64,000 nt of DNA. It comes from Longimicrobiales bacterium. GTDB lineage: Bacteria; Gemmatimonadota; Gemmatimonadetes; Longimicrobiales; Gaopeijiaceae. The position numbers were made by a program, and so were the translations under genes. Below, in pieces: positions 1 through 64,000 of the stretch (within the stretch, counting starts at the first letter, position 1; the number at the start of each line of letters is the position of its first letter). The notes below the pieces were generated by a model, which worked only from the letters and a program-made list of their open reading frames with translations, was not told the DNA's origin and did no database searches. The stretch covers positions 192,001-256,000 of the forward strand of contig CBDCKN010000013.1 of assembly GCA_965218295.1 (NCBI GenBank), read 5' to 3'.

Positions 1-30
1 CCGTTCGACCTGGGCCTATAGTCCTCCATT

Positions 31-351
31 TTGGAACGGGTCCCGACCACCGTCCCCTTTCCATTCGCGCCGGAGACGTTTCGCAATGCGGCACCAAGTT
101 GTTTCTCTACCAGCGCTTTCCTGCCTGTGTGCGGTCATGCCGTCGTGTTGCTTGTCGCCTGCGGCGACGACGCCAGCAAGCCGCCCAACCGGGCTCCGGT
201 GGCTGTCGGCACCCCACCGGTACTGGAGATCATCGCCGAGCAGGCAGTCACCGTCGTCGATCATCAACTACAGGCTCTTGGTCTACGAGACCGTACGGGA
301 CCGCTTCCCAGGTCTGCGTGGCGGTCAGCCCGTTCGGATCGGTCGCCGTGA
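31..351 (+). pseudogene. Truncated lipoprotein N-terminus (lipobox followed by Ig/cadherin-like repeat start)
   Basis: VVLLVAC-GDD lipobox then PNRAPVAVG motif; coding character is lost after about 270. Confidence 0.35.
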
Positions 352-491
352 TGGTTTGCTGACGGGCATGGATGGGATCCGTGTTGCAAGTTGTGCGGGG
401 GGTGAGTGAAGGTAGGGACGTCGGTTGCTAGCCCGTTTCGGTGCGGGTTGCCAAAGGAGGAGGCAGGCGTGAAGACCGGAGACAGAGGAGC

Positions 492-2084
492 ATGAGCGAC
501 GGGCGGCAACGGCGGGCCAAGGCGAAGGACGGGTTGTGGAAGGGGCTGAATCCCACGATGGCGCTGGCAGCCAAGAGCTTCGTCCTGGCATTCGTCCTCT
601 TCGCCGTCCGCGACGTGGAGGCTGCAGGCGCCGCGTTCGAGCGCATCCGCTCTTGGATTGAGGGAACGCTGGACTGGTATTATGTCTCAGTGGTCTGCGC
701 CTGTCTCTTTGCCTGCTTGTTCCTGCCGTGCAGCCGGTTCGGAAGGATCCGGCTTGGCGACGACGCTTCCGAGCCGGAGTTCCGCACGTCCTCCTGGTTC
801 GCCATGCTGTTTTCGGCAGGTGTGGGGATCGGGTTGCTCTTCTTCTCCATCGCCGAACCGATCTTCTACTTCGACAACAGCCAGAGCGCGGGTTACCCGA
901 ACAACCCCCTGGCCGACCTCGCCGGCGCCGTGTCGCTGGACGAGGCGCGTGCCGTGCACGCTATGCGCGTGGTTTACTTCCACTGGGGCATGCACGGCTG
1001 GGCCGTCTACGCCCTGGTCGGGCTGTGCCTGGCCTACTTCGGATTCCGCAAGAAGCTGCCGCTGACGTTGCGCTCTGCTCTGTATCCGCTCATCGGCGAC
1101 CGAATCTACGGCCCCATCGGCGACATCGTGGACCTGCTGGCGGTATTCGGCACGGTCTTCGGCATCGCGACCACGCTGGGGCTCGGGGCCAGCCAGATGG
1201 CCACCGGACTCGACATCCTGCTCGGCGTCGATCCGGGGCTCGTCACGCAGGTCGCGCTGATCGCGGCAATCTCGGTCGCGGCCACTCTGTCGGCCGTATC
1301 GGGCGTGAGCCGCGGGATCCGCATCCTGTCGGAGTGGAACATCGGCCTGAGCGTTATCCTGTTGGGCTCCTTTCTCTTCCTCGGTCCCGGCACGTGGCTC
1401 GTGGGCTTTCTTGCAACCTCCATCGGCGAATACCTATGGCATGCGCTGCCCATGGGTTTCTGGATCGCTGATGATCCGGGGCAAGCTGTTTGGCAGAATC
1501 GCTGGACCATCTTCTACTGGGGATGGTGGATCTCCTGGGCGCCCTTCGTCGGCATGTTCATCGCCCGCATCTCGCGCGGGCGCACGCTGCGCGAATTCAT
1601 GCTGGGCGTGCTGGTTGTCCCGACTGCCCTGGGGCTGCTGTGGATCGGGGTTTTCGGTGGCAACGCCATCTACCTGGAGCTCAACGCGGCGGGCGGCGTC
1701 GGAACCGCCGGGATCATCGAGCTGGTGCGGGACGCGCACTACGAGGCCGCGCTCTACGGGACCATCGACAGGTTGAGCGACATCGGCTGGCTGACGTGGG
1801 CCATGTCCGCCCTGGCTACCCTTCTGCTGGGGACGTGGTTCATTACGTCCTCGGACTCCGGCACGCTGGTCATAACAACCCTGCTGAGCATGGGCGACCC
1901 CCACCCACCCCAGCGTTTCCGCATCGTCTGGGGACTCGGCATAGGAGTGGTGGCCGCCGTGCTGCTGCTCGCCGACGGCCTCCAGGCCTTGCAGACCGCC
2001 GCCATGGCCGCCGCCCTGCCGGTGAGCATCGTGCTGTTGCTTATGATCGCTGGGCTGATGAAGTCCCTGGCGCAGGATCCGTAG
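492..2084 (+). CDS. BCCT family (betaine/carnitine/choline) transporter
   Basis: Motifs SWFAMLFSAGVGIG, FHWGMHGWAVY, WTIFYWGWWISWAPFVGMFIARISRGRT; GAGGAG RBS before ATG at 492. Confidence 0.93.
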   Translation: MSDGRQRRAKAKDGLWKGLNPTMALAAKSFVLAFVLFAVRDVEAAGAAFERIRSWIEGTLDWYYVSVVCACLFACLFLPCSRFGRIRLGDDASEPEFRTSSWFAMLFSAGVGIGLLFFSIAEPIFYFDNSQSAGYPNNPLADLAGAVSLDEARAVHAMRVVYFHWGMHGWAVYALVGLCLAYFGFRKKLPLTLRSALYPLIGDRIYGPIGDIVDLLAVFGTVFGIATTLGLGASQMATGLDILLGVDPGLVTQVALIAAISVAATLSAVSGVSRGIRILSEWNIGLSVILLGSFLFLGPGTWLVGFLATSIGEYLWHALPMGFWIADDPGQAVWQNRWTIFYWGWWISWAPFVGMFIARISRGRTLREFMLGVLVVPTALGLLWIGVFGGNAIYLELNAAGGVGTAGIIELVRDAHYEAALYGTIDRLSDIGWLTWAMSALATLLLGTWFITSSDSGTLVITTLLSMGDPHPPQRFRIVWGLGIGVVAAVLLLADGLQALQTAAMAAALPVSIVLLLMIAGLMKSLAQDP

Positions 2085-2519
2085 TGATACGAAGGTGGCG
2101 AACTGCACCGTCTCCTTCCCACGCCTGACCTCGAGATCGGGTCCGTTGCTGTGGCATGAGGTCATCACCCCGATCTACCACACGATGGCTTCCACAGCCC
2201 GATCGGTGCATCAGCGTGTGCGCTGGGTGTTGTAATGGGCGGTCGCGATGAAGCTCCGTACCGACAACCCACAATCGACGCCCGCCGGATACAGGTTATT
2301 AACCTGACCGGATCTTTCGTCGTCAGCCACTGAAGCTGAACTCGGTCAGGGCCGGTTGAGGGCTATGCTGAGCGTAGCGTGCGGGTCTCCGAATAGGGTA
2401 TCTCGGCTGTGTAGACCACGGGCGGTCCGCGACCGACAACCGACATCCGGCTGCTTGCGCCGCCTTCCCGTCCAGGGATTCCGGGCGTGATGGACGCGAC
2501 CGCGGGAGGCCAGTTACGG

Positions 2520-2610
2520 TGTGAGAGCCAGCCTACCCAATGTTTAACATTGCGGTTTGGCCAAGGGGACGCTGCGCCCCCCTTTGAACCCCCAACTTCC
2601 CGCGCGGCGC
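2520..2610. other. Diverged copy of the oriT-like motif
   Basis: gagccagcctaccc ... cccctttgaacccccaacttcccgcgc, similar to 7765-7865, 21429-21510 and 44819-44900. Confidence 0.5.
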
Positions 2611-2901
2611 TGCCCGAGCAGCGCGCTGGCGGGGTGCGCTGCACCGTCGCCGCCGCCACCGGCGTGATTCCCGACCGGGCTCACCGACCGTCGGGCCAAG
2701 GTCGTGGCCGCCGTGCGTCGCCGCCCCAGGCCAGGGCTCCGCACGGGGACGCGGACCCGCCCCGGCGGCGGGGCAGTCCATCCCGAGGAGTCATCGCCGC
2801 GTCGGGCAGCCCGCTACCGTTGATCCTCAAGTCCGCGGCTCGCGGTCAGGGGGGCGAACGAACCTTTACGGAGTCCGTAACAGGGCGTACATTCGGAGCA
2901 C

Positions 2902-3178
2902 ATGATACGAAGCTTTAAGGACCGGAGAACGAGACGTTTCTTCGAGGGGCGGCGTGTCGCGGCGTTTCACGGCTTTTCCGATCAGGCGGTGCGCCGGCTG
3001 ACCCTGCTGGACAGCGCGGAAACGCTCGGCGACCTGGCCGCGCTGCCGAGCAACCGGCTGGAAGCGCTTCGGCAGCCGCGCCGGTCAGCACAGCATTCGG
3101 ATCAACGCGCAGTGGCGTATCTGCTTTCGTTGGACCGACGACGGGCCGAGCGATGTCGAGATTGTGGATTATCACTGA
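2902..3178 (+). pseudogene. higB: HigB (RelE-like, plasmid maintenance killer) toxin, frameshifted
   Basis: MIRSFKDRRTRRFFEG...LPSNRLEAL, continuing in another frame as GSRAGQHSIRINAQWRICFRWTDDGPSDVEIVDYH*; shift near 3070. Confidence 0.88.
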
Positions 3179-3189
3179 GGAGGCATGAC

Positions 3190-3495
3190 ATGAACGCGAA
3201 GAACGGGATGAGGCCGGTGCATCCGGGTGAAGTCCTGCGCGAGGAACTCGACGAGCTCGGGCTGTCGGCCAATGCGCTGTCGAAAGCGCTTGGCGTGCCG
3301 GTCAACCGGGTGACGATGATTCTCAACGGCCAGCGGGGCGTGAGCGCCGATACGGCGTTGCGGCTGGCCACCTATTTCGGGACGACTCCGCAACTCTGGT
3401 TGAATCTGCAGAAGACTTGGGAGCTTCGCCGAACGGAGATCGAGGCGGGTCGCGAGATCGCCGAGCAAGTCACGCCTCGGCACGCTGTGGTGTAG
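3190..3495 (+). CDS. higA: HigA family antitoxin (XRE HTH)
   Basis: MRPVHPGEVLREEL...LSANALSKALGVPVNRVTMILNGQRGVSADTALRLATYFGTTPQLWLNLQ; GAGGAGG RBS. Confidence 0.92.
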   Translation: MNAKNGMRPVHPGEVLREELDELGLSANALSKALGVPVNRVTMILNGQRGVSADTALRLATYFGTTPQLWLNLQKTWELRRTEIEAGREIAEQVTPRHAVV

Positions 3496-3683
3496 AGGAG
3501 GCGACCCACGCCGTCCCCGAGCTGCTGGCACCTATGGGGCAGGAGACGATGGCTCCGCGATGCCGGATCGCCATGGACGCCGGTGGCGGTCGCTGGATGC
3601 GGGTACGATTATGGGGCAACTCTGGGGGCATTATCTGATGCGTCCAAGCCAATTAGCCAATGGACACAATGACTTACGGACGC

Positions 3684-4049
3684 TTATGACAGGTTGCCGT
3701 TCGTGGTCAGCGCATCGAACGAGCCCTGGGCGCTCTCGACGGTCGAGGCGAGCGAGGCCGCGGCGTCCATCATCGCGTAGTCGAGCACGCGCTGGCGGTC
3801 GGCGGTCTCCTTGGCCTGGCGGTAGTCCTCAACCGCGCGCGACGACGCCTCGGGCGGGCGGTTACGGTAGAGATCGAGGATGTCCGCCTCGCTGACCTGG
3901 TCGGCCACACCCTGCGCGCTCCGCCAGACATCGGTGAACGAGCTGCCGCTCCCCATGTCACGGACCGCGTCGACCAGCTCGCCGGCCGCGCCGCTGAACT
4001 CGGAGCCCCAGTCGAGGCCGTCGCCGACTAGGCCGATCGGAAGGGGCAC
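3684..4049 (-). pseudogene. Fragment of a mobile-element hypothetical protein
   Basis: Helical GC3-rich reading frame with no convincing start; both ends abut unrelated sequence. Confidence 0.3.
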
Positions 4050-4142
4050 GTCCGGGTGTCGATCCGGCGTAGAGTCTGGATCAGGTTGTTCCCCTCAAGC
4101 AAGGACGTGGGCGATGATTGGAACCTGCGGGGATCTTAACCA

Positions 4143-4595
4143 ATGGTCATCGTAGGACAAGTTGAGTCGCGAAGTTCATCCGCATCTTCCCGGGACGGCC
4201 CACCCGGTGAATCGGAGATCCACCGACTCAACCCGCAGCGTGAACTGAAAATACGGAAGGCGATGGATTGGGATTCCTTGGAACCGGGAAGTCTCAATCT
4301 CCGTGTCGACGGTAATGCGGTAGCAAGCCTTGCGGAACTGGAGGCGCTCATTTGCGAGCGTCCTGATGAAATCGACTATCCGGAGGAATACGAGCATATT
4401 TCCAAATATCGTGGGGGTTACAAGTACTATTCCGCTACCGCAACTGTAGGTCACGAAACCGAAAAAATTCTTGTTCGGAGGGCTGCTGTTAAGCCAGTGC
4501 CACGGCGCATTGAGCTATTTGCCGCAGTTAATTTGCGGTGTCGTTTCCAATTAGAGGATGGCGACGACGTTCGTTTTACAGAGATAGGTTCGTGA
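4143..4595 (+). CDS. Low-GC hypothetical protein resembling the DUF120 / CTP-dependent riboflavin kinase fold
   Basis: GQVES near the N-terminus, PGSLNL, and C-terminal IELFAAVNLRCRFQLEDGDDV pattern. Confidence 0.5.
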   Translation: MVIVGQVESRSSSASSRDGPPGESEIHRLNPQRELKIRKAMDWDSLEPGSLNLRVDGNAVASLAELEALICERPDEIDYPEEYEHISKYRGGYKYYSATATVGHETEKILVRRAAVKPVPRRIELFAAVNLRCRFQLEDGDDVRFTEIGS

Positions 4596-4763
4596 GAGGC
4601 CCCGCTAGGGTCTCCGGTCTAGGTCACTCCACCGGGGAGGTTGGCCGGGGGGCATGTTGGGGGGCTCGCTCCTATTGGTCACTCCTGGCCTCAAAATCCC
4701 TTGCGGAAGGGCACCTGGGCCGCCGATGGAGAGCACAGCGTATTGCCGGATCGGGACGACCTC

Positions 4764-4910
4764 CTAGTCGGCCAGATAGGCAACCCAATCGTTCATGAGC
4801 CGACGCCGGCGCTCGAACAGGTCTGTGCGCCGATAGGCTGCCTCGACCCTGTCTTGGACCACATGCGCCAAGGCCGCCTCGATGACCTCGCGGGGATGAT
4901 CCGTCTCCTG
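4764..4910 (-). pseudogene. 3' remnant of a P4-type tyrosine integrase
   Basis: Translates to ETDHPREVIEAALAHVVQDRVEAAYRRTDLFERRRRLMNDWVAYLAD*. Confidence 0.85.
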
Positions 4911-5067
4911 CGTATGGGTTCCGATACGTTCCATAAACGTCCAATGAGAATCTATAACAAGAATAATGACAGTGATTTATAGAATATCCTAAGGGTTGCG
5001 AGGTCCCACTGCGTCCGCTAGATTCCCGTACATAACATACGATGTTTTATACGGGGACTACTACGAC

Positions 5068-6273
5068 GTGGATTTGCCCAAACACCGAGGTAGGCGCCCG
5101 CACAACGCACTCAGCGCGGCCTTCGTGCGCACTGCGAAACCCGGCTACTACTGTGACGGCAACGGCCTCTATCTGCGTGTGGACCGCTCCGGCGCGCGTC
5201 GATGGGAGCAGCGTCTGCGGATCCAGGGTCGAAACCGCACGCTGGGGCTGGGGGGCTGCCAGCTGGTATCGCTGGCCGAGGCGCGCGAGAAGGCGTTCAC
5301 GAACCGCAAGATTGCGCGCTCGGGCGGTGATCCGCGGACCGAGCGGCACAAGGTCCGGGACATACCCACGTTCGCCGAGGCGGCCGCCCGCGTTCTGGAA
5401 CAGAAGCGGCCCGGCTGGCGCAGCGGCAAGCATCCGGAGGACTGGATCTCCAGCCTGCGTGCCTATGCGTTCCCGGAACTCGGCCATCGGCCGGTCGGCG
5501 AGATAACGACAGCCGACATTCTGGCAGTTCTGACGCCGATCTGGCACGGCAAGCACGTGACCGCCCGACGGGTGCGCCAGCGCATCGGGGCGGTGATGAA
5601 GTGGGCGGTGGCGATGGGACTTCGACCGGACAACCCCGCCGGCGACGTGCTCGATCAAGCGCTTGGCCGGCATCGGGTTGTCGTCCGACACATGAGAGCA
5701 TTGCCTCACTCGGAGGTCGCGGGCGCGATCGAGGCGGTGCGGACTTCGGCGGCGAGCGTCGCGACCAGGCTCGCCTTCGAGTTCATGGTGCTGACGGCGT
5801 GCCGTTCCGGCGAGGTTCGCTTGGCGGGCTGGGATGAAATCGATCTCGAGGCGGGCGAGTGGACCATCCCCGGCGAGCGAATGAAGGCCCAGCGCCCGCA
5901 CAGGGTGCCGCTGTCCGGGCGCGCCGTGGAGATACTGGGCGAGGCGCGGACGCTCGGGGACGGCGGCGGTCTGGTCTTCCCGTCGTCGGAGGGCCGTCCA
6001 TTGTCCGGCAGCACCCTCTCCACCCTGCTTCGGGGACTGCGTATCGCGGCCGTGCCGCACGGCTTCCGGTCCAGCTTCAGGGATTGGTGCGGCGAGTGCT
6101 TCACCGCCCCCCGTGAAGTCGCCGAGGCCGCGTTGGCCCACGTGGTCCGCGACAAGGTGGAAGCGGCCTATGCGCGTTCGGACCTGTTCGAGCGCAGGCG
6201 CGTCCTGATGGACAATTGGGCTGCGTATCTGGCGGGCGAGCGTCTGGACCCGGAGGCCGAACCGGCTCGCTGA
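5068..6273 (+). CDS. P4-like tyrosine recombinase/integrase with Arm DNA-binding domain
   Basis: DGNGLYLRV arm domain; catalytic R (TACRSGE), HGFRSSFRDW, LAH, AYARSD; start GTG 5068 or TTG 5074. Confidence 0.93.
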   Translation: MDLPKHRGRRPHNALSAAFVRTAKPGYYCDGNGLYLRVDRSGARRWEQRLRIQGRNRTLGLGGCQLVSLAEAREKAFTNRKIARSGGDPRTERHKVRDIPTFAEAAARVLEQKRPGWRSGKHPEDWISSLRAYAFPELGHRPVGEITTADILAVLTPIWHGKHVTARRVRQRIGAVMKWAVAMGLRPDNPAGDVLDQALGRHRVVVRHMRALPHSEVAGAIEAVRTSAASVATRLAFEFMVLTACRSGEVRLAGWDEIDLEAGEWTIPGERMKAQRPHRVPLSGRAVEILGEARTLGDGGGLVFPSSEGRPLSGSTLSTLLRGLRIAAVPHGFRSSFRDWCGECFTAPREVAEAALAHVVRDKVEAAYARSDLFERRRVLMDNWAAYLAGERLDPEAEPAR

Positions 6274-6409
6274 TCCGCCGCGCTCGCAGTGTCGGCGGAC
6301 GAGTCCGTCAGGCGCTGAAGAGCAGGGGCGCGAAGGCTGGCTCACGACCCGTATGTGGACGCCCCCCGGGTTGGCAAGCCTGACTTCGAACCGAGGTTGG
6401 TGGCAATCA

Positions 6410-6560
6410 GGTCCGGTACTGTCGTATGTCCGGCCTCTTGATGCAGCCCTCGTTGGCTGCGGGCCCGTATGGTGTTCGTGAGATCGGATCCAAATCGTTA
6501 GGTCGGGCTCGGTGGCCCTTCGGGTCATCCTGGTGTTTCCGATCCCGTCTTCCAGACCGT
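6410..6560 (-). ncRNA. Putative seek/bridge RNA of the IS1111-type element
   Basis: Guide-like segments ATGACCCG (6528-6521) and CTAACG (6501-6496) match the target; ACATACGA (6429-6422) matches the circle junction; each pair brackets an internal hairpin. Boundaries approximate. Confidence 0.75.
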
Positions 6561-6643
6561 TTGCCCTTACTCGTTCTTGCGTCCTGCTGCCCACATCTCC
6601 CAGCAGCTTTCTCTGTTTGCGCTTCTCTCCTTTCATTGGCCGG

Positions 6644-7666
6644 TCAGGCGGCAGCGCGAACCCGATGGATCTCCTTCTTCGTGGTCAGCGCCCAGACCAT
6701 CCGCGCCGTCCTGTTGGCGAGCGCCACCGCGACCAGCATCTTCGGCTTGCGTGCCAGCATCCTGGCCAGCCACGGATCCGTGATCTCGCCGCGCCGGATC
6801 GCGTTTTGGACGACCGCCATGGCTCCCGTGATCAAGAGCCGCCGGAGATCGCGCTGGCCCATCTTCGATATCCTGCCCAGCCTCGGCTTGCCGCCGGTGG
6901 TGTGCTGCCGCGGCACAAGGCCGAGCCAGGCCGAGAAGTCGCGCCCGCGCCGGAAGCTCTCCATCGGCGGTGCGAAGGCCTGCAGTGCCATCGCGGTGAT
7001 CGGTCCGATTCCGGGGATTGTCATCAGCCGCGCCGTCTCTTCGCGCTCCCGTGCGCTCGCCCGGAGCTTCCTGTCGAATCCATCGATCTTCTCATCGAGC
7101 TCGTCGATCCGCCCGAGCAGCAGCCATCCCAGCTCGACGACCGCCTCCGGCAGGCCGACGTCCCCGTCTTCCAGCACCCAGGCCAGTTGCCCGATCCGGG
7201 CCCTGCCCTGCGGAGCAACAACTCCGAACTCGGCGAGGTGACCCCGAAGGGCATTGATCGTCTGTGTGCGCTGGCGCACCAGCAGGTCACGCGTGCGAAA
7301 GAGCATCCCCTGACCCTGCTGCGCTTCGGTCTTGACCGCCACGAAGCGCATGGTCGGACGCTGTGCGGCTTCCGAGATCGCCTCCGCGTCCGCCGCGTCG
7401 TTCTTCTGCCTCTTGACGAAGGGCTTCACGTAGATCGGGGGAACCAGCTTCACCTCGTGACCGAGGGCCACGATCTCCCGGCCCCAGTAGTGGGCGCCGG
7501 CGCATGCCTCCATCGCCACCGTGCAAGGCGGCTGCGCGGCGAGAAAACTCAGCAGCTTCCCGCGGCTCAGCTTCCTGCGGTACGCTACCGACCCGTTCGC
7601 CTTCGCCCCGTGTACCTGAAAGCTGCGCTTTGCCAGATCGATCCCGATGATGCTAACCTCCTCCAT
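6644..7666 (-). CDS. IS110 family DEDD recombinase/transposase
   Basis: IGIDLAK, MEAC, KNDAADAEAI, IPGIG, SAWLGLVPRQHTTGGK, KMGQRDLR. Confidence 0.95.
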   Translation of the reverse strand: MEEVSIIGIDLAKRSFQVHGAKANGSVAYRRKLSRGKLLSFLAAQPPCTVAMEACAGAHYWGREIVALGHEVKLVPPIYVKPFVKRQKNDAADAEAISEAAQRPTMRFVAVKTEAQQGQGMLFRTRDLLVRQRTQTINALRGHLAEFGVVAPQGRARIGQLAWVLEDGDVGLPEAVVELGWLLLGRIDELDEKIDGFDRKLRASAREREETARLMTIPGIGPITAMALQAFAPPMESFRRGRDFSAWLGLVPRQHTTGGKPRLGRISKMGQRDLRRLLITGAMAVVQNAIRRGEITDPWLARMLARKPKMLVAVALANRTARMVWALTTKKEIHRVRAAA

Positions 7667-7754
7667 TGGATGCCTCCTCCCTCAGATGGTCGATATCGCT
7701 CAGTACCATCTTGGCACATTGCGATGCCGCCGGGAGGGGGCGTCCACCCCATCG

Positions 7755-7865
7755 TTAGCAGTCATGAGCCAGCCTACCCCTTGGGGCCACGCTTCGCGGG
7801 TCCCCGGCAGGGGCTGGCGAGGGGTGGCTCCGCTTCCCCTTCGAACCCCCAGCTTCCCGCGCCGC
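7755..7865. other. oriT-like motif, right part (left hairpin arm at 6336-6349), interrupted by the IS1111-type element
   Basis: gtcatgagccagcctaccccttggggccacgcttcgcgggtccccggcaggggctggcg, conserved after three integrases. Confidence 0.7.
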
Positions 7866-8410
7866 TGCCGGGGCAGCGGTCGCGCGGCCGGTGCGGCCCC
7901 CCGAAACCCGCCGCCGGTGCGCCGATGGCTGACCCACCGCACCGCCATGGTCGCCGCTCGCGCCACGTCGGCCGAGCTCGCCAGCGGGCGGGCCAAGGCC
8001 GTGGCCATCGATAGCCGCATGATTGAGATGGCCGCGATCTTGCTGTTCACCGGGATTGGGACGAAGTCCGCCAACCTGTAAGAGGCCGCGGGCGATATCG
8101 CCGACGTTGGACTGCCGGCGCCCGCACCGCTCGTGCGGCGTGCCCGTCACCGTCAGCCAATTGAAGGCGCGGCTGCGGGTCACCTCGATGTCACGCCGGA
8201 CGGCGAGGAGCCGGCCAAGCGTATGGGCCGAAGCCGGGGAGGCCCCGACCGACCGGCAGCCCGGCCCTCGACGCCTGGCATGAGGGAAGTTCGCTGGGCG
8301 GAAGTGGTGGGATCCGAACCGGCGGTTTAACATTAGTGATGCGCGGCTGTCCACGCCGGTGGATAGACCGTCACCCCACGACACATGACAGAAAAGAAGG
8401 AGTCGGTCTC

Positions 8411-9698
8411 ATGCGAAAGCGCATCGTTTTTTCTGTCGCGGCACTGATCGCCGTTCTTGCGACGCCGGGATGCAAAGAAAGTCCAACCACACCAAGTACA
8501 ACCACACCGCCGGAATTCGAGCCCGGGCCGCTGGGTGCAGTCACTTTGGAGGCAGGCGAGGCCGTGCGGATCCGCATGCTGCTTTCGGTCACGGTCGCGC
8601 CGTCGCTGGGGGCCGTGTCCCGGCACGGGGCCGAGTTCGCCGTCGAGGACATGGGTCCCGTTCACGGGCGCCAGGTCGACCTGGGCGATCCGGTTGACAC
8701 CAGTTGTTCGCTGGAAGGCGGCCGCGAAGGTGCGCTTGGAATCATCGGGGACCCGCAGGTGGCCGGCGTCATCGGAACAAACTGCTCGGCCGCGGCCGTG
8801 GCGGCGTCGCCCGTCATCAGCGACGCGGGCTTGGTCATGATTTCGCCGAGCAACACCTCGCCGCGGCTCACCTCCGACCTGGCCGGCAACGCGAACCCCG
8901 CCTATCACGCCGGTTACTTTCGCGTGTCGTCCAACGACCTCCACCAGGCACGCGCCCTCTCGGACTTCGTCTACAACCAGTCTGGAGCTGCAGAGCGTGG
9001 CCACCGTTCACGACGGCGACCCCTACACGTCCGCCCTCGTGGCGGCGTTCGCCGACGCGTTTTCGGCCCTCGGGGGCAAAGTGCCGGCCCAGGCAGAAAT
9101 CGAGAAGGGTGACACCGACATGACGGAGGTTCTGGAGCAGTTCGCGGTCGCCGGCCCGGACGCCATCTTCTTCCCGCTGTTCGAGACGGAGGGATCCGCC
9201 TTTGCCGCGCAGGCCCTGGCCTTCGACGGGCTTGAAGGGACGACCCTGATTTCAGCGGCCGCGCTGCTGGTCTCCGCGTTCCTGGAAACGCCGCAGTCGG
9301 AGGGGATCTACTTCGCGGGGCCGGAATCGGACTTTCGCTCAAACGTCAACGAGGTGACAGGACGGAGCGGGGAGCAGGTTCTCGCCGCGTTCGAGGCCAG
9401 GCACGGCGGGTTCCCCGGGTCACCCTATTGGGCGCACACCTACGATGCGACCACCATCCTCCTCTCGGCCATTGAGGCCGTTGCCGTGGAGGACGGTGAC
9501 AGGCTGCACATAGACCGGGCGGCACTGCGCGAGCAGGTGGGGGCAACCGCTATGAGCGGCCTGGTCGGGACGCTATCCTGCGACCCGTTCGGCGACTGCG
9601 GCACGGGACGGATGAACATCTACCACCACACGGACAGGAGCGTCACCGACGTTTCCAAGCTGCCGGTGGTCTACGTATACAGCCCCCCGAGCCGGTAG
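8411..9698 (+). pseudogene. Branched-chain amino acid ABC transporter substrate-binding lipoprotein, +1 frameshift near 8981
   Basis: Lipobox LATPGC, VIGTNCS, MISPSNTSP, YFRVSSND; ORFs 8336-9112 and 8997-9698 join as YNQLELQSVATVHDGDPY. Confidence 0.85.
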
Positions 9699-9924
9699 GC
9701 GGGCCGGTTTCCGGGGATCGTCCCGGCGATCCGACGGCCACCGGGGCTACGTGGCGGGTTCGAGCGGATGCCGGTGTCCGGTCACCCGGAACTTGAAGTT
9801 CTTGTCGGGGCAGACCTTGGCCAGCGAACTCAGCTTGAGCCGGTAGTTTTCGGGCGCCAGTTCAAGCTCCAGGTGTTCGGGGGTTTTGGGGGGATTCCGC
9901 AACCCGAAGCGTAAAGGGTGATCA

Positions 9925-10703
9925 CACGGGGCTCGACGGCGAACTTGATGGTCCCCGCCACCAGCACACCGAAGAGGGTGGGCACGGCGACCCCGCCCCC
10001 CCACGTGAACAGATGGGACGTCTCCGGAGCCTGGCGGATCGCTCCAAGGGCCCCGAGCCCGCCGGCTGCGGTCACCGTTCCGGTGAACAGCAGGATGGCC
10101 GCTACCGACATGACGATGCCTTGTACCGCATCGGTCTTCGCCACCGAGATGAAGCCGCCAATCGCCGTGTACAGCATGACCACCACGAAGACCCAGCGCG
10201 ATGGCCACCTTGTAGGGGATGTCCATGAAGGTCTCGAGGAGGTTGCCGATCCCCTTGAAGACGGCGGTCATATAGAGGAGGCTGGCGAAGATCACGATGA
10301 TGGCCGCCAGGAAGCGTGCCGCCGTGCTCTCGAAACGGAATCCGATGAAGTCCGGAACCGTCAGAGAATCCAGTGAGCGGGTGAATTCCCGGAGCCGAGG
10401 GGCGACGACGGTCCACGCGAAGACGGAGAAGCCCACGATGAACGGCACAAGGAGGAGCCAGGGCGCTCCCCACCCGTAGGCCTGACCCGAGAACCCCACG
10501 AAGCTGTTGGTGCTCGAATAGGTGGCGAAGAAGGAGAGGCCCAAGACCACCCCTCCCATCACCCGGCCCCCGACGTAGTAGTCGGCCAGCCCCGTGGTCT
10601 CCCTGTTACCTGCGTAGGCGTGGTAGGCCATGAGCGCCGTATAGAGGACCAGCAGCAGGTGGACGAGCCAGAACTCCCGGAGGTTGTCGAGGACGGCGCT
10701 CAT
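9925..10703 (-). pseudogene. Sodium:solute symporter (PanF/PutP-like), frameshifted and 3'-truncated
   Basis: DYYVGGR, SFFATYSSTNSFVGFSG, TVPDFIGFRF, YTAIGGFISVAKTDAVQG; ends at KFAVEPR against an element end. Confidence 0.85.
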
Positions 10704-12352
10704 GTGGGATTCTCGGTCTCGAAGAGAGTCTTCACGTCCTGTTTCTGCACCTTTCCCATGGCGTTCCGTGGGAGCTCGGCCACGATCCTGAACTCTCGTG
10801 GGACCTTGTATGGGGCGAGCCGTTGTTTGGCCCACGCGAGCACGGCGTCGATGTCGATGGTCGCGATGCCGTGGTCGACTGTCGCCTCGCCTGGGGCGAC
10901 GAGGGCCACGCAAAGGCGTTCCCCCAACTCGGGGTCGGGCACGCCCACAACGGCGCAGTCCTCGACGTCTTGGTGCTCCCTCAGGGTCTCCTCCACATCG
11001 AGGGCCGACACCTTGTAACCGCCCGTCTTGATGATATCCACAGACATCCGGCCGAGGAGACGGTAGTAACCGTTCTCCTCGGTTGCCACATCGCCCGTTC
11101 GGAACCAGCCGTCCCTGAATACGTCAACCGTCTCTTCCGGACGCCGCCAATACTCGGCGAAGACCCCCGGGCCCCGGACCTCCAGCTCGCCGGGGGCTCC
11201 TGGATCGGAGAGCACGTTGCCGGTGTCGTCCACCCGGCGTACGTCCACTCCCGGAAGGGGCTGGCCCACGTAGCCGGGCCGTCGCTCTCCTCGGAGGGGA
11301 TTCGAGAGGCCCATGCCGATCTCGGTCATCCCATACCGCTCCAGGAGCACCTGGCCCGTGAGCTCTCGCCAGCGTTCGAGGACGTTGATCGGAAGGGCCG
11401 CCGAGCCCGAGACCATGAGGCGCATCTTGCGCGCCCCCTCGCTCCACCGCCCCCGATCCCCCTCGCTCGCCTCCTCCCAAGCCCGGATGAGCCGGACGTA
11501 GACGGTGGGCACGGCCATGAAGAGGGTGACGTCTCCGCGGGTGAAGCGCTCCCAGGTCTCGGCGGCGTCGAAGCGAGGCAGCATCTGGCAGCAGGCGCCG
11601 GCCCACAGCGCGCACGTGACGACGTTGATGATCCCGTGCACATGATGGAGTGGCAGCACGAGCAGGATGTGGTCCTCGGAGCTCCACTCCCACGCGGCGA
11701 CCAGGGAGGTGACCTGCGCCTCGACGTTCGCATGGGTCATGACCACCCCTTTGGGGCGGCCCGTGGTGCCGCTGGTGTAGATCACGAGGGCCTGCCGGTC
11801 CCCCGAGACACCGGGAAGGGCCGGCTGATCCGGGGGCACTTCAGGTGCCGATGCCGGGAGCTCCGCGGCATCGAGCGCCCTGCACAGCTCCCCCGCGTCC
11901 AGGACCGGCAGTCCTCTCTCCTCTGCCAGCGGAGTGATGCGATCGGTCAGCGACGGATGCACGACCACCGCGGCCGGCTCAGCGTCATCGAGGACGTGGG
12001 CCAGCTCGGGGGGTGGGTGCGACACGGCCAGCGGCACCGCCACACCCCCCGCTCGCCAGATCCCCCATTGAACGGCCACGTGATGGAAGCCCGGAGAGAT
12101 CAGAAATGCGATGCGTGCCTCCCCCAGATCGCCCGCGCCAGGCCGAATGCCCGTCCCCTCCGAAGCACGCACACCCGGGACGGCCGCCAGCAGCCGCCGA
12201 GCCACCCCCGTAGACGCCTCTAGCAGATCGCGGTACGTGAAGAGCCCTTCGGACCCGACCACGGCGATACGGTCCGCATGTGCGCGGGCCCGGCGAACGA
12301 GGGTTGGCTCCTCCGACGGTGGCGTCTCTGGTGCGTTCGAGCGTATGGACAT
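10700..12352 (-). CDS. Acyl-CoA synthetase, MatB/ACSF3 (malonyl-CoA synthetase)-like
   Basis: IYTSGTTGRPKG AMP loop, LLERYGMTE, FRTGD, DIIKTGGYKVSA, LPRNAMGKVQK; overlaps the symporter start (ATGA). Confidence 0.9.
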   Translation of the reverse strand: MSIRSNAPETPPSEEPTLVRRARAHADRIAVVGSEGLFTYRDLLEASTGVARRLLAAVPGVRASEGTGIRPGAGDLGEARIAFLISPGFHHVAVQWGIWRAGGVAVPLAVSHPPPELAHVLDDAEPAAVVVHPSLTDRITPLAEERGLPVLDAGELCRALDAAELPASAPEVPPDQPALPGVSGDRQALVIYTSGTTGRPKGVVMTHANVEAQVTSLVAAWEWSSEDHILLVLPLHHVHGIINVVTCALWAGACCQMLPRFDAAETWERFTRGDVTLFMAVPTVYVRLIRAWEEASEGDRGRWSEGARKMRLMVSGSAALPINVLERWRELTGQVLLERYGMTEIGMGLSNPLRGERRPGYVGQPLPGVDVRRVDDTGNVLSDPGAPGELEVRGPGVFAEYWRRPEETVDVFRDGWFRTGDVATEENGYYRLLGRMSVDIIKTGGYKVSALDVEETLREHQDVEDCAVVGVPDPELGERLCVALVAPGEATVDHGIATIDIDAVLAWAKQRLAPYKVPREFRIVAELPRNAMGKVQKQDVKTLFETENPT

Positions 12353-13213
12353 CGGAGACCGAAGCTAGAGGCCATGCTCCGGCGGGGCCACCGACAACCT
12401 CCCGTCTCACGAAATCCGCGTTAGGTCCGTGCCTGGCAATCTCTTGCAGGAATTTGGCAGTTTTTTCCCAAAGTGAGATGGTTGAGGCAGTCTAGAACCC
12501 AGTGCTCAGGCCGATGACCTGTGTGGCACAGCTGTTGCACAAAGTTCCGCGCGGAGGCTCCTTCAAAACGGTGAAGAACCATGAGCACCAGCGCAATCTC
12601 CTCTCGAAGTAGCAGTGGGGAGAGACGTTACAAAGCCTACCAAATGGCCATCCCCCGTAGCAGGGAACGGCGCCATTTCCGTCACGGACTCAAGGTCGCC
12701 TTCATCGGGATCCTGATCGGTGTGATCGGGGGTCTGATTGTGTCCGCCTGGCAGTTCCCGACATCGTCGCAGGAAGACGCCTCTGTTGGAAGTGTCATCA
12801 AGTAGAGCCGGGGCCCCGCCCATAGGGTAGCCCCTCCCCCTGTTCCCGGCGCCATGCATGGTGTTGTGGTTGGGGAAGGGCGGATCGAATCCACCGGCCC
12901 TGCCCGGCATCCGTCCCGATCGCCGAGATGCTCATCGGAGACGTGACGTATCTTTATATCGTACGTATAGCTGGCTGCATAGCTCCGTTTTGCTCGCAAC
13001 CGACCCCCATGACTGAACCGGAGATGCTGAGACCGGTCAGTTTCTGGGTGGAATAGCCACGGTGATGTTTGTAGTGACCACATACATGCTCGTGCTCTCA
13101 GTCGATCAATCCTTGCCTGACTGAGAGCACGCTCCGCGACGACGGGCCGTTCCAGGGGCAGTTCGAGAAGTTGGGTTTCGACCTCTGTGATTCGCATCGT
13201 CGCGATCACTAAA

Positions 13214-13994
13214 TTACGAAAAGAACACCCGCTCGGCCGTTTTGCGAAGGAGCCAGTCGCGGTCTCCGGCACTCAGGAAGTCGAGGCGTTTGCCGATCAG
13301 GTCGATCGATTCGCGGTACGCGTGACCGTTCATCACCTGAAACGGCCCGTCGCTGGCCCACATAAGACGCTCCGGTCCGAAGGCGTCCAGGACGCGGTGG
13401 ATCATCGGCCCCAGATCGAGGTACGGCGCTTTCTTCTTGCCGAGCGCGTAAAAGGCGGAGGCCTTGACGCAGACCTTCTTGTGTCGGGCCAGCGCGCAGA
13501 GGTTGTCGACATGCTCCTTGCGGATCCGGCCGTCGGCACCGATGCGCGCGAAGTGGTCAATGACTACCGGCGTGTCCGGGAACTTCCTGCACATCCGATC
13601 GACGGACGGCAGGGATTCCGGGTTCATCAACGGGCACATCTGCAGCCCCTCATCGCCTCCACACTTCCACATCGCCGCCATCCCCTCGCCGTCGAGCCAG
13701 CGGTCAGCCGGCCTCTTTCCGGGGCGAATACGGAATCCCCGCACACCGATTTTCGCCAGCTCCGTCATCCTCTCGCGCGGCTTGGCGTTCTCGTCGATCA
13801 CCGCGACGCCGGAAAACACACCCTTGTGTTTCCACATCGTGTCGAGCATGTAGGAGTTGTCGAATCCGTAGAGGCCCACCTGAATCAACACGATGCGTCT
13901 CACTCCGCAGGGCACGGAATGGGAAAACAGCTCGCTGGGGGTGAAGCTCGCCGGCTTCATATCCTCTTTGCGAAACGGGGCTTTGAGGGAATCT
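13214..13994 (-). pseudogene. Amidohydrolase_2 family protein, N-terminus removed at the IS3 end
   Basis: YGFDNSY, GVRGFR, VVIDHFA, FGPERLMWASDGP; followed by a mandelate-racemase-like start MRITEVETQLLELPL (13197-13140). Confidence 0.85.
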
Positions 13995-14023
13995 TGACCT
14001 GCCCCCAAGAGTGGTACCACATC

Positions 14024-14911
14024 CTATGTTAGTCCCAGCACCTGTGGAAGGCCGTGAAGGACGGGCATCCTCAGGAACCAGGGCGACGGCTTAATCGCCT
14101 CAGGGGCCGGGGGAAAGCCGCCGCAGGCGCTGTGGGGTCGGACGGTATTGTACTCGCGCCTCCATTGCTCGACCAGCACGGCCGCCTCCGCCAACGAGTA
14201 GAAGATCTCCCCGTTCAACAGCTCGTCCCTGAGCTTGCCGTTGAAGCTCTCGTTGTAGCCGTTCTCCCACGGGCTGCCCGGCTCGATAAAGAGCGTCTCG
14301 ACGCCCACGCGCCCCAACCACCGCCGCACGAGCTTCGCGGTGAACTCCGGTCCGTTGTCCGACCTCAGATACTCGGGAGGCCCGTGTCGGACGAACAGAT
14401 CGGCCAGCACCTCGAGCACGTCGTGCGAGCGGATCTTGCGAGCCACCACGATCGCCAGGCACTCCCTCGTGTGCTCGTCCAGCACTGTCAGCAGCTTCAG
14501 CGCACGCCCGTCGTGCGTCCTCGAGGCCACGAAGTCGTACGACCAGACGTGGCCCCGATACAGCGGCCTCAGCCGGATGCACGATCCGTCGTTGAGCCAC
14601 AGCCGACCTCGCTTCGGCTGCCGCTGCGGGACCTTCAGCCCCTCCTGCCTCCAGATCCGCTCCACCCGCTTGTGGTTCACCCCCCAGCCCTCGATGCGGA
14701 GCATGTCCGTGACGCGTCGGTAGCCGTAGCGGCCGAATCGACTCGCAAGTCGCACGATATCACCTCGGAGCGCCCCCTCGTCACTCGCCACTTTCCTCGC
14801 CCGGCGCTGGGTCGTGCGTGGCTGCCCGAGCACCCGGCACGCTCTCCTCTCCGACGCCCCGAGCTGCTGACGTACACGCACCACACAACGTCGTCGGCGC
14901 TCGGGGCTCAG
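14024..14911 (-). CDS. IS3 OrfB DDE transposase
   Basis: [40 protein letters not shown]. Confidence 0.93.
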   Translation of the reverse strand: MSPERRRRCVVRVRQQLGASERRACRVLGQPRTTQRRARKVASDEGALRGDIVRLASRFGRYGYRRVTDMLRIEGWGVNHKRVERIWRQEGLKVPQRQPKRGRLWLNDGSCIRLRPLYRGHVWSYDFVASRTHDGRALKLLTVLDEHTRECLAIVVARKIRSHDVLEVLADLFVRHGPPEYLRSDNGPEFTAKLVRRWLGRVGVETLFIEPGSPWENGYNESFNGKLRDELLNGEIFYSLAEAAVLVEQWRREYNTVRPHSACGGFPPAPEAIKPSPWFLRMPVLHGLPQVLGLT

Positions 14912-15186
14912 AAGTTTCCCTCGGCCGCTTCCTCCAGGATCAGCTTGTCCAGTGTCAAGTCCGCCACTGCTCGCTTCAGGCGCCCGTTCTCGCGCTCGAG
15001 CTCCTTCAGGCGCCGTGCCTGGCTCACCTTCATCCCGCCGTACTCCCGCCTCCACCGGTAGTACGTCTGCTCGGTGATGCCCAGCTCCCGGCTGATCAGC
15101 TTCACGGATTTGCCGCGGGCCAGACCCACCTCTGCCTCCCGCAGTGCAGTGATGATCTGCTCCGGAGTGTGTCGCTTCCTTCCCAT
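14908..15186 (-). CDS. IS3 OrfA (HTH)
   Basis: MGRKRHTPEQII...GITEQTYYRWRREYGG...LERENGRLKRAVADL. Confidence 0.93.
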   Translation of the reverse strand: MGRKRHTPEQIITALREAEVGLARGKSVKLISRELGITEQTYYRWRREYGGMKVSQARRLKELERENGRLKRAVADLTLDKLILEEAAEGNF

Positions 15187-15368
15187 CCTGACCTCCTCGC
15201 TGAAAAGCTTCAGACCAGGTCGATCCTAACATTGCACCTGGTCTCGTTTCAGGGGGTCAGGTCAATAGGATAGAGATGCTGGCTGTTCTTAATTGGGGGT
15301 TTCTCCCATTCGTAGAGTTCGCTTTCAACTTTTGTGATTGCAAATCGATGAGCTCCCATAGTAATTCT

Positions 15369-15600
15369 ATGCCAGAGTACCACATGCTCCTCGAGACGAG
15401 GCCGGGCGCTCCTTCGGGAGCGTCCCGACCTTTTTTATTGACACGACGGGACTTCCTCGGCGCCGGAGCGTTGGGATTCGGGGCGCTGGTGAGACCCGGA
15501 TCTGGTCCCCTGGCGTCAACGCGTGAATCCTCTCAGAAGGGCTATATCGACGCCCACGTGCACGTGTGGTCTGCCGATACGAATGCGTATCCATCACGGC
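15369..15600 (+). pseudogene. Tat-exported amidohydrolase N-terminal fragment
   Basis: TRRDFLG twin-arginine signal then GYIDAHVHVW metal-binding motif; coding signal ends near 15595. Confidence 0.75.
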
Positions 15601-15753
15601 CTGACGGAACAGATACCGCCGTTGTATCGAACGGCAGCATGATCCATGAGAGGACGCCTCAACGTCGAGTTATATTGTACTCCGAAGTTCAAATTGTAAC
15701 GACGAGCAAATGTCGGTCTCGGCTATTGCGAGCCCTGGATCAGGATACCCAAC

Positions 15754-16020
15754 TTGGGATCCCACATCCTCGCACTCGTCCGCCGCCGCCTGCCCCGCGA
15801 CTTGACCCAACGCTACAACACCACCCCCGTCCTCATCGAAACCTTCGTCGAAACCCCGCGCTTCACCGGCTGCATCTACAGGGCCTCAGGTTGGATCCAC
15901 GTAGGAACTACCCGGGGACGCGGGCGCTACGACACCCACAGGCAGTACGGCAAACCCAGGAAGGACGTCTGGCTCCGGCCCCTTGCCAAACACTGGAACG
16001 CATCCGCAACCAGAAAATCC
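15754..16020 (+). pseudogene. DUF4338 (DruA-like, often IS-associated) C-terminal fragment
   Basis: PVLIETFVETPRFTGCIYRASGWIHVGTTRGRGRYD. Confidence 0.75.
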
Positions 16021-16123
16021 AACCGCCCCGCCACGGCTCGACCGAACGCTTACGCCCCACGGGACGACCGAACGGTTTCGGCGAACGGAGCCCGGTCATG
16101 GGGATTCCCCTACCAACGGAGCA

Positions 16124-16240
16124 AAGGGTGATCCCAGGGGTGATTGGGTAAATAGGCTAGAATTCGTAACATATTGTATAACATATAGTTAGCGCATTTA
16201 TTACGGCGGACTAGGCGGTGTGCCTCGCCGGCGAGACGAG
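16124..16240 (-). other. Integrative-element att arm joined to an integrase 3' end
   Basis: AAGGGTGAT..AGGGGTGAT direct repeats, AT-rich spacer, GCGGAC junction, then a DWAAYLAGE-like tail; same geometry at 22867-23005. Confidence 0.6.
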
Positions 16241-16429
16241 AGAAGCAAAGGCCGCAACGCCAAGTTGACGGTCCATCGTGCTCAGATTGGCTCTCGACCG
16301 TCTTCTCGTAGAGCTATTCTCGACGAGAGCACTCCCCCGCGAAGGGTCGATCCCGTCCGCCCCGACAGGGGCTAGGCTGCAGCTGGGGGCGTAACCTGCA
16401 GTAGTCACGGTGACATGAGGATACAAGCA

Positions 16430-18814
16430 ATGCATCATCGAAAGCAGCTTCGAATTCACGGGACGAGCGCACGCCGAACGCTCGAAGCTCTGGTAGTCGC
16501 CGTCGCGCTCCTTGGAGGCGGAGATCTTTCCGCCCAGCAGACCGGGCAGATCGCCGGGCAAGTGACGAGCGAGGACGGCTCGCCCGTAGTCAGGGCCACG
16601 ATTCGTGTGCCGGGTGAGAACCTGCAGGGAACTACGGCGACCGACGGGCGCTTCGTCATTCCCCGCGTGCCTGCCGGCTCCTATGAGGTGGAGATCTACG
16701 CGCTGGGCTACGGGGACGCGACCCAGCAGGTGCAGGTATCCGCGGGCGGCGTGGGAACGTTGAACGTCCAGCTGGAGGTTCGTCCGGTGGAGGTGCTGGG
16801 TGTTCAGGTCCACGTTCTCCGCCCCGACCTGCGACACACGGCCCAGATCGAGGCGGACGCGGTTCGCGAGTCCAATCCACGGGACGTGGGCGATGCGCTG
16901 AGGGCGATCGCCGGCGTGGACGCGGTGCGGCGCGGACCCATCGGACTCGACCCGTCGATCCGGGCGCTCCGCGAAACCCAGGTGGGCACTTACATGAACG
17001 GCACGCGCCTCTTCCCGGCCGGCCCGGCCCGCATGGACTCCCCGCTGACCCACCTGGATCCGAGCGCGATCCAGCACATAGAAGTCGTGAAGGGTCCCTA
17101 CGCCCTCACCTGGGGGGCCGGGAACATGGCTGCAATCCGCATCGAGACCCGGTCCGTACCGCCCCAGATCCCGGGAGGGCTTCGCGGCACTCTGTCTGCC
17201 GGGTACGACACCAATCTGGAGGCTCAGGAGTATTCGGGAACCCTGTTCGGCAGTAGCGAGCGCGTGGCCTACTGGGGCCACGGCGTGTGGCGCACCGGGA
17301 CGGACTACGAGACAGGATCGGGCGACGTGATTCCGGCCGACTTCGACTCCTGGGAGGCCCGGGGACAGCTCGGCTACCGGACCGGCGACGCCTCCTGGCT
17401 GAGCTTCGACATGGGCTACCAGAAGCAGGGCCCGATCGACTATCCGGGCCGCCTTCTGAGCGCCAAGTCCTTCAAGACGAACAACCTCGCGGCCGAGTGG
17501 GAGCTGGCCCGCGCCCAAGGGCTCCTTCGCAACATCGATCTCCTGGTCTACCTGAACAGCGTGGACCACCAGATGGACAACACGGACAAGCCGACGCGCA
17601 TGGCCATGGAGGGACGGGTGCCCCCCTTCGCCCTGGACGTGCTGGTGGACTCCCATATCGACGTCACTGGGGGCCGGGCCGCCATCGAGTTGGTCTCGGA
17701 GGGCGGCTGGGACGTGGAGATCGGGGGTGACGCATACAGCGCGAAGCGGGACGCGGACCGCTTCATCGACGCCCTGGATCCCAACCAGATGACGCCGCCG
17801 CTGTTCCCCTTCCACGACCGGATGTGGCCGGACGCGACGATCACCGACGTAGGTCTATGGACCCGGGCGGACCGGCCCCTGGCCAACAGGCTGAGCCTTT
17901 CCGCGGCGGTGCGCCTCGACCTCGTCTCCGCGGACGCAAAGGACGTGTCCGACACCTTCCTCGACTATGCCGGGGCCACCCGGGCCGACGTGGACGCGTC
18001 GGAGACCAATTTCAACGCGGCCGCCACGCTCAGCGCCAACCTGGGCTCCAACTGGAGCCTTTCGACTGGAGCCGGCTCGGTAGTCCGGACCGCCGACGCC
18101 TCCGAGCGCTACGGAGACAGGATTCCGGGCACCAGGGCCCAGCTCAGCACCGAATTCCTGGGCAACCCCCACCTCGATCCCGAGCGAAGCACCCAGGGCG
18201 ACATCTGGCTCGAAGGCCGCTTTCCCAACCTGAGCCTGGACGCCAACGTCTTCGCCCGCCGGGTCAGCGACTACATCACCATCGTTCCGAGGGACCCGGT
18301 GGAGGTACCCTTCCTGCTCCCACTGACGGGCTCGCTCGGCAACACGAACGTCGTCCAGTATGTGAACGGAGAGGCCGACTTCTGGGGGGTGGAGGCATCC
18401 GTCGCCTACCGCTGGAGCGAACGGTTCTCGACAACCGTGGCCGGCGAGTATCTGCGGGGCGACGACACGGAGCTGGACGAGCCGGCCTTCGGGGTCGCCC
18501 CGGTGCAGGGTCGCCTCCGGCTCCGCTACGAAGAGTCGGGGGCCGGATACTTCCTCGAGAGCCTGGTGACCGCGGTAGGGAAGCAGGACCGCCTGGCTGT
18601 GAGCCGGGGCGAGGGCACCCCGACCCCCGGATACGCGACGGTCGATCTACAGGGCGGATTTCAGCCCTATGTAGGAGTGCAAGTCCGTGCCGGGGTAAAC
18701 AACGCGCTCGACAAGCAGTACTACGACCACCTGAACGCGAAGAACCCTTTCTCCCGGACGCCGATTGCCGAGCCGGGCCGCGTCTTCTTCATCCGTCTGA
18801 CCTATTCGTACTAG
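16430..18814 (+). CDS. TonB-dependent receptor with N-terminal carboxypeptidase-regulatory-like domain, OprC/NosA-like plug
   Basis: Signal peptide, GQIAGQVT..PAGSYEV domain, IEVVKGPY, LDPERS, C-terminal EPGRVFFIRLTYSY. Confidence 0.92.
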   Translation: MHHRKQLRIHGTSARRTLEALVVAVALLGGGDLSAQQTGQIAGQVTSEDGSPVVRATIRVPGENLQGTTATDGRFVIPRVPAGSYEVEIYALGYGDATQQVQVSAGGVGTLNVQLEVRPVEVLGVQVHVLRPDLRHTAQIEADAVRESNPRDVGDALRAIAGVDAVRRGPIGLDPSIRALRETQVGTYMNGTRLFPAGPARMDSPLTHLDPSAIQHIEVVKGPYALTWGAGNMAAIRIETRSVPPQIPGGLRGTLSAGYDTNLEAQEYSGTLFGSSERVAYWGHGVWRTGTDYETGSGDVIPADFDSWEARGQLGYRTGDASWLSFDMGYQKQGPIDYPGRLLSAKSFKTNNLAAEWELARAQGLLRNIDLLVYLNSVDHQMDNTDKPTRMAMEGRVPPFALDVLVDSHIDVTGGRAAIELVSEGGWDVEIGGDAYSAKRDADRFIDALDPNQMTPPLFPFHDRMWPDATITDVGLWTRADRPLANRLSLSAAVRLDLVSADAKDVSDTFLDYAGATRADVDASETNFNAAATLSANLGSNWSLSTGAGSVVRTADASERYGDRIPGTRAQLSTEFLGNPHLDPERSTQGDIWLEGRFPNLSLDANVFARRVSDYITIVPRDPVEVPFLLPLTGSLGNTNVVQYVNGEADFWGVEASVAYRWSERFSTTVAGEYLRGDDTELDEPAFGVAPVQGRLRLRYEESGAGYFLESLVTAVGKQDRLAVSRGEGTPTPGYATVDLQGGFQPYVGVQVRAGVNNALDKQYYDHLNAKNPFSRTPIAEPGRVFFIRLTYSY

Positions 18815-18833
18815 TCTGACCTATTCGTACTAG
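18796..18833 (+). repeat. 19-bp perfect tandem duplication of the receptor gene 3' end
   Basis: tctgacctattcgtactag twice. Confidence 0.95.
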
Positions 18834-18947
18834 ACGGGTCGACTCCCGTCGCACCGCGCGGGCGGAAGCAAGAGGAAAGCGAGACGGGCCCGGGGTCTCC
18901 CCGGGCCCGTCCCAAGGTTTCCGCAATCGTCCCCCTCGCCCCCAGCC

Positions 18948-19240
18948 TCAGTTGGCGATGGCGTCCGCCCCGGCCTGGGAGATCTGCTCGTCGTCGACCG
19001 CACGCACGCCGCTGGTCCCGATCGCCCCAATCAGCTGACCGCCGCGCAGGATCGGGACGCCGCCCGCGAAGGTCACGCCGTCGGGGACCTGCGGTACGGT
19101 ACCGGCCTCGAGGGCGCTGTCCGTACACCGGCACACCCTCGATGTCCGCGACGACGATCGTCACGTTCCATCCGTTACGGCGCGCCTCGGCTTCGGCCGC
19201 GTCGATCGCCGTCCGTGCCAGCTCGTATGTGAGGGCCCTC
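18948..19240 (-). pseudogene. GlcG/HbpS heme-binding family (DUF336), internally deleted
   Basis: ALTYELARTAIDAAEAEARRNGWNVTIVVAD ... FAGGVPILRGGQLIGAIGTSG..DEQISQAG. Confidence 0.8.
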
Positions 19241-19543
19241 TGCGAGCGCGATCAGACCCGACGGCGACCAGTCGAAGCGCCAGTCCTGCTTGATGCCGAG
19301 AATGGAGAAGTCACGCCGGTTCGTCACTGCATAGATCGGAGCGGAGTCAACGATGTATTACTCCGTCCCATCCCGTCGCGAGGTCACGAGGCCGGCCGAC
19401 GTTATGGTGGTTACGCGGATCCGGTCGCCGAGCATTCCGTCAGCTCTCCTGGACCATGCCGTCGAACGCCACCCCACCGTTGGCGATCACCCGGATCGGA
19501 CGACTCAGGTTGAACGCCTCGGGCGCAGAAGGGACGCAGCAAC

Positions 19544-20035
19544 ATGATCGACCATCTCCGAGGACGCGAGAAGGCGCTGGAGCGCTTCGGCTGGACGGGA
19601 CGCCGTGCCGAGTGGATCGCCTTGGCCTGTCTCCATGGCGGCGTGTTCACTCGGGCTCAGTGGACGAGCTTTCTGGGTTGCCACCACGAAAAGGTGCGCC
19701 GCGCCGTCCGCGCCCTCGTCGCGCAGGGCGTGGCCGTCGAAGAGGATCCGCCCGGCATCGACGGCATCGGTCGAGTGTGCCGAATCCACGCGCGCCGGAT
19801 CTACCGGGCGCTCGGCGCCGGGAACCGCCGCCGCCGCCGGATCACCTCCACGGAAGTGCTGATGCGGCGCCTGCTCTCGCTCGACTATGTGCTTGATCAT
19901 TCCCGCCTGCCTTGGCTCCCGACCGAGCCGGAGAAGGTGGCCGCCTTCGAGGCGCTCGGCATCGAGCGCCCGCTCCTGCCCCAACGGGTCTACCGGGGAG
20001 CGGCCGGGAACCTCCGGCGCTACTTCCCGCTCAAG
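19544..20035 (+). pseudogene. Conserved mobile-element gene of unknown function (wHTH-like), cut by an integrase module after RRYFPLK
   Basis: Homologous to 42868-43425; composition changes abruptly at 20036. Confidence 0.7.
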
Positions 20036-20214
20036 TACGGCAGTATGATCGCGACCATCGTCCCATGCGGTCCCGTAATATTCCGTAACGCGTTGTATTA
20101 CCAGGTGATACGGCATATCCGAGCCGTGTTTACAGGCTCCCTCTTGTGCCGGGTCGTACCGTATTGTACCATGGTGTATCCGTCGATATGTGATACACAG
20201 GTAGGATACACCAC

Positions 20215-21399
20215 ATGCGTAAACGACCCCTTACGGCCGCCTTCGTGGCGCGGGTGAAGACGCCGGGACGCTACGGCGACGGCGGGCTCGGCGGGCTCGG
20301 CCTGTACCTCCGCGTCCACCGGATGAAGTCCGGGCGCGTCTCCAAGTCCTGGGGCCAGCGCATTCGAGTGGCGGGGAAGCCCACCAACCTCGGACTGGGC
20401 TCGTACCCGGTCGTGACGCTCAGGGAGGCGAGGGAGAAGGCGCTGGAGTACAGGCGGGCAGTCCATTGGGGCCACGACCCGAGAGACGCGGGGGTTCCCA
20501 CCTTCGAGGCGGCCGTCGAGAATGTGATCGCGATCCACTCGCCGACCTGGAAGAACCCATCCCGCATGGCCGGGCAATGGCGGCAGACGCTGCGGGACTA
20601 CGCCGATCCGCGCATCGGCCGGAAACGCGTGAGCGAGATCGCGACGGCCGACGTGCTCGCCATCCTCAAGCCCATCTGGTCGAGCAAGCCCGCGACCGCG
20701 AGGGCCGTGCACCAGCGGATCGGCGCGGTGATGAAGTGGGCCGTCGCGAAGGGCTACCGGCCGGACAACCCGGCGGGGGACGCCATCGCCGCCGCACTGC
20801 CGCGCAACGGCAACGCCATCCGGCATCACAAGGCGCTCCCGCACGGCGAGGTGGCGGCGGCTCTGGCCGAGGTCCGCGACTCGGGGTCCCATGCCGGTGT
20901 CCGGCTGGCGCTCGAGTTCATGGTCCTGACGGCGACACGCTCGAACGAGGTCCGGGGCGCGACGTGGGACGAGTTCGATCACGATGTCTGGACCATTCCC
21001 GCCAGCCGCATGAAGGCGAAGCGCGAGCACCGGGTTCCCCTGTCGAGGCGGGCCTTGGAGATCCTTGAGGAAGCCCGGAAGCGCCACGACGAGGGCGGGA
21101 ACGTGTTCCGGGGCGCGAAGGGAGGGAGGATCAACGCCTCGATGTTCAGCGGCCTGCTCCGGCGTCTCGGCATCGGGGGAACGCCCCACGGGATGAGGTC
21201 CTCGTTCCGCGACTGGTGCTCGGAGACGGGCGTGGCGCGCGAGGTGGCCGAAGCGGCGCTGGCCCACGTCGTGAAGAACAAGGTCGAGGCCGCCTACGCC
21301 CGCTCGGACCTGCTGGACCGGAGGCGCGAGGTCATGGAGGCCTGGGCCGACTATCTCGCCAGCGAGCGTCGAGACACCAAGGCCGGACCGATCCGTTGA
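20215..21399 (+). CDS. P4-like tyrosine integrase
   Basis: Arm domain GLYLRV; TATRSNE, HGMRSSFRDW, LAH, AYARSD; about 25 substitutions in 394 aa versus 43605-44789. Confidence 0.94.
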   Translation: MRKRPLTAAFVARVKTPGRYGDGGLGGLGLYLRVHRMKSGRVSKSWGQRIRVAGKPTNLGLGSYPVVTLREAREKALEYRRAVHWGHDPRDAGVPTFEAAVENVIAIHSPTWKNPSRMAGQWRQTLRDYADPRIGRKRVSEIATADVLAILKPIWSSKPATARAVHQRIGAVMKWAVAKGYRPDNPAGDAIAAALPRNGNAIRHHKALPHGEVAAALAEVRDSGSHAGVRLALEFMVLTATRSNEVRGATWDEFDHDVWTIPASRMKAKREHRVPLSRRALEILEEARKRHDEGGNVFRGAKGGRINASMFSGLLRRLGIGGTPHGMRSSFRDWCSETGVAREVAEAALAHVVKNKVEAAYARSDLLDRRREVMEAWADYLASERRDTKAGPIR

Positions 21400-21402
21400 C
21401 GC

Positions 21403-21510
21403 GCTGGCTCATGACCCGTTACCTGTCATGAGCCAGCTTACCCTTTGGGGCCACGCTTCGCGGGTCCCCGGCAGGGGCTGGCGGGGGGCTGTGCCCCCTC
21501 TGACCCCCCC
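21403..21510. other. Putative oriT (ColE1/MOB-HEN-like nic CTGG^CTCA) with 13-bp hairpin; empty IS1111 target
   Basis: gctggctcatgac-ccgttacct-gtcatgagccagc followed by the conserved block; lies directly upstream of a mobC fragment. Confidence 0.72.
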
Positions 21511-21539
21511 AACGGCAACGGCACATCATGGGCGCTGGA

Positions 21540-21660
21540 CGCGACGTGTGGGTGCAGATCCGCGCCAGCGAGGTGGAGCGCGCCGCGTGGCACGCCAAGG
21601 CACGCTCCGCAGGGTTGACGCTGTCGGATCTGGTGCGCCGGTCGGTTGGCCGGGGTAGCT
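21540..21660 (+). pseudogene. mobC: MobC-like relaxosome ribbon-helix-helix protein fragment
   Basis: RDVWVQIRASEVERAAWHAKARSAGLTLSDLVRRSVGRV. Confidence 0.7.
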
Positions 21661-21971
21661 GTGTTCTAGCGGGAACCTGAACGGAGTACCGGGCGACTCC
21701 GAGGTCCCGCAGAAGGGAGGATTCCAGATGCCCAGGGGGACGGGCAGGATTGGCAGCTACTTACGGCGATCTTGCGTCTCAACGTCGTATCTTCCGAGGA
21801 GGCGGTCCCACGATGATGATTCTCTGATACAGCCTTCAAGCGGCGAGAGGCCACCAGCATCCTGGGGCAACGTCAAGCCGTTGACACCGTTTAGCCTTTG
21901 TGCTAGCCCGTGTCACATTCGTCCGGACGGGGTGAGCGTGATCCCCCTGGGGGCGTTTGGGCCGTAGACCC

Positions 21972-22493
21972 TCAGTTCCCCGCCGACGAGGGCGGCACGA
22001 TCCCGTTGATGCGCATGTAGGTGACCAGGTTCCCGTAGTGCTCGTAGTTGTGCATCGAATTGAACGCGAGCACGCCGCCGACAGCCATGTCGCCGCCGAA
22101 GAAGCTGACTGTCATCGCCGCCTGCTCATCGGTCATGGAGGCGTACACGGCGTCGCAGTAGGCGAACGCGTCGGCGAGAGCGGCGGTGATCTGGGCCTTG
22201 GTGGTGGCGGTCTCTTCCAGGTTCTCCGACATCGGGTTGTCCTGGCTGGAAGCGGCCGAACAGAAGGCGTACTGGGAGTTGGCCACGTGAGCCAGAATCT
22301 GCCCGAGGGTGCGCACTTCGTCCGTGGGCCGGAAGTCGTAGAGGTCGGCCGGCACCTTATCCGCCGTCGCCTTCAGGTTGGTCACGGTGATGTCGTGGAG
22401 GCCGTTGAGGGAGCCCGTCAACTGCGCATGGGCTGGAGCGGACGCGGCGAGGACGAGCAACAGGACGGCTGCGGCTGTGGAAACGAGTTTCAT
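21972..22493 (-). CDS. Secreted DinB family protein
   Basis: Signal peptide AHA-Q; FRPTDEVRTLGQILAHVA; HNYEHYGNLVTYMRINGIVPPS. Confidence 0.9.
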   Translation of the reverse strand: MKLVSTAAAVLLLVLAASAPAHAQLTGSLNGLHDITVTNLKATADKVPADLYDFRPTDEVRTLGQILAHVANSQYAFCSAASSQDNPMSENLEETATTKAQITAALADAFAYCDAVYASMTDEQAAMTVSFFGGDMAVGGVLAFNSMHNYEHYGNLVTYMRINGIVPPSSAGN

Positions 22494-22589
22494 GCGGGTT
22501 CTCCTGAGTTGATTCGTGGTGAGTTGTGGATGGATGAATCCTGCATCGTTGTAGAAACGGGTCGGGCCCGGATCCGGGTCTCACCGAAT

Positions 22590-22860
22590 CCGTTGCCCCG
22601 ACTGCTGCGGGCAGCACGTAGGCCGCCATGGTCGAGCGCCAGTCGCGTAGCGACTTCGAGTCGGCGCCGGCTCGCCAGGTCTCCGCCTTCTCCGCCAGCG
22701 CCCGCGGCTCGGCTTGAGCGAACGAGATCGTGCGCGCGCGGCGCGCGTCCGCCAGACTCACCAGCTCCGCGTTGCCGAGGCCGATGTCGACGCGCCGGCC
22801 GTGTACCATGAGTCGCTGGACCCACGAGCGGGAGCCGCTGTCGCGCACGCGCACCTGTTG
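22590..22860 (-). pseudogene. Decayed integrase N-terminal (Arm domain) fragments
   Basis: VRDSGSRSWVQRLMVHGRRVDIGLG..LVSLADAR; KSLRDWRSTMAAYVLP. Confidence 0.75.
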
Positions 22861-22866
22861 AGCGGA

Positions 22867-23005
22867 AAGGGTGATTGCAGGGGTGATAGACGAAGATCAT
22901 CTGAAGTCATAAGATGTGATGTAACATAGCGTTATGATCTATGCTATAGCGGACTGGGCGGCCTACCTGGCCGGCGAGACTCTAGACCCGGAGGCCGAGT
23001 TGTTC
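22867..23005 (-). other. Integrative-element att arm joined to an integrase 3' end
   Basis: Same repeats and spacing as 16124-16240; the plus strand then reads ADWAAYLAGETLDPEAE. Confidence 0.65.
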
Positions 23006-23279
23006 TAGGTGGAACCCGTAGCACCCGGTCATCATGCGGAGCAGGCTATGTCCAGACTCACCGTCCGATACGCCCTTCTCTCCCACGATCCCGTCCGCCG
23101 CGGTAACACTGCGTGGACGAACCGCATGGTCCATCTAGCGTTCGCTGCGGAAGGGCGGCAAGCGTCGTCCCGGCCGCGTCGACTCTAGATGTCAGCATCG
23201 AGCGCTGGGTGAACTCGAAACGGCAGGAATCCAGCTTGACGGACAGGTTCATCGAACTGAGGATTGTCTTCCCAATGGC

Positions 23280-24735
23280 GAAGCTGTCCCAACCGTAGTT
23301 GAAGGTTCCTGATAGGGGGAAAGAAAAGTGGTGGCTCCGGGGGTCCCGGGCCGATAGGCTCGGGTAGGCAAAAACCCCAACACGGAGCCACCACGATGAA
23401 GAGAACGTACGAGGTAAGGGATCGGGCGGACAAGCGCGCGATCAGGGAGTTCCTGAAGCGGGAGGGGCAGTTTCTGCTTCCGATGCTTGAGCTCGTGGAG
23501 CAGACGGAGGTCGTGATCGACGAAGTCATCCAGGTGATGGGACGAGCGACGATCGAAGCGGTGCTGGAGATGAGCGCCGAGGGTGTGGCAGGCGTGAAGC
23601 AGGCAGGTCGGTCACGAGCGGAAGACGACACGGTGTGGTATGGCCGGCAGGGTGGTGTGGTTTACCTGTCGGACCGGAAGGTGCGTGTGGAGCGGCCACG
23701 GCTCAGGCGCCGGGGCGCCGGGGAGGGTGGCGAGGTCGAGGTGCCGGCGTACGCAGCGATGCGGAGACCGGGCGCCGTGGCGGATCGGATGCTCGAGGTC
23801 CTGATGGCGGGGGTGAGCACGCGGAAGTACGGCCGTGTGATCGGTGAGATGGCCGACACGGTCGGGGTGAGCAAGTCGGCGGTGAGCCGTGAGACGGTCG
23901 AGGCCTCGGAGCGCGTGCTGAAGGAGCTGATGGAGCGCCGGCTGGATGCGTGGGACCTCCTGGTGATCTACCTGGACGGGATCCAGATGGGCTCGCACCA
24001 CGTGCTTGCTGCGGTAGGCGTGGACTCAGACGGAAAGAAGCACGTGCTGGGCGTGAGGGAAGGAGCGAGTGAGAACGCCGAGGTGACCGGGGCGCTCCTA
24101 GAGGATCTGGTCGAGCGCGGCCTGGACCCGGGCAGGCGGCGGCTGTTCGTGATCGATGGCTCGAAAGCGCTCAGGAAGGCGATCGAGAAGGTGTTCGGCC
24201 AACGTCACCCCATCCAGCGCTGCCGCAACCACAAGCTCCGCAACGTGCTGGGTCATCTGCCGAAGGATCAGCATCCTCAGGTGAAGGCGGCGTTCCGGGC
24301 GGCGATGAAGCTGGACGCGAAGCAGGGCGAGCAGAAGCTCGAGCAGCTCGCCCGATGGCTCGAGCGCGACCACCCCTCGGCCTCGGCCAGCCTACGCGAA
24401 GGCCTCAGCGAGATGTTCACGATCAACCGGCTCGGCCTCCCGCCGCGGCTGAGGAAGTGCCTGGGCTCGACCAACCTGATCGACAGCACCCACTCGGGCG
24501 TAAGACAGAAGACCCGCAGGGTGACCAACTGGAAGAACGGAGCGATGGCCTTGCGCTGGGCTGCGGCCTCGTTCGTGGAGACCGAGAAGAGCTACCGGAG
24601 GATCATCGGCTACGACCAGCTCTGGATGCTCAGGGCCCACCTCGACGACCATGAACCGGTTGCCGAAATGAGAAAGGCAGGCTAACAAGGAGACTCTCCG
24701 GAGCCACCACCTTCAACTGTCAGCGGGACACCATC
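23280..24735 (+). mobile_element. IS256 family element, complete, 8-bp TSD CCAATGGC
   Basis: IRs GAAGCTGTCCC..AGTTGAAGGT and GATGGTGTCCC..AGTTGAAGGT; TSD at 23272-23279 and 24736-24743. Confidence 0.93.
23396..24685 (+). CDS. IS256 (Mutator) transposase
   Basis: GVSTRK, IYLDG, VIDGSKAL, QRCRNHK, STNLID. Confidence 0.94.
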   Translation: MKRTYEVRDRADKRAIREFLKREGQFLLPMLELVEQTEVVIDEVIQVMGRATIEAVLEMSAEGVAGVKQAGRSRAEDDTVWYGRQGGVVYLSDRKVRVERPRLRRRGAGEGGEVEVPAYAAMRRPGAVADRMLEVLMAGVSTRKYGRVIGEMADTVGVSKSAVSRETVEASERVLKELMERRLDAWDLLVIYLDGIQMGSHHVLAAVGVDSDGKKHVLGVREGASENAEVTGALLEDLVERGLDPGRRRLFVIDGSKALRKAIEKVFGQRHPIQRCRNHKLRNVLGHLPKDQHPQVKAAFRAAMKLDAKQGEQKLEQLARWLERDHPSASASLREGLSEMFTINRLGLPPRLRKCLGSTNLIDSTHSGVRQKTRRVTNWKNGAMALRWAAASFVETEKSYRRIIGYDQLWMLRAHLDDHEPVAEMRKAG

Positions 24736-24762
24736 CCAATGGCTCCTGGCACCAACAGTACG

Positions 24763-25939
<1,177 letters not shown>

Positions 25940-26228
25940 ATGGTTAACATGGTCATAGATCCCATTATCACCACAGCCGTGGCAATCGCTTTTCGGGACA
26001 AGATATCGAACGCCGTTGGCATTTTGTTTGAGCCCCGACAGATTAGAAGAATCACCGCAGCGAAGGCCGAGGCCGCAAAGCTGGAGGCTCAGTCTGAAAT
26101 TGAGATAACCGAGTTACATCGCAGGGCCGCCCGTCGATGGATCGACGAAGAAGCACAGCGTCAGAAGAACATGGAAGAAATTGCTGCTAAAGCATTGCCG
26201 CACTTGAAGGAAGACGCGGATCCCGGTT
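25940..26228 (+). pseudogene. DUF2806-like protein N-terminus, truncated by IS3
   Basis: KISNAVGILFEPRQIRR..AEA..RAARRWIDEEAQRQKNMEEIAAKAL. Confidence 0.7.
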
Positions 26229-27138
26229 TGACCTGCCCCGAAGAGCGGGACCACATTCTATGTTAGTCCCAGCACCTGTGGAGGGCCGAGAAGGACGGGC
26301 ATCCTCAGGAACCAGGGCGACGGCTTAATCGCCTCAGGGGCCGGGGGAAAGCCGCCGCAGGCGCTGTGGGGTCGGACGGTATCGTACTCGCGCCTCCATT
26401 GCTCGACCAGCACGGCCGCCTCCGCCAACGAGTAGAAGAGCTCCCCGTTCAACAGCTCGTCCCTGAGCTTGCCGTTGAAGCTCTCGTTGTAGCCGTTCTC
26501 CCACGGGCTGCCCGGCTCGATAAAGAGCGTCTCGACGCCCACGCGCCCCAACCACCGCCGCACGAGCTTCGCGGTGAACTCCGGTCCGTTGTCCGACCTC
26601 AGATACTCGGGAGGCCCGTGTCGGACGAACAGATCGGCCAGCACCTCGAGCACGTCGTGCGAGCGGATCTTGCGAGCCACCACGATCGCCAGGCACTCCC
26701 TCGTGTGCTCGTCCAGCACTGTCAGCAGCTTCAGGGCGCACGCCCGTCGTGCGTCCTCGAGGCCACGAAGTCGTACGACCAGACGTGGCCCCGATACAGC
26801 GGCCGGAGCCGGATGCACGATCCGTCGTTGAGCCACAGCCGACCTCGCTTCGGCTGCCGCTCCGGCACCTTCAGCCCCTCCTGCCTCCAGATCCGCTCCA
26901 CCCGCTTGTGCTTCACCCCCCAGCCCTCGATGCGGAGCATGTCCGTGACGCGTCGGTAGCCGTAGCGGCCGAATCGACTCGCGAGTCGCACGATATCACC
27001 TCGGAGCGCCCCCTCGTCACTCGCCACTTTCCTCGCCCGGCGCTGGGTCGTGCGTGGCTGCCCGAGCACCCGGCACGCTCTCCTCTCCGACGCCCCGAGC
27101 TGCTGACGTACACGCACCACACAACGTCGTCGGCGCTC
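26229..27138 (-). mobile_element. IS3 (IS407-like) partial copy: IRR plus frameshifted orfB
   Basis: Near-identical to 13995-14900; frameshift near 26735; orfA and IRL lost. Confidence 0.9.
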
Positions 27139-27399
27139 GCCCTCCGGCGAGCTTCGCTCCTCGCTATCTCCCCGGCAGCTCGCCAATCTGCGTCGACATC
27201 GGCGAGATGCGGAGTCGCCCGACAACCTGCGTCGATCGGGGTGCAATGGTGCTTTGCGAGGTCAGCGCGGTAGTAAACGTTCGATAAAGGCTCGGCCAGA
27301 CTGTGACGGGCCGGACGTACGTCCGGTTGCCGATCGTGCCTCATAAATTGAGCATTGCCATCGAGTGGCCCTTGCACATCGGAGATTAGCTCGCGCTAA

Positions 27400-29298
27400 A
27401 TGGTCGAACGTTGGCGCAAGACCCCTGGAGCCTGGTACATGAATATTGGTCAGATCGTCGACGCATTGGGCGGATGGTGTTACCGGTCCTCTGTCGCTCG
27501 GGAGCTTGAAAGACGATGGTACCGATCACGTTTCTGGCGCTTGGTCGGGGAATCGTGGAACCGTAAACGTGTCGGCCGCTATCGGCCGCATCATCTGTAT
27601 GAGACGGTCATCAGCAACGATCGTATGTGGTTCAAGCTGCAAGCTTCATGTTGGTCATCCAGACAAGCGGCGGCGTTCCTGGAGTCCAGATTCAACGGAA
27701 CCCTGTATGTCACCGCAGACGGTCACCGACCGGTTACACCCTTTCGGCTCTCCGATTGTTCAAGCCACGTAGCCAATTGGGAGTCGATCGTAGATCGACT
27801 CCCGAAAGAGTGGGACGACGGGGAATACAGGATCGAACGGTATCCGTACCCATGGTGCGAAACGTTGTCGGATAACTGCGACTGCCACGGAGCGAAAGGG
27901 AGACTGGACGCCGCGTATTGTTCTGACTTCGGCTTGCACGATGACACGGATAAGCGCACCAGCAAGTCTGAGAACGTCAGGCATCGCGAGTATATCCAAT
28001 CGATGGAGGAGAGGCTTACTGGCCTCGACGAGTCCCGAAGAAAGGAGAGGCTCGAAAGAGAGCGGCGATCACCGCCCCGGGGTGAGGTCATTTTCGAGGC
28101 GAATCCAGAAGAGCGAAGCGGAGAGCAGAGGGGTATAACTGGTCCACCGGCTGTTGCGATCGAAGGAGTCAACCGATTGGTTGCCCGGGGGTTGTATTGC
28201 TCGATCCACGAGAGTCATCACCTATACGACGACCAGGCCATACGGAAAACGATGGCGCGCCTTACCGCGGCTTACGCACAAATGGCGACTTTGAATGAGG
28301 CAAACCGCGCGGTTGCGATGTCGAACATGGGCGACATCGCAGCGCACTGGCTTCAAATCCTTCAATCGGAGGAGTGCGCGCAGAGGTCCGTGTGGGGTGA
28401 TTCGGACATCCCCGACATCCTATACAAGTACATCCCCAAAAAACTCATCGGCGAGGGACCACCGCGCAATCTGCGGGCGACTCAATTGTTGGCCCTGAAC
28501 GACGATATGGAATGCAATGTCATAACGATGAAGAGCCACAGGCAGGAGGATACGCTCGCTTTTCTGGCTATGGTGCAATCGAAACTGGAAGGGCACTTGG
28601 GTATTGCGATGCCATGGGAAGAACTATTGACACGGTCGCTCCGCTACGGCGACCTGCGGCTGTCCACATTCATCCAAGAATACTTGAATACGCTGGTGGG
28701 AGTGGTCTCGTTTAGCACAGACATACTCGTTCCCACGATGTGGGCGCATTATGCCCAGAATACTGGTATAGTCGTGGGCTACGATACGGAGGCATTGAGC
28801 GCTCTAGGCTTTGAATTAAGGCCGGTCATTTACTCGGAAATAGCCCCCATATACCAGCCATCGGTAGGCGAATCTATCCGGCTAGATTTTGTCGACCGAG
28901 AGAGCATGGAACGTGATTTGAGGATAGGACGGAATGCAGAAGGATTCCCGATTCTTACGAGTACAAATATCGCGGAGTTTGGAGCGACTTGGAAGTCACT
29001 GTCCAGGCTGTTGCTGGTGAAAGGGATATCGTGGGGGTACGAGAAGGAAGTCCGGCTATTGGTTGATCTGGAGCAGGCGCGCGACACCGGAAAGGAGGAC
29101 TGTAACGGCTGGCCCGTCAAAGTAATAGACCCTCCGCCGGAGGCAATAAAGGAAATCTACCGTGGGGCGAACACCCGGAAAGCGGACGTTGAACGAGCCG
29201 TTCAGGTCGCCCGTGGCGAGAACAAGAGCGGGCTATTCGTGGGCCATGTATCATCCCACGCTTTCAGGATACAGAAGACCGGCGGTGTAAACCATTGA
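27400..29298 (+). CDS. Hypothetical protein with C-terminal DUF2971-like domain
   Basis: 632-aa low-GC ORF; ILYKY, VVSFS..PTMWAHYA..GIVVGYD, KGISWGYEKEVR. Confidence 0.7.
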   Translation: MVERWRKTPGAWYMNIGQIVDALGGWCYRSSVARELERRWYRSRFWRLVGESWNRKRVGRYRPHHLYETVISNDRMWFKLQASCWSSRQAAAFLESRFNGTLYVTADGHRPVTPFRLSDCSSHVANWESIVDRLPKEWDDGEYRIERYPYPWCETLSDNCDCHGAKGRLDAAYCSDFGLHDDTDKRTSKSENVRHREYIQSMEERLTGLDESRRKERLERERRSPPRGEVIFEANPEERSGEQRGITGPPAVAIEGVNRLVARGLYCSIHESHHLYDDQAIRKTMARLTAAYAQMATLNEANRAVAMSNMGDIAAHWLQILQSEECAQRSVWGDSDIPDILYKYIPKKLIGEGPPRNLRATQLLALNDDMECNVITMKSHRQEDTLAFLAMVQSKLEGHLGIAMPWEELLTRSLRYGDLRLSTFIQEYLNTLVGVVSFSTDILVPTMWAHYAQNTGIVVGYDTEALSALGFELRPVIYSEIAPIYQPSVGESIRLDFVDRESMERDLRIGRNAEGFPILTSTNIAEFGATWKSLSRLLLVKGISWGYEKEVRLLVDLEQARDTGKEDCNGWPVKVIDPPPEAIKEIYRGANTRKADVERAVQVARGENKSGLFVGHVSSHAFRIQKTGGVNH

Positions 29299-29338
29299 AC
29301 GTGGTGTTGCGCAGCTCTTCTCCTCTGAACGGAACATC

Positions 29339-30541
29339 CTAGCCAGAAAGGAACCAAGGCGATGGCTTGATCGCCTCCGGGGCGGCGGGTCGCCGACCCG
29401 AGGCGCTGTGGGGTCGGACAGTATTGTACAGCCGCCTCCACTGCTCGACGAGGATGACGGCCTCGGGGAGTGTGTAGAAGATCTCCCCGTTCAGGAACTC
29501 GTCCCTCAGCTTGCCGTTGAAGCTCTCGTTGTAGCCGTTCTCCCAGGGACTGCCGGGCTCGATGGAGAGCGTCTGGACGCCGAGCCTGGCTAGCCACTGC
29601 CGCACGAGCTTGGCCGTGAACTCCGGACCGTTGTCCGAACGTAGATGCTCGGGCGGCCCGTGCCGTGCGAAGAGATCGGCCAGCACCTCGAGCACGTCAT
29701 GGGCTCGGATCTTCCGAGCCACCTTGATCGCCATACACTGCCTCGTGGACTCGTCGAGTACGGTCAGCAGCTTCAGAGGCCGACCGTCGTGCGTCCGCGC
29801 GTTCACGAAGTCGTAGGACCAGACATGATTCTTATGCAGCGGTCTCAGCCGGATGCACGAGCCATCATTCAGCCACAGCCGACCCCGTTTCGGCTGCCTT
29901 CGGGGCACTTTTAGCCCCTCCTTACGCCAGATCCACTCCACCCGCTTGTGCTTCACCCGCCAGCCCTCGATCCGCAGCAGGTTCGTGATCTGGCGGTACC
30001 CGTAGCGGCCGAACCGGCTCGCTAACCGCATCACGTCCGAGCGAAGCGCCGCCTCGTCGGCCCGCACCTTCCGCCGACGATGCTGCGTCGACCGTGACTG
30101 GCCCAGCACCCGGCACGCATGCCGCTCACTCGCCCCGAGCCGCTGGCGCACATGCACCACCGCCCTGCGTCTTCGCTCGGGGCTCAGAAGTTTCCCTTCG
30201 CCGCTTCCTCCAGGATCAGCTTGTTCAGTGTCAAGTCCGCCACTGCTCGCTTCAGGCGCCCGTTCTCGCGCTCGAACTCCTTCAGGCGCCGTGCCCCTGG
30301 CTCACCTTCATCCCGCCGTACTCCCGCCTCCACCGGTAGTACGTCTGCTCGCTGATGCCGAGCTCCCGGCTCATCAGCTTCACGGATTTGCCGCGGGCCA
30401 GACCGACCTCTGCCTCCCGCAGTGCAGTGATGATCTGCTCCAGAGTGTGTCGCTTCCTTCCCATCCTGACCTCCTCGCTGAAAAGCTTCAGACCAACTCA
30501 TCCTAACATTGCACCTGGTCTCGTTTCAGGGGGGCAGGTCA
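29339..30541 (-). mobile_element. IS3 (IS407-like) diverged copy; orfA frameshifted, IRR missing
   Basis: orfB 29339-30187, orfA 30184-30464, IRL ending GGCAGGTCA at 30541. Confidence 0.9.
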
Positions 30542-30609
30542 GTGCGTCCACGCGGGCGTTCGCCGTATGCCGGGTTCCGTGCATCATTGAGTAGCTTCGT
30601 AGCGAGCCC

Positions 30610-31533
30610 ATGAATAACGCCCGACTTCAACACTACGTCCCTCAATTCCTGCTCCGGCGATTCACAGATGCCGACGGAGCCTTGGCCGTGTTTGATAAGT
30701 CGTCTGACCGATCCTTCACCACCGGGACGCGGGCCGTTGCGGCGGAAGCCTTCTTTTACGACGTAGAGAGCAACGAAGATGTCCTGACTCTGGAGCCTGG
30801 CCTCGCTGAAGTTGAAGCTCAGACCGCAGGGATCATCGAGAGCATCCATCAGGATGCGTCACTGCAAGGCCTGTCTGACATCGATCGTGCAAAGTTGTCT
30901 CTATTCATAGCGATTCAGGCCCTTCGCACACGGCATCAACGCACGAACATCTTGCACATGCACAAGCTCCTCATTGACAAGGTGAATCGCGTAGTCCCCG
31001 AGGACATGTCTGAAGCGCGGCTCCCAGCACCAACGGAAGAAGACGCCAAGCGCGTCTCCTTGGGGCTGATCGTAGACGGGGCCGAGGAGATCGCGCAGAT
31101 CATTGCCGCTAAACCGTGGGTGCTGGCCCGGGCGCCTGACGGGGACCTCTATATCGGTGACAACCCCGTTGCCATGTACAACGAGCGAGATTTCGGCTAC
31201 CACGGGAATACCGGCTTCGCTGTGCCCGGAGTGGAGATCCACTTTCCACTCGGCCCCTGCCTTACGCTGTACATTCCCTGCCCTTCCGACATAGAGCGGG
31301 TGAGGAAGATCTTCTCTGACTCGAGGGGGCGGTTCGGTGGAGCCCTTGTGAAGGCTGTTGACACAGGAGATCCCTTCGAGCTCGCACCGGAGAACGTAGA
31401 ACGGAAAAACTTCCTCCAGGTTCTCTATGCTGGCCGGTGGATCTTCTCAGCCACCGGGGCCTTCCCACTAGCTCGGCGCATAATCCGTGAGGTCCCCCGG
31501 TATCGATCCGGGCCCTTGGGTACGGTGTCATGA
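30610..31533 (+). CDS. DUF4238 domain protein
   Basis: QHYVPQFLLRRF, LEPGLAEVE, IGDNPV, FPLGP. Confidence 0.85.
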   Translation: MNNARLQHYVPQFLLRRFTDADGALAVFDKSSDRSFTTGTRAVAAEAFFYDVESNEDVLTLEPGLAEVEAQTAGIIESIHQDASLQGLSDIDRAKLSLFIAIQALRTRHQRTNILHMHKLLIDKVNRVVPEDMSEARLPAPTEEDAKRVSLGLIVDGAEEIAQIIAAKPWVLARAPDGDLYIGDNPVAMYNERDFGYHGNTGFAVPGVEIHFPLGPCLTLYIPCPSDIERVRKIFSDSRGRFGGALVKAVDTGDPFELAPENVERKNFLQVLYAGRWIFSATGAFPLARRIIREVPRYRSGPLGTVS

Positions 31534-31869
31534 TGGCGTGGCAAGGGGCGTGTTCCGTTCAGCGACCGCGTGATGCCCGTCGGTAACGGGGCTGCTCGGC
31601 AGGCTCCGCCCTGCCGTCCGGTCTGGATGTGTTCGGAACATCCTCCATCCGGCGATTCCCCCAGCCAGAACGGGACTCTGGCCCTAGCCGCTGAGTAAGG
31701 ATAAACGACCGCATGGTTTCCGTCGCCGTCGCTCCGAGCGCCATCCGGACGCTACGGCCCGCCACAAGTCCGGAGCGTGGGTCACGACTGCGGCCGTCGG
31801 TCCGATAGCCGAACGCCAGAGGCGTTCATCCCGAGCAAGAGCTGAAGAGGTGGGGGGAGTGTCTACGAA

Positions 31870-33438
31870 ATGGAGTTGTTAACGAGTCCGGTCGTCTGGA
31901 TCGTCGCCATCGTCTTGGCAGTGTTAAGGGGTTGGCTCAAGGGGTTCTTTACGCAATTCCTGCCGTCGCCTCAACGGACGCAGTTGGCCATCGCCAATGC
32001 TTTCAAGAGCAGACCGCCGCTTCCTGAACAGAGATTTCGCTTGGTGTTGTGCTGGTTGCAACACGATGCTGCCGGACGTGACACGAGCACGGTCGAAGAG
32101 GCCTTCACTGGCGTTGAGGGCATCGAATTGGTCCGCTCTGCCCGTGTCGTGTCAGCACTTGGTGCTGCGTACGATTGGCGGCCAGCCATGCGGAAGGGCA
32201 CCCTCACAGTGTTGAAAACGTGGAATGCCGACTTGGCAGTCGTCGGTTCGGTCAAAGATCCCGGAAAAGCACTAAATTTGTGGTTCGTGCCGCGCGAGGG
32301 GGACGGCACACTTCATCGAGCGGACCTGCCTTACGAGTTGGTTAACGTGAGGCTGCAGGATGACTTCCACGAGGATCTCCGTGCTCAGCTCACCGCCGAG
32401 GCGCTGAGAGTTGCAGCGCCGATCACGGGAACGGAAGCACGCGGCCGGGTGCTGGAGAAGGGCCTGAACGGCGTCATCAAGAAGATCGCCGCCCTGCTCG
32501 AAGGCGGTACGGTCGAATCGGAGCGTCGCGCCTCCCTGCATATGGCGTTTGGCGTCGCCCTGGCGACCCTGGGTGAGCGGGAGCCCGGGACAGAGCGCCT
32601 TGAGCAGGCCGTGGATGCCTTCACCGAGGCGCTCAAGGAGCAGACGCGCGATCGGGTGCCCCTCGACTGGGCTACGACGCAAAACAACCTCGGCGTCGCC
32701 CTTGAGACCCTAGGCGAGCGGGAAAGCGGGACAGAGCGCCTTGAGCAGGCCGTGGATGCCTATGCTGAGGCGCTCAACGAGCGGACGCGCGATCGAGTAC
32801 CCCTCGACTGGGCTATGACGCAGAACAACCTCGGCGCCGCCCTTACGGCCTTGGGCGAGCGAGAAAGCGGGACAGAGCGCCTTGAGCAGGCCGTGGATGC
32901 CCACACCGAGGCGCTCGAGGAATGGACGCGCGATCGAGTGCCCCTCAACTGGGCTATGACGCAAAACAACCTCGGCGTCGCCCTTTCGGCCATGGGCGAG
33001 CGGGAAAGCGGGACAGAGCGCCTTGAGCAGGCCGTGGATGCCTATGCTGAGGCGCTCAAGGAGCAGACGCGCGATCGAGTGCCTCTCAACTGGGCCGCGA
33101 CGCAAAACAACCTCGGCGGCGCCCTTACGGCCCTGGGCGAGCGGGAAAGCGGGACAGAGCGCCTTGAGCAGGCCGTGGATGCCTATGCTGAGGCGCTCAA
33201 GGAATGGACGCGCGATCGAGTGCCCCTCAACTGGGCTATGACGCAGAACAACCTCGGCGTCGCCCTTACGGCCTTGGGCGAGCGAGAGAGCGGGACAGAG
33301 CGCCTTGAGCAGGCTGTGGATGCCTTCACCGAGGCGCTCAAGGAGCGGACGCGCGATCGAGTACCCCTCGACTGGGCTATGACGCAGAACAACCTCGGCG
33401 CCGCCATTCGGATCTTGCGTGAGCGGGGCAGGCGGTAG
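31870..33438 (+). CDS. Membrane-anchored TPR protein with six 47-aa near-identical repeats
   Basis: N-terminal hydrophobic helix; repeats LGERESGTERLEQAVDAxxEALxExTRDRVPLxWAxTQNNLGxAL. Confidence 0.9.
   Translation: MELLTSPVVWIVAIVLAVLRGWLKGFFTQFLPSPQRTQLAIANAFKSRPPLPEQRFRLVLCWLQHDAAGRDTSTVEEAFTGVEGIELVRSARVVSALGAAYDWRPAMRKGTLTVLKTWNADLAVVGSVKDPGKALNLWFVPREGDGTLHRADLPYELVNVRLQDDFHEDLRAQLTAEALRVAAPITGTEARGRVLEKGLNGVIKKIAALLEGGTVESERRASLHMAFGVALATLGEREPGTERLEQAVDAFTEALKEQTRDRVPLDWATTQNNLGVALETLGERESGTERLEQAVDAYAEALNERTRDRVPLDWAMTQNNLGAALTALGERESGTERLEQAVDAHTEALEEWTRDRVPLNWAMTQNNLGVALSAMGERESGTERLEQAVDAYAEALKEQTRDRVPLNWAATQNNLGGALTALGERESGTERLEQAVDAYAEALKEWTRDRVPLNWAMTQNNLGVALTALGERESGTERLEQAVDAFTEALKERTRDRVPLDWAMTQNNLGAAIRILRERGRR
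32560..33405 (+). repeat. Six tandem 141-bp coding repeats
   Basis: gagcgccttgagcagg recurs at 32593, 32734 and every 141 bp after. Confidence 0.95.
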
Positions 33439-33884
33439 TCGGCCCGCGGCAACCGAGGCGGCTCGACTAGCCCGGATCCGTCACCAGGGGTGCTGAGAGT
33501 GCGGGATCTCGCCTTGCGGAAGAGCGGTGGGGCGAGGTCAGGGTGCGGTGCGTCCTCGGGGAAGGTGGGAAGCAGCGATTTGGATGCTGTGCGGGGCGAT
33601 GTATCCGTGAGGCGTGCGTGAACCGGGAATGCAGCGGACGCCGAGCACCGCCCCGGAGTGAACCCATCCGAGGCGCAGGGGGGGCGAGGCTCAGAGGCGT
33701 TACGCGGGTGCTGGGTGTAGCTGCTCGGCGGCGGTGGCGAGGTTGCGAGCGACCCGTTTGAAGAGTGCCGGCTTCCTGCCCGAGGGTGATCCGGTCGCCT
33801 GCGCCGAGTTCGGTGCCTGCTCGCTGCGCCGAGGAGGGTGTTCCATTCATTTCCATTCTCTCTCTTGGTCCCATCCTTCATCTC

Positions 33885-34113
33885 TCTGCCTCCGAAATCA
33901 CCTTCTGGTGTCCCGCTCATCACGGCCAAGGTTGTGAAGAGAGGACGGATCAGTAGGCCTACAGAATTCATTGCAATTGAGAACTATGGCTCTTGGATGC
34001 AACGTGGCATTCCCCGACCGGGTGATGTCTTAATTACGACTGAAGCACCATTGGGAGAAGTTGCACAGCTCTACCACCAGCGCGTTGCTCCGGCACAACG
34101 ACTTATCCTATTG
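33885..34113 (+). pseudogene. hsdS: Type I restriction-modification specificity subunit fragment
   Basis: GVPLITAKVVK..PRPGDVLITTEAPLGEVAQ..AQRLILL; ends at the IS256 IR. Confidence 0.8.
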
Positions 34114-34274
34114 GAGTTAGGATCAAAGGCATCATAGGGGCATGGCGACCGCTACCGGTACCGATCAGCAGCTAAGCAGCCCGAAGACGAAGAGGCGTTC
34201 TCCTCCGGGAACGGGTGCGCGTTCATCATTGTTCGCGCAAGGAAGCAACCCACCTATCCAAGAGGAGGATGCCG

Positions 34275-35330
34275 ATGGAGAGATATATCGGACTCGACGC
34301 ACACGCGTCGAGCTGCACGCTGGGGATCGTAGGACCCAGCGGAAAACGTTTGGGCTCGCAGGTGGTGGAAACGAACGCGCGGGCGCTGATCGAGGTGCTG
34401 CGAGGGATTCCGAGGAACCAGCACTTGTGCCTGGAAGAAGGGACGCTGTCGGGGTGGCTGTACGAGGTGCTGGAGCCGCACGTGGAGGAGCTAACGGTGG
34501 CGGGGGTCGGCAAGAGCCGGGGCCCGAAGACCGACAAGCTGGACGCGTTTGCCCTGGCGGAGAAGCTTCGGATCAGATCACTGGAGACGAGGGTCTACAA
34601 GAACCGGGGCCAGTTCAGGCGGCTGGGGGAACGGGCGAAGAGCTACGACTTCCTGGTCGGCGACACGGTGCGGGTGAAGAACCGGCTCAAGAGCGTGCTG
34701 CGCTCGAGAGGAGTGGCCTACGGCGCGGGGCGCTCGGTCTACTTGAAGCGCGACCGGGAGGAGTGGTTGGCCAAGCTGCCGGAAGCGAGCAGGGCGACGG
34801 CCGGGTTGCTGTACGAGGAGCACGACGCACTCGTGGCATTGAGGGCGAAGGCCGAGAAGGCGTTGCTGGCGGAAGCACGCAAGCATCGAGAGTGGCATGT
34901 GCTGAAGACGTGCCCGGGTCTGGGTCCGATCCGGACGGCGGAGCTCCTGCCGGTGGTGGTGACGCCGTACCGGTTCCAGAGCCGGAGCAGATTCTGGGCG
35001 TACTGCGGACTGGGCGTGGTGATGCGGAGCTCGTCGGACTGGGTGCGGGGTCCGGGTGGGCGGTGGGTAAGGGAAGCGGTACAGCAGACGCGGGGGCTGA
35101 ATCGGAACTTCAACCACACGCTGAAGCGTGTGTTCAAGGGCGCGGCGACGACGGTGATCGGTCGGGCCGAAAACGAACCCTTGTACCGCCACTACGAGCG
35201 ACTCCTGGAGGGGGGCACGAAGCCGAATCTGGCGAAGCTGACGATCGCGCGTCAGCTCGCCTTGATCGTGCTAGCGGTGTGGCGCACGGGCGAAGCGTAC
35301 GACCCCAAGAGACTGGAAGCGACGGAGTAA
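34275..35330 (+). CDS. IS110 family DEDD recombinase
   Basis: YIGLDAH, CLEEG, KTDKLDA, CPGLG, AYCGLGVVMRSSS; GAGGAGG RBS. Confidence 0.92.
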   Translation: MERYIGLDAHASSCTLGIVGPSGKRLGSQVVETNARALIEVLRGIPRNQHLCLEEGTLSGWLYEVLEPHVEELTVAGVGKSRGPKTDKLDAFALAEKLRIRSLETRVYKNRGQFRRLGERAKSYDFLVGDTVRVKNRLKSVLRSRGVAYGAGRSVYLKRDREEWLAKLPEASRATAGLLYEEHDALVALRAKAEKALLAEARKHREWHVLKTCPGLGPIRTAELLPVVVTPYRFQSRSRFWAYCGLGVVMRSSSDWVRGPGGRWVREAVQQTRGLNRNFNHTLKRVFKGAATTVIGRAENEPLYRHYERLLEGGTKPNLAKLTIARQLALIVLAVWRTGEAYDPKRLEATE

Positions 35331-35404
35331 ACCGGGCCGGGATCGGCGAGCGTGGGGTCGAAAGCGGTCACAACATGGGGTCCGACGAAACGGAAGCGAA
35401 CCGG

Positions 35405-35550
35405 TTACAGGGGACAGCATCCATACACACCGTGGGCCGGGGCAGAGAGCCCAAGCCCCCACTCAAAGGCTATGCACCCCTGGAGAGCCGAACGAAGCGA
35501 TGGGCCACAGAGTCCCAGATAGAAGGATGGTTCCCGCTCCAGAGCGGAGA
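35405..35550 (+). ncRNA. Putative seek/bridge RNA
   Basis: TACACACC (35424-35431) and TCAAAGG (35463-35469) match the target; ATAGAAGG (35519-35526) matches the donor junction; internal stems present. Boundaries approximate. Confidence 0.78.
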
Positions 35551-35846
35551 ACGCGACGGCTGTGAACGTCTTCCGGACTGCGATGCGGACCCTGCGAGCG
35601 CACCCCTCCCCACCCTGAGTCGTCGACCGGGCAATCCAAACCATGCGGACGCCGACGGTCAAAAAATGAGCCGACGGCGCGTGGGGAAGGTGCGTCTTGA
35701 CCGCCAGCCCCATAGAAGGGTGTGTAAAAAGAGCGGCGACGTACCTTTGCGCTGAGATTTAAACCAGCGAGCCCGGGTGACAGCCCAATCGGTATCCTCG
35801 GCCGCCCAATCCCGGAACGACGACCGGAAGCCGTGCGGCACGGCCG

Positions 35847-37047
35847 ATGTGGGAGACGCTCGAGGGGATGGTTAGGGAGAAGGCGCAGGAGTGCATCCAA
35901 CAGATCATGGAGGAGGAAGTCACGGAGTTATTAGGCCGGGAGAAGTCAGAGCGCAGGAGTACGGTGGACTCGGTCGAGGGCTACGGCAACGGATATGGCA
36001 AGCCGAGGCGGTTGGCGATGAGCTCGGGCACGATCACACTCCGACGCCCTCGGGTTCGGGGCGTCGAGGAGCGGTTCGAGAGTCGGGTGCTGCCGTTGTT
36101 CGCGAGGCGGACGCAGGAGCTGGGCGCTCTGCTTCCGGAGCTGTATCTGCATGGGCTGGCAGAGGGAGACTTCGAGCTGGCGATGCGGGGACTGCTAGGC
36201 GAGGGGGCACCGCTGTCGAAGTCTTCGATTCGGAGACTGCGGGCGGGATGGACGGCGGAGTTCGAGGAATGGAGCCAGCGTCGCCTGGAGGGCCGTGAGG
36301 TCGTCTACGTATGGGCGGACGGGATCTACGTGAAGGCAGGGCTCGAGCGGGACAAGGCGCTGCTGCTGGTGGTGCTGGGCGCGATGCGAGACGGGACGAA
36401 GGAGGTGTTGGCCCTGAGATCGGGCTACCGAGAGTCGGTCGAGTCCTGGTCCGAGGTGTTGCGGGATGTGAAGGCACGCGGCATCGAGGCGCTCCGGCTT
36501 CTGATGGCGGACGGTAACGCGGCGATCTGGGGCGCAGTACGGCAGATATGGCCTGAGGCGGGCGAGCAACGGTGCTGGAACCACAAGATGAGGAACGTGC
36601 TGGACCGGCTGCCTCAGCGGGAGCAGAGCGAGGCGAAGGATCTTCTCAGGGACCGTGGTCTACGCACCGAGCCGGGCCGAGGCTGTGAAGGCCCGCGAAG
36701 TGTTCGCCAGGCGCTACAGGCCGTGGTATCCGAAGGCGGTGGACGTACTCGAGGACGACTGGGAGCGGATGGTGGCGTTCTACGACTTCCCCGAGGATCA
36801 CTGGAAGCATCTACGCACGACGAACGTGGTCGAGAGCCCGTTCGCTGCGCTACGGCTCAGGACGACGGCGGCGAAGCGATTCAAGCGGGTCGAGAGCGCT
36901 ACGGCGCTGATCCGGAAGTTGCTCTTGGTGGCCGAGAAGCGGTTCCGAAGGCTCGACGCTCCTCACCTCCTCAAGGACGTGTTTGAAGGAAGGAAGTTCG
37001 AAGACGGAAAGCCCGTCTCAACCCAACAGCGGAAAAACGCCGCCTGA
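35847..37047 (+). pseudogene. IS256 transposase, 5'-damaged, +1 frameshift near 36652
   Basis: ORFs 35847-36986 and 36655-37047 together match 52638-53882. Confidence 0.9.
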
Positions 37048-37076
37048 TACGTTTACACACCTATTGACCCAACCTC

Positions 37077-37225
37077 CGGGCCAGACCGACCTCTGCCTCC
37101 CGCAGTGCAGTGATGATCTGCTCCGGAGTGTGTCGCTTCCTTCCCATCCTGACCTCCTCGCTGAAAAGCTTCAGACCAGGTCGATCCTAACATTGCACCT
37201 GGTCTCGTTTCAGGGGGGCAGGTCA
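37077..37225 (-). mobile_element. IS3 (IS407-like) left-end remnant
   Basis: Matches 15116-15264; truncated at the IS256 IR. Confidence 0.88.
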
Positions 37226-37357
37226 GTTCCGTAGCCCAGTATGGCACTAGCCCTCCTAATCTTGACACAGGTGAGCCATCCGGGCACCCTTTGCCGTGAG
37301 GCTGGGGGCTAACTGCCGCCTGGGCCGAGTTGCCTAGTACTGTCAAGGAGGCGAGCC

Positions 37358-38185
37358 ATGGCGCCCACATACCTCGACGCACGACCGATGCTCCTGCTCT
37401 GCGGAATGTCTCTTGTCCTCGCAGTAGGGGTCGGCACGCCGGCTCCGGTCCGTGCCCAGAATCAGACACCTGAGGAAATCGGGCTGCAGATCGCGCAGGG
37501 CGCGCGCGTGCGCGAGGAAGGATTCGGCAACTTTGCGGCGCAGCAGGTGATGGTGTTGCGGAACAGGCAGGGGCAGGAGAGCCGGCGTCGGCTCCAGGTG
37601 CAGGTTCTTGAAGTGCCGGACGGGGGCAATAGGAGCCTCTTCGTATTCGATGAACCGCGGGACGTACAGGGAACGGCGTTTCTGGTGCATGCCCAGCGTG
37701 AAGGCGCGGACGATCAGTGGCTCTACCTTCCCGCATTGAGGCGCGTCAAACGTATCAGCTCGGCGAACCAATCCGGCTCCTTCATGGGCAGCGAGTTTGC
37801 CTACGAAGACCTGACCCCGCAGGAAGTGGAGAGGTTCACGTACCGCCATCTGCGCGACGAGCCCTGCGGCGACCTGACCTGCACGGTCACGGAGCGCACA
37901 CCTATGGACACCGGGTCAAGCTACCGACGCCAGGTGGTTTGGCGCGACACGGACGAGCTTCGCGTCTGGAAGATCGAATACTACGACCGCAAGGATGACC
38001 ACCTGAAGACGCTCACCATGCGTGACTACACGCAGTACCTGGGTCGCTACTGGCGGGCCAGCGAAATGGAAATGGTGAATCACCTGACCGGCAAGAGCAC
38101 ACTATTGACCTGGACAGATTATGAGTTCCAGGCGGATCTCGACGACAGCGATTTCACACAGACGGGACTGAGACGAGCGAGGTGA
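37358..38185 (+). CDS. LolA-like outer membrane lipoprotein-sorting family protein
   Basis: FDEPRDVQGTAFL, DDQWLYLPALRRVKRISS, GSFMGSEFAYED, EYYDRK. Confidence 0.9.
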   Translation: MAPTYLDARPMLLLCGMSLVLAVGVGTPAPVRAQNQTPEEIGLQIAQGARVREEGFGNFAAQQVMVLRNRQGQESRRRLQVQVLEVPDGGNRSLFVFDEPRDVQGTAFLVHAQREGADDQWLYLPALRRVKRISSANQSGSFMGSEFAYEDLTPQEVERFTYRHLRDEPCGDLTCTVTERTPMDTGSSYRRQVVWRDTDELRVWKIEYYDRKDDHLKTLTMRDYTQYLGRYWRASEMEMVNHLTGKSTLLTWTDYEFQADLDDSDFTQTGLRRAR

Positions 38186-39495
38186 CGCACGTCCAAGAGG
38201 CTCTCTCCGGGAGTCTCCCGGCCAGCGCCGCCTGGGCTCTGGCTTCCTTGTTCGCCGTGTTTGTCGTCCACGCCCATGCCGCCGCCGGCCTGCAGGCCCA
38301 AGAAGCCGATGCGCCGCCGATCGAGTACGAGATCTCGGGGCGCGTGAGCGCTGAAGGCCGTTGGTTCCCCCAGGAGGGGGCCTTCGATGGCCAGAAGTCA
38401 CTCGCCGCGGGCTTTGTCACGGCGCTGAGGCTCGATTTAGAGAACGTCGTTGGCCAGAGTGTCGCGGTCGCCCCTTTCTTCCGCTACGACCACTCCGATC
38501 CACACCGAACGCACTTCGATCTGCACGAAGCGTATCTGCTGATGTTCGGCGACGTCGGTGCAAGCGGCTGGGAGCTGCGCATCGGTGCCGACCAGGTGTT
38601 CTGGGGCGTCACCGAATCGCAGCGTCTGGTCGACATCGTCAACCAAATCGACTTCGTCGAGCATCCGACCGGAGAAGCCAAGCTGGGGCAACCGATGGTG
38701 CACGCCACGTGGTTCGGCGACTGGGGCGCGTTCGAAGTATTCGGGATGCCATATCACCGCGCGCGGACGTTTCAAGGGCGTGAGGGCCGGCTGCGACTGC
38801 AGTTTGTCGTGGATGAGGAACGTATCGAGTACGAGAGAGGGGCCGGGCCGTGGCACCTGGATCTGGCCGCTCGCTACAGCCATAGCCTTGGGTTGCTCGA
38901 TCTGGGTCTGAGCGTATTTGACGGCCTGAGTCGGGAGCCCTTTCTGGTGCCGGTGGGCAATCCGGACGGAGTACTAGCCCTGCTCCAGCACTACGAGCAG
39001 ATCCGTCAGTTCGGGCTCGACGCCCAGGTGACGTTTGGCTCCTGGCTGCTGAAGCTGGAGGCAATTCAGCGTGCCGGTGCTCGAAATCTCTCCGGTGTAC
39101 AGGAAGACTATTTCGCTGCCGTCGTGGGTGGCGAGTACGCGTTCTATTCGGTCGCCGGCTCCGCAGCCGATCTGAGCCTGCTCGGCGAATGGAACTACGA
39201 CGGGCGGGGCCGTAGCGCGACGCCGAGCCGTTCGCCCGACACGCTAGAAAACGATCTCTTCTTTGCCGCGCGCCTCGCACTCAACGATGTCCACAGCACC
39301 GCGATTACTGCCGGCTTTTTCACAGACGTGAGCCGGGCCACCCGTACGCTAGCGCTCGAATTTGATCGGCGTCTTCTCGGCGAGTGGTCCCTGCGTGCGG
39401 AGGTCGTCACACTCCTTAGCGTCGACCCGGCGGATCTCCACTACCTGATGCGAAACGACAGTTTCCTCGACCTTAGCCTTACCTACAACTTCTAG
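38182..39495 (+). CDS. Outer-membrane beta-barrel protein usually linked to MMPL/LolA-like genes
   Basis: DLHEAY, VFWGVTESQRLVDIVNQID, KLGQPM, terminal LTYNF; GTGA overlap with the upstream gene. Confidence 0.82.
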   Translation: MTHVQEALSGSLPASAAWALASLFAVFVVHAHAAAGLQAQEADAPPIEYEISGRVSAEGRWFPQEGAFDGQKSLAAGFVTALRLDLENVVGQSVAVAPFFRYDHSDPHRTHFDLHEAYLLMFGDVGASGWELRIGADQVFWGVTESQRLVDIVNQIDFVEHPTGEAKLGQPMVHATWFGDWGAFEVFGMPYHRARTFQGREGRLRLQFVVDEERIEYERGAGPWHLDLAARYSHSLGLLDLGLSVFDGLSREPFLVPVGNPDGVLALLQHYEQIRQFGLDAQVTFGSWLLKLEAIQRAGARNLSGVQEDYFAAVVGGEYAFYSVAGSAADLSLLGEWNYDGRGRSATPSRSPDTLENDLFFAARLALNDVHSTAITAGFFTDVSRATRTLALEFDRRLLGEWSLRAEVVTLLSVDPADLHYLMRNDSFLDLSLTYNF

Positions 39496-39586
39496 AGAAG
39501 CCGGGGTGAAGGTCAAACAGGACGCCCGGGACGCTGCAATCGCGGCTGAAGCCTCGTAGGTCCCCGACGCTGGCAGGGTTCCTAGA

Positions 39587-39622
39587 CGACGGGAGCCATG
39601 AAGTCCTTCATGGCTCCCGTCG
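39587..39622. repeat. Perfect 17-bp-arm palindrome overlapping the MMPL stop codon
   Basis: cgacgggagccatgaag-tc-cttcatggctcccgtcg. Confidence 0.9.
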
Positions 39623-41927
39623 ATCGAAGGTGAGCAAGAGCGTAGGCAGCAGCAAGAAGTCGGTGGCTAGCGCCAGGATGATCGTCATTGCCACCAGAGT
39701 TCCGAGCGCCCAGCTCACCTCGAACCCAGACGAGGCGAACACCAAAAAACCGGCCGAAATGACGGCGGTCGTCGTAAACAATGCATGCCCCACAGTTCGG
39801 AAGGCGAAGCGCACGGCCTCCGGCGGGGGAAGCCCTTCGCGCCGCCCCTCGATGTACTTGCTCAAGAAATGGACGGTGTCGTCCACGACGATGCCGAAGA
39901 CGACGGCGATGACCACCGAGGACGCAATACCCACATGGCCCACAAGATAACCCCATAGCCCGAAACTCATGATGGCCGGTATGAAATTCGGAAGGAGGCT
40001 GATCAGGCCAGTCCAAACGCTTCTGAATATGAAGATCAGGATGAACGAAATGAGCGCCATCGCGGCAATCGTGCCGCTGAGCATGCTGTTGATATTGCGC
40101 TGTGACAAGTGAGCGAACATAACGCTGATGCCCGAGGCCTCATTCGCTAATTCCGGCGTGTTGGCTTGCAGCCAGTCCTGGGCGCGCGCGTCGAGCTCCC
40201 GTACCTCCCGAGACCATGCGTTGCCCATGGCGACGACCATACGCGTGGCCGACTTGCCGACATCGATGCGATCATTGAGATCACTTCCGAATGGCAGTGA
40301 CAGCTCATAGAGCAGCAGGTACTGCGCCGCCAGATCTGCGCTCTCGGGCAGGCGGTAGAATGCCGGATCGTCACCGTTCATGTTCCTGTTGAGGCGCTTC
40401 ATGATGTCCGTGAACGACTGGACAAACGACACCTCAGGCTGTTCTCGGTACCATTCCGCGAATGCATCGACCTGCCGAAGATACTCGGGATCCGTAATAC
40501 CGCCTTCCTCTCCCGCGTCCAGCGAATATTCCAGCCTGTCGAGTCCTGTCAGATTCGCGGCGATGAAATCCGAATCGCGCCGAAACTGATACCGGTCGTC
40601 GAAGTACTGCGTCATGTTGTCGTTAAGTTCGATGCGCGCGACGCCGGTCGCCAGAACGACCACTGCCAGTGTTGTGGACCCAAGCAGAAGCGTGCGCCGG
40701 GCCACGACGATATCGGCTAAACGATCGAAGAAGCGTTCGAAGAGCACCGGCTCGCCGGCCGGAACGTGCGCGGAGCGCAGCGGCAGGCAAGCGAGCAACG
40801 CGGGCAGAAACGTCATCGTGTATGCAAGGGCGCAGAGCACCCCAAACGCCACGTAATTTCCTAGGACATGGAATGGCGGTGAGTCGGAGGCATTGAGGCT
40901 GAGGAATCCAATCGCGGTCGTAACGGAGGTAATGAAGATCGGGTAGGTATTGATCTTGAACGACTCGATAATCGCAGTGAATTTGTCCAGTCCGCGCCGT
41001 ATCCCCAGTAAGACAGTCGAGATGACGTGGATCGAATCCGCAACCGCTATAACCATGACGATGATTGGCACGCCGACGTTGGTAGGGCTGAACACCACGC
41101 CCCGCCATCCGGCAAACCCCATGGTCGTGCTGACAACGAATAGGAGTATGGCGACGACCGCCAACGTGGCGAACGCCGAGCGCAGCAGGAGAACCGTGGC
41201 GACGACGATGACGAGGAACACGATCGGCGTCAACGTCCGAATGTCGTCGCGCGTAGCGTCCGAAAACGTTCGGTTCATCACGACGTCGCCGGTCGTGAAG
41301 TAGTCGATTTCGGGGTGGCTTGCGCGGGCTTCGTCCACGACCGCATTCAGATAGTCGGTGATTTCGGTCACCGCCTGATCGGGATTCTCGGGGAGGACGA
41401 AGTTGATCGCGACGCCTGCCACGCGCCCGTCGTAGGAGATCAGACGGCCGGCAATATCTATGGCGTTCCGCGCAATCGTCTCAATCCGAGCGAGGTCGGC
41501 ATCACTCAGGCCGTCGGCATCTTCGACGAGCGGGGCGACGATAAGGTCGTCCTCACCGAAAGCCTCGCTGTGGCTGTAGTTGGTGAGCGAGTTGACACGG
41601 CTGGAGTACGGCGCCTGCCAAGCTGCGTCGGTTAGCTCCACGATCGCGCCGAGCGCCTCGCGCGTGAACACGGTGCCATCCCTTGGTGCCACGGCGATCA
41701 GGGCGCGGTTGGAGACGGCGTAGGTGTTCTCTAGGGCGTCGAAAGCGAGAAGTTGCGGATTGTCCTCACTAAACAGAATCCGATAGTCATTCGTGATGGT
41801 AATGGAGGCAACACCGGCAGTCGCCGCCAACATGAGAGCCGTAGTAAGCGCCACAACCGGCCAGCGGTAGCAGAGCACGGCGGCGACATAGCGGTCCAGC
41901 CGCGAAGAGTTCATCGCCTCGGACATA
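39608..41927 (-). CDS. MMPL/RND family transporter
   Basis: Two TM plus periplasmic halves; IAVADSIH, GIVVDDTVHF; start uncertain (41992, 41927 or 41915). Confidence 0.92.
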
Positions 41928-41966
41928 TTGGCATGGCCCAAGCATGAGTCGCGCGGAAGCCGATTG

Positions 41967-42400
41967 TCAAGGGCGACTCCTGACGATTCCACACATGGGT
42001 TGTTTCGCGCCTTTCTTTCGGATACTTCGCACAGCAGATTTGATCTCGGGCATGCACTTCTGCACGAGCTCTTTCGCCCCGCGGTATTTCGGGTCCTTAT
42101 GTCGCATTCCTTCTGGGTGTCCGTTGATATGCCCCTGAACCAGGCTGCGGATGTTCTGGTAGTCGGGATGGAGCTGTGGACTATCCTGATACCATGTCGC
42201 TAGTCCCTCCTCAAGATATGTGGCGTACTTCTCCATGATAGGATCTAGCAGATGGACGCACTCATGCGCGAGGTCCCATCCTGCTCGGCTATGATCAGAC
42301 CACTTGCTAACCCACACATCTACCTTACAGCCGTCCCTATCAAAACCGTCAGGGAAATGGATGCGTGGATTCCTGGCCCGTTCAGGCCGGCTCATGCGGA
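41967..42400 (-). pseudogene. HExxH zinc metallopeptidase (ImmA/IrrE-like) fragment
   Basis: LAHECVHLL..ATYLEEGLAT; lower GC than neighbours. Confidence 0.6.
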
Positions 42401-42404
42401 TCTG

Positions 42405-42518
42405 CGCCTGACCCACCGCGGCCCTTTGGCCGAGGTGAAGCAGGGCCGCCGGGCAGATCGGCGTGGCCTCCGGCGTGGCCTCGGCGTGCTCCATGATGCG
42501 CTCGGGCAGGCTCTTCAT
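42405..42518 (-). pseudogene. Type IV TA AbiEi/DUF6088 antitoxin N-terminal remnant
   Basis: MKSLPERIMEHAEATPEATPICPAALLHLGQRAAVGQA. Confidence 0.65.
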
Positions 42519-42867
42519 GGCTTTCTCTCTCCGCGTCATGAATCGAGCCACAAATATAACAGTCGTCCTGTTCGGAGCGACTCTCGAAGCCCTTGATCCG
42601 TTGCCGCGGCAGGCACGGCACGCCGCTCGGCGACCGCCCCGCGCCCCGGCATGTGAAACCTGTCACTTCCGTGTGAGCGACGCCAAGTCGGCCGTGCCCG
42701 GGCCGACGTCCCGGTCGAGTTCCATGCCCATGACGGGGTCTTCAACGAGCCCCGAGGGGGGCGTCTGCCAGGGCACTGGCAGCGCCACCGGGCAGCCTGC
42801 TTACCCTACTGGCTATCTCTAGCCGCTACAAGCAATTGGGAGATTTCCTATGAGTTGACTTCCTTGC

Positions 42868-43425
42868 ATGCGGGTCTTCACCGTTGTGGCCATGGAGACG
42901 CGGAAGCAGCAGTTCAAGTCGGCGGTGAGCGATGCGATCGTCCACCTCCAGGGACGCGAACAGGCGCTCGCGCCATTCGGCTGGACGGGAGAAAAGGCCG
43001 GGTGGATCGCGTTCGTCTGCCTCCACAGCGGCGCGTTCACCCGCGTCCAGTGCGCGCGATTCCTCGATGCACACCCGGAACAGGTGCGGCGCGTCGTCCA
43101 CGCGCTGATCGCGCAGGGCCTGGCCGCCGAGGACACCGTGCCCGGCATCCGAGGGATCGGCCGCGTGTGCCGCATCTTCTCCCGGCGGATCTACCGGGCC
43201 ATCGGAGCCGAGCACATCCGCCACCGCCGCGACGCCTCTCCAGAGGTGCTCATGCGGCGCCTGCTCTCGCTCGACTACGTGATCGAGCATCCCGGCTTGC
43301 AGTGGCTTGCCACCGAAGCCGAGAAGGTCGCCGCGCTCGAGGCCCTCGGCATCGAACGCGGGCTGCTGCCCGTCAGGCTGTACCGGGCAGCCGCCGGCAC
43401 CACCCGGCGCTACTTCCCGGTAAAG
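42868..43425 (+). pseudogene. Second homolog of the conserved mobile-element gene, cut after RRYFPVK
   Basis: HLQGREQALAPFGWTG..CLHSGAFTR..LMRRLLSLDYV; junction at 43425/43426. Confidence 0.7.
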
Positions 43426-43604
43426 TACGGCAGTATGATCGCGACCATCGTCCCATGCGGTCCCGTAATATTCCGTAACGCGTGTTATTACAATGTGATA
43501 CGGCGTATCATGGCCGTGTTTACAGGCTCCCTCTTGTGCCGGTACGTACCGTACTGTACCATTGTGTATCCGTCGATATGTGATACACAGGTAGGATATA
43601 CCGC

Positions 43605-44789
43605 ATGCGTAAACGACCCCTTACGGCCGCCTTCGTGGCGCGAGTGAAGACGCCGGGACGCTACGGCGACGGCGGGCTCGGCGGGCTCGGCCTGTACCTC
43701 CGCGTCCACCGGATGAAGTCCGGGCGCGTCTCCAAGTCCTGGGGCCAGCGCATTCGAGTGGCGGGGAAGCCCACCAATCTCGGACTGGGCTCGTACCCGG
43801 TCGTGACGCTCAGGGAGGCGAGAGAGAAGGCGCTGGAGAACAGGCGGGCAGTCCATTGGGGCCACGACCCGAGAGACGCGGGGGTTCCCACATTCGAGGC
43901 GGCCGTCGAGAAGGTGATGGCGATCCACTCGCCGACCTGGAAGAACCCATCCCGCATGGCCGGGCAGTGGCGGCAGACGCTGCGGGACTACGCCCATCCG
44001 CGCATCGGCCGGAAGCGCGTGAGCGAGATCGCGACGGCCGACGTGCTCGCCATCCTCAAGCCCATCTGGTCGAGCAAGCCTGCGACCGCGAGGGCCGTGC
44101 ACCAGCGGATCGGCGCGGTGATGAAGTGGGCCGTCGCGAAGGGCTACCGGCCGGACAACCCGGCGGGGGACGCCATCGCCGCCGCGCTGCCGCGCAACGG
44201 CAACGCCACCCGGCATCACAAGGCGCTCCCGCACGGCGAGGTGGCGGCGGCTCTGGCCGAGGTCCGCAACTCGGAGTCCCATGCCGGTGTCCGGCTGGCG
44301 CTCGAGTTCATGGTTCTGACCGCGACACGCTCGAACGAGGTCCGGGGCGCGGCGTCGGACGAGATCGAGCGCGACGTCTGGACCATTCCCGCCAGCCGCA
44401 TGAAGGCGAAGCGCGAGCATCGGGTTCCCCTGTCGGGGCGGGTCCTGGAGATCCTTGAGGAAGCCCGGAAGCACCACGACGACGGCGGGATCGTCTTTCG
44501 GGGCGCGAAGGGAGGCGGCATCAACGCCTCGATGTTCAGCGGCTTGCTCCGGCATCTCGGCATCGAGGGAACGCCTCACGGGATGAGGTCCTCGTTCCGC
44601 GACTGGTGTTCGGAGACGGGCGTGGCGCGCGAGGTGGCCGAAGCGGCGCTGGCCCACGTCGTGAAGAACAGGGTCGAGGCCGCGTACGCCCGCTCGGACC
44701 TGCTGGACCGGAGGCGCGAGGTCATGCAGGCTTGGGCCGACTATCTCGCCAGCGAGCGTCGAGACCCGGAGGCCGAACCGATCCGTTGA
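43605..44789 (+). CDS. P4-like tyrosine integrase (paralog of 20215-21399)
   Basis: Same catalytic motifs, 394 aa. Confidence 0.94.
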   Translation: MRKRPLTAAFVARVKTPGRYGDGGLGGLGLYLRVHRMKSGRVSKSWGQRIRVAGKPTNLGLGSYPVVTLREAREKALENRRAVHWGHDPRDAGVPTFEAAVEKVMAIHSPTWKNPSRMAGQWRQTLRDYAHPRIGRKRVSEIATADVLAILKPIWSSKPATARAVHQRIGAVMKWAVAKGYRPDNPAGDAIAAALPRNGNATRHHKALPHGEVAAALAEVRNSESHAGVRLALEFMVLTATRSNEVRGAASDEIERDVWTIPASRMKAKREHRVPLSGRVLEILEEARKHHDDGGIVFRGAKGGGINASMFSGLLRHLGIEGTPHGMRSSFRDWCSETGVAREVAEAALAHVVKNRVEAAYARSDLLDRRREVMQAWADYLASERRDPEAEPIR

Positions 44790-44792
44790 AGC

Positions 44793-44900
44793 GCTGGCAC
44801 ATGACCGGTTAGAGGTCATGAGCCAGCCTACCCTTTGGGGCCACGCTTCGCGGGTCCCCGGCAGGGGCTGGCGAGGGTGGCTCCGCCCCCTTCGATCCCC
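44793..44900. other. Putative oriT hairpin plus conserved block
   Basis: gctggcacatgacc-ggttaga-ggtcatgagccagc-ctaccctttggggccacgcttcgcggg. Confidence 0.7.
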
Positions 44901-44919
44901 TGGACGCCCGCCCTCCGGC

Positions 44920-45110
44920 AGGCCATGGCGCGCACGCGGCCGGCGAGCAGCACGGCGACGGCGGGCGCCACGTAGTACCAGACGCGGATCACGGTGTGGA
45001 AGCCCGGATCGTGGTAGGCGATGAGGTCGAGCACGGGATTACCGCCACTGGCGGGAAACGGCGCCCAGAAGGCGTGGGCGATTCGCGGCCACCGCGGCGG
45101 CGCCAGCCAG
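44920..45110 (-). pseudogene. Membrane protein N-terminal fragment, possibly a conjugative coupling protein
   Basis: PVLDLIAYHDPGFHTVIRVWYYVAPAVAVLLAG; assignment from context only. Confidence 0.35.
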
Positions 45111-45659
45111 GATCAGCGCGGGCCGCCTCATCGCTGTGACAGCCTTCCCGCTAGGGATCCATGGCTGTTGAGGGCCGATAGAGAGGCCAGCGAATCAACG
45201 GATCGGTGCGCCGTTCGATTCTCCCCCTCGTGCTGGCCCGGCACCTCCACCCACTGTTCCATCTAAGCTGGCCGTCCGCAATTCTATCTCCGAGTCGGCC
45301 CCCTCTGTAGGCTCAGCCCCAGTCACTGTCAGCGTCCCCGCCGAGGGCACGGGCGAGCTCGGGATCGCTCATCTCGGCACTGCTATAGAACGTCGCAGGG
45401 TGGCCGATTACGGCTGCCGAGGCGACCCTACCGAGATCCTAAACGCCGCTTACGTCCGTGGTCGGCGGCGAAGCACGAACACCTAGCAATACGAGGCGGG
45501 CGGATGAGGCTAGAAGACGGTTTTTCCCAAGGCGAGCGCGGCAGGTCCTACGGCGAAATTCCAGGGCTGCCCGGTCTTGGTGAGAAGGCGGTTTGGGGTT
45601 CGCCCCTACGGCTCATTGGCTAACTTGATCGTCCGGGCGACGAAGGAGGCAGCCCCAAC

Positions 45660-46721
45660 ATGAGAGTCTTTAACATTGGATCTGACGGCGAATTCACCGA
45701 GTACGAGCAGTTGCCGTTCAAGGTGGATCATGAGGAATCCGTCCTTGAGGAGTGGCTGGAGTCCAACCCCGACGGGATTCTTGAAGATGGACAGATTCTG
45801 ATCATTGGGCGCCAGGTCCGAACCGACCTCGGGGCATGCATCGACCTGCTTGGGGTAGATCGCGAGGGGAATGCAGTCGTGATCGAGTTGAAACGGGACC
45901 GCACGCCGCGGGACGTGGTCGCGCAGGCGCTCGAGTACGCCGCGTTCGCTGCTCGGCTCGATGTCGACGCGCTGGAGGGCATCCTCCGGGTGTATGAACA
46001 CGACGAGTCACTCAGTCTTGCCGACCGCCACCGGGAGCACTTCGGAGTCGAAGAGTACGAGGCAGTCGCGTTCAACAAAGATCAGCACATCGTAGTCGTC
46101 GGTCAGCGCGTGACGCCGGATATCAGGCGGACGGCGTCCTTCCTAGGATCTAAGGGAATCCAAGTCACCTGCGGCGAATTCACCTTCTTCCAAGCCGAGG
46201 GGGGCGGGCGTCTGCTGTCTCACGAGATCGTCGTGGGAAGAGAACACGCGAAGCCACACCGGGTGACTTCGGGAGCTCGGCGCGTCGTGTCGGAAGAAGA
46301 GTTCCTGAATTCCTGCGACGAGAACGGAGAGATCGTCTTTTCTAGGATTCTCGACTTGGCGCGGCGCAAGTCTATGTCAATCAGCTGGGGAACGAAGGGG
46401 TTCTCGGTTGGTGCCGATGTTGACGGAACCCGGGTGGTCGTCTGCTACGGGTACCCGCCCACCAGCGTGTTCAAGCAGACGCTCTATACGGCCCTGCGCG
46501 ACCGTGCCGGCATCCAGAAGACAGGAGCGCCCGCAGAGGCCGTCGGGCGACTCCGAAACTCGGTGGAGGCGACGGGACTATTCACGCCTGCGGGCCGAGA
46601 TCTGAAGTGTATCATCGACCGGGCCTTCACGGACGACGAAGTGGACAAGCTTGTTGCGTGGTGCGAGGCCGTGGAGCAGGCGATCGCACAGCACGGACTG
46701 AATGCGACGCCCGAACAGTAG
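45660..46721 (+). CDS. NucS/DUF91-like PD-(D/E)XK endonuclease with C-terminal extension
   Basis: ESVLEEWL, IIGRQV, IDLLGVD..VVIELKR..VVAQALEYA. Confidence 0.85.
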   Translation: MRVFNIGSDGEFTEYEQLPFKVDHEESVLEEWLESNPDGILEDGQILIIGRQVRTDLGACIDLLGVDREGNAVVIELKRDRTPRDVVAQALEYAAFAARLDVDALEGILRVYEHDESLSLADRHREHFGVEEYEAVAFNKDQHIVVVGQRVTPDIRRTASFLGSKGIQVTCGEFTFFQAEGGGRLLSHEIVVGREHAKPHRVTSGARRVVSEEEFLNSCDENGEIVFSRILDLARRKSMSISWGTKGFSVGADVDGTRVVVCYGYPPTSVFKQTLYTALRDRAGIQKTGAPAEAVGRLRNSVEATGLFTPAGRDLKCIIDRAFTDDEVDKLVAWCEAVEQAIAQHGLNATPEQ

Positions 46722-47389
46722 AGCAGGAGAACGTCGTGTTCCTCGGCCCGCCCGGCGTCGGCAAGACACACCTGGCGATCAGTCTGGCCATCGCCGCGGC
46801 CGAGAGCAGGCGCAGGGTCTACTACGGAACGCTCACCGATCTCATCGACTCGCTCGAAGAGGCCCAGGCCGCCGGCCGGCTCAACCACCGGCTCAAGACC
46901 CTCACCCACCCCGCGCTTCTAGTCGTGGACGAGATCGGCTACCTCCCCCTCACCCGCAGCGGCGCCATCCTGTTCTTTCAGATCGTCAACCGGCGCTACG
47001 AGCACGCCTCGACGGTGCTGACCTCGAACAAGGGCTTCGAGCAATGGGGAGAGATCCTGCACGACGAGGTCATGGCCGCCACGCTGCTGGACCGGCTACT
47101 GCACCACTGCCACATGGTCAACATCCGGGGCAACAGCTACCGGATGCGCCGCCATGCCGAGCTCTCCAAGGCCATCCACCCAACCGCCTCCCGGGCCGTC
47201 TCGGCGGAGCGCTCGGAACACGGCGGGACCCGGTGATGCGCGCCGACCAGATCCTTTCTCGGAACGCCCCGCGTTTCTCTACTGCTTGGCGGGCCTTCCC
47301 AAGGACGAGCGGAGATACTTCTTGAGCCGCCAGTCCTTTCAACGACCCTTTGAGCAGGCACTCGCAAAGTGGGCAAGGAATCACTGACA
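46722..47389 (+). mobile_element. istB: IS21 remnant: 5'-truncated istB (to 47236) and right end
   Basis: GPPGVGKTHLA, LLVVDEIGY, LTSNK, LDRLLHH..GNSYR; ends ...CACTGACA. Confidence 0.88.
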
Positions 47390-47820
47390 TGGAACTCGAC
47401 CCGATCCGCCACCGCTGGGCTGAACGCCCCTCCTGACAGCGTCACAATCTGCCAGAGTGATGCTGGTATTCGGGTTGACCACTTGAGGGAGAAGGCATCC
47501 CAGGTGGATGACACGGTCCAGACCGCTTGGACGGCTTTGCCCGGAACATCTGGACGGCATGCCCGGAATGGTGGCCCTTGGGATTGCCGCCGTGGTTGCC
47601 GCCAACAGTTGCCACTTTTCCTATCGCTTCAGCGGGTGGCGTGGCCGCCGAGCGAAGGTACATTCAGGTTGGACTCTTGGAGTCGGGGCCGCCCCCTTCA
47701 CCTGGGGAATCACTGGGGACAGGATGGTTTGCCGGAATCAATTCGACGGCGCGGTCCATGGGGTGGCCTATACCAACGTGACTGTCGTCTATTGTGAACG
47801 CAGCTTAAGAGGAAGACCGA

Positions 47821-48927
47821 ATGAACTACTGGCTCAATCTATTCTCGCCAGAGACATATGAAAACTTCTCAAAATCTGACCGTACCCGCACCGGGTTCCG
47901 GATCAGGCAACACAACCAGGCCAAAAAGGTTAGCAGGGGCGACCGCTTCGTTTGTTACATGACCAAACTATCTCGTTGGGTTGGCATTCTCGAGATCGAA
48001 CAGGGGCCGTTTAGAGAGGACATTCCACTCTTCTATGCAGAAGACGATCCCTTCGTGGTTCGATTCAGAGTCAATCCTGTGGTCTGGCTTCCAAAAGAAA
48101 GAGCCGTGCCAATTCACGAGGATCACGTTTGGAACCAGCTGACGTTCACTCAAAGCATGGAAAAACGCTCCACAACCTGGACCGGGAAGATCCGCAGTAG
48201 CTTGAATGAGATAGACCGATCCGACGGTCAGTTCTTGGATGACTTACTCCGCGCCCAACAGGGGAATAGCAATGAGTACGAGGTCGATGAGCGTCAATAC
48301 CGTCGCCTCTTGGCTCACCGGGTCCGGAGGTTGGACCGTGTAGTCTCTGTGACAGTGCCGGAGGGTACTTCCGAGGATGATGACTCATCGATCCAGCCCC
48401 CGGACGACATTCGGGAGTCAATTCAGATCCAGGCCTCACTTGCCTTGATCGGTAAGCAGATGGGCCATCGCGTGTGGGTACCTCGATCAGATCGAGGGCG
48501 GGTGGAGCAGGCACTCGGTCCGGATCGTCCGGTCACCTTTTTGGATGTGCTGCCACTCAATTACGACGAGACGACCCTGAAGACTATTGAGCAGATTGAT
48601 GTGCTCTGGTTGAAGGGCAGAGCTATAATCCGTGCATTCGAAGTCGAACACACCACGTCCGTGTACTCTGGTATCTTGCGAATGGCAGATCTCCTGGCCT
48701 TGCAACCCAATATGGACATCCAACTACACATCGTCACACCAGAGGCCCGTAAGGAGAAGGTATTCGCCGAACTTTGCCGTCCGGTATTTTCCTTCCTTGA
48801 CCGAGGTCCACTAGCCGAATGCTGCACTTACCTTTCCTATAGTTCGGTGCGTGAACTGATGGCCCAGCCTCATCTCCACCATCTGTCCGCTTCAGTTTTG
48901 GAAGACTATACCGAGGAGGCGGATTAG
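47821..48927 (+). CDS. EVE-domain plus PD-(D/E)XK nuclease (putative modification-dependent restriction enzyme)
   Basis: MNYWLNLFSPET..GDRFVCY EVE-like N-terminus; IDVLW..AFEVEHTTSVYSGILRMADL C-terminus. Confidence 0.82.
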   Translation: MNYWLNLFSPETYENFSKSDRTRTGFRIRQHNQAKKVSRGDRFVCYMTKLSRWVGILEIEQGPFREDIPLFYAEDDPFVVRFRVNPVVWLPKERAVPIHEDHVWNQLTFTQSMEKRSTTWTGKIRSSLNEIDRSDGQFLDDLLRAQQGNSNEYEVDERQYRRLLAHRVRRLDRVVSVTVPEGTSEDDDSSIQPPDDIRESIQIQASLALIGKQMGHRVWVPRSDRGRVEQALGPDRPVTFLDVLPLNYDETTLKTIEQIDVLWLKGRAIIRAFEVEHTTSVYSGILRMADLLALQPNMDIQLHIVTPEARKEKVFAELCRPVFSFLDRGPLAECCTYLSYSSVRELMAQPHLHHLSASVLEDYTEEAD

Positions 48928-49110
48928 CAAAACAACACCTGGAAACAGATCATATCCGCCCCCGTGCTCTCATCCTCTGTCGTGGCGGCCGACAGCCCAG
49001 AAAAGCTGGCACGGCCCGCCCTGAAACGGCAACCTCTAAGCGGCAAATCCTCCGGGGAGTTAAACGCACGCGGAACCTGTCAACGCCAGTGAGACACTCT
49101 TGGAAATCAA

Positions 49111-50118
49111 TTAGAGAGCAATCTCCTGTGTAGTGAGGGATGGGGTGGGAGGATTGATCCAGACGGCCTCCGGGAGTGGTTTAGGCTTCGGCTCACCGGA
49201 GACGAAGCGCTCGGGATGAGCGGCCCATGCCTCACGGAGCACGGCCTTCCTGCAGGCGATGATCCGATCGGCGTGACCGAAGTGGACCTGTTCGGGGGTC
49301 AGCATCGAGATGCCGCCATGGCGGTGCTCGGCATTATACCAACGGAAGAACGAGCGACAGAAGGTCTTGGCTTGCCCCTGATCCCCGAACCGGCCGGGAA
49401 ACGAGGGATGGTACTTCAAGGTCTTGAACTGAGCCTCGGAGAACGGATTGTCATCCGAGACCTGGGGTCGGCCCAACGAGCGGGTCACGCCGAGATCGGC
49501 GAGTAGTTGAGCCGTGCATTGGCTCGTCATCGGAGCCCCTCGATCGGAATGCAGGGTCAGGAGGTGGGGCTGGACGCCATGCTTCAAGCAACTCTGCTGG
49601 ATCAGCCGGCTGGCCAGGGCAGAGTTCTCCCGATCCGCCACCATCCATCCCACGACGTAGCGGCTGAAGATGTCCAGGATCACGTAGAGGTAGAAGTAAC
49701 TCCACTTCTTCGGCCCCAGCAGCCGGGTGATATCCCAGGACCAGACCTGGTTCGGGCCCCTCGCCATCAACTCGGGCTTCTGGTATTTGGGATGACTCCG
49801 CTGCGCTCGACGCTCCTGAACCGGCACCTGGGAAGCCAGAACGCGATACATCGTACGCTCGCTGCACAGGTAGACGTCCTCGTCGAGCAGCGTCGCCACC
49901 ACCTCGGCTGGGGACCGGTCCACGAACCGCTCCGAACACAGGGTGTCGAAAATCTTGTCCCGCTCCCTCTCACTTAAGGCCCGGGCGGGGGTCGGGCGGG
50001 GCTGCTGATGCCCGGTCGATGCACTCCGACGACGGTAGAACGTGGCTCGCGGCACCCTGAGCGCATCGCACGCGGGCTTCACCCCTACGTGCTTGGCTAG
50101 CTCCTGGGTCGCCTTCAT
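49111..50118 (-). CDS. IS3-like OrfB DDE transposase
   Basis: PNQVWSWDIT, LHSDRG, DDNPFSEAQFKTLK. Confidence 0.93.
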   Translation of the reverse strand: MKATQELAKHVGVKPACDALRVPRATFYRRRSASTGHQQPRPTPARALSERERDKIFDTLCSERFVDRSPAEVVATLLDEDVYLCSERTMYRVLASQVPVQERRAQRSHPKYQKPELMARGPNQVWSWDITRLLGPKKWSYFYLYVILDIFSRYVVGWMVADRENSALASRLIQQSCLKHGVQPHLLTLHSDRGAPMTSQCTAQLLADLGVTRSLGRPQVSDDNPFSEAQFKTLKYHPSFPGRFGDQGQAKTFCRSFFRWYNAEHRHGGISMLTPEQVHFGHADRIIACRKAVLREAWAAHPERFVSGEPKPKPLPEAVWINPPTPSLTTQEIAL

Positions 50119-50564
50119 GAGTTCGTCCCGTCCTCGAGGCTCAATCCCAGCAGCCCTGCAACTTTTCCCTGGACGTCGATGATCAAGTGCGCCTTCTGGA
50201 GCTCCTTCTCGAGGCGAGTGTTCTCGCGCTCCAGCTTGCGCACCTTCTCCTCCAGCGGATTGCGCTCGCGCTTACGGCCTCGTTTCTTCGACAGCGCTTT
50301 CAGGGACCCGCTATGCGCCGCCTTGCGCCATGTCGTCAGGTGCGACGAGTACAAGCCCTCCCGCCGTAGGAGTCGGCCAACCTCTCCGGGCTCCGTGCAC
50401 CGGTCCGCTTCTTCGACGATCCGCAGCTTGTACGACGGAGCGAACCGCCGGCGCAGCGGCCTATCTACCACCTCCGAGTCCGCAGGAGCTGCCGCGCTTC
50501 GCTTACCGTCCCAGGTTGGTGGGGCTATTCCATTCTCTTTCATTCTCTCACGGTGTCTCAGCAT
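50115..50564 (-). CDS. IS3-like OrfA
   Basis: RRRFAPSYKLRIV..LLRREGLYSSHLTTWR..LEREN. Confidence 0.9.
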   Translation of the reverse strand: MLRHRERMKENGIAPPTWDGKRSAAAPADSEVVDRPLRRRFAPSYKLRIVEEADRCTEPGEVGRLLRREGLYSSHLTTWRKAAHSGSLKALSKKRGRKRERNPLEEKVRKLERENTRLEKELQKAHLIIDVQGKVAGLLGLSLEDGTNS

Positions 50565-50724
50565 CCTCGGTTTCTCTGCCTTCGCCCTACTCTAATTCCT
50601 TAGCTGCTCCGTGTCTCACGTAAGTTGGCAGAGAGGGCTTCGATCCCCCGGAGGCCCGCGCTCCGGCAAAACTGCCGGGCGCGGGGCTCGCCCCCCGTCC
50701 CTCTTGCCGGCGCCTCCTGATGGT

Positions 50725-51060
50725 TGATCGCCGCACCGTCACCGCCAGCGCCTCCTCCACCAACGCGGCCGGCATCTGCGGCGCCATCGCCCAGCCGATG
50801 ATCCGCCGGCTCCACGCGTCCAGCACGACCGCCAGATACAGCCAGCTCAGGTGGGCACGTACGTGATGTCGGCCACCCAAAGCCGGTCGGGGCCGTCGGC
50901 CGAGAAGTCGCGTTTGACCAGGTCCGGCACGGGCCGGGCCTCGGCATCCCTCTTCGTCGTGCCCGTCCTGAAGCGTCGGCGCGTAATCCCCTCGATGCCC
51001 AGCGCCTTCATCAGGCGTGCAACCCGCTTGCGGCCCAGCCGCTCACCCGCAACGGTGTTG
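50725..51060 (-). pseudogene. Internal fragment of a third IS3-type OrfB
   Basis: RKRVARLM..DLVKRDF..LWVADITYVPT; YLAVVLDAWSRRIIGWAM. Confidence 0.85.
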
Positions 51061-51245
51061 CGGAACTGTCCGCAGCCGGGACATGACCCACCCAAGTGAA
51101 AGCGGTGTCAACTGAGATTTACACAATGTCATGCGTAGTTGACATCCTTGACAGTCATAGATGATCGGCAAGACTCGTTCCGGGTCGTATTCTCGCTGAA
51201 ATGATCACCAAACCCGTTGGCATGCGACGGGACCCGGATTAGCTT

Positions 51246-52421
51246 GTGACCCCCGTGACGTCTGGACGAGGGGGGAAACCCGGAAACTTGAGGAGTCCGA
51301 AACCAGTGCCGCCAGTCTTCTACCATGAGGGGCGATTCCCGCCAGACCAGCGCCTGGACTGGCAGAGGCTGGTTCCACTGCTGGGTCCTGCGTATTCCGC
51401 TGTCGCGAGGTACGACGGCATGCTGTCGGCCGTTCCCGATCCCAGCATCCTGCTCGCGCCCCTTTCTACCCAGGAAGCGGTGCTCTCCTCGAGGATTGAA
51501 GGCACGCAAGCGACGATGGGCCAGGTCCTTGAGTTCGAAGCGCGGGGTGAGACAAGGTCCCCCACTCGTCGCGACGACATCCTGGAGGTGATCCAATACC
51601 GCAGGGCGATGTGGCACGCGGAGAGGACGCTGCGAGAGCTCCCGCTCTCCCTGCGGGTCATTCGCGAATCGCACCGGGTTCTTCTAGCGAGCGGCCGAGG
51701 CAAACAGCGCTCACCGGGCGTGTATCGGCGTCTCCAGAACTGGATCGGCCCGCCTGGTTGCCCCGTGGAAGAGGCCACGTTCGTTCCAATCGCCACGCAG
51801 AATCTGGGCGACGCCATGAGCGCTTGGGAACGATACATGCACCGGGACGAACCCGATGGCTTGGTCCAACTTGCGATTCTACATGCCGAGTTCGAGGCCC
51901 TTCATCCGTTTCTGGACGGTAATGGCCGCATGGGTCGCATGCTCGTGCCCCTCTTCATGTGGCAAAGAGAGCTGATTCGCCAACCGGCCTTCTACATCAG
52001 TGCCTATTTCGAAGCCAACCGGGACGCTTACTACGAAGGGTTGCGATCCGTATCGCGCGACGACGACTGGAGCGGGTGGTGCGAATTCTTCCTCGAAGCC
52101 GTTCGAACGCAAGCGGAGGATAATCTGATGAAGACCGAGGCGATTCTTGGACTCTACGAAGAGATGAAGGACCGTGTCCTCGAGGTTACCAACTCACGGT
52201 ATGCGATTCGGGTCCTCGACTCGATCTTCCAGCATCCAGTCTTCACGAGCGCCCAGTTCGTTAAAGGAACCGAATCGTCTTCGCCCACTGCGCGTCGGAT
52301 TCTCGCACGCCTGTGTGACTCGACCGTACTGCATAAGATCGAGCCTGCGCGCGGTCGGCGGCCCGCTCTATTCGTATTCCCCCGCCTGCTCGACGTTGCG
52401 GAAGGTAGGAAGAACGGATGA
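51246..52421 (+). CDS. Fic family protein (class II, N-terminal inhibitory helix, C-terminal HTH)
   Basis: HPFLDGNGRMGR motif; SSRIEG inhibitory motif; start uncertain. Confidence 0.92.
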   Translation: MTPVTSGRGGKPGNLRSPKPVPPVFYHEGRFPPDQRLDWQRLVPLLGPAYSAVARYDGMLSAVPDPSILLAPLSTQEAVLSSRIEGTQATMGQVLEFEARGETRSPTRRDDILEVIQYRRAMWHAERTLRELPLSLRVIRESHRVLLASGRGKQRSPGVYRRLQNWIGPPGCPVEEATFVPIATQNLGDAMSAWERYMHRDEPDGLVQLAILHAEFEALHPFLDGNGRMGRMLVPLFMWQRELIRQPAFYISAYFEANRDAYYEGLRSVSRDDDWSGWCEFFLEAVRTQAEDNLMKTEAILGLYEEMKDRVLEVTNSRYAIRVLDSIFQHPVFTSAQFVKGTESSSPTARRILARLCDSTVLHKIEPARGRRPALFVFPRLLDVAEGRKNG

Positions 52422-52608
52422 CGATCACGAATGATCGCCAAGATCTTTTGCCGCTCGTATCGCCGCCGGTATGAGCGACAAAATGTCTTGTCGGTCACGG
52501 GTGATCGATAACACGGAGATCCGCTCCCTGAGTTCGTCAATTCCGTCCTCTACCACGGTAACGCTCTTGGACAGTCCCGCCCCGCTTGGCCAACTTGTTC
52601 GTGACCGA

Positions 52609-53986
52609 GAGGTTGGGTCAATAGGTGTGTAAACGTATTAGGCGGCGTTCTTCCGCTGTTGGTGTGAGACGGGCTTTCCGTCTTCGAACTTTCTTCCTTC
52701 AAATACGTCCTTGAGGAGGTGAGGAGCGTCGAGCCTTCGGAACCGCTTCTCAGCCACCAAGAGCAACTTCCAGATTAGCGCCGTAGCGCTCTCGACCCGC
52801 TTGAACCGCTTCGCTGCTGTCGTCCTGAGCCGTACCGCGGCGAACGGGCTCTCGACCACGTTCGTCGTGCGTAGATGCTTCCAGTGGTCCTCGGGGAAGT
52901 CGTAGAACGCTACCATCCGCTCCCAGTCGTCCTCGAGTACGTCCACTGCTTTCGGATACCACGGCCTATAGCGTCGGGCGAACACCTCGCGGGCCTTCAG
53001 GGCCTCGGCCCGGCTCGGTGCGTAGACCACGGCCCGGAGAAGATCCTTCGCCTCGCCCTGCTCCCGCTGAGGTAGTCGGTCCAGCACGTTCCTCATCTTG
53101 TGGTTCCAGCACCGTTGCTCACCCGCCTCAGGCCATACCTGCCGTACTGCGCCCCAGATCGCAGCGTTACCGTCCGCCATCAGAAGCCGGGGCGCCTCGA
53201 TGCCGCGTGCCTTCAGGTCCCGCAACACCTCGGACCAGGACTCGACCGACTCTCGGTAGCCCGCTCTCAGGGCCAACACCTCTTTCGTCCCGTCTCGCAT
53301 GGCACCCAGCACCACCAGCAGCGCCGCTTTGTCCCGCTCCAGCCCTGCCTTCACATAGATCCCGTCCGCCCACACGTAGACGACCTCACGACCCTCCAGG
53401 CGACGCTGGCTCCATTCCTCGAACTCCGCCGTCCATCCCGCCCGCAGCCGCCGAATCGAAGACTTCGACAGCGGTGCCCCCTCGCCCAGCAGGCCCCGCA
53501 TCGCCAACTCGAAGTCTCCCTCCGCCAGTCCGTGCAGATACAGCTCCGGAAGCAGAGCGCCCAGCTCCTTCGTCCGCCTCGCGAACAACGGCAGCACGCG
53601 GCTCTCGAACCGCTCCTCAAGGCCTCGAACTCGAGGGCGTCGGAGTGTGATCGTGCCCGAGCTCATCGCCAGCCGCCTCGGCTTGCCGTATCCGTTGCGG
53701 TAGCCCTCGGTCGCGTCCACCACCCTCCTGCGCTCTGACTTCTCTCGCCCTAGCAACTCCGTGACTTCCTCCTCCAAGATCTGTTGAATGAACTCCTGCG
53801 CCTTCTCCCGAACCACTTCTTCCAGAACTTCCCACACGGGCGTCCTGGACTCACCCTCGGGTCCCACCGTATTCTTCCTCACGAGGCGTCGTTCCTTTCC
53901 CCCGGGCTGTCACCCGGAGTTCGCTGGTTATTACTCAGCGGAAAGGTACGTCGCCTCTCTTTTTACACACCCTTTGATCCTAGCTC
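52609..53986 (-). mobile_element. IS256 family element, complete, 8-bp TSD GTGACCGA
   Basis: IRs GAGGTTGGGTCAATAGGTGTGTAA and GAGCTAGGATCAAAGGGTGTGTAA; TSD at 52601-52608 and 53987-53994. Confidence 0.94.
52638..53882 (-). CDS. IS256 transposase
   Basis: YRNGY, WADG, MADG, QRCWNHK, RTTNVVES. Confidence 0.94.
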   Translation of the reverse strand: MRKNTVGPEGESRTPVWEVLEEVVREKAQEFIQQILEEEVTELLGREKSERRRVVDATEGYRNGYGKPRRLAMSSGTITLRRPRVRGLEERFESRVLPLFARRTKELGALLPELYLHGLAEGDFELAMRGLLGEGAPLSKSSIRRLRAGWTAEFEEWSQRRLEGREVVYVWADGIYVKAGLERDKAALLVVLGAMRDGTKEVLALRAGYRESVESWSEVLRDLKARGIEAPRLLMADGNAAIWGAVRQVWPEAGEQRCWNHKMRNVLDRLPQREQGEAKDLLRAVVYAPSRAEALKAREVFARRYRPWYPKAVDVLEDDWERMVAFYDFPEDHWKHLRTTNVVESPFAAVRLRTTAAKRFKRVESATALIWKLLLVAEKRFRRLDAPHLLKDVFEGRKFEDGKPVSHQQRKNAA

Positions 53987-54199
53987 GTGACCGACGCCCT
54001 GACCAACAACGCCACCGGCGACGAGTTCATCGATCGCGCGCGGATGGCCTGCCAACGGACCCAATCACTGTCCAGCCGACCTCCACTCCGGCACCGCCGC
54101 GCAAGCCAGCCTGATCGTGCTCCGGTATCCCGTCGACCAGGCGCTCTCGATCGCCCCGGCGCTCGTGCGGGACCACGCTGACACCGTGTTCGCCTGCCG

Positions 54200-55041
54200 C
54201 GCCGCGCCCCAGATCGCCGCGTTGCCGTAGGCGACCAGGAGCCGGGGAGCCCCGATGCCCCTGGCCCTCAGGTCCCGCAACACCCCAGACCACGACTCCA
54301 CGGACTCTCGGTAGCCTGACACGAGCACCAGCACCTCCTTGCTCCCGTCCCGCATCGCCCCGATCACGACCAGCACGGCCGCTTTGTCCCGCTCGAGTCC
54401 CGCCCTTCACGTAGATCCCGTCCGCCCACATGTACACGACCTCGCGGTCCTCAAGCGGCCTCCTCGACCACTCTCCGAACTCCTCCGTCCAGCCCCTCTT
54501 CAGACGCCGAATCGAGGACTTCGACACCGGAGCCCCCTCGCCCAGCAGGCCCCTCATCGCAAGCTCGAAGTCCCCTTCCGCCAGACCGTGCAGGTACAGC
54601 TCCGGGAGCAGCGTGCCCACCTCTTTGGTCCTCCGCAAGAACAGCGGCAGCACCCGGCTCTCGAACCGCTCCTCGAGTCCCCGAACCCTCGGACGCCTCA
54701 CCGTGATCGTCCCCGAGCTCATCGCCATCCGCCGCGGCTTGCCGTATCCGTTGCGATAGCCATCCGGCGCATCCACAGCCCGCTTCCGCTCCGACTTCTC
54801 ACGGCCCAGAAGCTCTGTAACCTCCTCCTCCAAGATGCTCTGTATCAACGCCTGGGCCCGCTCCCGCACCCAAGCCTCGAGCACCTCCCATGTCGGCCCG
54901 GTGGACTCACTCCCCACTCCCGCCATATCATCTTTCATGAGGCGACGTTCCTTTCCCCGGGCTCCATCCCGGGATCCGCTGGTTACTGGTCAGCCGAAAG
55001 GTACGTCGCCTCTCTTTTTACACACCCTTTGATCCTAGCTC
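54200..55041 (-). mobile_element. IS256 partial diverged copy (IRL plus 5' part of the transposase, frameshifted)
   Basis: IRL identical to 53961-53986; ORFs 54027-54938 and 54065-54376. Confidence 0.88.
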
Positions 55042-55136
55042 TAGCTCGTTCCCCGCCTGCGATATTGCTGCCGCATGTCACCAATAGTTTGGGCGGGATG
55101 CCTGTGTAAGCAGGCCAACGGGATCCACTTCCTGCG

Positions 55137-55420
55137 TGTACAGGGATGGTAATCGCCTGACACTCGGATTTCGCCGGAGCTGCGTCTAGGCTGCCTCGTC
55201 TTGGGCTTCTCTTGTTGGCCGTCGCGGCCTTCCTGGCGGCCGGCAGACCGGCTTGGAAAGAAATCTGGTACGGCGTGTGGCCCTCCATGGCCTCGGATGC
55301 GGTGCGGCCGCCTCTGGTTGGTAAGTCTCGAGGTAGGCCTCCAGATCGGTCTGCATCTCCTCGACAGTCTCGTACCAGGTGGTCCGGCCTGCTCGTCGAG
55401 CAGCGTACGGGGCAACGGTG
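55137..55420 (-). mobile_element. IS481 right-end remnant
   Basis: TGTACAGGGATGGTAAT end; GRTTWYETVEEMQTDLEAYLETY, like the 63287-63500 region. Confidence 0.82.
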
Positions 55421-55660
55421 CGGGTGTGCGCTGGGGGGAGGTGTCGTCGAGCGGCGTCCGGCTGTCCTCTGCCACGGCGCGCGACCCGTGGCAGGGGCTT
55501 CAACTGGAGGCGTGAGCAGCTGACCCGGCACGGGCGAGGTTGGGGGGGACGTTGGAGGGGACTCGCTCCCAGGGTAGCTCCTGGCCTCGATATCCCTTGC
55601 GCGACCGATGCCGGAACCGGCGAGGGTTAGCACAGCGCATCGCCGGATCGGGCAGACCTC

Positions 55661-55720
55661 CTAGTCTCGAGTCTCGCCGACGAGGTAGTCCGCCCAGTCG
55701 CGAAAGCTCGACCGACGGCC
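55661..55720 (-). pseudogene. Integrase tail with internal deletion (RSSFR-DWADYLVGETRD*)
   Basis: Deletion between two GACTGGGC-like microhomologies; adjacent 55530-55663 is homologous to 4630-4766. Confidence 0.7.
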
Positions 55721-55788
55721 GTTCGGGGTCGGAGTCCCATGAACACGTCGTCTACGTTGAGCGCCACCCTGGTCCATCCTTCCGCGTA

Positions 55789-56850
55789 CTATGCGACATA
55801 GTCGCTCCATACCTGCATGACTTCGCACCGGCGCGCCAGCAGGTCCGATCTCATGTACGCGCCCTCGGTGCCGCGCACGACGTGAGCCAACACGGCTTCC
55901 GCCGTCTCGCGGTCCACGCCGGTTTCGGCCATCCAACTGCGAATCGACGTTCGGAAACCGTGCAGCGTCGTCCCGGTGACACCGGCCAGCTGGAGCACCC
56001 GGAAAGTGGATTTCGAGGACAGCGCGCGGCCGGCCCGCGTCGGGAAGACGAACGGCGAATCGCCGGCAAGCTCGCTGGCGCGCAGCAGCACGTCGAGCGC
56101 GCCGCTGGACAGCGGCACGCGATGCTCCCGACCGGCTTTCATTCTCGCCGGCGGGATCGTCCAAACCTTCGCCGCCGTGTCGATTTCGTCCCACGTCGCG
56201 GCGCGCGCTTCGCCGGAGCGCGCCGCCGTCAAGACGATCAGCTCGACGGCGAGCCGCGCGGATGCCGGGGCGTTGGCCGACCGAATCCGCCGGAGCGCGT
56301 CTGGAACCTCACCGTGCGGGAGCGCGCGATGGTGCGTCGTGCCGTTGCCGTTGACCTTCGGGAGCGCGGCCACTGCGCAGTCCACGGGATTCGTCGAGAT
56401 GTAGCCTTGTCCGACGCACCAGCGAAATGCCGCGCGGAGCCGGTTCCGGGCTTTCCGCGCGGCGGCTGGCTTCACGTTCCATACCGGCCGGAGACACGCC
56501 AGCACGTCGCCCGACGTGATCCGGTCCACCGGCTTGTCCCGGATCGGCGTGGCGTACAGCCTGAACGTCGAGTGCCATTCCCTGGGGAGCGGCGAGCCGG
56601 CTTTCCACGATTCGGCGTGTAGCCGGATCGTCTCTTCGGCGGCTTCGCGAAATCTCGGGACGCCGCCGCCGCGCGGGTCCACACCCTGGCCGATGGCCCG
56701 CGCGTTCTCAATGGCCTTGTGCCGGGCTTCCGCCAACGAGACTTCGGGAAACCGGCCGAGCCCGGTCGTCGTCAGCCGCCCCGCGACGCGCAACCGTTGC
56801 CTCCATGTGCGCGAGAGCCGGCCGCTCTTCATCCTGTGAACGCGCAAGCT
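55789..56850 (-). pseudogene. P4-like tyrosine integrase lacking its first about 30 codons
   Basis: LRVHRMKSGR, TAARSGE, HGFRTSIRSW, LAH, AYMRSD. Confidence 0.88.
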
Positions 56851-56987
56851 CAGGCCGCGTGAGCCGGCCGCCGCGCGCCTGCTCCGCTCACTCGGCGTGG
56901 GCGACGGCGGAGATCGCTCCTCCCTGCGAGGGCCGACCGACCGGGATCCGGCCGCGCTCGAACTCTGACCCCCCGGAGGATCCAGCG

Positions 56988-57303
56988 ATGCAGCCCTGGA
57001 GAATCAGCGTAGGCCTCAGCGCCGCACTTGTCGGCTCAGGCCTCCTCCTCGGCGGATCACGCCTCGAGTATCTCGCGCCGTTCTGGCCCGTGATCCTCGC
57101 CGAGCACGGCATCCCGATCGTCCTGCACTCGGCGCTGGTGCTCGGCGCCGTCGCGGCCGCCCTCTACGCCGTCGCTCGCGCCGCCGGGCTCGCCGACCTC
57201 GGCCGCCCGCGTCGATCTCCTCGAGCGCTCCGTACGGCGAGGCGAGGGCGATCCCGAACTCACCGACGCGCTACGCAGGGACGCCGAGGGCGAGTGGGAC
57301 TGA
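56988..57303 (+). pseudogene. Small membrane protein of a mobile element, frameshifted
   Basis: GGAGGA RBS; two hydrophobic helices; continues RVDLLERSVRRGEGDPEL in a shifted frame. Confidence 0.5.
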
Positions 57304-57352
57304 ACACTGAGATCGGGTCGGCCGCGAATCGTCGAGACCCGGAAATGCGCAC

Positions 57353-57940
57353 ATGATCGACCGAACATCTATCGAGATCCTGCCCGCGGACTGGCGCACG
57401 CGGGCCAAGACCCTGCGCCGCTACGGGGGCAAGACACCGGCCGTGGCGCTGGAGGCCTGCGCGGCGGAGCTCGAAACTGCCCTGCGCCAGAGAGACGACA
57501 CGATTCTGACGCTGACAGAGGCAGCTGTGGAGAAAGCTGCTCCTCTGCCGCTCACCTGGGACGCCTAGTGCGCGAGGGCAAGGTCCCAAACGCCGGAAGG
57601 CCCGGCACACCCAGGATTCGCTCGAGGGGACCTCCCCCATGAGGCCGGGGCGCTGGCCGAGTCTCGTCTGGCGGCGAAGCCTTCCCCTCCGCGAGGTTTC
57701 GACCGGGCAGATCGTGCAGTGCATCATCGAGGAAGTTATCGGATGATGGCACAAAACGCAGTCGCACGAGCTACAGCGCCGGCGAGCGGGGCCGGAATCG
57801 GGTGCTGGTCTTTCCAGACCCCAGGACCGGTCTCATCCAGATCGAGTGGCGGGAAGGCGGACGGAGGCTTACCAAGTCGCTCGGGCATCGCGACTGGGAC
57901 CGGGCCAAGAGGCAGGCGGACGCAGTCGCTGCCAGTGCGT
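57353..57940 (+). pseudogene. Excisionase-like HTH gene plus N-terminus of a different integrase, both decayed
   Basis: LTLTEAA..HLGRLVREGKVPNAGRPG; then SYSAGERGRNRVLVF..KSLGHRDWDRAKRQAD. Confidence 0.55.
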
Positions 57941-57959
57941 ACGCTCCTCGGCCTGCTGC

Positions 57960-58170
57960 CAGGCCACCCCTGCCCCTGCTCGTATCCTTCCGCCCACTTC
58001 GAGAGGCGCAGCTTGCTCTTGCTCAACTCCGCCGCTTTCCCGCTCTGCGCGTCGACCCGGTTCACGATCACGTGCACGTGCGCGGGTGTCCGCCCCGGTG
58101 CGCCACGATCAGCGCCTGGTGCTTCTGCAGCCCCAGCGCTTTCAGGCTCTCCGTCGCTTGCCCGGGCTCA
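57960..58170 (-). pseudogene. MOBP-type relaxase internal fragment
   Basis: LKALGLQKHQALIVAH..HVHVIVNRVD (HUH motif). Confidence 0.75.
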
Positions 58171-58307
58171 ACTCTGCCGCTCCGGCGCCTCATCCTTGGC
58201 CCAGTTACAGGCACATGGACGCCATATGGACGCCACAACAAAGAGCCTCGCCTTACACTACCATCGAATTAGCAGTTAAGTGCTTGTTATTTATGCACTT
58301 ACTGCAG

Positions 58308-58347
58308 TGCCCCGCCAGGGACTCGAACCCCGAACCTACTGATTAAG
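58308..58347 (-). other. 3' half of tRNA-Lys(CTT): att-site duplication
   Basis: CTTAATCAGTAGGTTCGGGGTTCGAGTCCCTGGCGGGGCA; no D arm or 5' acceptor strand upstream. Confidence 0.8.
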
Positions 58348-58803
58348 GTGCCGGAGCACGCCCATGAGGATCCCCGGATTGAGCTCCGGGCGCCTTCGGC
58401 GCCCTCCGCTCGTCTCGCGGAGGACATCCGGATCTATCGAGAGCACTGCCGACGCTCGGCTCAAACCTACGGTTCTATCGGGCGACTCCGTCGCCGACGC
58501 GTGGCCGCTTCGCGACCCCCTGAACCCCATTACACTCACCTTATACGCTAAATCACGGGAGATTCCTGGTTCTTTGCGGGTTTTGGAGAAAATTTCGAGG
58601 TTGGGTCAATAGGTGTGTAAACGTATCAGGCGGCATTCTTCCGCTGTTGGGTTGAGACGGGCTTTCCGTCTTCGAACTTCCTGCCTTCAAACACGTCCTT
58701 GAGGAGGTGAGGAGCGTCGAGCCTTCGGAACCCTCTCTGCCAACTTACGTGAGACACGGAGCAGCTAAGGAATTAGAGTAGGGCGAAGGCAGAGAAACCG
58801 AGG

Positions 58804-59253
58804 ATGCTGAGACACCGAGAGAGAATGAAAGAGAATGGAATAGCCCCACCAACCTGGGACGGTAAGCGAAGCGCGGCAGCTCCTGCGGACTCGGAGGTGG
58901 TAGATAGGCCGCTGCGCCGGCGGTTCGCTCCGTCGTACAAGCTGCGGATCGTCGAAGAAGCGGACCGGTGCACGGAGCCCGGAGAGGTTGGCCGACTCCT
59001 ACGGCGGGAGGGCTTGTACTCGTCGCACCTGACGACATGGCGCAAGGCGGCGCATAGCGGGTCCCTGAAAGCGCTGTCGAAGAAACGAGGCCGTAAGCGC
59101 GAGCGCAATCCGCTGGAGGAGAAGGTGCGCAAGCTGGAGCGCGAGAACACTCGCCTCGAGAAGGAGCTCCAGAAGGCGCACTTGATCATCGACGTCCAGG
59201 GAAAAGTTGCAGGGCTGCTGGGATTGAGCCTCGAGGACGGGACGAACTCATGA
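58804..59253 (+). CDS. IS3-like OrfA
   Basis: Protein identical to 50115-50564. Confidence 0.9.
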   Translation: MLRHRERMKENGIAPPTWDGKRSAAAPADSEVVDRPLRRRFAPSYKLRIVEEADRCTEPGEVGRLLRREGLYSSHLTTWRKAAHSGSLKALSKKRGRKRERNPLEEKVRKLERENTRLEKELQKAHLIIDVQGKVAGLLGLSLEDGTNS

Positions 59254-60257
59254 AGGCGACCCAGGAGCTAGCCAAGCACGTAGGGGTGAAGCCCGCGTGC
59301 GATGCGCTCAGGGTGCCGCGAGCCACGTTCTACCGTCGTCGGAGGCCATCGACCGGGCATCAGCAGCCCCGCCCGACCCCCGCCCGGGCCTTAAGCGAGA
59401 AGGAACGAGACAAGGTCTTCGACACGCTGTGTTCGGAGCGGTTCGTGGACCGGTCCCCAGCCGAGGTGGTGGCGACGCTGCTCGACGAGGACGTCTACCT
59501 GTGCAGCGAGCGTACGATGTATCGCGTTCTGGCTTCCCAGGTGCCGGTTCAGGAGCGTCGAGCGCAGCGGAGTCATCCCAAATACCAGAAACCCGAGTTG
59601 ATGGCGAGGGGCCCGAACCAGGTCTGGTCCTGGGATATCACCCGGCTGCTGGGGCCGAAGAAGTGGAGTTACTTCTACCTCTACGTGATCCTGGACATCT
59701 TCAGCCGCTACGTCGTGGGATGGATGGTGGCGGATCGGGAGAACTCTGCCCTGGCCAGCCGGCTGATCCAGCAGAGTTGCTTGAAGCATGGCGTCCAGCC
59801 CCACCTCCTGACCCTGCATTCCGATCGAGGGGCTCCGATGACGAGCCAATGCACGGCTCAACTACTCGCCGATCTCGGCGTGACCCGCTCGTTGGGCCGA
59901 CCCCAGGTCTCGGATGACAATCCGTTCTCCGAGGCTCAGTTCAAGACCTTGAAGTACCATCCCTCGTTTCCCGGCCGGTTCGGGGATCAGGGGCAAGCCA
60001 AGACCTTCTGTCGCTCGTTCTTCCGTTGGTATAATGCCGAGCACCGCCATGGCGGCATCTCGATGCTGACCCCCGAACAGGTCCACTTCGGTCACGCCGA
60101 TCGGATCATCGCCTGCAGGAAGGCCGTGCTCCGTGAGGCATGGGCCGCTCATCCCGAGCGCTTCGTCTCCGGTGAGCCGAAGCCTAAACCACTCCCGGAG
60201 GCCGTCTGGATCAATCCTCCCACCCCATCCCTCACTACACAGGAGATTGCTCTCTAA
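59250..60257 (+). CDS. IS3-like OrfB DDE transposase
   Basis: Near-identical to 49111-50118. Confidence 0.93.
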   Translation: MKATQELAKHVGVKPACDALRVPRATFYRRRRPSTGHQQPRPTPARALSEKERDKVFDTLCSERFVDRSPAEVVATLLDEDVYLCSERTMYRVLASQVPVQERRAQRSHPKYQKPELMARGPNQVWSWDITRLLGPKKWSYFYLYVILDIFSRYVVGWMVADRENSALASRLIQQSCLKHGVQPHLLTLHSDRGAPMTSQCTAQLLADLGVTRSLGRPQVSDDNPFSEAQFKTLKYHPSFPGRFGDQGQAKTFCRSFFRWYNAEHRHGGISMLTPEQVHFGHADRIIACRKAVLREAWAAHPERFVSGEPKPKPLPEAVWINPPTPSLTTQEIAL

Positions 60258-60822
60258 TTGATTTCCAAGAGTGTCTCACTGGCGTTGACAGGTTCCGGAA
60301 CCGCTTCTCGGCCACCAAGAGCAACTTCCAGATCAGCGCCGTAGCGCTCTCGACCCGCTTGAATCGCTTCGCCGCCGTCGTCCTGAGCCGTACCGCAGCG
60401 AACGGGCTCTCGACCACGTTCGTCGTGCGTAGATGCTTCCAGTGATCCTCGGGGAAGTCGTAGAACGCCGATGCCTAGCCGTGGTACACCTACTTAGCAG
60501 GTGGATGCCATGAAGAAGCGACGTTAAGCATAGGGTGCCGGAGTCTAGGGCGCTGGCCTTGCCGCCGAAGGGGCACCAGCCGAGCAAGGCCGAAAAGGAA
60601 GAGGAAGTGGATATGCCGAAGCTGACGAAGGCCCAGCTGCGGAAGACATTCTTCCGGCCTTTCCGGTTTGGGCGGCAAGGGGAGTGAGACGATTGGCCTG
60701 TGGGTAGGCTCCTGGCGTTAGTAGTGGTCCTCGTAGGGATCGCGATGGTATAATCCCCGATTCAAGCAGGGAGACTACGCATGCCGTGGCCCAGCACCAT
60801 TTCCCTCCTCTACCCGTTGGCA

Positions 60823-61230
60823 GACGGGCAAGAACCTCAACATCGCGCCGCCGGGCTGGGAGCAGACCTACGACCCCCTGGTCGAGGCCTGCAACCTCGA
60901 CAAGGGCTGGAGCCGCCCGGACGATCCGGCGCGCGCCCGGGATCAGCAGCCGGGGCACCGCGCCTACCTCGAGGCGGCGGAGCTGCGGGCGGGGATCGCG
61001 CATGAGGCCGATCCCCGGGACCAGATCCGGGACTACCTGCTGCGGGGCGTCGAGCGCGGCACGGTGCAGGACCGGGCCGGCGTTGTCGCCGCCCTGCAGG
61101 AGGCGGGCTTCGCCGTGCCGCGCCAGGGCAAGAACTACGTGACCGCCCACGACCCGGACAGTGGGAAGCGGTGGCGGCTGAAAGGAGCGCTGTACGAGCA
61201 TGACTTCCAACGCGAACGATTTGAGCGCCC
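60823..61230 (+). pseudogene. MbeA/MobA-like (ColE1-type, MOB-HEN) relaxase internal fragment
   Basis: TGKNLNIAPPGW..GWSRPDDPARAR..DRAGVVAALQEAGF..WRLKGALYEHDF. Confidence 0.75.
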
Positions 61231-61258
61231 GATGGCGCGCCTGGGGAATCCCAGTGCG

Positions 61259-61613
61259 ATGCGGGGCGGGCATGGTGGCCCTGCAAACCCTCCTCGCGCT
61301 CTACCGCTTTGGAGACAGCACGGCCCTGCTGCAGTTGGTGAATCCGCTGATGTGGATCGGGCTGGGTCTGTTCTTCGTCACGGGCTGGGTCATTGGCTGG
61401 GTGGTGGAACGCCTTCTCCGCGGCACGACCGGTCGGTTCCGCACGCTGCTGCTGGGTGCGACGTTCCTGGCCACCCCCGTGGCGGTCGCCGGGAGCCTCG
61501 TGGGGGGGCTATTCGGCCCTCCGGGGGTCCTGCTCTATGGCCTGATCCCGTATCTCCTCCTGGTGGGGATTCCCAGACTGATTGGGGTCGTGTGGACCCG
61601 GCATGGCTCCTGA
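61259..61613 (+). CDS. Hypothetical membrane protein (possibly 5'-truncated)
   Basis: Three to four hydrophobic segments, GC3-rich. Confidence 0.45.
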
Positions 61614-62093
61614 GCCTTCCGGAAGCAGAGTACGAACAACTCGAGGCGGTGTAGGACCTCCCACCAGTGGGACCGCGCAGCACGCCAGGCGCGTCAACGG
61701 CTCCGCTCCGGCCCTCCGGGTGACCCCCTGGCCCGCTCCGGCTCAGCGGCTCGGGTATGGGGTCGGCCAGGACTGCCCGCCCCCGGTCCACGTCCGTCCG
61801 GTCCAAGGAGCCGCCGCGGCACTCTCCACGTGCCCCGGAGTCTTTTCATGAACCGGATAATCCCCATATTTTGCCTACCCAAGTCGTCTTCCGTAACTCT
61901 CCGTAGTGGAGATTTCAGGCACAGTGCCTTCATCGTGGAAAGCACTTGAACCACTACTCGGACGAGTTTGCGTTCCGGTGGAACCCAAGGCATGATACCG
62001 ACGCCAAGCTGACTGAGGACGCCATCGAGGGGACGACGGAAAACGGCTGCTCTACCGTGGCTCACCGACGCTGATTACTAGGGTTTTGATATC

Positions 62094-62655
62094 ATGGCCG
62101 ACCACCGCATAACGCTCCGGCTCTCGAATGCGGAGTTAGAGGGTGCCCCCATCCGGCTCACAGACGTAGTAGGCGAGCTTGAGGCCATTGGGAAGGTGTT
62201 GCGGAGAACCCAGCGGTCGCTTTCCTCGATATCAGAGTCCTTGGACTGGAGGGTGGTTGAGATAAGCTACGACAGTCCCTTAACCGTCAGCATCGAGCCA
62301 GCAGCCGAACCGGGTTACGGGGCATTCGCCGTGAGGGTCGTGGCGCGATTCTTCGACCTTGCCGAACGCATTGAGACTGGCGATTACGAAGGCATAAATG
62401 GGGCCGTTCTCAGAGACTTCAGGGATCTCGCTACGCCAGTGGACGGAGGAAGGATCGATGTCGAGGTACTTAATGGCTCTAGGGACTTCCATATCCGACA
62501 AGGAACTCGGACACGCCATCCAGGCCGTGCTTGCCCCCGAAACGACAGCCCTTGGAAATATTAAGGGGCAACTGGAATACATAAACCTGCACGGCCAGAC
62601 GAACGTCTTCAGAGTCTATCCCTTCATTGGCCCCTCTTATGTGGAGTGCAGATTC
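62094..62655 (+). pseudogene. Hypothetical protein, frameshifted near 62495 and truncated by an IS
   Basis: ORFs 62094-62564 and 62398-62706 appear to be one gene (WRVVEISYDSP..GNIKGQLEYINLHG..VECRF). Confidence 0.6.
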
Positions 62656-63237
62656 CCCTCTCTGCCAACTTACGTGAGACACGGAGCAGCTAAGGAATTA
62701 GAGTAGGGCGAAGGCAGAGAAACCGAGGATGCTGAGACACCGAGCGGAGCCTGTCAACGCCAGTGAGACACTCTTGGGAATTAATTAGAGAGCAATCTCC
62801 TGTGTCGTGAGGGAGGGGGTTGGAGGATTGATCCAGACGGCCTCCGGGAGTGGTTTAGGCTTCGGCTCACCGGAGACGAAGCGCTCGGGATGAGCGGCCC
62901 ATGCCTCACGGAGCACGGCCTTCCTGCAGGCGATGATCCGATCGGCGTGACCGAAGTGGACCTGTTCGGGGGTCAGCATCGAGATGCCGCCATGGCGGTG
63001 CTCGGCATTATACCAACGGAAGAACGAGCGACAGAAGGTCTTGGCTTGCCCCTGATCCCCGAACCGGCCGGGAAACGAGGGATGGTACTTCAAGGTCTTG
63101 AACTGAGCCTCGGAGAACGGATTGTCATCCGAGACCTGGGGTCCGGCCCAACGAGCGGGTCACGCCGAGATCGGCGAGTAGTTGAGCCGTGCATTGGCTC
63201 GTCATCGGAGCCCCTCGATCGGAATGCAGGGTCAGGA
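62656..63237. mobile_element. Nested remnants of the second IS3-like element: left end (62656-62744, +) with an inverted right-end copy (62745-63237, -) inserted in it
   Basis: CCCTCTCTGCCAAC... then CGGAGCCTGTCAACG...; cut by IS481 at 63238. Confidence 0.88.
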
Positions 63238-64000
63238 TGTACAGAGATGGTAATGACCTGACAGTTGGCCCTCGCCGGAGCTGTGTCTAGGCTGCCTTCG
63301 TCTTAGCCTCCTCCTTCCTGGCCTTTGCGGCCTTCCTGGCGTCGGTGAGACCGGCCTTGAAGACCTGATAGGGCGTGCGGCCCTCCATGGCTCGACCGCG
63401 GTGCGGCCGCTTCCGGTTGTAGGTCTCCAGATACGCCTCGAGGTCCTGCTGCATCTCCTCGACGGTCTCGTACCAGGTGGTGCGGCCCTTCACCCTCAAG
63501 TGCTCGTCGAGGAGCGTGCGGTGGAAGCGCTCGATGAAGCCGTTGGACTGGGGCCTGCCCACCTTCGTCGTGCGGTGCTCGATGTCCTCGAGCTGAAGGA
63601 ACAGCTCATATGGGTGACGGTCCGGACGGCCGCAGAACTCGCGGCCGTTGTCGCTGAGCACGGTCTTCACCCGGACCCGGTGCTCATCGAAGAACGGCAA
63701 CACGTCGTTATTCATCACCTGCACCGCCGTGAGCGGGAGCTTGCTCGTGTAGAGCCGGCCCCAGGCGTAGCGGCTGAAGCAATCGAGCACGGTCTGCAGG
63801 TACACCTTGCCGACCCCCTTCAGCGTTCCGACGAAGAACGTGTCCACGGCGACGAGGTCGCCCGGGTAATGGACTTCGATGTGGCGCTCCCGGAACTCGG
63901 GACTGAAGCGCTCCAGCAGCTCGATCTGCTCGTCGGTCAGCTTCAGCTTCCGTTCCCTGGCCGTCTCTTCGAGCCTGAGCAGCCGTTCGTGCTTCGTGGT
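63238..64000 (-). mobile_element. IS481 family element running off the window (transposase 3' part 63287 to >64000)
   Basis: TGTACA end; VDTFFVG, LSDNGREF, PQSNGFIERFHRT, YNRKRPH. Confidence 0.93.

Follow-up and report, generated by a model that had tools for sequence, protein, structure and literature searches.

The IS1111-group insertion sequence described here lies in the hairpin of what is likely a ColE1-type (MOBP5) transfer origin (oriT), and we consider it probable that its predicted bridge RNA spells a 14-base word in this hairpin, that its insertion was RNA-guided and that several related elements, this one among them, have a common mobilisation module as their target. Direct support comes from the anatomy of the element, from the correspondence between guides and flanks across homologs, from the oriT-like context, and, in two genomes, from an occupancy of target sites in agreement with the guide. 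Unless a contig is named, coordinates refer to the window, that is, the whole stretch of 64,000 nucleotides that was analysed; the genome to which it belongs is termed G000. The features are collected in Table 1.

Table 1. Features of the insertion sequence, its target and related insertions
Feature	Position	Strand	Remarks or basis
P4-like tyrosine integrase of the host island	4996..6273	+	no mobC or relaxase gene after its oriT copy
Distal arm of target hairpin plus core CG	6336..6351	+	
IS1111-group insertion sequence	6352..7754	-	1403 bp, one copy of the CG core counted
Right sub-terminal inverted repeat, 12 bp	6355..6366	+	3 bp from end; sequence
-35 box TTGCCA of predicted circle-junction promoter	6372..6377	-	sequence
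Core of predicted bridge/seek RNA (loop binding the target, followed by loop binding the donor)	6407..6552	-	consensus fold of homologs
Donor guide ACATACG	6423..6429	-	right end plus core
Short donor guide CCAT	6469..6472	-	pairs with ATGG opening the left end, core excluded
3' target guide CTAACG	6496..6501	-	matches 7753-7758 side
5' target guide ATGACCCG	6521..6528	-	7 matches and one G:U to 6344-6351 side
DEDD bridge recombinase, 340 aa	6644..7666	-	Pfam DEDD_Tnp_IS110 and Transposase_20; PDB matches ISCro4 and IS621
Left sub-terminal inverted repeat, 12 bp	7736..7747	-	7 bp from end including core; sequence
Nic-proximal hairpin arm	7755..7773	+	putative nic octamer CTGGCTCA on minus strand, 7765-7772
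Conserved 50-bp oriT block	7773..7824	+	14 genomic copies, 7 of which precede mobC
Empty hairpin variant, 3 of 35 mismatches	21403..21437	+	
Empty hairpin variant, 5 of 35 mismatches, core GG	44793..44827	+	after integrase 43605-44789
L094 and L106/L102			insertion at nic-10/-9

The boundaries of the element are sharply defined. From left to right, the sequence consists of the hairpin flank 6336-6349, a CG core at 6350-6351, the element, a second CG at 7753-7754 and the flank 7755-7775. According to the initial annotation, removal of 6352-7754 restores an intact hairpin, and the 35-mer left by this excision is indeed present elsewhere in G000 as an exact, empty copy (G000:C3:555573-555607). 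The two sites in the window that had been named as empty copies of the same target, 21403-21437 and 44793-44827, are both variants of it, with 3 and 5 mismatches of 35, respectively. The same empty allele, recognised as a skip of 1403 nt from 6349 to 7753, also occurs in contigs of four out of four public runs from four studies, whose source organisms are probably related.

The intact element has the complete anatomy of the IS1111 group, comprising the domains of the recombinase, sub-terminal repeats, a long right and a short left end, and guides that track the flanks. Its non-coding ends measure 292 nt on the right, where the predicted guide RNA is encoded, and 88 nt on the left. In this group, the right inverted repeat lies 3 bp from the end, as is the case here. 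Two reports on these elements give sub-terminal inverted repeats of 7-17 bp that are located 7 bp from the left end (PMC11208160, PMC11187229). When the two ends are joined, the predicted promoter TTGCCA-18 nt-TACGAT would arise at the circle junction, just as had been proposed; the spacing was counted from the sequence, and of 94 distinct junctions, 88 have a TTG 15-19 nt ahead of the hexamer. No circle junction is present among 15 of the 18 joints in the public-run contigs, RNA support is absent from the same contigs, and the single RNA run led to one contig with a different guide; as run data were examined as contigs only, this absence of circles and RNA is uninformative.

The recombinase contains both IS110 domains, the DEDD RuvC-like domain and Transposase_20, and its DEDD tetrad consists of D10, E53, D90 and D93, in agreement with the original assignment of the element to IS1111, which the layout of the ends likewise bears out. 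At the position where IS621 and ISCro4 carry the catalytic serine, it has Thr256-Thr257 followed by GG, without any adjacent serine, and T257 aligns to the serine of ISCro4. Among 169 distinct homologs, the pair at the catalytic loop is TT in 27, ST in 104 and SS in 35 cases, and TT elements are found as identical multi-copy sets. Threonine possibly serves as the nucleophile in this recombinase, a point on which our literature search yielded nothing.

The right ends of 36 homologs share a common two-module fold with 24 pairs, 12 of which show two-sided changes. None of 500 shuffles equalled the observed values and slid controls scored far lower, with both controls being inflated by the derivation of the fold from the very alignment on which it was tested. 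The fold of the whole right end as a single sequence is weak (z -1.54), and only the comparative fold is informative. Within the predicted RNA, the guides are found on the minus strand exactly where they had been placed initially, and the single mismatch to the target is, by sequence, a G:U pair. The check that the initial annotation had proposed, covariation of guides and targets across homologs, gave a clear outcome: exact matches between a guide and its own flank average 6.2 and 6.1 nt, compared to 3.0 and 2.7 nt for cross pairs, and none of 5000 permutations equalled these means. Matches of at least 6 nt occur in 49 and 48 of the 74 distinct target loops (cross pairs, 2.8% and 2.6%), which were drawn from 214 transposase-bearing loci, the others being repeats or loci without end, flank or anchor. 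A set of 33 distinct elements, for which 37 of 81 loci could be used, led to the same guide-flank outcome. The register of the core varies among elements, falling on position 8, 9 or 10 of the target guide.

The donor loop had been described as two segments, the second matching the circle junction well and the first in part. The second segment stands, as it matches the right end plus core, and across homologs this 3' donor guide matches over at least 6 nt in 29 of 33 distinct elements (cross pairs, 13.6%). The first segment is best read as a guide of 4-5 nt, CCAT, that does not include the core, which accounts for the partial match. A 7-mer including the core was rejected, its last three bases not tracking core changes. 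The CCAT segment shows slight covariation one base beyond its end, and the covariation in its favour is weak because the segment itself is nearly invariant. Taken over all guides, it is their covariation with the flanks across homologs that supports the reading of the non-coding end as a bridge RNA.

The target was assigned to an oriT in the initial annotation, and a nic octamer of ColE1 type that is found ahead of mobC and relaxase genes argues for this assignment. The octamer in the hairpin arm, CTGGCTCA, is identical in 7 of 8 positions to that of ColE1, and in sister islands it lies upstream of mobC and on the opposite strand, as it does in ColE1 and in the Aeromonas plasmid NZ_CP028562. 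In PMC5703827, CTGGCTTA is named as the nic-containing octamer of ColE1. Seven of the 14 copies of the oriT block are followed by mobC, three by a full mobC plus relaxase gene, and one copy stands in the order integrase, hairpin, mobC, relaxase. The oriT family thus has linked mobC, relaxase and mobD genes, which are absent beside the window's own copy. For a close homologous pair of proteins from genome G001, Pfam returns NikA/MobC and Relaxase, and homologs from genome G002 add further Pfam support. The G001 relaxase matches 3527 plasmid records, 3361 of which are typed as mobilisable; it scores 47-60% against its best 15 plasmid matches, most of them beside an annotated mobC, and by this similarity it is a putative member of the MOBP5 family. 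In the Methylomarinovum plasmid, which has the closest relaxase, no CTGGCTY motif lies 500 nt or less from mobC. The conserved block at 7773-7824 together with the hairpin likely represents a ColE1-type (MOBP5) transfer origin. A reading of the hairpin as an attC site was rejected on length.

If the cut is placed after CTGG within the octamer, which we take to be its position, the core of the element corresponds to nic+15/+16. Just before this core, at nic+12 to +14, TA(A/G) is present in 31 of 32 oriT copies from three genomes (G000-G002). Many oriT copies are devoid of a long hairpin, and the TA at nic+12/+13 is retained whether or not a hairpin forms. The hairpin at 21403-21437 follows an integrase gene (20215-21399) and precedes a truncated mobC/NikA-like gene (21528-21668). 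From 21669 onward in the window and near position 555571 of contig C3 in G000, the same truncated mobC and downstream reading frames stand behind different hairpin variants, which suggests exchange of modules between islands. As the island in the window has no mob genes and a search of G000 (90.7% complete) with two Pfam families found no coupling protein or VirB4-type ATPase, its mobilisation would need help in trans.

In G000, where the guide reads ATGACCCG, the element is present in two identical copies, both in the target hairpin. The target word occurs at three sites, all of which are such hairpins, two filled and the one on contig C3 empty; GACCCGTTAG occurs once in the 3.57-Mb genome, within the empty oriT hairpin. 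Since the two filled copies have identical flanks over 170 bp on the upstream and 49 bp on the downstream side, and no more than 77-97 of 100 columns are shared by the neighbouring integrases, they may go back to one insertion that was spread by homologous exchange. Among 60 relatives, with six candidates scored per genome, full-length matches to the element were restricted to two genomes of the same genus. Genome G002 contains three copies of a sister element (94% nucleotide and 92% amino acid identity), none of them in an oriT. The 5' guide of the sister, ATGACCGC, differs from that of the window element at 4 of 11 positions. The first sister copy has a perfect guide match at the start of an MbeD/MobD gene in a mob operon, which it breaks at the third codon (L082:1297-1500) in a region that also codes for the relaxase in another frame. 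Copies 2 and 3 occupy imperfect sites in unrelated sequence outside oriT, and target specificity is therefore loose.

The hairpin word and the mobD-start word are one G apart. None of the four mobD-start words in G000 is filled, and in G002 the single mobD-start word is filled and the single hairpin word empty. Occupancy follows the guide in both genomes, albeit in small numbers. Because a 92%-identical sister sits at the mobD start and at two unrelated sites, targeting of the oriT hairpin is a property of this guide and not of the lineage. In a tree of 42 of the proteins, the window and G002 elements are sisters (support 99/86), and oriT-sited elements are interspersed with others, L100 standing on a long branch. 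At 6520-6529, the sister form of the guide is the sole form in runs X1, X4 and X7 and the window form was seen in one low-depth contig of run X9, which hints at the hairpin guide being less common than the other and perhaps derived. A metagenome collection contained no match to the exact window-type target loop.

The transposase gene of L010 is followed on its 3' side by a tandem repeat made of the donor-loop half and the right end of an IS1111 element. As remnants of related IS1111 elements, G000 contains a lone left end with a different flank (G000:C13:493728-493780), a broken right end (G000:C3:549056-549197) and a short, degraded piece near a mobD start (G000:C15:553238-553277). In the same genome, 18 tRNA genes are clustered on a stretch of 4 kb (G000:C9:276539-280522), and in the window a 335-residue rve-domain transposase is encoded in two inverted copies (49111-50118 and 59250-60257) that could form a composite element.

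The single-G distance between the two words, the predominance of the sister guide in the runs, the lack of the exact target loop in the metagenome collection, and a tract of identity that runs beyond the element ends are all in keeping with accidental retargeting. In that scenario, the lineage is directed to the mobD start or to no particular site, a small change in the guide produced a match with the hairpin loop by chance, a single insertion gave rise to one further copy by recombination, and the location in an oriT brings no advantage and was never selected. We consider such an accident unlikely, as three unlike guide sets also lie within 10 nt of such a nic, and a rate of 2 in 9 close guide sets, the window's own excluded, compared to a motif background of 0.86% is a recurrence that it does not easily explain. 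IS1111 elements of 61% identity with different guides are found in G001 and G002, and in two of three copies (L094 and L106/L102) their core lies at nic-10/-9 of a second oriT subtype; the third copy (L100) has the same right junction and an unrelated left flank. Run X9 also shows a nic-10/-9 junction. A further element, L138 (87% identical), is inserted at nic-3/-2 with matching guides, one of its flanks amounting to 4 bases only, and L006 (80% identical) is inserted at nic-10/-9 of an origin assigned by motif alone. Ten guide sets are available for elements of at least 78% identity; three are at a nic, one matches mobD and six are elsewhere, the nic motif occurring in 0.86% of random 32-nt windows.

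Guides scored by themselves against 45 oriT 75-mers did not separate these from shuffled oriTs, and a right-end-plus-nic pattern found two matches in 301 genomes of the class, both of which lack a transposase and were discarded as chance. Of 113 distinct two-flank sites, the nic motif flagged two, L064 and L194; neither is in an oriT context, and such a number is in line with the background rate. Relatives of the element have repeatedly entered conserved repeats of two further sets (L233, L237, L240 and L243; L012-L014 and L230), which may be the ends of IS21-family and IS66-family elements, and a third conserved repeat (L002, L003, L227, L231, L239 and L242). At L001, insertion site and guide include ATCCTG in the right flank, which resembles the RP4/R64-type nick motif; no mob gene was found near L001 with queries from the present genome.

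A second alternative is that the hairpin downstream of the integrase is a terminator or a REP-like repeat and serves as a target because stem-loops of this kind are abundant, just as REPs are targets of ISPpu10 and ISPa11, with the neighbouring oriT being incidental. An ATGAC-type hairpin directly follows the integrase in 6 of 14 copies, the absence of a long hairpin from many oriT copies would fit as well, and a preprint reports that a target stem-loop raises integration of ISPpu10 (bioRxiv 10.64898/2026.03.19.712850). We nevertheless regard this alternative as quite improbable: one hairpin arm is the nic octamer itself, the near-universal TA at nic+12/+13 is kept regardless of the hairpin, and hairpins of other sequence occupy the same place without an adjoining integrase. 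That the second copy is an artefact of assembly or polishing, which would reduce the case to a single observation, is scarcely credible, since the complete identity of about 1,660 bp (100%, flanks counted) and the lack of a spanning piece among the public contig pieces listed are set against two islands (C13 and C14) that differ throughout the integrase and past the oriT block, and the guide-target match and the evidence from homologs are independent of this copy.

For an IS1111-group element guided into a ColE1-type oriT, the following course of events can be envisaged by analogy with IS621 and ISEc11. The element would excise as a circle, the promoter formed at the circle junction would drive recombinase and RNA, and the two loops of the RNA would pair with target and donor, with strand exchange taking place at the CG core. 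Insertion at nic+15 would split the hairpin and spare the nick, the whole 5' side and the TA(A/G) at +12 to +14. Transfer is led by the relaxase with a polarity that would put an element at nic+15 at the front of the transferred strand. Provided that relaxase and conjugation machine are supplied in trans and that the origin is still functional with them, the element would be among the first DNA transferred, and we infer that it may benefit from hitch-hiking on this transfer. More tentatively, and with clearly less than even confidence, we picture a guild of IS1111 elements that have been re-aimed repeatedly at one ColE1-type module, at nic-10, the nick, nic+15 and the mobD start, where a change of a few guide bases and a one-base shift in register would switch between the last two, and where the nic+15 form would represent RNA-guided hitch-hiking as leading DNA by means of a recombinase with a threonine nucleophile.

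With ISEc11, ISKpn4, ISPst6 and ISPa11 (PMC11187229, PMC11208160), it shares the DEDD recombinase, sub-terminal repeats, a short left and a long right end, a guide RNA downstream of the gene, a circle-junction promoter (predicted in our case) and the lack of target duplication beyond the core; unlike in that group, a ColE1-type transfer origin serves as the target, or a mobD start in the case of the sister. The term oriT does not occur in the main text of either report. IS621 and ISCro4 (PMC11208158; PDB 8wt6, 9t56) have the DEDD tetrad, a two-loop RNA with target and donor guides and a 2-nt core in common with our element, but belong to the IS110 group, with the IS621 RNA at the left end, and are remotely similar (E 3e-8 and 8e-12); moreover, one donor guide here comprises 4-5 nt, and the 5' target guide occurs in three registers. 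Like IS4321/IS5075 in Tn21 inverted repeats and the IS1111 elements in attC sites, the element parasitises a conserved cis-acting site of a mobile element, whereas those sites are transposon ends and integron cassette sites, not conjugation origins. The target has in common with that of ISPpu10 (bioRxiv 10.64898/2026.03.19.712850) a location within or next to a DNA stem-loop, a possible aid to recognition, but ISPpu10 is directed to a REP, and as the sister of our element uses targets other than the oriT hairpin, a structural requirement is not evident. The mobilisation module agrees with that of ColE1/MOBP5 (MOBHEN) plasmids in that the nic octamer precedes mobC and is read from the other strand, and in the order mobC, mobA, overlapping mobD (PMC5703827, PMC3632715, PMC5935869); it differs in being chromosomal, multi-copy and integrase-linked, in having a hairpin 3' of nic and in the loss of mob genes from many copies. 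A search for IS110 or IS1111 elements in connection with oriT, nic or relaxase, with supplements, ISfinder and subscription journals outside its scope, retrieved no paper on such a target class; one bridge-RNA preprint mentions oriT several times, as a means of detecting plasmid cargo. We conclude that the mechanism is known and the target class is new; the novel aspects are the sister pair and a ColE1-type module in which different guides have led to insertions at four positions.

If this reading is correct, RNA-guided insertion sequences are parasites of, or brakes on, mobilisable elements. A form that splits the nick should kill transfer, and a form that spares it could be carried along, a difference of relevance to how such elements pass from one species to another. 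With proteins that are 92% identical, guides a few bases apart and reciprocal occupancy, the sister pair amounts to a natural guide swap; it exhibits natural reprogramming of a bridge RNA in a form open to direct tests. Elements of this compact kind, inserting next to a widespread oriT, are also possible tools with which mobilisable DNA could be tagged or disabled.

What the first reader, a model, noticed from the sequence alone, without database searches (positions are those of the whole stretch)
34114..35745. IS110-family element whose guide RNA targets the terminal inverted repeat of a resident IS256
Seen: removing 34130-35719 restores GAGTTAGGATCA-AAGG-GTGTGTAAAAAGAG, the IS256 left IR present intact at 53961-53986 and 55016-55041. 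The 3' non-coding end has TACACACC (complement of the right flank)-[GTGGG..CCCAC stem]-TCAAAGG (left flank plus core), then a second loop with ATAGAAGG (donor junction). The circle junction builds TTGACC-17 bp-CATCAT. Known: IS4321/IS5075 target Tn21-family IRs. Inference: an RNA-guided hyperparasite of an IS256 that gains multicopy safe sites and probably immobilises its host IS. Both empty IRLs match the guides; the IRR (TCAATAGG) does not.
Basis: partly seen in the sequence, partly recalled or inferred. Interest (0 to 1): 0.88.

Follow-up and report, generated by a model that had tools for sequence, protein, structure and literature searches.

The report
RNA-guided jumping gene parasitising IS256 ends
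A small jumping gene sits at one exact base inside the left end-repeat of another jumping gene (IS256), carries a predicted guide RNA that spells this site, and in one related genome has filled 23 of 27 such ends, likely disabling its host element; the mechanism is known, while the target and the signs of escape appear new.

Summary
Confirmed, with corrections. Window 34129-35716, between two AG cores, is an IS1111-group (IS110 family) element: a DEDD recombinase (34275-35330) plus a 3' two-loop RNA whose guides match both target flanks and the donor end. The core is AG, not AAGG. Across relatives the guides change with the flanks (0 of 5000 shuffles as good) and the stems show compensatory changes. 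In seven genomes, 45 of 49 copies carrying this guide have their left junction at the same base of the IS256 left repeat; none is in a right repeat. An empty/filled allele pair shows clean insertion. This genome has 1 invaded and 47 free left repeats. One relative has 23 invaded and 4 free, all four target-mutated; another keeps 11 free, all core-changed. Most relatives instead target IS91 oriIS-like ends, and the IS256 guide occurs in two separate clades. Group II introns hit the same repeat. RNA, circles and immobilisation were not shown. The precedent is IS4321/IS5075 in Tn21 repeats. The scan noted this habit before on other DNA. New member of a known kind.

The parts
34114..34128 (+). Outer 15 bp of the host IS256 left inverted repeat, ending in the left AG core (34127-34128)
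   Evidence: Matches the 45 perfect free left repeats of the genome except T for C at position 4
34129..35716 (+). IS1111-group element interior (1588 bp; 1590 bp with one AG core)
   Evidence: Ends fixed by empty alleles and by relatives with other flanks
34130..34135 (+). Predicted -10 hexamer (CATCAT) of the promoter formed at the circle junction
   Evidence: Junction geometry kept in 55 of 59 elements; activity untested
34134..34147 (+). Left subterminal inverted repeat (imperfect), 7 bp from the end counting the core
   Evidence: Sequence; pairs with 35702-35713 with two single-base bulges
34275..35330 (+). IS110-family DEDD recombinase, 351 aa (D8, E54, D87, D90; candidate serine S252/S253)
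   Evidence: PF01548 + PF02371 above cut-off; D8, E54, D87, D90 invariant in 44 relatives; profile and fold hit IS621
35409..35481 (+). Predicted target-binding stem-loop of the bridge/seek RNA
   Evidence: Consensus fold of 51 relatives, 97% of cells paired, compensatory changes
35424..35431 (+). Guide A (TACACACC): complement of the 8 bases right of the core
   Evidence: Covaries with the right flank: 6.49 of 8 vs 3.65 shuffled, n=49
35463..35468 (+). Guide B (TCAAAG): left flank plus core
   Evidence: Covaries with the left flank: 4.68 of 7 vs 2.91 shuffled, n=53
35487..35531 (+). Predicted donor-binding stem-loop; donor guide ATAGAAG at 35519-35525
   Evidence: Fold; guide covaries with the element's own right end, 6.87 of 7 vs 5.99 shuffled, n=47
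35697..35702 (+). Predicted -35 hexamer (TTGACC) of the junction promoter
   Evidence: activity untested
35702..35718 (+). Right subterminal inverted repeat (35702-35713), 3-bp extension and right AG core (35717-35718)
   Evidence: Sequence; 7/3-bp geometry as described for IS1111 in PMC11187229
35719..37076 (+). Rest of the host IS256: inner left repeat, transposase frameshifted near 36650, intact right repeat (37051-37076)
53961..53986 (-). Free IS256 left repeat, perfect target, on an intact IS256 copy
55016..55041 (-). Free IS256 left repeat, perfect target, on a degraded IS256 copy

Best explanation
This is an IS1111-group insertion sequence whose 3' non-coding RNA likely guides its DEDD recombinase to insert the element after base 15 of the left inverted repeat of a resident IS256, which likely stops that IS256 copy from moving. 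Shown from sequence: the element, its exact junctions, the guide words, their covariation with flanks and donor end, and the near-exclusive use of this site. Inferred from IS621/ISEc11: the element leaves as a circle, the joined ends build a -35/-10 promoter that drives recombinase and RNA, one loop pairs with both strands of the target, the other with the joined ends, and strand exchange at the AG core leaves a core at each end with no other duplication. Inferred from the ISCth4 structure: the insertion splits the subterminal transposase-binding site (bp 14-25) and separates it from the tip. Where the element multiplies it uses up perfect targets; the remaining free repeats are mostly target-mutated, and a few off-target insertions appear.
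For: 45 of 49 copies with this guide have the left junction at the same base and orientation of an IS256 left repeat: G000 1/1, G185 5/6, G004 5/6, G338 23/24, G337 5/5, G143 4/5, G184 2/2. None of the 49 is in a right repeat, and 45 of 45 right-repeat hits in G000 are free. The four exceptions match part of the guide. Empty allele in G003 vs filled allele in G004: 135 of 135 left-flank bases identical and the same repeat variant on the right. Guide-flank covariation: 0 of 5000 (left) and 0 of 3000 (right) shuffles as high. Relatives with an AA core carry AA in the guide (L088, L096, L099). RNA stems are supported by compensatory changes and beat all slid controls. A 68%-identical relative with the same guides sits at the same base of an IS256 only 76% identical in DNA (L063). 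In G338, among 13 composites of one IS256 type, 55 of 78 IS256 pairs but 1 of 78 IS1111 pairs are identical, as expected for separate invasions after IS256 spread.
Against: No RNA or circle was seen. Four runs held as contigs showed no end-to-end joint, and the one RNA run covered only part of the gene at depth about 2. L062 carries the IS256-type guide but has a GGAT-AG left flank. All five invaded G185 sites have A at +1, a mismatch to guide A in the main register. Three G143 sites differ from their guide at position -4. Copies are not all independent: G338 L302 shares the window's left flank (312 of 313 bases). The shuffles ignore relatedness. Immobilisation was not tested, and recombination among IS1111 copies could also explain their diversity. 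This genome keeps 45 perfect free targets beside an intact element.
Confidence: 0.9

Rival explanations
1. The IS1111 entered an IS256 end once or a few times and the composite then spread as one unit by IS256 transposition, so the many copies are not separate guided insertions and the host is not immobilised.
For: In G185 all five invaded copies share an A at +1 found in no free AG-core repeat, keep an intact IS256 reading frame, and have target duplications (2 perfect, 2 at 7 of 8, 1 none). The outer 15-16 bp of the repeat remain in place.
Against: The empty/filled pair at one locus. Invaded IS256 bodies belong to several sub-types in G004 and are interleaved with free ones in G185. G338 has clonal IS256 but diverse IS1111. 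Off-target copies lack any IS256. Duplications are expected if IS256 landed first.
Confidence: 0.07
2. Site choice comes mainly from the recombinase or from DNA structure, and the RNA matches are incidental.
For: Guide B matches only 4-5 bases plus the core, and several sites carry guide mismatches.
Against: Recombinases about 80% identical use different sites, and their loop words change with the site. Two clades with 68% identical proteins share guide and site. RNA guidance was shown experimentally for IS1111 elements (PMC11187229, passages read).
Confidence: 0.03

Closest known systems
IS4321 / IS5075 (IS1111 group; target Tn21-family terminal inverted repeats; Partridge and Hall 2003, not held, seen only as a cited title and in a passage of PMC3589745)
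   Same: IS1111-type element inserted at a fixed position inside the terminal repeat of another transposable element
   Different: Here the target is an IS256 (Mutator-type, copy-out/paste-in) left repeat; saturation and target-mutated survivors are visible across genomes; sequence identity to these elements was not measured
ISEc11, ISKpn4, ISPst6, ISPa11 seekRNA elements (Siddiquee et al. 2024, PMC11187229; first ninth of the text and passages read)
   Same: 3' non-coding RNA, top-strand match before bottom-strand match, subterminal repeats with 7/3-bp extensions, junction promoter, natural reprogramming among relatives
   Different: Their targets are a linear site, attC sites or REP; the subterminal repeats here are imperfect, with two bulges
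IS621 and ISCro4 bridge recombinases (PMC11208160 and PMC11208158, passages read; PDB 8wt6, 9t56)
   Same: Same fold (TM about 0.65), DEDD residues, two-loop RNA, two-base core (AG is CT on the other strand; the AA variant mirrors the tolerated TT)
   Different: About 19% identity; the RNA lies 3' of the gene; the first donor guide is only a partial match

Membership tests
IS110 family | [quoted passage not shown] | tested here: met
   Both above Pfam cut-off; D8, E54, D87, D90 invariant; best folds are IS621/ISCro4. NCBIfam NF033542 scores 110.7 bits, below its cut-off of 140, so a divergent member.
IS110 family | Conserved catalytic serine in the C-terminal domain | tested here: inconclusive
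   S252 and S253 are 97-99% conserved in 78 relatives, in a low-confidence loop; which serine is catalytic was not resolved
IS110 family | Insertion without target duplication beyond a short core | tested here: met
   Empty/filled pair G003/G004 and intact repeats
IS110 family | Structured RNA with target-matching and donor-matching loops | tested here: met
   Fold with compensatory changes; guide covariation. Met by sequence only; no Rfam match.
IS110 family | RNA is expressed, binds the recombinase and is required for movement | not testable with these tools
   RNA run held as contigs, low cover
IS110 family | Circular intermediate with junction promoter | tested here: inconclusive
   Promoter geometry kept in 55 of 59 elements; no joint in four contig sets, which cannot show absence
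IS1111 group | Long non-coding region downstream of the gene | tested here: met
   386 bp downstream vs 146 bp upstream
IS1111 group | Subterminal inverted repeats of 11-13 bp with 7-bp and 3-bp extensions | tested here: met
   34134-34147 and 35702-35713, imperfect with two bulges; 7/3 geometry holds
IS1111 group | Top-strand match precedes bottom-strand match in the RNA | tested here: met
   Guide A (complement of the top strand) at 35424 precedes guide B at 35463
IS256 family (host) | Mutator-type DDE transposase, terminal repeats, target duplication of about 8 bp | tested here: met
   NF033543 above cut-off; repeats and 7-9-bp duplications on many free copies

The most novel reading that the evidence does not exclude
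A clade of IS1111 elements specialises in the ends of other mobile elements and has re-aimed its guide at least twice from the oriIS end of IS91-type rolling-circle elements to the IS256 left repeat, and once more to the right repeat. In this bacterial family it acts as an RNA-guided brake on IS256 expansion: it fills every susceptible copy, and IS256 escapes through core mutations that then spread (nine AT-core copies in G185). Group II introns compete for the same 10 bp.
Probability: 0.4. Interest if true: 0.72.

Novelty: new member of a known kind. Interest (0 to 1): 0.5.

Why it matters
It gives a readable natural series of one RNA-guided element and its target at different stages: 1 of 48 ends filled here, 23 of 27 in a relative, and only core-changed ends free in another. 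That makes it directly testable whether one insertion sequence can cap another's copy number and whether the host escapes by changing its own repeat. The clade also offers dozens of naturally reprogrammed guide-target pairs on one RNA scaffold, with a recombinase about 19% identical to IS621, useful for learning guide register and mismatch rules of IS1111-type recombinases.

Tried and rejected
AAGG core: rejected. Chance match of the guide words: rejected; a first shuffle used words off by one base and was redone. The right-flank test failed through a parsing error and was redone. Circle junction and RNA in public runs: not seen in four contig sets, uninformative; this question stays open. A promoter scan of the linear element found no site, as expected for a junction promoter. 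No Rfam match for the RNA. Single-sequence PDB search found nothing; the profile did. Plasmid records hold only distant relatives (37 records, all under 60% identity, the 12 listed 23-28%). A PF04986 search of the own genome found nothing but its control also failed; tblastn finds only fragments. A right-junction pattern over 401 phylum genomes matched only in the own family: G000, G184, G185 and one hit not followed up. Of 21 family genomes with the guide-A motif, only 8 are this element in the loci inspected; the other inspected hits lie in unrelated sequence. G143 guide change as a compensatory counter-move: not complementary to the changed target base, rejected. Runs with a small share of words were not used for habitat.

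Full report
Observation. The window shows an IS256 left inverted repeat split by a 1590-bp element. Removing it restores a repeat that matches the free copies at 53961-53986 and 55016-55041 except T for C at position 4 and one base further inside. The genome (G000, 3.57 Mb) has 47 free left repeats, 45 with a perfect target, and one invaded one. All 45 right-repeat hits are free. The 14-base target occurs 46 times, never outside IS256 ends. A 255-bp remnant of the element's 3' end on C12 also abuts a degenerate left repeat. The guide words lie at 35424, 35463 and 35519; both target words occurred together in 2 of 10000 shuffles.

The element. The gene (34275-35330, 351 aa) has PF01548 and PF02371. 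D8, E54, D87 and D90 are invariant in 44 relatives. A profile hits IS621 and ISCro4, and the model (pLDDT 85) folds like IS621 (TM about 0.65, 19% identity). The long non-coding end is downstream, imperfect subterminal repeats sit 7 and 3 bp from the ends, and the top-strand match precedes the bottom-strand match. These are the IS1111 features listed in PMC11187229 (first ninth of the text and passages read). The core is AG: relatives differ immediately outside it on either side, and relatives with AA at their junctions carry AA in the guide. AG is the CT core of IS621 read on the other strand (PMC11208158, passages).

The RNA. I collected 127 loci (47 from genomes, 80 of 191 from metagenomes) and parsed the 110 at 45% identity or more, plus the window. 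An alignment of 51 non-redundant sequences folds into two stem-loops with internal loops; 97% of cells pair, 10 of 25 pairs show two-sided changes, and slid controls pair 33-53%. Guide B matches the left flank at 4.68 of 7 bases against 2.91 in shuffles (n=53). Guide A matches the right flank at 6.49 of 8 against 3.65 (n=49 distinct guides, best of three registers, two mis-parsed rows left out). The donor guide matches the element's own right end at 6.87 of 7 against 5.99 (n=47). No shuffle reached the observed value, but the shuffles ignore relatedness. The first donor guide is only a partial match. The -35/17 bp/-10 geometry across the predicted junction holds in 55 of 59 elements. Neither RNA nor circle was observed.

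Close copies were found through 61 relatives and a guide-motif scan of 314 family genomes. Of 49 copies with this guide in seven genomes, 45 have their left junction at the same base and orientation of an IS256 left repeat: G000 1 of 1, G185 (the same genome as G001) 5 of 6, G004 5 of 6, G338 23 of 24, G337 5 of 5, G143 4 of 5, G184 2 of 2. Three exceptions have non-IS256 DNA on both sides and one on the left only; each matches part of the guide, as reported for half-match insertion of IS621 (preprint 10.64898/2026.08.31.748434, abstract read). G003 holds the empty allele of a filled G004 site (135 of 135 left-flank bases). Against strict specificity: L062 has the IS256-type guide at another kind of left flank, G185 sites mismatch guide A at +1, and three G143 sites mismatch at -4. 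Some copies are shared insertions: G338 L302 has the window's own left flank. A sister at 94% identity with altered guides has a right repeat as its left flank; its right flank is unrelated DNA (L003).

Saturation and survivors. G338 has no perfect free target; the four free left repeats found each carry a different change next to or in the core. Two of these look like footprints of the element's right end (inference). G185 has 11 free repeats, nine with an AT core and two with TA, and none with AG; most AT copies have intact frames and clean duplications. Across the six genomes with two or more copies, 7 of 28 free repeats found are perfect, against 52 of 55 in G000 and G003. Censuses outside G000 rest on exact patterns and transposase hits and may miss variants. 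Depletion alone explains mutated survivors. Spread of the AT variant as an escape lineage is an inference from one genome.

Immobilisation. In the IS256-family element ISCth4 the transposase binds bp 1-12 and bp 14-25 of the donor repeat (PMC7780238, passages). The insertion falls after bp 15 and should destroy the donor end; the recipient end is bound loosely, so some activity may remain. In G338, 13 composites of one IS256 type (13 of 16 complete ones) have 55 of 78 identical IS256 pairs but 1 of 78 identical IS1111 pairs, so IS256 did not visibly carry the passenger. G185 is ambiguous. Missing target duplications, including in the window, match other copies' flanks and point to recombination between IS256 copies. 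The window's host is frameshifted in any case.

The wider clade. Of 53 other loci with both flanks, 28 have a GGNT-AG-G site that resembles the reverse strand of the 22-bp ISCR1 oriIS quoted in PMC13023784 (passages). In five loci an IS91-type Y2 transposase frame points at the site and ends 166-243 bp from it; four have an integrase beside it (81 of 109 flanking frames scanned). On a tree of 82 recombinases the IS256-type guide falls in two separate clades, each nested among oriIS-type members (FastTree support 1.0). Four frameshifted rows distort the root and no clade test was run, so convergence and guide transfer are not separated. G000 itself holds left-end remnants at GGAT-AG sites. Group II introns lie in the same left repeat 6 bases (G004, G185) and 4 bases (G338) right of the core.

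Comparison and novelty. The mechanism is that of bridge/seek RNA elements (PMC11208160, passages), and targeting a transposon's terminal repeat is known for IS4321/IS5075 (passage in PMC3589745; the primary paper was not held). Full-text searches found no paper with IS110, IS256 and bridge RNA together, three listings for IS1111 with IS256 (not opened), one for oriIS, IS91 and IS1111 (passages unrelated), and none for group II introns in IS256 repeats. Subscription journals, ISfinder and supplements were not seen, so absence from print is not established. Earlier notes of this scan report the same habit in other genomes; I read them after the analyses above.

Verdict. Real and well supported: confidence 0.9 for RNA-guided targeting of the IS256 left repeat, about 0.7 for immobilisation, about 0.4 for the escape dynamic. 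New member of a known kind with a new target class. Interest 0.5.

Noticed in passing
L229 (G004:C4:340000-342600) and L231 (G001:C1:2161500-2164200): A group II intron of about 890 nt without a long reading frame sits in the IS256 left repeat, 6 bases right of the AG core; a candidate exon-binding word complementary to the repeat is present.
   Followed up: partly
L341 (G338:C4:1167800-1173700): A 1900-bp group II intron with a 508-codon open frame sits 4 bases right of the core in a left repeat already invaded by the IS1111 element.
   Followed up: partly
L054, L069, L078, L089, L019 and others: Most relatives at 50-85% identity insert at a site resembling the oriIS end of IS91/ISCR elements, with a Y2 transposase frame pointing at the site.
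   Followed up: partly
L305 (G184:C11:426500-432000) and L299 (G338:C5): Tandem duplications of the element's 3' part, in which the right end is joined to a site inside the recombinase gene (458-bp repeats in G184).
   Followed up: no
G000:C3:85551, C3:154175, C14:59194, C9:211138, C9:124957: Short end remnants of oriIS-type relatives of the element, at a repeated GGAT-AG sequence family in this genome.
   Followed up: partly
G000:C3:279268-280305 (minus strand): A second IS1111-type element, 41% identical in protein, with its own 3' non-coding region; genome G013 has 15 copies of a similarly distant element.
   Followed up: no
window 33960-34113: The left flank is a 51-codon open fragment that by recall resembles a type I restriction specificity subunit; Pfam gave no hit. 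The same flank precedes an invaded IS256 in G338, another genus.
   Followed up: partly
G000 whole genome: Recent IS256 burst: about 30 full-length copies with nearly identical transposase, and swapped flanks that point to recombination between copies.
   Followed up: partly
L333 (G337:C6) and L316 (G338:C5): The same left flank (113 of 113 bases) carries a free repeat with an AA core in one genome and an invaded repeat in the other.
   Followed up: no
window 55789-56847 (minus strand): Tyrosine integrase with an arm-binding domain next to the two free IS256 ends.
   Followed up: no
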